A stretch of DNA of 63,931 nt, counting the filler, from Octopus bimaculoides (taxonomy: Eukaryota): assembly GCF_001194135.2 (NCBI RefSeq). It is 8 parts of 7 records of this genome, joined end to end, with 100 filler letters (N's around TTAATTAATTAA, not from the genome) between each part and the next. Parts side by side here need not be neighbours in the genome. Positions count along the whole stretch, not along the records: positions 3,633 to 13,675 come from NC_068985.1; 7 more parts are not named here. One strand, 5' to 3'. The position numbers and the translations under genes were made by a program. Numbering within the stretch: position 1 is the first letter of the stretch; each line of letters begins with the position of its first letter. The notes under the pieces were generated by a model. That model did no database searches. It was not told where the DNA came from and saw nothing but the letters and a program-made list of their open reading frames with translations. Positions 1 to 63,931 of this stretch are shown piece by piece.

Positions 1-232
1 GGCACATAAAAGACACCATTTCGAGCGTGGCCGTTTTCGTGCGGGTGACACGTAAAAGCACCCACTACACTCTCTGAGTGGTTGGCGTTAGGAAGGGCAT
101 CCAGCTGTAGAAACTCTGCCAAATCGGACTGGAGCCTGGTGTTGCCATCCGGTTTCACCAGTCCTCAGTCAAATCGTCCAACCCATGCTAGCATGGAAAG
201 CGGACGTTAAACGATGATGATGATGATGATGA
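1..232 (+). mobile_element. SINE 3' part with (GAT)n tail
   Basis: Ends ...gcatggaaagcggacgttaaacGATGATGAT. A related antisense fragment sits at about 424-600. Confidence 0.7.
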
Positions 233-1082
233 TTAAGGAAAAGGAGGTAGGATTTGGATAAAAACTATTTACTTTGAAATTATTTGTGATTAATTCCTGA
301 AAGAGACAAAAGTATTAAATAAATAGTTCTTATCCAAACCCTGACTACCTTCTTTTTCTTAAAATATAAAATTTGTACAACACTTCAAACAATCTATACA
401 TACATACACACACATATACACAAATCATCATCATTTCATGTCCCCTTTTCATGCTGGCATGGTTTAACTGGAACTGGTAAGCTGGAGAGCCGCACCAAGT
501 TCCAGCCTGATTTGGCATGGTTTTTACAGCAGGATGCCCTTCCTGACACCAACCACTCCAAGAGTGTAATGGGTGCTTTTTACGTGCCATTTACATGACA
601 CTGGCAAGCAAAAATTTTTTTCCCACGTGAGTTGCAGACCCCAGTAATGAACTCATTTGCAAACAGTCAATCAGAGCTCACCTCGACCTTGTTGTCAAGT
701 TAATAAACACACTCTACCAAGTAAACTCAAGATGAACATTATTGTAAGTCAACCGATCACCAAGTTATGCCTGATTTTAGAAGGAATCAAGTAATTAGAT
801 TTGCATCAATACCTATTATCGGATTTTGTTGGGGCCCCATATGGTAAAGGTGTGGATGAGAAAAATCTGGGTAGAGGGTGATGTGCTAGCAACTCTCTCC
901 CCTTACTGTTTTAAAAAGTAAAGAACAACACAAATAACTACGCAGAGGTAGCCATGGTTGAAACAAGAACAAGAAGCATTAGTAAAAGAGAAAAGAAGCA
1001 TGGCGACCTTATATTATCGACCATCACTTGTTATGCACTCATAAATTGCTTTGATAGTTGAGCTCTTATTGGTTATATGAGT

Positions 1083-1451
1083 GGAGGCGCAATGGCCCAG
1101 TGGTTAGGGCAGCGGACTCGTGGTTTCAATTCCCAGACCGGGCGTTGTGAGTGTTTATTGAGCAAAAACACCTAAAGCTCCACGAGGCTCCGGCAGGGGA
1201 TGGTGGCGAACCCTGCTGTACTCTTTCACCACAACTTTCTCTCACTCTTACTTCCTGTTTCAGTTGTGCCTGTAATTCAAAGGGTCAGCCTTGTCACACT
1301 GTGTCACGCTGAATATCCCCTGAGAACTCCGTTAAGGGTACACATGTCTGTGGAGTGCTCAGCCACTTGCACGTTAATTTCACGAGCAGGCTGTTCCGTT
1401 GATCGGATCAACTGGAACCCTCGACGTCGTAAGCGACGGAGTGCCAACAAC
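1083..1451 (+). mobile_element. tRNA-derived SINE (about 370 bp, AAC tail)
   Basis: tRNA-like head (tggcccagtggttagg A-box, ggtttcaattccc B-box). Near-identical copies at 1461-1821, 17645-17945 (-) and 63216-63596. Confidence 0.85.
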
Positions 1452-1460
1452 NNNNNNNNN

Positions 1461-1821
1461 NAATGGCCCAGTGGTTAGGGCAGCGGACTCGTGGTTTCAA
1501 TTCCCAGACCGGGCGTTGTGAGTGTTTATTGAGCAAAAACACCTAAAGCTCCACGAGGCTCCGGCAGGGGATGGTGGCGAACCCTGCTGTACTCTTTCAC
1601 CACAACTTTCTCTCACTCTTACTTCCTGTTTCAGTTGTGCCTGTAATTCAAAGGGTCAGCCTTGTCACACTGTGTCACGCTGAATATCCCCTGAGAACTC
1701 CGTTAAGGGTACACATGTCTGTGGAGTGCTCAGCCACTTGCACGTTAATTTCACGAGCAGGCTGTTCCGTTGATCGGATCAACTGGAACCCTCGACGTCG
1801 TAAGCGACGGAGTGCCAACAA
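1461..1821 (+). mobile_element. Same SINE, exact tandem duplicate (probable assembly overlap)
   Basis: Identical to 1091-1451 and separated from it by only 10 N. Confidence 0.7.
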
Positions 1822-3113
1822 CATTGGTTATCTGCAAATGAGTTCATAACTGGGTTCCGGAACTCTCGTGGGGAAAAAAAATTTTGCAACCAGCAACGGC
1901 CACGACTATAATTTCACGGGGGCCATTTACATGACATTGGCAACAGTTGTCTTGACGAGTCTTCTCAAGCACATCATATCGTCAAAGATCTCGGTCACTT
2001 GTCATCGTCTCCGTGAGTATACATACGACTGGCTTTTTTCAGTTTCCGCCAACCAAATCCAACCACAAGGCTTTGGTGGACCCGAGTAGAACACACCCAA
2101 GGTGCCACGCAGTGGGACTGAACCTAACTGTGGATGGAAGACAAACTTCTTATCACAGCCACACCTACGCCTACGTGTGTGTGTGTGTTTATATATATAT
2201 ATATATGCACCATCACCGCTTGGTTTGTTTACATCCTGTATCTTTAGCTGTTTGGCAAAAAGCCATCGATAAATAATATGAGGCTATTTAAAAAAAAAAA
2301 AAAAAACGGGGTCGATTTATTTAATNNNNNNNNNNNNNNNNNNNNNNNNNNNNNNNNNNNNNNNNNNNNNNNNNNNNNNNNNNNNNNNNNNNNNNNNNNN
2401 NNNNNNNNNNNNNNNNNNNNNNNNNNNNNNNNNNNNNNNNNNNNNNNNNNNNNNNNNNNNNNNNNNNNNNNNNNNNNNNNNNNNNNNNNNNNNNNNNNNN
2501 NNNNNNNNNNNNNNNNNNNNNNNNNNNNNNNNNNNNNNNNNNNNNNNNNNNNNNNNNNNNNNNNNNNNNNNNNNNNNNNNNNNNNNNNNNNNNNATATAT
2601 ATATATATATATAATTATTATTATAAAATCTGGTAATTAATCATATATTAATTAATATCGATTAATTATCAGGAGGCCAGCACATCTAAAGAATCAAAGA
2701 GATTCAGAAATAGTATCTGGAATCTCAGGGGATTAAAGTACATTTTTAAAAAATAACGTTGACCACTAACGTGGACAATTAATGTGCTAGAAATAGATCA
2801 CATCTTGTGTCTATTAAGACCTAAATTGTTCTCAACATGAAATAGAGAGAGAGAGAGAGAGAGGGTCAGATAAACAAAGTCAGATAGACAGAAATAGACT
2901 TATACACATATATTTATATATATATATAGCTGACCGCCAACACTTTTTTCTGCAAAATAGGGATAGTTTATCCTGTTCAGGCTATATTATTAGCATTATC
3001 CTGCGATTGAGAATTTAAAATCACTTCTTTAACTTTCTAAGACATCTCAACGCTTCTAAAAGCAAACTTGGTTTGTTTGTTTACGTTTATCGTAATTTGA
3101 ATCTAATATATAT

Positions 3114-3286
3114 CTGGGAAGAGTCATTCTCTTTTGGTGCCTTATAATTTAACACTCACCGGTAAAATTTCCTTCTTTACTTTTCTAAAGTTTTCGTTGC
3201 CTCTCGAAACCTTTCCAATAGTTTTGACTCTTTTACTGGTGAGTGTTTTAAATTATAAGGCACTAAAAGAGAATGACTCTCCCCAG
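3114..3286. mobile_element. MITE with long terminal inverted repeats
   Basis: ctgggaagagtcattctcttttggtgccttataatttaacactcaccggtaaaa is the inverse of ttttactggtgagtgttttaaattataaggcactaaaagagaatgactctccccag. Confidence 0.75.
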
Positions 3287-3497
3287 ACACAACAGAATAT
3301 GTTTCAATACACGAACTCACATAAAGTATATGCATTGATTCATGAAGTATTAACAGTAATTGATCATAGTAGTCATTTGATAAAAAGATGATTGGTTTTG
3401 TAAATTAGGGGAACGTAGCATGTTGAGTCTGTGATTCTTTTCTTTCGTTATTTTCATATTCGACAACTCTCTCTCTCTCTTTGATATATATATATAC

Positions 3498-3532
<35 letters not shown>

Positions 3533-3716
3533 NNNNNNNNNNNNNNNNNNNNNNNNNNNNNNNNNNNNNNNNNNNNTTAATTAATTAANNNNNNNNNNNN
3601 NNNNNNNNNNNNNNNNNNNNNNNNNNNNNNNNCCGTATTCCCGAGCGTCATACTAATATATACTTTTGTTATTTACACCACCTGTCCTCGTCTGTTGTTA
3701 TTTTTTGTATATTCTC

Positions 3717-3756
<40 letters not shown>

Positions 3757-3912
3757 ACACATAATGTGATGAAAGGTGAATGGGCAAATGGAAAAGAAAT
3801 GGTGAAGAGAGAGAGAGAGGAGGAGGAGGAGGAGGAGGAGGGAGAGGAATATATGTTCCTTTCTTTTCAGTGCAATAAGTAGCTGTAGAAATACTGACAA
3901 TGACTGACTTAC

Positions 3913-4137
3913 CTTTCATACAAATATATTGAATCACATTTTTAGCATCAGGTCGGCAGATCTTTTGTGTATATCCGCTGAATTCAGGTGCACAGTTCTG
4001 TCCCTTGTTGCAATAATATCGTATCATGCCCATTATTTTCCAGTTTTGTTCTCCATTGTTTGTATAATTGCGAATGGCTATTTTGCTTCCAATCGAACAG
4101 TAAGGTTTCTCATAACAAATATCTGCCTCACAAAATC
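3913..4137 (-). CDS. Internal coding exon of an unidentified gene; Cys-rich, divergent sushi/CCP-like extracellular module
   Basis: On the minus strand: acceptor ttatttgatttattgcag, donor AAAG|gtaagt. The 225 nt are open, phase 1-1: FCEADICYEKPYCSIGSKIAIRNYTNNGEQNWKIMGMIRYYCNKGQNCAPEFSGYTQKICRPDAKNVIQYICMK (7 Cys, Y-x-C-x-x-G motif). Confidence 0.7.
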
Positions 4138-5225
4138 CTGCAATAAATCAAATAATTAGTACGTATGCAATACCATTCAGCTTTACTCTTCTCGTTATTG
4201 TTATCGTTGTTGTTAAGCACCTTGTCAACATTGATCGAGTAGACGTTCCCGCTGTAACTATTCAGACATTTATGAATATCACAGCTAAGAGCTGTTGCCG
4301 ATTGAATGAACTATATTTGAATATTACTTACGCCGATGCACACCAAATATGAAAGGCAAAGCCGACTCAGCGGAGATTTGAACTCCGAGATGTAACTGGT
4401 TACGCCCTTGAATAATTAGAGATGATTTGTATCTTTAAAATAGAGAATCCGGAAAGTAACTCAAAGCAACTGACTGTTGGGGGTCATGTTGCAGCGATGG
4501 CGATAATGGCAATGGAAGAGAGAAAGCGAGGGAGAGAGGTGGTCACATTGTTTGCTGTTGTAGGGGTTGTATTGATTACTGGTCAGACTGGTAAATGAAT
4601 AAACTGTAAAACTTACATAAAAACTGCCCTTATTCGTATCAGTTTTTGTTACAGTTAATGCTCAGACCATGCGATCCATATATAGTTTCTGTAACGACTT
4701 TAATCGTTCTATAACTGGATGACATTCAGTAACTCATCTGAGTGATAAAATTGCTACTAGTCTCTCGACAAAGTGAACTGAGACAAGAAAGAGTTGTATC
4801 CTGTACTGCGGCACAATACAGGATAAAGTTTGTATACATGATCCTTTATTTAGTAGTCTTATGCTTTATAACCCGTATGCTTAACTCGGTTACAAATACT
4901 AATACTGATGAGTTTGTTCTTTTTTGTGGTTACTTTTAATTTCAAGCTATTTAACTGCTTTATCCATCGAGCTCCGAACTTTTGGTAGTGGAATACTTTA
5001 ATTGTGCGCATCGTTGACTTTATATTAGTTGCCTGTAAGATTCCACAGCGGAGTAGAAACAAGTGTTCCCAAAACAACAGTTTTGTCTTCCACCACACCG
5101 AAGGCAGTGTTGGAGTTACGTAATTAGAAACAGGTTTATTATTACCTATTTTACGTTGGCGAACTATGGGATTTACTCACAGTGATCTTCCTTGGCGAAC
5201 ATTCTAGAAGCTTCCAAGAAATCGG

Positions 5226-6310
5226 GGATCTTTCTGATTTGGCGGACACCATTTTTTATTTAGTGTTTATTTAGTGTGTTTTCTACCGAAACACTTTAAA
5301 ACTTCGTATACTTGTATGTTTTGTCTTATAGAACAGAGAAAAAGTTTTATATTCGAAGTTATTTCATGTTAAAAATTGTCGTATTTCGGTAATTTCAACC
5401 AATCACTGACGTCTATTCAGCTGAATACAGTTACTGCTGTTCTTTGTCAACAATAATTTGTGGCAGTGTATATATCGTTAGTCCCTGGTAATCCTTTTGA
5501 ATTAAGCACCAGTTATGCACTGGGATTAATATAATTGACTTACCCCTTCCCTCAAAAACCAGGCCTTGTGCCTATGATAGAAAGGTTTATTAGCTACTGC
5601 CAATATGCTTGAATTACACTATTCTACTTGCTTCAGTTGATTGGATAATAGCTAATAAGGGAATCAAGTCAACAAAATAGTTGAAAGAAAGGGCTTCCAA
5701 ACAGTTGCTTCATTTCCTAGAAATAGCAGCCAAATCTTCCTCAAATCAAACTCTACCATCATTTAGAAAATGTGCTACCGAGTACACAGTACATAGAAAA
5801 TTACCGAAAAATTGTTGAACAGATTTTCACGAAATGTGGCAAAAATACTCATTGGGTGAGCGGTTTGAAACGAGATTATCTAAAACCCTAACCCTAACCC
5901 TAAAACCCTAACCCTGACCCTAAAACCCTAACCCTAACCCTAACTCTAAAACCCGAACCCTAACCCTAAAACCAGTACAAACGCACGAACGATGTCATAA
6001 ATAACAGTACCGCCGATAGTTGTTGTTGACAAACAACAGCAGTAATTTTATTCAAAGGAAAAGATCCCCTTACACCGCCAGAACGTGTTGTTGTCAAACT
6101 ACGGCAGTTATTGTTTTCACCTCAATAGACGTTAGTGATTGGTTGAAATTACCGAAATACGACAACTTTTAACATGAAATAACTTGGAATATAAAAACTT
6201 TTTTTAACAAGGCTAAGAGAAAAAGATGTTTTATATGACACATTCTACCAGTATCCCAAGTTTGAAAGTGTTTGTTAGAAAACAAATGGTGTCCGCTAAA
6301 TCAGAAAGAT
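5226..6310. mobile_element. Foldback/MITE-like element with about 210-bp inverted arms
   Basis: 5226-5440 is an imperfect reverse complement of about 6100-6310 (e.g. gtcgtatttcggtaatttcaaccaatcact / agtgattggttgaaattaccgaaatacgac). Confidence 0.7.
5881..5972 (+). repeat. Interstitial telomere-like repeat (CCCTAA with CCCTAAAA variants)
   Basis: The 20-bp unit taaaaccctaaccctaaccc occurs about 3 times, followed by degenerate units. Confidence 0.9.
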
Positions 6311-7422
6311 CCAAAATCGGATTTGTGCCTCTTTTACTAATCTCATTGAGCCGTGGAATGTTCTAGAAGGTTTTTTAAGTCACCAGGGAGAACTAGAATT
6401 CTTTGAGGCCATATACTGAATAGCCGCGGGATTTCAGTCTCTTTTCGACTGTCGGTCTTCGACCTAAACACATATCTGTGTTTGAGAGCGCACAGTTTTT
6501 ACGATACGTGGCCTAAGCAAACGAATGCCTCCGACGAGCAGCCTAGTATTTCAAAGTTTTCAAGTCACACACCATGTGCATGACTTACTCTTTCACTTCA
6601 AGTAAATCTAAGTAGCGTTCGAAATCCTCTCGTACATTTTAATTCAACTTCCTCACACAGAACGCTTCATGTACCGCTTCACCCGAAGCATGTCATTGGT
6701 GAATTCCTACCTGTTCTGAATTATGTTAAATGATTTGTGAAGTTCAAGGAAATCTCTTTTGTTTATTCCAACAAAGAATGCTTTTGGCCTTTCGTAACAC
6801 GAGGATTTTTGCTTCTTAATTAATCCCTAGTTCCAATAGTAACAAGGCCATGTCATAGCCTTAGCTCTTATTACAGTGGTTGAATGTTCAAGGTTACAGT
6901 AACCAACTATCATTTGTAACAGCAGCATATAAATAGAACTTCTATTCGCACAAAACGCTTTTTTCTCACAGATGAAGATACGAAGAAGTGTCAAAAACAC
7001 TGGTCTTCGCTAAATTGATAAACATATATCAATATTTTCATTTTCTAGTATATTTTGCTAGTATAGTCTTAAACGCATATTAGATAACACGATAATAGCC
7101 ATACCTTCTTATATCTGGCAATCTGATACTGTATAATAAAGATATTGAGAGAAGTATTGTACATATTCTTTTACTAATTTAAAACTTTGGATTGCAGCTA
7201 GTCTGGGACAACACGTTCAAAGTATTCTCTAACCTTACAGAAGCTAGTACAACCACAACACTGGTTTAATTTTCCATCAATAGAACTAGGAAGATATAAA
7301 AAAATGTATGATAAACAGGATTTTTCATTGATATAAACTTAAACAAAAAGACGGACGAAGTCATATACACATCTATAAATATATACACATACACTCGCAC
7401 ACATATATTTATGTGTAACTTA

Positions 7423-8279
7423 TCTATAAAAGGCAGATTTTTCTCTGTGTGTGTGTGTATGTTGAAAATTCATACATTTACACAATTCCAAATTTCTTGA
7501 ATGAAAGAATCGGAATTAATATTCTAAATACCATAACTTAGGTCACAGCGTCATTTTCCCCCTCAAAATAACACACAATTACGAATAAAATCCATTAAAC
7601 TACACAAAATAACATTTTCCCCCCTAATAGAATCTAATTTCCTCTTTCTACTACCTTTACAAATCCTTTCAACTCTTACTTTCTCTTCTGAACCTTTACG
7701 AACGATCCAACAACAAATACAAAAAATACAAACTACGGAGCTTATGGACAACACATTGCAAATCAGTGAACTTCATTACAAAGAAGAGAGCTTGCTGGGG
7801 AAAGAAAGCAACCGGTTTAAAAAGACAGCAACAGACTGCAGCAATTCACCACATTCCAGAAGCTACTTTGAACATAATGCAAAATGGTGCATCAACATCT
7901 ACTGCCCAATCTGATAGAATTCTGGCTGAACTGTGTAGCAATAGATCGCCAGCAATTGCTCCATTAGAAATTGCCGTCCTACCTTCTGCGAAAAGGGATT
8001 ACCTTGCAATGTATAATCAAGGCAGCGCAAAAAGTTGTTTCGCACATGCATTTCTATAGTCAATTAGACGGATGAAATTTAAGTACGCTTAATAATTTTA
8101 CGCAAAACAGCCTTCACACTTTCCCTATTAATTTCATCGTCTTTTGAATTATGAACATATTTACATCATAGGGTTTTTTTCGTCGTAAGGCTTTCTTTTT
8201 TAGTTGATTTTCACCTAGCAAGACTTATCATAGATGGCGTAATAAGTCACACCCAGACAACGTCGGGTTATACTGCTAG
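7423..8279 (+). mobile_element. Non-autonomous Helitron
   Basis: Starts TC(TATAAAAGGCAG) after A and ends CTAG before T (A|T target). Subterminal hairpin cccagacaacgtcggg. Confidence 0.75.
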
Positions 8280-8508
8280 TATACTATATAATGTATATAT
8301 ACTATATATATAATACATAGTGGATATATAGATATAGATATAATGCATAAAAATATATCAATAAATAACCCCCCCCCCACACACACATGTATATACACAT
8401 GCATGTAGTTTTCTTTTTTAAATTAAAACTGAAGCCGAGAACTTGTCTCGCGGATCGAGTTTCACTCCATTGCAGAAGATAGCAATGGCGTGAAACTCAG
8501 TATACATA

Positions 8509-8546
<38 letters not shown>

Positions 8547-8699
8547 ACATAATACATATTTACACATGTGTAAGTATATATAAGGCAGAATATATAATAT
8601 AATGATATGATATAATAAGAATTTAGAGTTTATAAACGAATCCATGAAATCAATAAAATTAAAAATGGATTAAAACCTTCAAGTGATCAAGTGGCCAGA

Positions 8700-10600
8700 A
8701 CAAAAATCAGCACGATTGAGTTCGGGTATAATACAAATATAACAGGTATATTAGAGCAATCAATTATAGCTAAATGTAATCGAAAGTATGGGGAGAGGCC
8801 AGGAGGTGAGGTAATACATCGCATTATAAACATTAATAAATACATTAATAACACTAATAATTAAGCTTGAAGGAGATAGGTAGGAGGTGCAAGAGAATAG
8901 GATAGTTGGTAGTGGTTAAAATACACAGGGGCTAGAGGATTACGTAACCTGTTTAAAATAGTTAAATACTAGATAACTTTTATGCATACATGATAATCGA
9001 AGTTCCAGTCTATTAAGTAAGTTCTCATTGTCCCTATTCTTTGATATCTCATATAGTTCCGTGCAGCATAGAATACATCCATATCTATTGTTAGAATACG
9101 CTCAGACTCTACGAATGATGTTCCATATAATAACAAATTTAACATTATTATCCCTAAGTTCCAAAATTTTCGTAGATAATGAGATAATATTGGTCTTATG
9201 TCTGAGTTTAAATGAGTAAAGATGGTTGCGCAATCTTGCTTTGAAGTTGCAAGAGCAACCTATATAGGTAAATGCATTAGTATCAGTTATTATAATACTC
9301 TTATAAACTATATTTTTAGCTAAACAATCTTCACTAAGCGGACATTTGCTTTTATCGCGATAATTGCAGCCATTGGTAATCACCTTGCTATTATTATATA
9401 CCTCATAGCTAATATTACTAACTACCAATCTTGATATTATCGTGAGTATTGGTATTAATGTTTACGTAGTTTCCATAGTTGCCTATAAAGACTTTGTTTA
9501 CCTTATTCGTGCTCATTCCTAATACCAAGGCCATCAATCACCACGCTATGACTTACCCCACTAGAAATGTTATAACTAGAATAACTAACATCTTTATAGT
9601 CAGTAGACGGTAGGTTAGGGAGCATTAAAACGGTAGCTTGCTTATCAGTATCATTAAGCACGTTCGAAGTGCTTACCCTACTTGGTATTGCAACAGGTGG
9701 TAGTACAAATTCGGGTGTAGGAAGGCGAGACCCTGATTCATGACTCTTGCCAGTATGTGTACCCGATCGTGATAAACCAATGCTGTCGTAATTTACCGTT
9801 CTAAGTTATCTACCACTACTACTACTAATACCATTTCCAATACTGATACCATACGTTCTTCAATTAAAAGGTAAGTTAATACTGCTAGCACTAAGGGGAC
9901 ACTTCAAGTTTGTGTTACTAATATTTCTATTTCTATTTTGTACTGCTATTTTATTGTTATGAGCTAATGCAATATTTCTTTTATTTAGACCCGCCATTAT
10001 CGTGCCTACATTTGGGAGGGTAGAGTGCGAAACTTTAATTTTCCTACTAGAGTATATACTGCTGTATCTATGCAAGGGGAGATGGGGAAATTCTTTTCTC
10101 AAATATAGAATAGTTTATTATAGATATTTATGGTTATTGCGTCATTGAAAGGCAGCTTGAACCAGATTACATCATCATTGTGTAGTTCATTATTATAACT
10201 AAGTTCCCAAATTTTCGTAATGAGATAATATTGGTCTTATGTCTGAGTTTAAATGAGGAAAGATGGCTGCGCAATCTTGCCTTGAAGTTGCAAGGGCAAC
10301 CTATACAGGTAAATGTGTTAGTATCAGTTATCATAGCACTCTTATAAACTATATTTTATAAGAGTACTATCTAGAATTTCTAAACTTACGGTTGATTCTT
10401 AACTTATGTAATACATCCTTATTTTTATTACTATTATTATTGTCACCGATAATATTATTATTAACACTCATATTCATCTCGTCGATAGTATTATTACTGC
10501 CATCTATTTTACCTCTATTATTTAAATATTTATAGTTGTAATTTCTACATCACCGCTAAAACCATTTCCACCAGACCCAAAGATTAAGTTATCAGACAAT
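8700..10600 (-). mobile_element. Decayed Penelope-like element (GIY-YIG endonuclease and RT C-terminal region)
   Basis: 9102-9428 reads CNYRDKSKCPLSEDCLAKNIVYK...TYIGCSCNFKARLRNHLYSF. 9860-10102 reads KIKVSHSTLPNVGTIM, the PLE region before the endonuclease. The GIY-YIG segment is partly duplicated at about 10205-10357. Confidence 0.75.
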
Positions 10601-12309
10601 CTAACCTTATGTTCTTTAGTATCGTGCCTACGCAATTTAAGCAAGTTGTATCCAGTGATTTAAAGATTAAAAATAAAATAGTCTTTTCTTTTGAAGTTAG
10701 AGCAGGATATCTTATTCTCATCCCCTATTCTGTATTCTTACTCCCACTACAAATTATTCCCTACCTCTCTCCCCGCTCCTGTCACCCGAATGATTTTCCT
10801 GTGTAAACTACTGGCTAGGGTAAGCGAGTCATTTTTTTTTTTGTGAAGCTATCCAAGAATCATGAAGTTGCACATAATGTTGATTCTTGGAATGTTTTTT
10901 TTTAAATGTTTATTTCGCGTATATTCACCCGATGAAAACGTTTTTTTTCGCATGATGTAATAACTCCATTCATCAAAAAAAAAAAAAAACTAGTTTGAAA
11001 CAGCTGTAGTAAACGAACCAATTTCCATCTGTTGTTATTCATTTATTTTTCATCTTACTCTGAACCTGCAATTAGCGTGGATATGGAGTATGTGCAGTAC
11101 AATAGGTACAGTATGTGTTCATTGGTATAACCTTGAGACTCGTAGTATATTCAGTCAGGCGCTTGTGATCGTATACGAAACTGGAATTTTAATCCGTTTG
11201 TACTTCGGTATGTACGTATATGTTCCTATAATTTTGTTTTGTACACGATTGCTATTTCTTTGACCCGAACTTGGTGCTTTACTATTTAGGTAACTGATTC
11301 ACTTAAATCCTGAACTCTTATATATACATATATATATGCATAATGTTTAAATGTATCTTTTCTTTAATATTTATTTCTTTTCTTTTCATCCACTTTTTTC
11401 CTTATTGTAAGATACTTTACTGAAAGCAGTTATTCTCTTTTTCTATCTTTTCTTTCTTTATATTTTGTCCCTCTTTCTTTTCCTCCATTCGATCACTTCT
11501 TTTTCTTCCAACCATTACCACTATTCTTATTCTAATTCTAATTCTTTTCTAATGTGTAGCAATGGAATTGCAACTTCACAACATACGCACGAAGATGTAT
11601 GATGTGTATTGTGTATATATGTGTATATATATATATGTGTGTATGTGTGTGTGTGTGTGTGTGCGCGCGTAGTTAACTATATAATATACATTAGTATATA
11701 TATTCATATTTATATTTTGCCTTTGAATGTTTGTAGATATGTATGTATGTGTACGTTAGCGTTTGTATGTTTAGTGTACGCATGTACGTTTGTTTGTTAG
11801 TGTGTATAAGTACAGTGTGTTTATTTTTAGGCTATTTGATTTATGTAAGTGAATATGTTTATAATACACACATTTATATAGTTTAAATTAAAGTTATTTT
11901 ATCATTAATTGATTTATTCTGGGTATATACGTTTTTTCCTTCTAACTACAGTCATTTTTGAAACTTTGATTTTTGATTTAAGGTTTTCTTTGAACTCACA
12001 TAATCATCATTGAAAAAACTATTAGTCGAAAGGACCAATGAAAAGAAACCAATTTCAAATGTGTGTGTGTGTCAGAACTGTCCGAGGAACGGGAACGGGA
12101 AACTCTGAGTAGCAGTTTTTTTGTGATATTTTTGTGATGTTTTTGTAGCTTTAATAATAATAAAGCATACTACTCGACCTCCAGTATTCGAGTACCATTT
12201 CCCCCATCCCCACCTTGTTTCACATTTATCTGCTTACTTTGGTGTAACCCGCTCCTTTTTAAGAAAGTTTGAGCGACTCTACACAAGTAGGAAGAAAAAA
12301 ATGGAGCTC

Positions 12310-40080: not shown

Positions 40081-40109
40081 AGATCAGGAGTAGGAGAGAT
40101 GCACACACA

Positions 40110-40191
<82 letters not shown>

Positions 40192-42252
40192 NNNNNNNNN
40201 NNNNNNNNNNNNNNNNNNNNNNNNNNNNNNNNNNNNNNNNNNNNNNNNNNNNNNNNNNNNNNNNNNNNNNNNNNNNNNNNNNNNNNNNNNNNNNNNNNNN
40301 NNNNNNNNNNNNNNNNNNNNNNNNNNNNNNNNNNNNNNNNNNNNNNNNNNNNNNNNNNNNNNNNNNNNNNNNNNNNNNNNNNNNNNNNNNNNNNNNNNNN
40401 NNNNNNNNNNNNNNNNNNNNNNNNNNNNNNNNNNNNNNNNNNNNNNNNNNNNNNNNNNNNNNNNNNNNNNNNNNNNNNNNNNNNNNNNNNNNNNNNNNNN
40501 NNNNNNNNNNNNNNNNNNNNNNNNNNNNNNNNNNNNNNNNNNNNNNNNNNNNNNNNNNNNNNNNNNNNNNNNNNNNNNNNNNNNNNNNNNNNNNNNNNNN
40601 NNNNNNNNNNNNNNNNNNNNNNNNNNNNNNNNNNNNNNNNNNNNNNNNNNNNNNNNNNNNNNNNNNNNNNNNNNNNNNNNNNNNNNNNNNNNNNNNNNNN
40701 NNNNNNNNNNNNNNNNNNNNNNNNNNNNNNNNNNNNNNNNNNNNNNNNNNNNNNNNNNNNNNNNNNNNNNNNNNNNNNNNNNNNNTATATATATATATAT
40801 ACTGAATATATGTAAGAAAGGTTTGAGATTAGGAAATGCATATTTTCTAAACTGTTAGTCATATATTGTAACGGAATTAAAAGAGAATACACGCAGGTAA
40901 ATAGAGAAACAGAAGAAATGCTTTAAAAAACATGGAAACTTAAAATAGAGTCGAAATATAATGAGAAATAGATGAGCTAATCTGAGAATGATTGACAGTA
41001 AAAGTTAATGGGAATTTAATTATATATATATATATATACAAAGATATGAAGATAGCACGGATACATACGCAATGAGATAAATAAGCAGATAGAGAGACTA
41101 AGGAACAAAGAGAGGGTTGATAGATAGATAGATAGATAGATAGATAGACAAGATATATTGATGGATTGATAATAAAATAGCGATGTCGATAGAGTACTTG
41201 GAATCGATTATATATACGAATACGCTTCTAGCATAATAAAGCCGAGTTGTGCTTGGTTTCTAAGCTTTCAACTAGAAAATGAACGGAGTTTATATATAGT
41301 TTATAAGACATTTACATCACTGTCTATGATATTATTCAACGGAATCTATACACTAGATGAGAACTATAAGTTTGTTAATTAAAACAGCACGCTCTTGTGT
41401 GAATTGTTACAAAGAACTGCATTGCTTCACGATGAACTACACTCAGAAACAGGTCAGACTGACATTTTTTGTGTTGTAGTCAATAGCAAAAGATATATGC
41501 AATTGATATTTATTATAGCATCTTATTTAAGGAATCCTTTGTTTCTTTCTACGCACCAGTTTGATCCAGATAGTAATTAGCAGTGATAATTTATTTATTT
41601 CTTCATTTATAACAAACGGTATGTGTACTACGTAAAAAAAATATATGGACTTACTTCAAATCAATAACGCTTATTTCTATCAATTAATTTTTGATCTAAC
41701 TATATATTCATCACTGGAGATGGTGATAAGATTTCTTTTACTTTACGTATAATGTAATCTTTAAAGGAGACGATTTCACTTACTGTGCACAATCTGGCGT
41801 GATAGAGGCTGGAAATATAATTTTCAGACAGCATTTCTCTTTTAATAATGATTATCTCTCCTTGAATTAGTGTACATGTGTGTTATTACCACGTTTCCTT
41901 AGTTTTCATTTGTGATCGAATGAAATATTACTGAAGGAAGATTTCCTTCCATATAAGTAGCAAGGATATAAAGACTTGCTACTAATAGGCACAAGGCCTG
42001 AAATTTTGGTGGAGGTGGCTAATCGATTACATCGACCTCAGTGAGTAGCTGTTAGGTATTTCATCTAACCAAAAGGATGAAACGCAAGGTCTGCCACTTC
42101 TGAATTTCATACCAGAACGTAAGGACGAAAGAAATACCGTTTAGCATTTTGTCTGGTTTGCTAACGATTCTGCCACCACACTGCATTCAGTAGCTATAAC
42201 GTAATAACCTATTTGCTAAGGTATATATAAATAATATACAACAAAATAATTA

Positions 42253-42483
42253 TATTGGACTGTCCGGAAAGTTCGTGCCGATTTATAGTAGCTTACCTTT
42301 CGATTTATTTGCCATGAAACCACCTCAATTCTGGGAAGAGGGTATTTTAAGTTAAAGGAAAGATGGAGACGCATTGTGCAACAAATTGGTTCATATTTGG
42401 TTGATTAAAAATGTAATGGCAAGTATTTATTGACCTTTTTCTTTCTTTTAAAAATCGGCACGAACTTTCCAGACAACCCAATA
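42253..42483. mobile_element. Mariner-type MITE
   Basis: TIRs tattggactgtccggaaagttcgtgccgattt / aaatcggcacgaactttccagacaacccaata. Confidence 0.8.
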
Positions 42484-45400
42484 TTTTATGTTTGCACTGT
42501 TGAATTTTATCATTTTACTGGAGATAGATACCGGGTGCATACAAAAATAACTACTTCATCTGACAGGGAACATGAAAATAGCAATAGGAGATATTTCTCA
42601 ATATTTCAGTTTGGTACTTTTTAAACTATAGGAAAATATATACCATAGCCTCCATTTTTCTCGTGGAGTTTTAAAGCAGGGCTGTATAATGTTGAAGAAT
42701 ACGACTTAAATCTATGATTGGCTAATATATTGACCACAGTATTCTAGTTAAATACTCTAAACAAAGAGAAAAATTGGGAAGCGATATATTACGCCGTAAC
42801 AAAAGAAAAGGCATAAACAAAAAAACCGGTAGTGTTAGCAAAATTGTCGATAACAATATCATAGTGTTCGGTATTCAGTGAGTAGTTTTCTTCTTTCAAA
42901 TAAAATCTATTGAAACTCGTCTTCGATTGTTAAGATCAACAATTCCATTTATTAAATCACGTAGAATTGAAAGGCTCGCGTATTCCTAGAATATGTTTAT
43001 ACAATAATCTGTGAATTACAAAAGAAACTTCTAAGAACTAATGTTGATTCATGGAAATCAGGAATATATATGTAACTATGGTAACGGATCTTGTAGGTCG
43101 GTCAGTAAAATATTCCCTTGTAAATGGTATATATTTGGTAAGTGAAAGAAGTGATGGCAATATGTATGTGTTAAAGAGAGGAGCAGAGAAAAAAAAATTC
43201 TGTGATCATAAAGCTAAAACAGAATTAGGTGAAGAAAATAAAGAGAAAGAAATAGATGAAGGATGCTAAAGTATTGAAAAAGAAAGAAAGCAGAGCAGTG
43301 GTGGGTGAATATATGATACAGAGAGTTATGAAAAAGGAAGACAATAAACACAATCACCGGGTAGGCAAACACAAATGCGAGCATTTTAAGAAGCATGTAC
43401 AATATTAATACAAACAAAATATTCAGCACTTTATTCATACCGATTAATATAGACAGACAGATAGACATCCGTTTGCGAAGGCGTTTTTACATGTTTTTCG
43501 TCTTTTTTTTTATTTACTAATATTAATTATTTCTACTCTAGGCACAAGGCCTAGAACATTTTCGGGGAAGGGATCTAGTCGATTATATCGACCCCAGTGC
43601 GTAACTGGTACTTATTTCATCGAAGGGATGACTTTTTTAACTGAATCTGAACTCAGAACAGACTGGCAGACTGAATACAGCTAAGTATTTCGCCCGGCGT
43701 ACTCACGATTCTGCCAGCACGCTGCCTTCGTTACTAATATTCTTTTCTATTCGAGGCATACGGTCCGAAATTTTTGGTGAGGGGGCCCAGTCGATTAGAT
43801 CGACCCCAGTACGCAAATGGTACTTAATTTATCGACCCTGAAAGGATGAAAGGCAATGTCGATCTCGGCGAAATTTGAACTCAGAACTTAAAGACAAACG
43901 AAACACCGTTAATAATTAATTTAAAGATAATCATTTCTTTACTTTGAATTTTACGGGGTAGGGATACATTCGAAGGTAGAACGTTGCTATTGAGAGACAC
44001 GGTGTCTATGTTAAGAAGTAGAGATGGGATCCACAGAGAACCAGCTTCATTTTGATGTATGATACATGTTCCTGTGTGTGTGTAATTATACCTGTCCTAA
44101 ACAAAATGGCTTTACTCTTTGACTCACCCTCGTATTACAGCTTCTTCGGGATTTCTAAATGAAGAGCGCGTGAATTTGGGCAAGCATTTAAACACATGGA
44201 AAATATTATTTTCTACTCTAGGCACAAGGCCCGAATGTTTTGGGGAGTGGGTCGTACTGGTACGCAACTGATACTTACCTTATCGATTCCGAACAGATGA
44301 AAGGCAGAGTCGACCTCGGCGGAATTTGAATTCAGAACGTAAAGAGACGAAACAGCGCTAAGCATTTCGCACGCCGTGCTAACGTTTCTGCCAGATCGCC
44401 GCCTTTAAACACATGACAAGTATTGCCAGCTCCTAGTACATTACATCTGACAGCTGAACCAGCTATAAACCAATGTATTTGACTACGCAAACGTAGAAAA
44501 TATATATGCCTATACAGTTCTATATTTAAGAGATGAGGAATTATTTACATTATTTACGGATATTTGTCCTCATCTTTTTTGTTGTTAACANNNNNNNNNN
44601 NNNNNNNNNNNNNNNNNNNNNNNNNNNNNNNNNNTTAATTAATTAANNNNNNNNNNNNNNNNNNNNNNNNNNNNNNNNNNNNNNNNNNNNAACTAATTTA
44701 GAGACGAACCACCACTCTACAACTCAGAACCCGTCCAAATCCATGCTGTGAGGCATATACCATCTTAATATATCTAAGATTAAAATCTAAAAATTTAAAT
44801 TAAATAATATATTACATAAATAAATCATAGAAATATTAATTTAAAAAATTTTAAAGTTAAAATTATAAATTGGACAGTAAAGATTAACACGATAATATAC
44901 AGTATAGAAGTATAGATGTAAAAAGTTAGTGCTAGTATATAGACTAGGCGCGTTTCATGGCTGAAATAGGACTATATAAAATCATAAGCAAATTCTATCC
45001 GAGTTCATTAGAACGGGGAAATGATTTTATTCCCCAAATCAGTCACTATTCAGGTCAAACCCCTAAGAAAATACCTAAAATCATTCAAGGAATAAACATA
45101 AACATGAGAAATAGAAATATATATATAGAAACAAAATCTGTAAACTAATCCCTACATTAACGGTATTAATTCAATCATTAAGAGTTACAATCTAAAAATA
45201 TTGAAAAAGTGTATTATAGCTAACAAGGTTAAAACATCATGGAAATAATATTTATATTTATATGATATATCATTAAAATTTATAATTTTATATTAAAATT
45301 TTAGATAAATATTGATATGGTATATGCCTCAGAGCATGGATTTGAACAGGTTCTTGGTTGACTGAGTTGTAGAGTGGTGGTTCGTCTCTAAATTAATTAT

Positions 45401-45496
45401 ATGCATATATATTATATATTATGAAACCCGGTGTAATATTATACCGATTTTTGCTTGTAAGGTTGGAATAAATTTTTTATTCCCTAATATTATTAC

Positions 45497-45570
<74 letters not shown>

Positions 45571-45844
45571 NNNNNNNNNNNNNNNNNNNNNNNNNNNNNN
45601 NNNNNNNNNNNNNNNNNNNNNNNNNNNNNNNNNNNNNNNNNNNNNNNNNNNNNNNNNNNNNNNNNNNNNNNNNNNNNNNNNNNNNNNNNNNNNNNNNNNN
45701 NNNNNNNNNNNNNNNNNNNNNNNNNNNNNNNNNNNNNNNNNNNNNNNNNNNNNNNNNNNNNNNNNNNNNNNNNNNNNNNNNNNNNNNNNNNNNNNNNNNN
45801 NNNNNNNNNNNNNNNNNNNNNNNNNNNNNNNNNNNNNNNNNNNN

Positions 45845-45877
<33 letters not shown>

Positions 45878-46759
45878 CAAATATATATATGTGAATATGC
45901 TCCGGAATGATAGATATAGTCTTATCGTTAAAAGCATGAAACTAGGTGTTAGTATTTTTCGGTTGATGACTTATGAAGAATTAGGGTCCTGGTGTCTGTC
46001 TTACATGTACATTTTGTAGTATTTATTGCATTTTTCATTTATGGAATAACTGGACCCCACACATCCCGACTTTTGTTAACAGTAAATTTGTATATGTTTT
46101 GTGACTCTTTCTTTCTCTCTCTCTTCTCCTAATATTCCTTTTCTAGCATCCCTACTTCCTCTCTCCCTCTCTCTCATCTTCTCGCACTTAATTGTAGACT
46201 TTCTCCCTTCCTTTCCCTGTTCTTTCTCTTACACTCTCTCAGTCTCTCTGCCACTCTTTGCCACTCTTTCTCTCTCTGCCACTCTCTCCCTTTCTCTGCC
46301 ACTCTCTCTCACTCCCTCCTTCCCCTCTATCTGCTACCCACACATGACTGGTGACTGATTTTCTGTTTCCTGCCTTTTCGTCACTGGATGCCGAGCATGC
46401 TGGTCAACTTTTTTCTCCTCTCTTCTCAATTCTATTCTTTATATCCATTTGAGGATTTCTTCCAGATGTTAATCCATTATTCTCATGTTTGGTCCTAAGG
46501 CTTTATTTATTTATTGCCTTTATCTATTGTTTCAAATTACTGTTGTTCATTTTTGTATGTCCATCCTGTGTTATTTTGTTTACTTGAGCCCTGATTCTAC
46601 ACGAATCTTGCAGCTGCCACCGATATACAAAGTTCCTAATCTTATCGTTAAAGGCATGAAACTAAGGTATTAGAATTTTCGGTTGATAACTGATGAAGAA
46701 TTAGGATGCTAGTGTCTGTCCTACATGTACATTTTGTCGTATTTAATGTATTTTTCATT

Positions 46760-46853
<94 letters not shown>

Positions 46854-47399
46854 TGTGCATTAAAGAAAGAAAAAATAAAGCAAAAGGCTAAATGTGTATA
46901 TGTAAAAGAATTCAGTGCTCAGTATTTTGGCTACAAAAATTTCTGTCGAAGAGACATGGTTAAACAATTAAAAGTTCAATTACTTTTCATAATGGTTTGG
47001 TTTGGTTGAAGTGTTTGTATTTGTTTGAATGTATGCATATGTACGTTTATGCTAGTATGTGTATGATTCTACATATATGTATTTTTTAGTGTGTGGTGAA
47101 TTGTATACATACACACATACCTGCGTATGTGTGTGTGTGTACAGTTAGAGAGAGAGAGAGAGAGAGAATGGGGAGATGAAATAAAATTTTTTGTCTCGTG
47201 TTCAAAAGAGAAACTCTCTTTGCAATGACACCCATTCAGGTTTTTGGACAAGCACAAACACACACACACACACACACATGCATGGGGCCATAGTAGGAGA
47301 TATTTGTTGTCACACAGTGGTGCTAAACCCAGAACGATATAGCTAAGAAACAGGTTTCTTGCTACACTAGAAAAATATAAAAGGTAAGTATACAACCAG

Positions 47400-47707
47400 C
47401 TTCCATTGAAAATGAAATGAGGAAGATTTGAAAGAAGCCATAGAAATGAAATGCCAACTGGGCAAACAATGTGAATGGTTGAAAAAGGACAGTGGTATAA
47501 GTACTTGGGAATGCTGAAAGCAGAAGAGATAAAAAAATGAAGAAATGAAACAAACTACCAGTAGGAAGTACATAAGGGGAGTCAGAAAATTATTGCAGTC
47601 AAAGCTGAATTCAAAAAATATTATTGAAATAATAAATTCTAGAGCAGTAACCTTAATACCGCTAAGCATTTCATCCAGCATGCTAACGATTCTGCCAGCT
47701 CACCACC

Positions 47708-47782
<75 letters not shown>

Positions 47783-48420
47783 TCAAAGCTTACCAACCAG
47801 AAACTACCATGCGAATGTCCTTAAAGATGGATCTGATCCCTTGTGCAGAATTTGCAGAAAATTCACAGAGTCAATTGATCATGTTGTTTCTGGCTGCCCA
47901 ATCCTCACTGAAAAGGAGTATCTCATAAGAAATATCAGACTGGGGCAGTACATCAACTGGAATGCTTGTAAATACTACAAAATTAAATCCCATGATAAGT
48001 GGTACAGGCACCATCCAGAGGATGTAGTAAATGGTGAGGGTGTCACCATCCTTTAGAACTTGCTAATACAAACACATTGACTCTAATCAACCAGACATTG
48101 TGATCAAGGAAACAACAGAGGAACTTGTCTGTTAATAGATATGTCTGTCCCACAAGATCAAAATGTCTCAAGAAAGAAATACAAAAAGCTTTCTCACTAT
48201 AACGATCTGCAAATTGAAATCACAAAGATGTGGAAGCTTAGTACTATGATAATACCAATAGTGACTGTTGCGTTGGAAAAGATAAAGAAGGGAGCTGAGA
48301 AGTATATTAAGCAACTTCCTGGTAACTCCAATCTCTGTGAACTACAAAAGATGACCTTGATGGGTACAGCCCATATACTTCGGAAAGCACTCCCCATCTA
48401 AAATGGATTACATGTAATGA
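47400..48420 (+). mobile_element. R4/Dong-like non-LTR retrotransposon 3' fragment (RT end, CCHC knuckle, restriction-like endonuclease)
   Basis: YKYLG; RKYIRGVRKLLQSKLNSKNIIEIINSRAV; CRICRKFTESIDHVVSGC; PDIVIK...LLIDMSVPQDQN...YNDLQIEITKMWKL. Interrupted by a SINE piece and (AAT)n. Confidence 0.8.
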
Positions 48421-49529
48421 TAATTTTAGCATGCATAGCAAAACAAAAGTACCCTTGCTACTCTTAGCCTTTGGAGGATGCCTGATACTAAGGCAGCTGA
48501 AAAAAAGTTATAATGAAAGGAAACCATAATGATAATCATTGGGCCCCAACTGCAAGGTCATGTGTGGTTTATCTTAATATGAGATCACCATGTTGTGTGC
48601 ATACGGTTGTGATGTACATGCCTGGTGTATCCATATCAGACAGGTACGCATGATGGGTATACTTGGCTTTGTATATTTTACCCCAGTGTCACTTTGATGG
48701 CAGGCACTGCTCTCTTACACAATAATACTAATAATAAATAAGAGTTTTTCGTTTTGGCGCAAGGCCAACAATTTTAGAGGAGAGGATAAGTGAATCACAT
48801 TGACCTCAATAAATAATTGGTACTTATTTATCGACCTCTGGTAAGCAAAGTCAACCTTGGTAGAATTTGAACTCAGCACATAAAAATGGATGAAATACTG
48901 CTAAGCATTTTGCCTGGTGTGGTAATGATTCTGCCCGCTCATTGCCTAATATCACCAATAATAATAATAATAATAATAATAAAAATGATAATAATGATAA
49001 TGATAACGATAGCAAACAAGATGCATAATCCAAAAGCTTGATGTTCATAGAATCTATGCTCCACAGAAAGAGGGTAGTAGTGGCCCCATCTTGCTAGAAT
49101 TATCTTACAAGACCACCACAATAAAGATAAAAGAAAAGACCTTCGATCACGAATGACCATGGGATTGTACCTAGAAAGTTCCCCTCTGAGACACAAGTCT
49201 GGGCAAGGTTGTTTATGGAAAACCAGCAGTCGCTCATGCATATCAACTTCTTCTCTCCATGCCACTAATGTTATCCAAGGGAAAGGCAAAAGTTGATACA
49301 ACTTTGCACCTGTGATGTTGCAACTCATTTCTACAGGTGAGTGAGCTGGAGCAACATGAAATAAAGTGTCTTGCTCAAGAACACAACACACTGCCTGGTC
49401 TGGGAATCGAACTCACTACTTCATGATTGTGAGCCTTGCATGCTAACCACTGAGCCATGCCCCATCACTGCCTACCACAACTGGACTTAATTTATACATC
49501 CAGAATAACAGTGACTGAATTATACAAGT

Positions 49530-50320
49530 TGTAAATCAACACGAAAGGAACAAAAATGCAGCACAGAAGTATAAAAGAGGACTAAACTTAGATGTAAATG
49601 ATAATGCCAAAACTGCCAATAGAAGCAGCAAAACACAACACACAAAATGCTAAAAAAAACCTGAGAAAGCTTATAAACAAATGACAAGAGAAACCGCTCA
49701 GTGGTCAATATCCCAAATGAACAACTGAAGCAGATATAGATAAAGAAAGAGCACATCAGTGATTGTGCAGTTCAGGTCTACAGGCAGAAGCTGAAGGTTT
49801 TATAATGACAGCTCAGGATCAATCTCTACTCAAGAAACTACCAAGCAGATGTTCTCCACAATTATGCTGATCCAAACTGTAGGCTATGTGATAATAATAT
49901 TGAAACCATAGACTGAATAGGGCTGTACCTATATTGGAACATTTGTGTCATTATGACATTCCCCTTCCTAAAAACTGAGCCTCACCAGAAACCAGTCACA
50001 GGTAGATAATAGACCTGATATTATTATCGACAATCATCACCAAAATGCCTACTATCTAATAGATATGATAGAAATATCTCAGTCAAGGAATTTGAAAAGT
50101 TAACTGAATACAAGGACTTAGGGATAGAAATCAGCAGAATGTGGGAATAGAAAACAGTTACTCTACTGGTAGTAGTAGGAGTACTAGGCATGGTTAAAAA
50201 GGGTCTTCAATCTTCATTGATAAAATATCAGGAAAATCAAATATACACAATGTTCAAAAGATTGCACTTACCTCAATAGCTCATCTCTTGAGAAAATTCT
50301 TATTGTTATAATTTAGTTAC
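49530..50320 (+). mobile_element. Second, more decayed R4/Dong-like 3' fragment
   Basis: Frameshifted remnants AQDQSL, CRLCDNNIETI, NRPDIII and YKDLGIEISRMW. Confidence 0.65.
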
Positions 50321-51566
50321 TGGCCTTAGGCCTCAGGTAGAGACCCAGCTAGTAACTAAAATGCCCAGAAATCAAGCTAAATAATAATAATGATGATGAT
50401 GATGATAACAAGAGCACTCAGAGAGTGCAAACCTCCGCCAAGGCAACATCAACATCCTCTCGACAATTAGCCAGAGATAATTTTTAAAACGAGAATATCT
50501 GAAATAAACTCAACACGCTCACAAATGAGAATACTAAAAATGAACCTGACCATTCTCAAAAATTAAGTAAAAAAAAAAAAACGGAAAAATAATCCAGAAT
50601 CCTTGTCCGGTACATGATCGATCCCAATAGTAGTCGTCGAATGTGAAGGTGAGTGTGCAGGCCGTGTTTGTAATGCTGTGTGTGTGTTGTCTGCAGTGGG
50701 AACAGGGACAGTTGTCTCTATGAAGGCCTTTTTTTAGTCTATTCACTGACATGGTATCTTTACAACCATGAAGGTCTACAGTGAAAAATTTATCTGTTCA
50801 TGAATGAAAACGGAAAGGACCTGCATACAGTGCTGTTAACAGAGGTTTAACAACATCGTTGTGCACAAAAACGTAAGTCCAAGGAATAAAGCTTCCTTCA
50901 AGGCAGAACTAGAAATGCAATTGTCAAGTAGGTAAGAGGTTTTAAACAGGAGCAATATATTTAAAATTGGTAAAACTAAAATTTGTCGAGGATAAATTAA
51001 ATCTATTATTGTTACTGAACATGTTAGTGTTATTTAATTTCTGAACGGTTTTGCTGTAGTTTGATTTCTTTATCCATCAGTTTCTACTATGATAGAGATG
51101 CAAGTAAAATTAATAAGAGAGAAACGAAAATAAAACTTTGAAAGCAGCAATGCCACTATAACCTAGGTGGAAACCATGAGCGTACTTTCAAGGGAGATAA
51201 TCAGAGAAAGACATGAAAGTGAATGTAAGATCATAATACTTCATATAAAGTAAAGTAAATATAATAAATAATTCAGAATCCTTGTCCAGTACCAGATTGA
51301 TCCCAAAATCTAATCAGTTTGTGCCAGTCACAAGGCCAAACATCCCTGGAAGTTTCATCTGAATCCATCCAGCAGTTCTTGAGATATCTTGTCCACGGAC
51401 AAACAAACAAACATGACTGAAATAATAATAATAATAATAATAATGATTTCATTTATTTGCCACCAGGGTGAAGGATGAGGGGCACAATACGCAGACAGAT
51501 TTAAAGTTTGGGGGTTTACATATGGAATGATAAAAAAATGGACAGTATACATGGTATACATTAGAG

Positions 51567-51868
51567 CAGTGGTTCCCAAACTTTTCGGGCTGCTGTCCCT
51601 TTGACATCCAGGCCACATTCCTAGCGCCCCCACCCCAACTAACCATCACAAACAGATCTCTTCTGAAGCAAATTCAAAGCAACTGTATTTTGCAAATAAA
51701 ACTTAACCTAATGAACCCATTAGTTTTTTTTTTTTTTTACATGAATTGCTACCCTATTATCGTCCCACTTTTTACATGAATCACTATCCCAATATTGACT
51801 CACTTTTCTTCAACGCCCCCTGGGAACTTTCCACTATCCCCAGGGGAGCAATACCTTGGGAACCACTG
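51567..51868. mobile_element. hAT-type MITE
   Basis: TIRs CAGTGGTTCCCAA / TTGGGAACCACTG, with 8-bp TSD cattagag / cattagaa (7 of 8 match). Confidence 0.85.
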
Positions 51869-51879
51869 CATTAGAAGAA

Positions 51880-54800
51880 GGGATGTATACATAGAATACA
51901 ACACTAGAAGAAGAGGGGAAAAAAACTAAGAGATAGTGATGAGGTCCCCCTGATGCAGGAGGACCTCTGGGGACAATCAAGGAATCCCACCATCCAAAAT
52001 CACCCTGAGTACCAAGGACGAGTACTCTCTCCAACTTCTTTCTTCCGACTCACAGGTCTANNNNNNNNNNNNNNNNNNNNNNNNNNNNNNNNNNNNNNNN
52101 NNNNNNNNNNNNNNNNCACCCACCCTTTGATAAATTCACTCGAGGTCAGCACCTCCCTCTCCACCCTCACTTTCCTTTTCAAGTAAAACTTGAAAAAGTT
52201 GATGAGGGCTTTACCAAAGAGGAATGTTTCTGTCCTCATTCCTTTCAACCTCGTCCACCAGACAACCTCTTTTGCCACAGCTACCAAAGGAAAACTGCCT
52301 TGCCTGCCTGAGTAAAGGGTGGGGGGCAGCGGGGCAATCATTATTATGGACTCAGCATTACAGCAGCTGTTCGACATAACTCCACAAGTTAGCAATGCTT
52401 GAACACTGAATGAGTGCATGCAGAATGGTTTTGTCGCTTTGCAAGCACCTTGTAGAGTACAGTGAGTGCCTGATGATATTTTAAGTGCCAGGCGCCAAGT
52501 CTCAGCCTATCCTTTACTATTTGAACTGCAGCTCCATCAAGGAAATGAGCTGAAGAAAGGTGTGCCTCACAAAGGGAACCCAAATGCATTCACCTTCTAG
52601 AAATCATTGCAGGTGGCACAACCTGAGTGTGTCTGCACACCAAAAGCCATGGCATACTTAAGCCGTCATGCAGGGGTAGTTGGCAGAGGACTGACTGCCT
52701 GACCATTGGAATGTGTCCCTCCCATAAGAAAATAAACAGGATACGCTCTAATCTAAACAAGCAGTAACTGGGGCAAGGCACAATTGTCAGACAATAAATA
52801 ATGACAGAGACGATGTAGGCATTTGCCACCTCTACCTGACCTTTCAGGGACAACTTCCTCACTGCCCATTTCTGGGTAAGACAGGCCACCCTGTTCATCA
52901 CCTCTTCCCAATTCTTGTCCACCTGGTGGTTGGGACTGAACCAAACTCCGAGCAGTTTAACTGGTCCGTCAGTCCAGCGTCTGATGCCAGCATCTGATGG
53001 TATCAGTTTACCTTTCCAGGTATCCAGTTGCAATCCCACTGACTTGTTGGTGTTGATTTTGGCTCCTGCAACCGACTCATATTCCCTTACAATGGAGCCA
53101 ACCATCTCCAATTCAAAGGCGTCCAACGCCATGATGGTGGTATCCTCTGTGTATGCCAATAATGCCCTTCTGAGTCCAATTTCGAAAGGGAGGCCTCTTA
53201 ACTGTTCCAACTTCCGCAGTAGTGATTTGAGAGCCAGCACAGAAGAGGTGACAGCAGGCAGCCCTGATGGACCAAACATGCAATACTAAATGGTTCTGAC
53301 AGGTGGCCATTTACTTTGACCACTGAGTGAGTGCCACTGTTCATTGCAGCAATCCAGCCTCTGAAAACTGGTCTGAAACCGGTTGCTTTAAGGACGGCTT
53401 CCAAGTAGTGATGGTTGACCCTTTCAAAAGCTTTCAACTGATCTAAATTGATCAGGGCCTCACCAAAGTTAACTTTAGTCCCAGCCCTCTCCACAATGTA
53501 TCACATAAGGTGGGGGTTGGGATTGTGCGCATTTGTGCCTCCTCAACCAGACTACCGGCGACAAGTGCCAATCTTTTCACTAACACCTTGACCAAAATCT
53601 TAAACTCTGTGTTTAACAGAGTTATGGGCTGAAAATTCCCCAGCATGTACCTATCTTTGGCACCCTTTCTTAGCAGTGTTACCACACCCTGGCTAAAAGC
53701 ACTGGAAATTCTCCTGTTCTGCTGTAGATGTTTGCCAAAAGGCTGCCAAACAAATCTGGCATGGATATATAGATTTCATAGGGTAGACTATCGAAACTGG
53801 GTGATTTGTGACTTGTGCAATCACTCATTGCTTCCCGTATTTCAGTAGCTGTGATTGGCTTTTCACAGAATCTTGCATCCATTACCGAGAGCCATGGTAG
53901 GCCATTCAGGTACCAAGTAAAGTCCACTACCGTTGTCAACCTATCACCTTCCCCAAACAGTCGCACAATGTGCTGCTGAAAAGCCATACACATCTGCTCA
54001 GAACTGAGTAGCATGTGCCCGTCCTGATCTGTCAAAGACTTGATTGTGATTTTGTTTCCACATCACATCTCTACCATTCGGGTGGCTTTATTTCCTTCAT
54101 GTTTTAGTGCATGAGCCTTAGCTCTGAAAACGCACCATTCGTGTTTTGCCTCAAAGAAATGGTCAAGGGCCATTCTCACTGCTAACACATTGGTTGCGAT
54201 GCCTTTACTAGTAGCCTCTTCTAGTTTGCTAACTAGTTCTCCTCTAATCTATTTCTTTCTATTGCTAAATCATTACTAAACACTATCGATTTTACTCTAA
54301 TTACTCTCTTCAGAGCAATCCACCACTGGTTGTTGATGATTGCCCCCGTCAACTGCCACTTAACTAGTTTGCTAATCAGGTCCCTGTAGGCTTTGCGAGC
54401 TGGTAAGGATGCATACAACTTCCAGTAACCAGGTCACTGTCTACATGTCCTATCTAAATTGACTGTGTATATCACAAATTTGTGATCTGTGTAATCGACC
54501 AATTTAAATTGTGGACAGTTTATTTTATTCCTATCCTCTGACTTAATAAATACTCTATCTAAATATGATCTGGATGACCCGCTGTGGTTGCCCGTTGTCA
54601 ATACTGGCACATCAGGGAAATCCAGTAGGTACCTGTCAGAAAGCTGGAAAGTCCTAAGCACTTTTATGAGGCTTTTACACCCACTTCTGATATGTACTAA
54701 ACCCACACATTCTGTGCATCCAAAATATTCCAGTCCCTCACTAGTACTAAAGTGCGAGAAGATAGCCCATACTTGGAGATCTAAGGATTTCCAGAGCAGC

Positions 54801-56330
54801 ACTACTACACTGCCACCCACTCTCAATAAACTACAAGATGAGAATACCTCATAGTCCTTGAAAATGTATGCAAGAGTGTATTTTCCTGAGATCCTTGTTT
54901 CACTAATGGCAATCACATCTAAATCAAGTGATCTGAGATCATTGAGCAAGTGAAATTGATGGATACATTTCGTCTGCAGTCTGATAAATATTCTTGGTTT
55001 TGAAGTTCTGTAATTGGTTGTTTCTGTGATTTTATGCTGTTGTTGATTATGTTGGTGTTTTTGAAGTTGTTGTCCTTGTTGTTTTGTCGGAGTAGTTGTG
55101 AATTGTGTTGTTGTTGTGGTTTCAGTTTATGTTTTTGCTGAGTTCTTGGAGTAGGGCTATGCACTCTCCTCTTCTTTCACCTACCCTCTTTTGCCACTGC
55201 AATCCATTGATTGTTCAACTCTTCTTTCTCCGTGTCATTGCAGTTGATGTTGGTGTGGGAGGTAGAGCATTCTGGAGGAGCTTGCTTTTCCATGGCAATC
55301 AGGAGTAGACTCCATCTTTGTCTTGGTTTGGGAGTGTGTGTGTGTGTGTGTATATGTGTAGAAGTCTTGAGCACTTGTTCATGATTTTGTGTTTGTGGTG
55401 TTGGCAGCAGTGGGAGTTTAGTTTTTCATGTTTCAGAATAGAAAGCCTTTAAGTGGGTTACAAATCCACATATGTGGTATCTTGGCTTTCTACCCTCTAC
55501 TAACACTGACAGGTGAATACCATCCGGGAGATTGATTAGATCAGGCAGCTGGTCGATATGGTTCTGTTTACATTGTAAGGTCAGTTCCATACCTATAACT
55601 GACCAGTTTTGCTTAGGTATTTTTGTGACTTCCAATATTGTCACTTCGTCTTCTTCTAAACTTACCAGGATGGCCACCACTCACCAGGTGATGGATATTT
55701 CTGGCAGCGCATTCAATGCCCCAACTTTGGTATAATGTTGGCTGTGATAGCTGGGGATTAAGAAGTTTTCATTCCTCAAGTGGTCATGGAATGACACTTA
55801 GCTTCTTCTATCCCAAATCTTAACATCAATAGTTCCAAACTTCTTTGCTTGGCTGATGTTTTTTTTCCCCACACGTGCCCAAGGCATTTTTGTATTTCTC
55901 TCTCAGGACCTTTTTCCATCTGGCGTGACTTAACTCCAATGCAGCGATATGTGACTGTGCATTTTAAGATATTCTCTATACTGTCAGATGAATGGTTTAG
56001 AGCTACCCTTCTCCAGTTTTATAATTTTCCTTGCAATTTTTAAATCTTCTTCATCTATGCGGAAATTTTCCAAATTTCTCCCTGCAATTGCAAAAGAAAT
56101 CATTGTAGCAGGGGCTGTTGTGGAGGTGGAGGTGATATTCGCGTTTTATGTTTCCTTTCTTTTATATTGTTGCTGTTGTTGATACTAAAAGTTTTGGCAT
56201 TGCTTAGAAATGAAGCATTATTCACCTTGGTGACATCATTAAGTGTAGGCCATTCTACATCTTTGTTCTCGTTCTTTGATGAAGAACGCATTCCATTGTG
56301 GAACATTATGATGGCTTCTTTATCACCTAT
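51880..56330 (-). mobile_element. Near full-length degenerate Tx1/L1-clade LINE (ORF1 with knuckle, ORF2 APE and RT)
   Basis: ORF1 remnant LSVLVEGRKPRYHICGFVTHLK. APE motifs DVIAISETR, SYLDRVF and TDHKFV. RT motifs NFQPITLLNTEFKILVKVL, LINLDQLKAFERV, HQGCLLSPLL and LLAYTEDTT. C-terminal AVAKEVVWWTRLKG. Multiple stops and frameshifts. Confidence 0.88.
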
Positions 56331-58834
56331 CTTTAACTGAATAATGAAAACAGCAAAATATTATTTTCTTCTGAAAGTTGTTACAATTCAAAAAATATTG
56401 ATGCACACCCCCTGCAAAACAGGGGTGTTTCTACTCAAAAATACTATCTGTGCAGTCCAGACAATTTCTGAAATACAATGTTAACAATAAAATGAAAATA
56501 TTGCCTTTGAAGGTCGAAAAGATTACAAACACTATTTCAACTTACGGAGCTTCAAATTTCTGTGACATTACAGTATGGTGGCAATGATAATAATAATAAC
56601 TAGCTGGATCCAGGACAAATTCATGGAAAACATAAAATATGGTGCCATGAGAAATGTTTGTATATTATGACTGTCTGTCTTTACGCCGTGAGTTCAAATT
56701 CTGTTGAGGTCAACTTTGTCTTTCATCCTTTCGGGGTTGATAAATTAAGGACCAGTTGGGGTCGATCTAATCAACTGCCCCCTCCCCACAAAAATTTCAG
56801 GCCTAGAAAAGTATATTGTGACAGTTACAGAATATAGAAAGTAATGTAACACCAATGACTACATAATCCAACTAAAATGTTACACAAACGTAAACGGAAT
56901 AACTATTTAACCTTAAAATACATCATACATATTCAAAGAACCTTCTTGGTTTAGTGGTCCAGAACATTTTTCTGGTATTTTTTATTCTTTTACTTGTTTC
57001 AGTCATTTGANNNNNNNNNNNNNNNNNNNNNNNNNNNNNNNNNNNNNNNNNNNNTTAATTAATTAANNNNNNNNNNNNNNNNNNNNNNNNNNNNNNNNNN
57101 NNNNNNNNNNTGTTTACGTCCCGTAACTTAGCTGTTCGATAGAATAAGTACTAGGCTTAGAATAAGTCCTGGGGTCAATTTGCTCCACTAAAGGCGGTGC
57201 TCCAGCATGGCCACAGTCAAATGACTGAATCAAGTAAAAGAGAGTAAAAGAGACTATATATAAATACATCGAATAAAAACGTAACATATTTTAAACCCTT
57301 TCTTAATATTTTTTCATATATACATAAAATCCAAATAAGAAAAGAAAGAAAGAGTTTAACACCTCTTTTAATGACCAGTTACGATTGTTTCAGTACCATT
57401 CTGCTTTTCTGTCATTGCACGCAAAAATTACACGTGAAAATTTAAATAATGTTGAGAGCCTTTATTTTGGGGAATTTAAGAATCCTTGGAATGTTCAAAC
57501 CGATCATGGCTATTGATCTCTGTTTAAAGCCTCAGTTTAAAGCCTCAAAAATACAACCCGAGAGTTCTGTTTAAATTTCAGATCAAATATCAAGTTATAT
57601 TAATTATAACTACATAACCAGATATTGCTTGGGACGAAACTGATCCATTCAGTGTGGTGTGGAATTTAATCATTTCTATTATATTTTGCTATCGACACTG
57701 TGAAATCCTGGGCCGGATATGCTTCTTCAGCATGTGACTGTTCTACTTATATCGGCACGATATACTTGTAGGAATCTGATCCACTTGTATATAGCAAAGG
57801 CACTACTTTGCTACTGATCCACTTGAATCTGACTAATCCTCTGAAAGAAAAATATACAAGGCATGACTCCATCATTTACATAAAATTGATAGATTAGTAC
57901 ACAACCAATTTATTCCCTGATGCAAAGGAATGGGACAGAAATAAAAGAAGCTTTGCTGTAGATATTTGTGTTTAGCTGCTGCGTCCTCTGGTTGCGAACG
58001 CTAACGTTCGGGTATTTAGCCATCTATAATGCAAATATGTCTAGATCTGCAATAAATTTTGACGATTATGTATGCTTTTCACTGCGTGTGTATCAATATA
58101 GAAGTTTTAGTACACAGGTAAATATGCGAAAATCATAAAAAATATTCCGTCAGAAAGAGCTCAATGCATGATATGAGTTGAAGATTTATTTTAAAAAGAA
58201 AAGTGATGGTGACTTTAAAGCTTGGTGAGAAATAAGCTTCTCAGACGGAATAACAAAACCGTTGCAGGTGTAACACGAATGCGACTGACAGATTTATCTC
58301 TATATCTACCTCTCTATTTATGTGTGTGTCTCTGTGTGAATGTGTGCATGTGAGTGTGTGTACGCGTATGTGACTGTGTCTGTATGTATAAACATATTAT
58401 ATGTGTAAATGATGTATATCTACATTATATACGTAAATATATGTATGTCTGTTACATACATGCTTATGTGTAGACACATACATATTGTGCATATTCCGAT
58501 TAAGGTTTATACACTTCATAAATCCCAAAGTGTATGCGTTTACATCGATATTGCACATTCACTGATGTAAATACGCGAATATTATACATTACGTTTTTAA
58601 ATGTATTTTTTCCTATAAAATTATATGTTTATACACAATAAATTTACATTTGGACACCGTAATCAATATTATCGATGTGTACAATCGGATATGTTTACGC
58701 ATCTGTAGACATAAACATGAATACATAATAGGAGTGGATGTATACAAACAACTATGTTATCTTCGACATCTATTGTTACTAGTTTATTTGCAAAGAAAGA
58801 CTTAAAATATGGGTGTGCATAAATACACATGCAA

Positions 58835-58916
<82 letters not shown>

Positions 58917-59040
58917 TATCTATATATACACACATATATGTACATATCTATCCATGTAGAACTACATATACATACATGTATATATATGTATGTATGTGTG
59001 TATGTATGTATGCATGTACATATGTACGTATGTACGTATG

Positions 59041-59071
<31 letters not shown>

Positions 59072-61508
59072 TGCATGCATGTATGTATGTATGAGTATAT
59101 GTATACATGAGCATGTACATATTTGTATGTGCGTGTGTGTACTGATATATATATATATANNNNNNNNNNNNNNNNNNNNNNNNNNNNNNNNNNNNNNNNN
59201 NNNNNNNNNNNNNNNNNNNNNNNNNNNNNNNNNNNNNNNNNNNNNNNNNNNNNNNNNNNNNNNNNNNNNNNNNNNNNNNNNNNNNNNNNNNNNNNNNNNN
59301 NNNNNNNNNNNNNNNNNNNNNNNNNNNNNNNNNNNNNNNNNNNNNNNNNNNNNNNNNNNNNNNNNNNNNNNNNNNNNNNNNNNNNNNNNNNNNNNNNNNN
59401 NNNNNNNNNNNNNNNNNNNNNNNNNNNNNNNNNNNNNNNNNNNNNNNNNNNNNNNNNNNNNNNNNNNNNNNNNNNNNNNNNNNNNNNNNNNNNNNNNNNN
59501 NNNNNNNNNNNNNNNNNNNNNNNATTGATTGTACACTTCTAAAGATGGGTGTTTGCAGCCGAAATATATAAAGGCATTTCAACTTTTATCTCTGTATTGT
59601 TAGAAATTTTCATTTCTCTTTTCATTTATTAGTCTATTTCATACATATATATATGTGTGTATGTGTATGTGTGTGTATGTATGTACGTACGTATGTATGT
59701 ATGTATGTATCGAAAATTTGAGGGAATGGAGCAGGTAAAATCCAAGCTACATATATTTCCTTGCTATCAGATCCTTGGAAGTAATGATTACTCAACGAGG
59801 GGTACTTCATTGTCTACTCATCAGGCTGAAGATGCCTTAGTTAAGTGAACGTTACATTGTCGTCAAGGAATCCCAAGTTAACACGAAAAAATGTGTTCGA
59901 AAAAATTTTGAATTTTATTCGTGTACATAGCAACCCCATTTGATAAACGTGAACTATAAAATAACTGTTTTCAGCTTATCGAACTTCGATATACGAAAAA
60001 GTTACAAATTTCTAGAAACCACTATTGTTCATAGAAATTGTTTTTTATACCTTTTATACTGCTCGAAACTTAAACTTCCTACACCTGGATTCTTGGGTCT
60101 TATATTTACATATATATATATATATATATATACATATAAAGTACAAAACTATAACTATATATGTGTATGTATGTATGCATAAATTTACTATTTCGTTGCA
60201 CAGTATGGCTGTATTTTACTAACTTCTGTTATTCATTTTTTTCCCTTCATTCTGTCAAATCTAATCTCTTTATTCTGGAATTGTAACACTGAGCTTCACC
60301 TGCTGACCATTCAAGCAATTAAAATAAGGAAACAAATCTGTAAGGAGAATTATTCATAAATTCATCGAGATATGAACAGTGATCAAGATTTCATTGAATT
60401 CAAAAAAAGAAGGAAGAAAAATAATAATAGTTATGTTACAAAATGCGCCAATTGTTAGCGCATTCAATTGCCATACGACATGTCATGTGGTATATTGATA
60501 GCGAAATTAAGCAACAGTTTCATGTTTACACTATCAAACGTGTTAAACACACGAAGACAAAAGGGAGACCTTTGTTGATGACGTTTTAGTGTTCATGAAT
60601 AACTGAATGCGTTCTTTTGTTTTTTGTTTTTGTTTTTTATTTTCCTCATAGATCAATATTTCAAGCAACGAGGCAAATATACCATTTTAATCATTTTGGA
60701 GATGGAAATTTGTTTATACATGTATGTCAATGTATGTACGAGAATGTGCTGAAAAGTTCCCACCTTTGGGTAAAAAAAAAAGAAATATACAGAAGGATCA
60801 GTCAATCATGATTTTATTCAACATATTCTTCCCCTCTCAGATTCACAAACTNNNNNNNNNNNNNNNNNNNNNNNNNNNNNNNNNNNNNNNNNNNNNNNNN
60901 NNNNNNNNNNNNNNNNNNNNNNNNNNNNNNNNNNNNNNNNNNNNNNNNNNNNNNNNNNNNNNNNNNNNNNNNNNNNNNNNNNNNNNNNNNNNNNNNNNNN
61001 NNNNNNNNNNNNNNNNNNNNNNNNNNNNNNNNNNNNNNNNNNNNNNNNNNNNNNNNNNNNNNNNNNNNNNNNNNNNNNNNNNNNNNNNNNNNNNNNNNNN
61101 NNNNNNNNNNNNNNNNNNNNNNNNNNNNNNNNNNNNNNNNNNNNNNNNNNNNNNNNNNNNNNNNNNNNNNNNNNNNNNNNNNNNNNNNNNNNNNNNNNNN
61201 NNNNNNNNNNNNNNNNNNNNNNNNNNNNNNNNNNNNNNNNNNNNNNNNNNNNNNNNNNNNNNNNNNNNNNNNNNNNNNNNNNNNNNNNNNNNNNNNNNNN
61301 NNNNNNNNNNNNNNNNNNNNNNNNNNNNNNNNNNNNNNNNNNNNNNNNNNNNNNNNNNNNNNNNNNNNNNNNNNNNNNNNNNNNNNNNNNNNNNNNNNNN
61401 NNNNNNNNNNNNNNNNNNNNNNNNNNNNNNNNNNNNNNNNNNNNNNNNNNNNNNNNNNNNNNNNNNNNNNNNNNNNNNNNNNNNNNNNNNNNNNNNNNNN
61501 NNNNNNNN

Positions 61509-61539
<31 letters not shown>

Positions 61540-62084
61540 CATATTCGTAAGTATATACATACACATCCATGTGCATATATAATATATATACATATGTTAA
61601 ATTACTCGTATATATTGTATTATACATACATACATACATACATACATACATACATACATACACATAAGTGTGTGTATGTATGTATGTTTTGTCTTTCTAT
61701 ATTTTGTAAACAAGGCTTCTTTGTGCCGATACACAAAATAAAAAGGAAAAAAAAACAATTGAAAAATTCAGTCTCAGTGTTTATTGACTTTCGCCGTTGA
61801 TTTTGTGTCTGAACAACAACTCCCAAGTGTTGACACAATGTCAACACATATATTTAATGTTCATCGGGCATTTCCACAATAAAATTTTAATTGTGATATG
61901 TTTACATACATAGGTATAGATACATACACCCCCCTCCCCAGGTACACATATACAATTACAAACTCGTACATAGCATTGAGGAATAGACACACACGCACAC
62001 GCATGCTAACATAGATATAGATATATATATATATATATATATGCATGTGCCCGTCTGTGTGTGTGTGTACATGTGGGTATAGGC

Positions 62085-62155
<71 letters not shown>

Positions 62156-62432
62156 TGTACAAACACAGAGACACAGATACACACAACACAAATACACACA
62201 CACATACATGTATGTATATATATGTATATATACATGCATGTGTGTGTGTATACATAAAAATGCATGTATGAACATAGACAAACATATATAATATAATTGC
62301 TAAATATATACGTATATATGTGCATGTAGATCTAAAATTCAGTTAATCAATCAATATATTTATCTGTCTCATTGCTCGTCTATCTGTCTCTCGTTTTATG
62401 TAAAGATATATATATATATATATATACATATA

Positions 62433-62563
62433 CAGGGTGTCCACAAGGTTTGGGTACATGGAGTAAATAAAATCATAACATAATTAAATATAAGAAATAA
62501 TAATTTCTTATTATTTCTTAAAGTATGTGTTAATCTCATATACCCAGATTTGTGGACACCCTG
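62433..62563. mobile_element. Tc1/mariner-type MITE
   Basis: TIRs cagggtgtccacaa / ttgtggacaccctg within TA-rich sequence. Confidence 0.8.
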
Positions 62564-62567
62564 TGTG

Positions 62568-62598
<31 letters not shown>

Positions 62599-62724
62599 GT
62601 AGGTATGTATATGTATGTATATATNNNNNNNNNNNNNNNNNNNNNNNNNNNNNNNNNNNNNNNNNNNNTTAATTAATTAANNNNNNNNNNNNNNNNNNNN
62701 NNNNNNNNNNNNNNNNNNNNNNNN

Positions 62725-62756
<32 letters not shown>

Positions 62757-63215
62757 AAAAAGCAGTTCCAAACAGACACACACACACATACGCATATGCA
62801 TATGTAAATGTTTCTTTTATGTCAAGTTAGAATACAAACAGTTTACAAGAGATGGAAGAATTACTGAATATTTTTTCGGTTTATTATACTTTTAGAAGAG
62901 AGATGATAGTGACTTTGAAATTTCGGCCTCATAGCTTTCGTCGCACTTCCAATTCTGATAACATACATACATACACATATTATTGGAGTATGAAACGTTC
63001 GAAACGCGGAGTAGATAAAACAGGGGGCAACTGATGAAGGGATTGTTCTTTATGTTGCTTGTCTAATTTCTCTATTTGTTTCTTTCGTTGTTCGAAAAAA
63101 AGTTCGTTTTCCATGTTTTTCTTTTTTTTTGTTCTCGTTTTTCATTTTTTCGCGTTTCTTTTTTACGTCCTGTTCCCTTATATGCATGTATATATTCATA
63201 TATATGTAGGTAAGT

Positions 63216-63596
63216 GGAGGCGCAATGGCCCAGTGGTTAGGGCAGCCGACTCGCGGTCATAAGATCAAGGTTTCGATTCCCAAACCGGGCGTTGTGAGTC
63301 TTTATTGAGCGAAAACACCTAAAAGCCCCACGAGGCTCCGGCAGGGGATGGTGGCGAACCCTGCTGTACTCTTTCACCACAACTTTCTCTCACTCTTACT
63401 TCCTATTTCTGTTGTGCCTGTAATTCAAAGGGTCAGCCTTGTCACACTGTGTCACGCTGAATATCCCCGAGGACTACGTTAAGGGTACACGTGTCTATGG
63501 AGTGCTCAGCCACTTGAACGTTAATTTCACGAGCAGGCTGTTCCGTGAACTGGATCAACTGGAACCCTCGACGTCGTAAGCGACGGAGTGCCAACA
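63216..63596 (+). mobile_element. Full-length tRNA-derived SINE (same family as 1083-1451)
   Basis: Complete head with A and B boxes (tggcccagtggttagg...ggtttcgattccc) and the same body and tail. Confidence 0.85.
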
Positions 63597-63931
63597 CGCA
63601 TGTAGGTAAGTACATATATGTATATATGCATATGTATATATATATTATTTATATTTTATATATACACATACACACACGCACACACATTCACACACACACA
63701 CATGCACTTGCTCACACACATGCACTTGCTCACACACATAAATACATACATCTATGTCACTTTTCAGTTTTATCATAAGATTTCTTGCTAATAGAGAAAG
63801 AGCCGGTTTCTAACCTAGATCCAAGGCTCTTTCATTGGAATTTCAACATCAACAACAGGATAGTTTTGTATGTATGTATGTATGTATGTATGTATGTATG
63901 CATGCATGCATGAATATATATATATATATTT

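What the first reader, a model, noticed from the sequence alone, without database searches (positions are those of the whole stretch)
3913..4137. Intact antisense Cys-rich (sushi/CCP-like) exon upstream of the visible TPC3 exons: possible nested gene
Seen: a 225-nt, stop-free minus-strand exon with strong AG and GTAAGT sites, symmetrical phase 1-1 and 7 Cys, in non-repetitive DNA. Known: phase 1-1 exons are the standard shuffling unit of extracellular modules such as CCP and EGF. Inference: it belongs to a secreted or surface protein gene. The first TPC3 exon found (15800) is internal, so if the TPC3 5' exons lie left of 3913 this gene is nested antisense in a TPC3 intron. The spacing is atypical for CCP, so it could be a lineage-specific domain.
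Basis: partly seen in the sequence, partly recalled or inferred. Interest (0 to 1): 0.7.

Follow-up and report, generated by a model that had tools for sequence, protein, structure and literature searches.

The report
Annotated octopus surface-protein exon
The flagged stretch is a genuine coding exon, but it is already annotated: it encodes one cysteine-rich extracellular module of an uncharacterised, cephalopod-only membrane protein of Octopus bimaculoides (LOC106872169), and it is not a sushi/CCP domain or a new nested gene.

Summary
Window 4137..3913 (minus strand) is a 225-nt stop-free exon with a pyrimidine tract plus AG, a GTAAGT donor, phase 1-1 and 7 Cys. By these criteria it is the only exon-like candidate in the 10-kb piece (0.11 expected by chance; 0 of 300 simulations with 7 or more Cys).

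Its 74 codons are 100% identical to residues 162-235 of Octopus bimaculoides XP_014774538.1 (LOC106872169, UniProt name "CUB domain-containing protein"). Identity stops exactly at both splice sites. The exon is in all six O. bimaculoides protein sequences compared (RefSeq isoforms X1-X5 and one further UniProt entry). It is conserved in O. sinensis, O. vulgaris, Argonauta hians and a more distant unnamed lineage known from transcript-like contigs, with all 7 Cys invariant.

The protein is a type I membrane protein: signal peptide, Cys-rich module D1, Thr/Ser-rich linker, this module (D2), a CUB-like domain, a stalk, a transmembrane helix and a tail. D1 and the CUB-like domain are also single phase 1-1 exons in a related octopod.

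Sushi/CCP is not supported. D2 matches no Pfam family. Weak but concordant evidence points to a degenerate SUEL/rhamnose-binding-lectin-like fold. No other gene is called within the 126-kb gene plus 10 kb on each side, so nesting is unsupported.

This is an already annotated exon of low interest. The unclassified module is the only mildly novel part.

The parts
3913..4137 (-). Coding exon of Octopus bimaculoides LOC106872169. It is 225 nt, phase 1-1. It encodes residues F162-K235 in full, plus two bases of the G161 codon and the first base of the E236 codon. This is Cys-rich extracellular module D2, with 7 invariant Cys and an NYT glycosylation sequon.
   Evidence: sequence and translation. 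(100% identity to P0009 = XP_014774538.1, ending at the splice sites). (present in all six O. bimaculoides protein sequences compared: RefSeq isoforms X1-X5 and one UniProt-only entry).
4138..4161 (-). 3' splice-site region of the upstream intron. It holds a branch-point-like TACTAAT (4161-4155), a T-rich tract (4155-4140) and the acceptor AG (4139-4138).
   Evidence: read directly from the sequence. The branch point is inferred from the consensus only.
3907..3912 (-). 5' splice site GTAAGT, preceded by the exon's last bases AAG. This is a full consensus donor.
   Evidence: The protein match ends here (window read-through MKGKSV versus protein MKEKIT).
4162..13675 (-). Part of the upstream intron, more than 9.5 kb. 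It contains no other exon of the gene. It carries repeats and retroelement debris.
   Evidence: tblastn with P0001 and P0002. (exact 5-mer scan with P0009)..
3633..3906 (-). Start of the downstream intron. The next exon (the CUB-like domain) lies beyond the edge of the piece. This stretch contains the (GAG)8 and (AT)18 microsatellites.

Best explanation
Window 4137..3913 (minus strand) is a constitutive internal coding exon of the Octopus bimaculoides gene LOC106872169 (XP_014774538.1; UniProt A0A0L8HA04, "CUB domain-containing protein").

The gene encodes a single-pass type I membrane protein. Its parts, in order, are: a signal peptide, Cys-rich module D1, a Thr/Ser-rich (probably O-glycosylated) linker, Cys-rich module D2 (this exon), a CUB-like beta-sandwich, a Ser/Thr-rich stalk, a transmembrane helix, and alternative long or short cytoplasmic tails.

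The exon is a self-contained module. One exon encodes one domain, and phase 1 at both ends keeps the reading frame on splicing. It contributes one disulfide-stabilised, N-glycosylated unit to the ligand-binding ectodomain.

Inferred, not shown: D1 and D2 are most likely strongly degenerate SUEL/rhamnose-binding-lectin-like (latrophilin Lec-like) alpha/beta modules. They have lost the YGR, DPC and KYL sugar-binding motifs and, in D2, the loop carrying two of the eight cysteines. D2 would therefore act in protein-protein or cell-surface recognition alongside the CUB domain rather than as a classical lectin. The conserved tail motifs (YVNG, DYALV, C-terminal NLAV) suggest a signalling or adhesion receptor.
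For: Shown:
- Exact splice-site anatomy.
- Uniqueness against chance.
- HMMER E = 4.6e-38 to O. sinensis P0001 and 4.6e-11 to P0002.
- 100% identity to O. bimaculoides P0009, with boundaries at the splice sites.
- Source names and accessions.
- The exon is in all six O. bimaculoides protein sequences compared, RefSeq isoforms X1-X5 and one UniProt-only entry.
- All 7 Cys and 24 of 74 columns are invariant across Octopus, Argonauta and the distant P0002 lineage.
- P0002 is an uninterrupted 513-aa ORF on 2.4-3.3-kb contigs from three sequencing runs. This implies spliced mRNA in which D2 is joined to D1 and the CUB-like domain.
- D1 and the CUB-like domain are each a single phase 1-1 exon in a related octopod.
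- The downstream domain has a CUB fold: Foldseek E = 4.7e-5 to the meteorin CUB domain, plus spermadhesins, BAI3, C1r, Kremen and neuropilin. It also carries the C1r CUB2 signature, phmmer E = 0.2.
- A transmembrane helix is predicted.

For the lectin-like fold (weak):
- The AlphaFold2 model of D2 has the order strand-strand-helix-helix-strand, pLDDT 66.
- Five of its ten best PDB fold matches are SUEL/RBL lectin domains (LAT-1 twice, SUL-I, latrophilin 1 and 3), but all have E above 2.
- hhalign against ten real RBL domains aligns D2's CNKGQNC with the RBL C5-C6 motif (E = 0.083). It aligns D1 co-linearly over 57 columns (E = 0.0077).
- In a separate local hhalign run (scores 19.9 for D1 and 15.6 for D2), column-shuffle controls give P of about 0.005 for D1 and about 0.05 for D2.
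Against: - The RefSeq model is a computational prediction. I could not inspect O. bimaculoides RNA-seq junction reads.
- The lectin-like assignment fails every sequence-level family test. There is no Pfam Gal_Lectin hit, no PDB sequence hit, and the fold-search E-values are not significant.
- The alignment is shallow (4-5 sequences), which limits model confidence. The full-length model is poor (pLDDT 33.6).
- D1 versus D2 similarity is marginal (E = 0.039 over 22 columns).
- D2 has an odd number of Cys (7), so the disulfide scheme is unresolved.
- Function is inferred from architecture alone. No paper mentions the gene.
Confidence: 0.9

Rival explanations
1. D2 is a genuinely new, cephalopod-specific cysteine-rich fold with no evolutionary link to SUEL/RBL lectin domains. 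The exon identity is as above; only the domain classification differs.
For: No Pfam family at E up to 10. No PDB sequence match. Foldseek E-values are all above 2. hhalign against RBL domains covers only 15-16 columns, with a shuffle P of about 0.05. A scan of 1.84 billion representative proteins found only two related clusters.
Against: RBL domains cluster among the top fold matches, which would be an unlikely coincidence. The CxxxxxC motif, the C-x-x-G-x-x-I-x-I strand and the terminal Y-x-C are co-linear with RBL domains. The sister module D1 scores P of about 0.005 against the RBL profile.
Confidence: 0.45
2. The exon encodes a sushi/CCP (complement control protein) module.
For: Only the general features: about 75 residues, Cys-rich, extracellular and phase 1-1.
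Against: No Sushi HMM hit. There are 7 invariant Cys rather than 4. The only Trp (W33) is not conserved in P0002 and does not lie between the last two Cys. The model contains two helices, whereas CCP is all-beta. No CCP structure appears among the fold matches.
Confidence: 0.03
3. The exon belongs to a separate gene nested antisense inside an intron of a host gene (TPC3).
For: None within the piece.
Against: The gene's own range is about 126 kb. No other gene is on record in that range or 10 kb either side. No plus-strand open frame in the piece has a credible domain hit.
Confidence: 0.03
4. It is a chance open frame or dead pseudo-exon that is not expressed.
For: Stop-free frames of this length are common in this AT-rich DNA: 37 of 60 or more codons occur in 10 kb.
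Against: The exon is 100% identical to an annotated protein, with boundaries at the splice sites. It is conserved to 41% identity, with all Cys invariant, in a distant lineage where it sits inside an intron-free transcript ORF. The chance expectation is 0.11 per 10 kb, and zero with 7 or more Cys.
Confidence: 0.01

Closest known systems
Octopus bimaculoides LOC106872169 (XP_014774538.1 and isoforms X2-X5; UniProt A0A0L8HA04) and its orthologues: O. sinensis LOC115211776, O. vulgaris CAI9722335.1 and the Argonauta hians protein
   Same: It is the same gene. The window exon is 100% identical to residues 162-235 of XP_014774538.1. It is about 89-90% identical to the O. sinensis protein and 72% to the A. 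hians protein.
   Different: Nothing differs. The gene has a name but no characterisation, and no paper mentions it.
SUEL-type / rhamnose-binding lectin domain (Pfam Gal_Lectin PF02140), e.g. the latrophilin Lec domain, C. elegans LAT-1, sea-urchin SUL-I and salmon CSL3
   Same: Similar size and mixed alpha/beta secondary-structure order. Co-linear C-x-x-G-x-x-I-x-I strand, C-x5-C motif and C-terminal Y-x-C. These domains are the top, though non-significant, fold matches. Like the latrophilin Lec domain, the module sits at the N-terminal end of a cell-surface receptor ectodomain.
   Different: No HMM hit. D2 has 7 rather than 8 Cys, and the loop carrying C3 and C4 is absent. The YGR, DPC and KYL sugar-binding motifs are not conserved (NYTNNG, RPD and VIQYIC in their place). 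Statistical support is marginal, so membership is not claimed.
Single-pass receptors that pair small Cys-rich modules with a CUB domain (Kremen: Kringle-WSC-CUB-TM) or that carry two SUEL-type lectin modules (C. elegans EVA-1 / human EVA1C)
   Same: The overall logic is shared: signal peptide, small disulfide-rich recognition modules, then (in Kremen) a CUB domain, a transmembrane helix and a cytoplasmic tail. The CUB-like domain matches Kremen's CUB by fold, E about 5e-4. The EVA-1 comparison is recalled from my own knowledge and was not tested.
   Different: No detectable sequence homology outside the CUB-like fold. The module types and their order differ. The family is restricted to cephalopods in the databases searched.
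Sushi/CCP module (Pfam PF00084)
   Same: Extracellular, Cys-containing, typically a phase 1-1 exon of about 60-75 residues.
   Different: The Cys number and spacing, the missing conserved Trp, the predicted helices and the absence of an HMM or fold match all disagree.

Membership tests
Sushi/CCP (PF00084) | Match to the family HMM | tested here: not met
   hmmscan against Pfam-A with E up to 10 gave no Sushi hit for the exon peptide, for four orthologous D2 sequences, or for the full-length proteins.
Sushi/CCP (PF00084) | Four invariant Cys (C1-C3, C2-C4) and a conserved Trp between C3 and C4 in about 60 residues | tested here: not met
   There are seven invariant Cys at positions 2, 7, 13, 42, 48, 60 and 72 of the 74-residue peptide. 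The single Trp (W33) is not conserved in P0002 and is not in the CCP position.
Sushi/CCP (PF00084) | All-beta sandwich fold | tested here: not met
   The AlphaFold2 model has two helices (residues 32-37 and 52-59) at pLDDT 66. No CCP appears among the Foldseek PDB matches. Model confidence is only moderate.
SUEL/rhamnose-binding lectin (Gal_Lectin PF02140) | Match to the family HMM or to sequences of solved RBL structures | tested here: not met
   No Gal_Lectin hit. No RBL chain was found by phmmer or hmmsearch against PDB sequences.
SUEL/rhamnose-binding lectin (Gal_Lectin PF02140) | Eight Cys forming four disulfides, plus the YGR, DPC and KYL motifs | tested here: not met
   D2 has 7 Cys. 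Compared with ten real RBL domains, the C3/C4 loop is missing, and the motifs read NYTNNG, RPD and VIQYIC. D1 has 8 Cys but also lacks the motifs.
SUEL/rhamnose-binding lectin (Gal_Lectin PF02140) | RBL alpha/beta fold | tested here: inconclusive
   Five of the top ten Foldseek PDB matches are RBL domains, but E = 2.3-8.3 and TM is at most 0.48. hhalign E = 0.083 for D2 and 0.0077 for D1. Shuffle P is about 0.05 for D2 and 0.005 for D1.
SUEL/rhamnose-binding lectin (Gal_Lectin PF02140) | Binds rhamnose or galactose | not testable with these tools
   This needs glycan-array or sugar-binding assays on recombinant D1 and D2.
CUB domain (neighbouring domain of the same protein, encoded outside the piece) | CUB beta-sandwich fold and the G-x-I-x-S-x-x-Y-P...C-x-W/F-x-I signature | tested here: met
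   Foldseek E = 4.7e-5 to about 1e-3 (probability 0.99-1.0) to the CUB domains of meteorin, spermadhesin, BAI3, C1r and Kremen (neuropilin and PCPE-1 follow at E up to about 4e-3). Non-CUB beta-sandwiches also match. GHIISIDYPKMMPPTSSVCNFKI aligns with the C1r CUB2 segment GYISSLEYPRSYPPDLRCNYSI. UniProt names the protein "CUB domain-containing". The Pfam CUB HMM itself did not hit.
Modular extracellular-protein exon (one domain per symmetrical phase 1-1 exon) | Phase 1 at both ends, with exon boundaries that coincide with domain boundaries | tested here: met
   The window exon starts with GA and ends with G and matches G161 to E236. The D1 exon (L006 903..1169, 267 nt) and the CUB-like exon (L004 292..615, 324 nt) are also phase 1-1.

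The most novel reading that the evidence does not exclude
D1 and D2 of this protein define an unrecognised, cephalopod-restricted and highly degenerate offshoot of the SUEL/rhamnose-binding-lectin fold. It has lost one disulfide loop and all sugar-binding motifs. It is deployed with a CUB domain in a single-pass receptor whose tail carries pYxN-type motifs. On this reading the protein would be a lineage-specific adhesion or signalling receptor comparable in logic to latrophilin Lec, EVA-1 or Kremen.
Probability: 0.35. Interest if true: 0.35.

Novelty: already known. Interest (0 to 1): 0.15.

Why it matters
It matters little for discovery.

The residual interest is modest. The gene family is confined to cephalopods in everything searched. 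It has no Pfam family for two of its three ectodomain modules, and nobody has published on it. If the lectin-like reading is right, it would be an example of a recognition fold degenerating beyond HMM detection inside a lineage-specific receptor.

There is also a practical lesson for the pipeline. The word-indexed protein search missed a 100%-identical database protein for this 76-residue query, while the full HMMER scan found it.

Tried and rejected
- Pfam on the exon peptide, on orthologous D1 and D2 sets and on the full-length proteins gave no credible family.
- PDB sequence searches with the single sequence and with profiles gave only chance hits: an OmpA-like protein, a viral capsid protein and p300.
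- The word-index homology search with the 76-aa peptide returned nothing. This was a false negative.
- tblastn and an exact 5-mer scan for other exons of the gene in the piece found none. The scattered 5- and 6-mer matches (for example MPPTSS at 6525-6542, plus strand) are judged to be chance.
- The full-length AlphaFold2 model was too poor (pLDDT 33.6) to say anything about D1 or D2. Only the CUB-like region and the transmembrane helix were usable.
- hhalign of D2 against three latrophilin Lec domains alone gave E = 0.15. Widening to ten RBL domains improved this only to 0.083.
- D1 against D2 gave E = 0.039 over 22 columns, so an internal duplication is not established.
- Rfam and tRNA scans of the piece found nothing.
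- Literature searches for the LOC identifiers, the SRA runs and the domain combination found nothing relevant.
- I could not identify the organisms behind the P0002 transcript contigs (SRR27666065 and others) or the octopod genomic contigs (SRR118693xx).

Full report
**The observation**

On the minus strand the sequence reads ...tactaattatttgatttattgcag|GA TTT TGT GAG ... ATT TGT ATG AAA G|gtaagt. The exon is 4137..3913 and is 225 nt long.
- It is preceded by a T-rich tract, an AG acceptor and a CTAAT branch-point-like motif about 19 nt upstream of the exon.
- It is followed by a perfect AAG|GTAAGT donor.
- It has 74 complete codons, no stop and 7 Cys.
- Two leading bases and one trailing base give phase 1 at both ends.

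An open frame alone is not remarkable here. There are 37 stop-free frames of 60 or more codons in the 10-kb piece. This one (130 codons if read through the splice sites) is the second longest. The combination is what stands out. I required a pyrimidine-tract AG, a GTRAGT donor, at least 180 nt and an open frame. This exon is the only such candidate on either strand of the piece. First-order Markov simulations give 0.11 candidates per 10 kb, and none of 300 had 7 or more Cys. No repeat overlaps the exon.

**What it is**

Pfam, PDB sequences and the word-indexed protein search all returned nothing for the peptide. The full HMMER scan of 1.84 billion representative proteins found two real relatives:
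- P0001: 656 aa, 90% identity over residues 1-73 of the peptide, E = 4.6e-38.
- P0002: 513 aa, 41% identity, E = 4.6e-11.

Searching with P0001 gave named family members:
- Octopus sinensis LOC115211776.
- Octopus bimaculoides LOC106872169 (XP_014774538.1; UniProt A0A0L8HA04, "CUB domain-containing protein").
- O. vulgaris CAI9722335.1.
- An Argonauta hians protein.

The window peptide is 100% identical to O. bimaculoides P0009 residues F162-K235. The match stops exactly at the two splice sites. Upstream read-through gives FIAG where the protein has PESG. Downstream read-through gives MKGKSV where the protein has MKEKIT. The split codons G|GA (Gly161) and G|AR (Glu236) fit the phase.

So the window is O. 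bimaculoides DNA, and the exon is already part of the RefSeq model. It is present in all six O. bimaculoides protein sequences compared, RefSeq isoforms X1-X5 and one further UniProt entry. These differ only in an 80-residue stalk insert and in long versus short cytoplasmic tails.

**Evidence that it is used and under selection**

All 7 Cys and 24 of 74 columns are invariant across Octopus, Argonauta and the distant P0002 lineage. P0002 and seven cluster mates come from assemblies of sequencing runs. There the 513-aa ORF, carrying D1, D2 and the CUB-like domain in one frame, is uninterrupted on contigs of 2.4-3.3 kb. Given a 126-kb gene in octopus, this implies spliced mRNA. I could not inspect O. 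bimaculoides RNA-seq directly.

**Gene context**

The gene spans about 126 kb on a 127-Mb chromosome record of assembly GCA_001194135.2. No other gene is on record in that span or 10 kb either side. No other exon of the gene lies in the piece. The upstream intron therefore exceeds 9.5 kb, and the next exon lies beyond the left edge of the piece. The nesting idea has no support, and the TPC3 exons belong to an unrelated piece.

**Protein architecture**

The alignment and the structure model give this order:
1. Signal peptide.
2. Cys-rich module D1 (8 Cys).
3. Thr/Ser-rich linker.
4. D2 (this exon).
5. A domain with the CUB signature GHIISIDYPKMMPPTSSVCNFKI. It aligns with C1r CUB2. It gives Foldseek matches to CUB domains of meteorin, spermadhesins, BAI3, C1r, Kremen, PCPE-1 and neuropilin at E from 4.7e-5.
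6. A Ser/Thr-rich stalk.
7. A transmembrane helix.
8. A tail that is highly conserved between Octopus and Argonauta, with YVNG, DYALV and a C-terminal NLAV. Reading these as motifs rests on my own knowledge of SH2 and PDZ ligand consensus sequences.

Genomic contigs from a related octopod show the D1 exon (L006 903..1169, 267 nt) and the CUB-like exon (L004 292..615, 324 nt). Each is bounded by AG and GTAAGT and is in phase 1-1.

**Domain identity**

Sushi/CCP fails every test:
- No HMM hit.
- 7 Cys instead of 4.
- No conserved Trp in the CCP position.
- Two predicted helices.
- No CCP among the fold matches.

Before any fold search I noticed that the pattern resembles the SUEL/rhamnose-binding-lectin skeleton: C-S-I-G-S-K-I-A-I-R-N-Y-T-N-N-G ... 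C-N-K-G-Q-N-C ... I-C-R-P-D ... I-Q-Y-I-C.

The AlphaFold2 model of the 74 residues came from a 5-row alignment and has pLDDT 66. Its order is strand-strand-helix-helix-strand. Five of its ten best PDB matches are RBL domains: C. elegans LAT-1 (two chains), sea-urchin SUL-I, and latrophilin 1 and 3. All have E from 2.3 to 8.3 and TM of at most 0.48.

I then took ten real RBL domain sequences from PDB alignments and ran profile-profile comparisons.
- D2 aligns only around the C-x5-C motif (E = 0.083).
- D1 aligns co-linearly over 57 columns through four Cys positions (E = 0.0077).
- In a separate local hhalign run, 5% of column shuffles of D2 and 0.5% of D1 reached the real score.
- D1 against D2 is marginal (E = 0.039).
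- The defining RBL features are not met: the HMM match, 8 Cys, and the YGR, DPC and KYL motifs.

I therefore do not file the module as a Gal_Lectin member. I give roughly even odds between a degenerate RBL-like module and an unrelated lineage-specific fold. In either case the loss of the sugar-binding motifs argues for protein or surface recognition rather than classical lectin activity. This last step is inference.

**Verdict**

The sushi/CCP label and the new or nested gene idea are not supported. The feature is already annotated and ordinary. The only mildly novel aspect is the unclassified, cephalopod-restricted module family.

Noticed in passing
window 5884-5969, with arms at 5339-5470 and 6071-6202: An interstitial telomere-like array lies in the intron: (CCCTAA)n on the plus strand, which reads TTAGGG on the minus strand, about 13 units. 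It sits between two 132-nt inverted-repeat arms that are 86% complementary and 600 nt apart. This may be a foldback or MITE-like element carrying telomeric repeats.
   Followed up: no
window 9105-9461 (-), and 9177-9316 / 10218-10357: An open frame of 119 codons has a weak GIY-YIG nuclease match (PF01541, E = 0.0035, below the curated cut-off). A 140-nt direct repeat, 93% identical, lies 1041 nt away and covers a second truncated copy (...YIGCSCNFKARLRNH... and ...CIGCPCNFKARLRSH...). These are probably Penelope-like retroelement remnants in tandem.
   Followed up: partly
window 3719-3754, 3817-3841, 8511-8544: Microsatellites: (AT)18 and (GAG)8 lie within 200 nt downstream of the exon's donor site, and (AC)17 lies further into the upstream intron. 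On the minus strand the (GAG)8 run reads as a CTC/CCT (polypyrimidine) run. It keeps the exon's frame open for 50 more codons, which inflates the apparent ORF to 130 codons.
   Followed up: yes
window 4330-4410 (-): The segment ...ccagttacatctcggagttcaaatctccgctgagtcggctttgcctttcat... contains a tRNA T-loop-like GTTCAAATC box. It resembles the tRNA-derived SINEs I recall as abundant in octopus genomes. ARAGORN and Rfam report nothing here.
   Followed up: partly
window 7631-8056 (+): This is the longest stop-free frame in the piece (142 codons). It has no Pfam match and no homology was examined, so it is probably repeat-derived or chance.
   Followed up: partly
tool behaviour (versus 15): The word-indexed protein search reported no candidate for the 76-aa query, although a 100%-identical protein (P0009) is in that database. 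The exhaustive HMMER scan recovered the family. Negative results from the indexed search on short exon peptides should not be trusted.
   Followed up: yes
P0009 and its isoforms (outside the window); L001-L003: The gene has alternative cytoplasmic tails. The long tail of about 210 residues carries conserved YVNG, DYALV and C-terminal NLAV motifs. The short tail reads ...NTSNAIVCGTSKPPPSNN. The distant P0002 lineage's transcripts carry the short-tail form. There is also an optional 80-residue stalk insert.
   Followed up: partly
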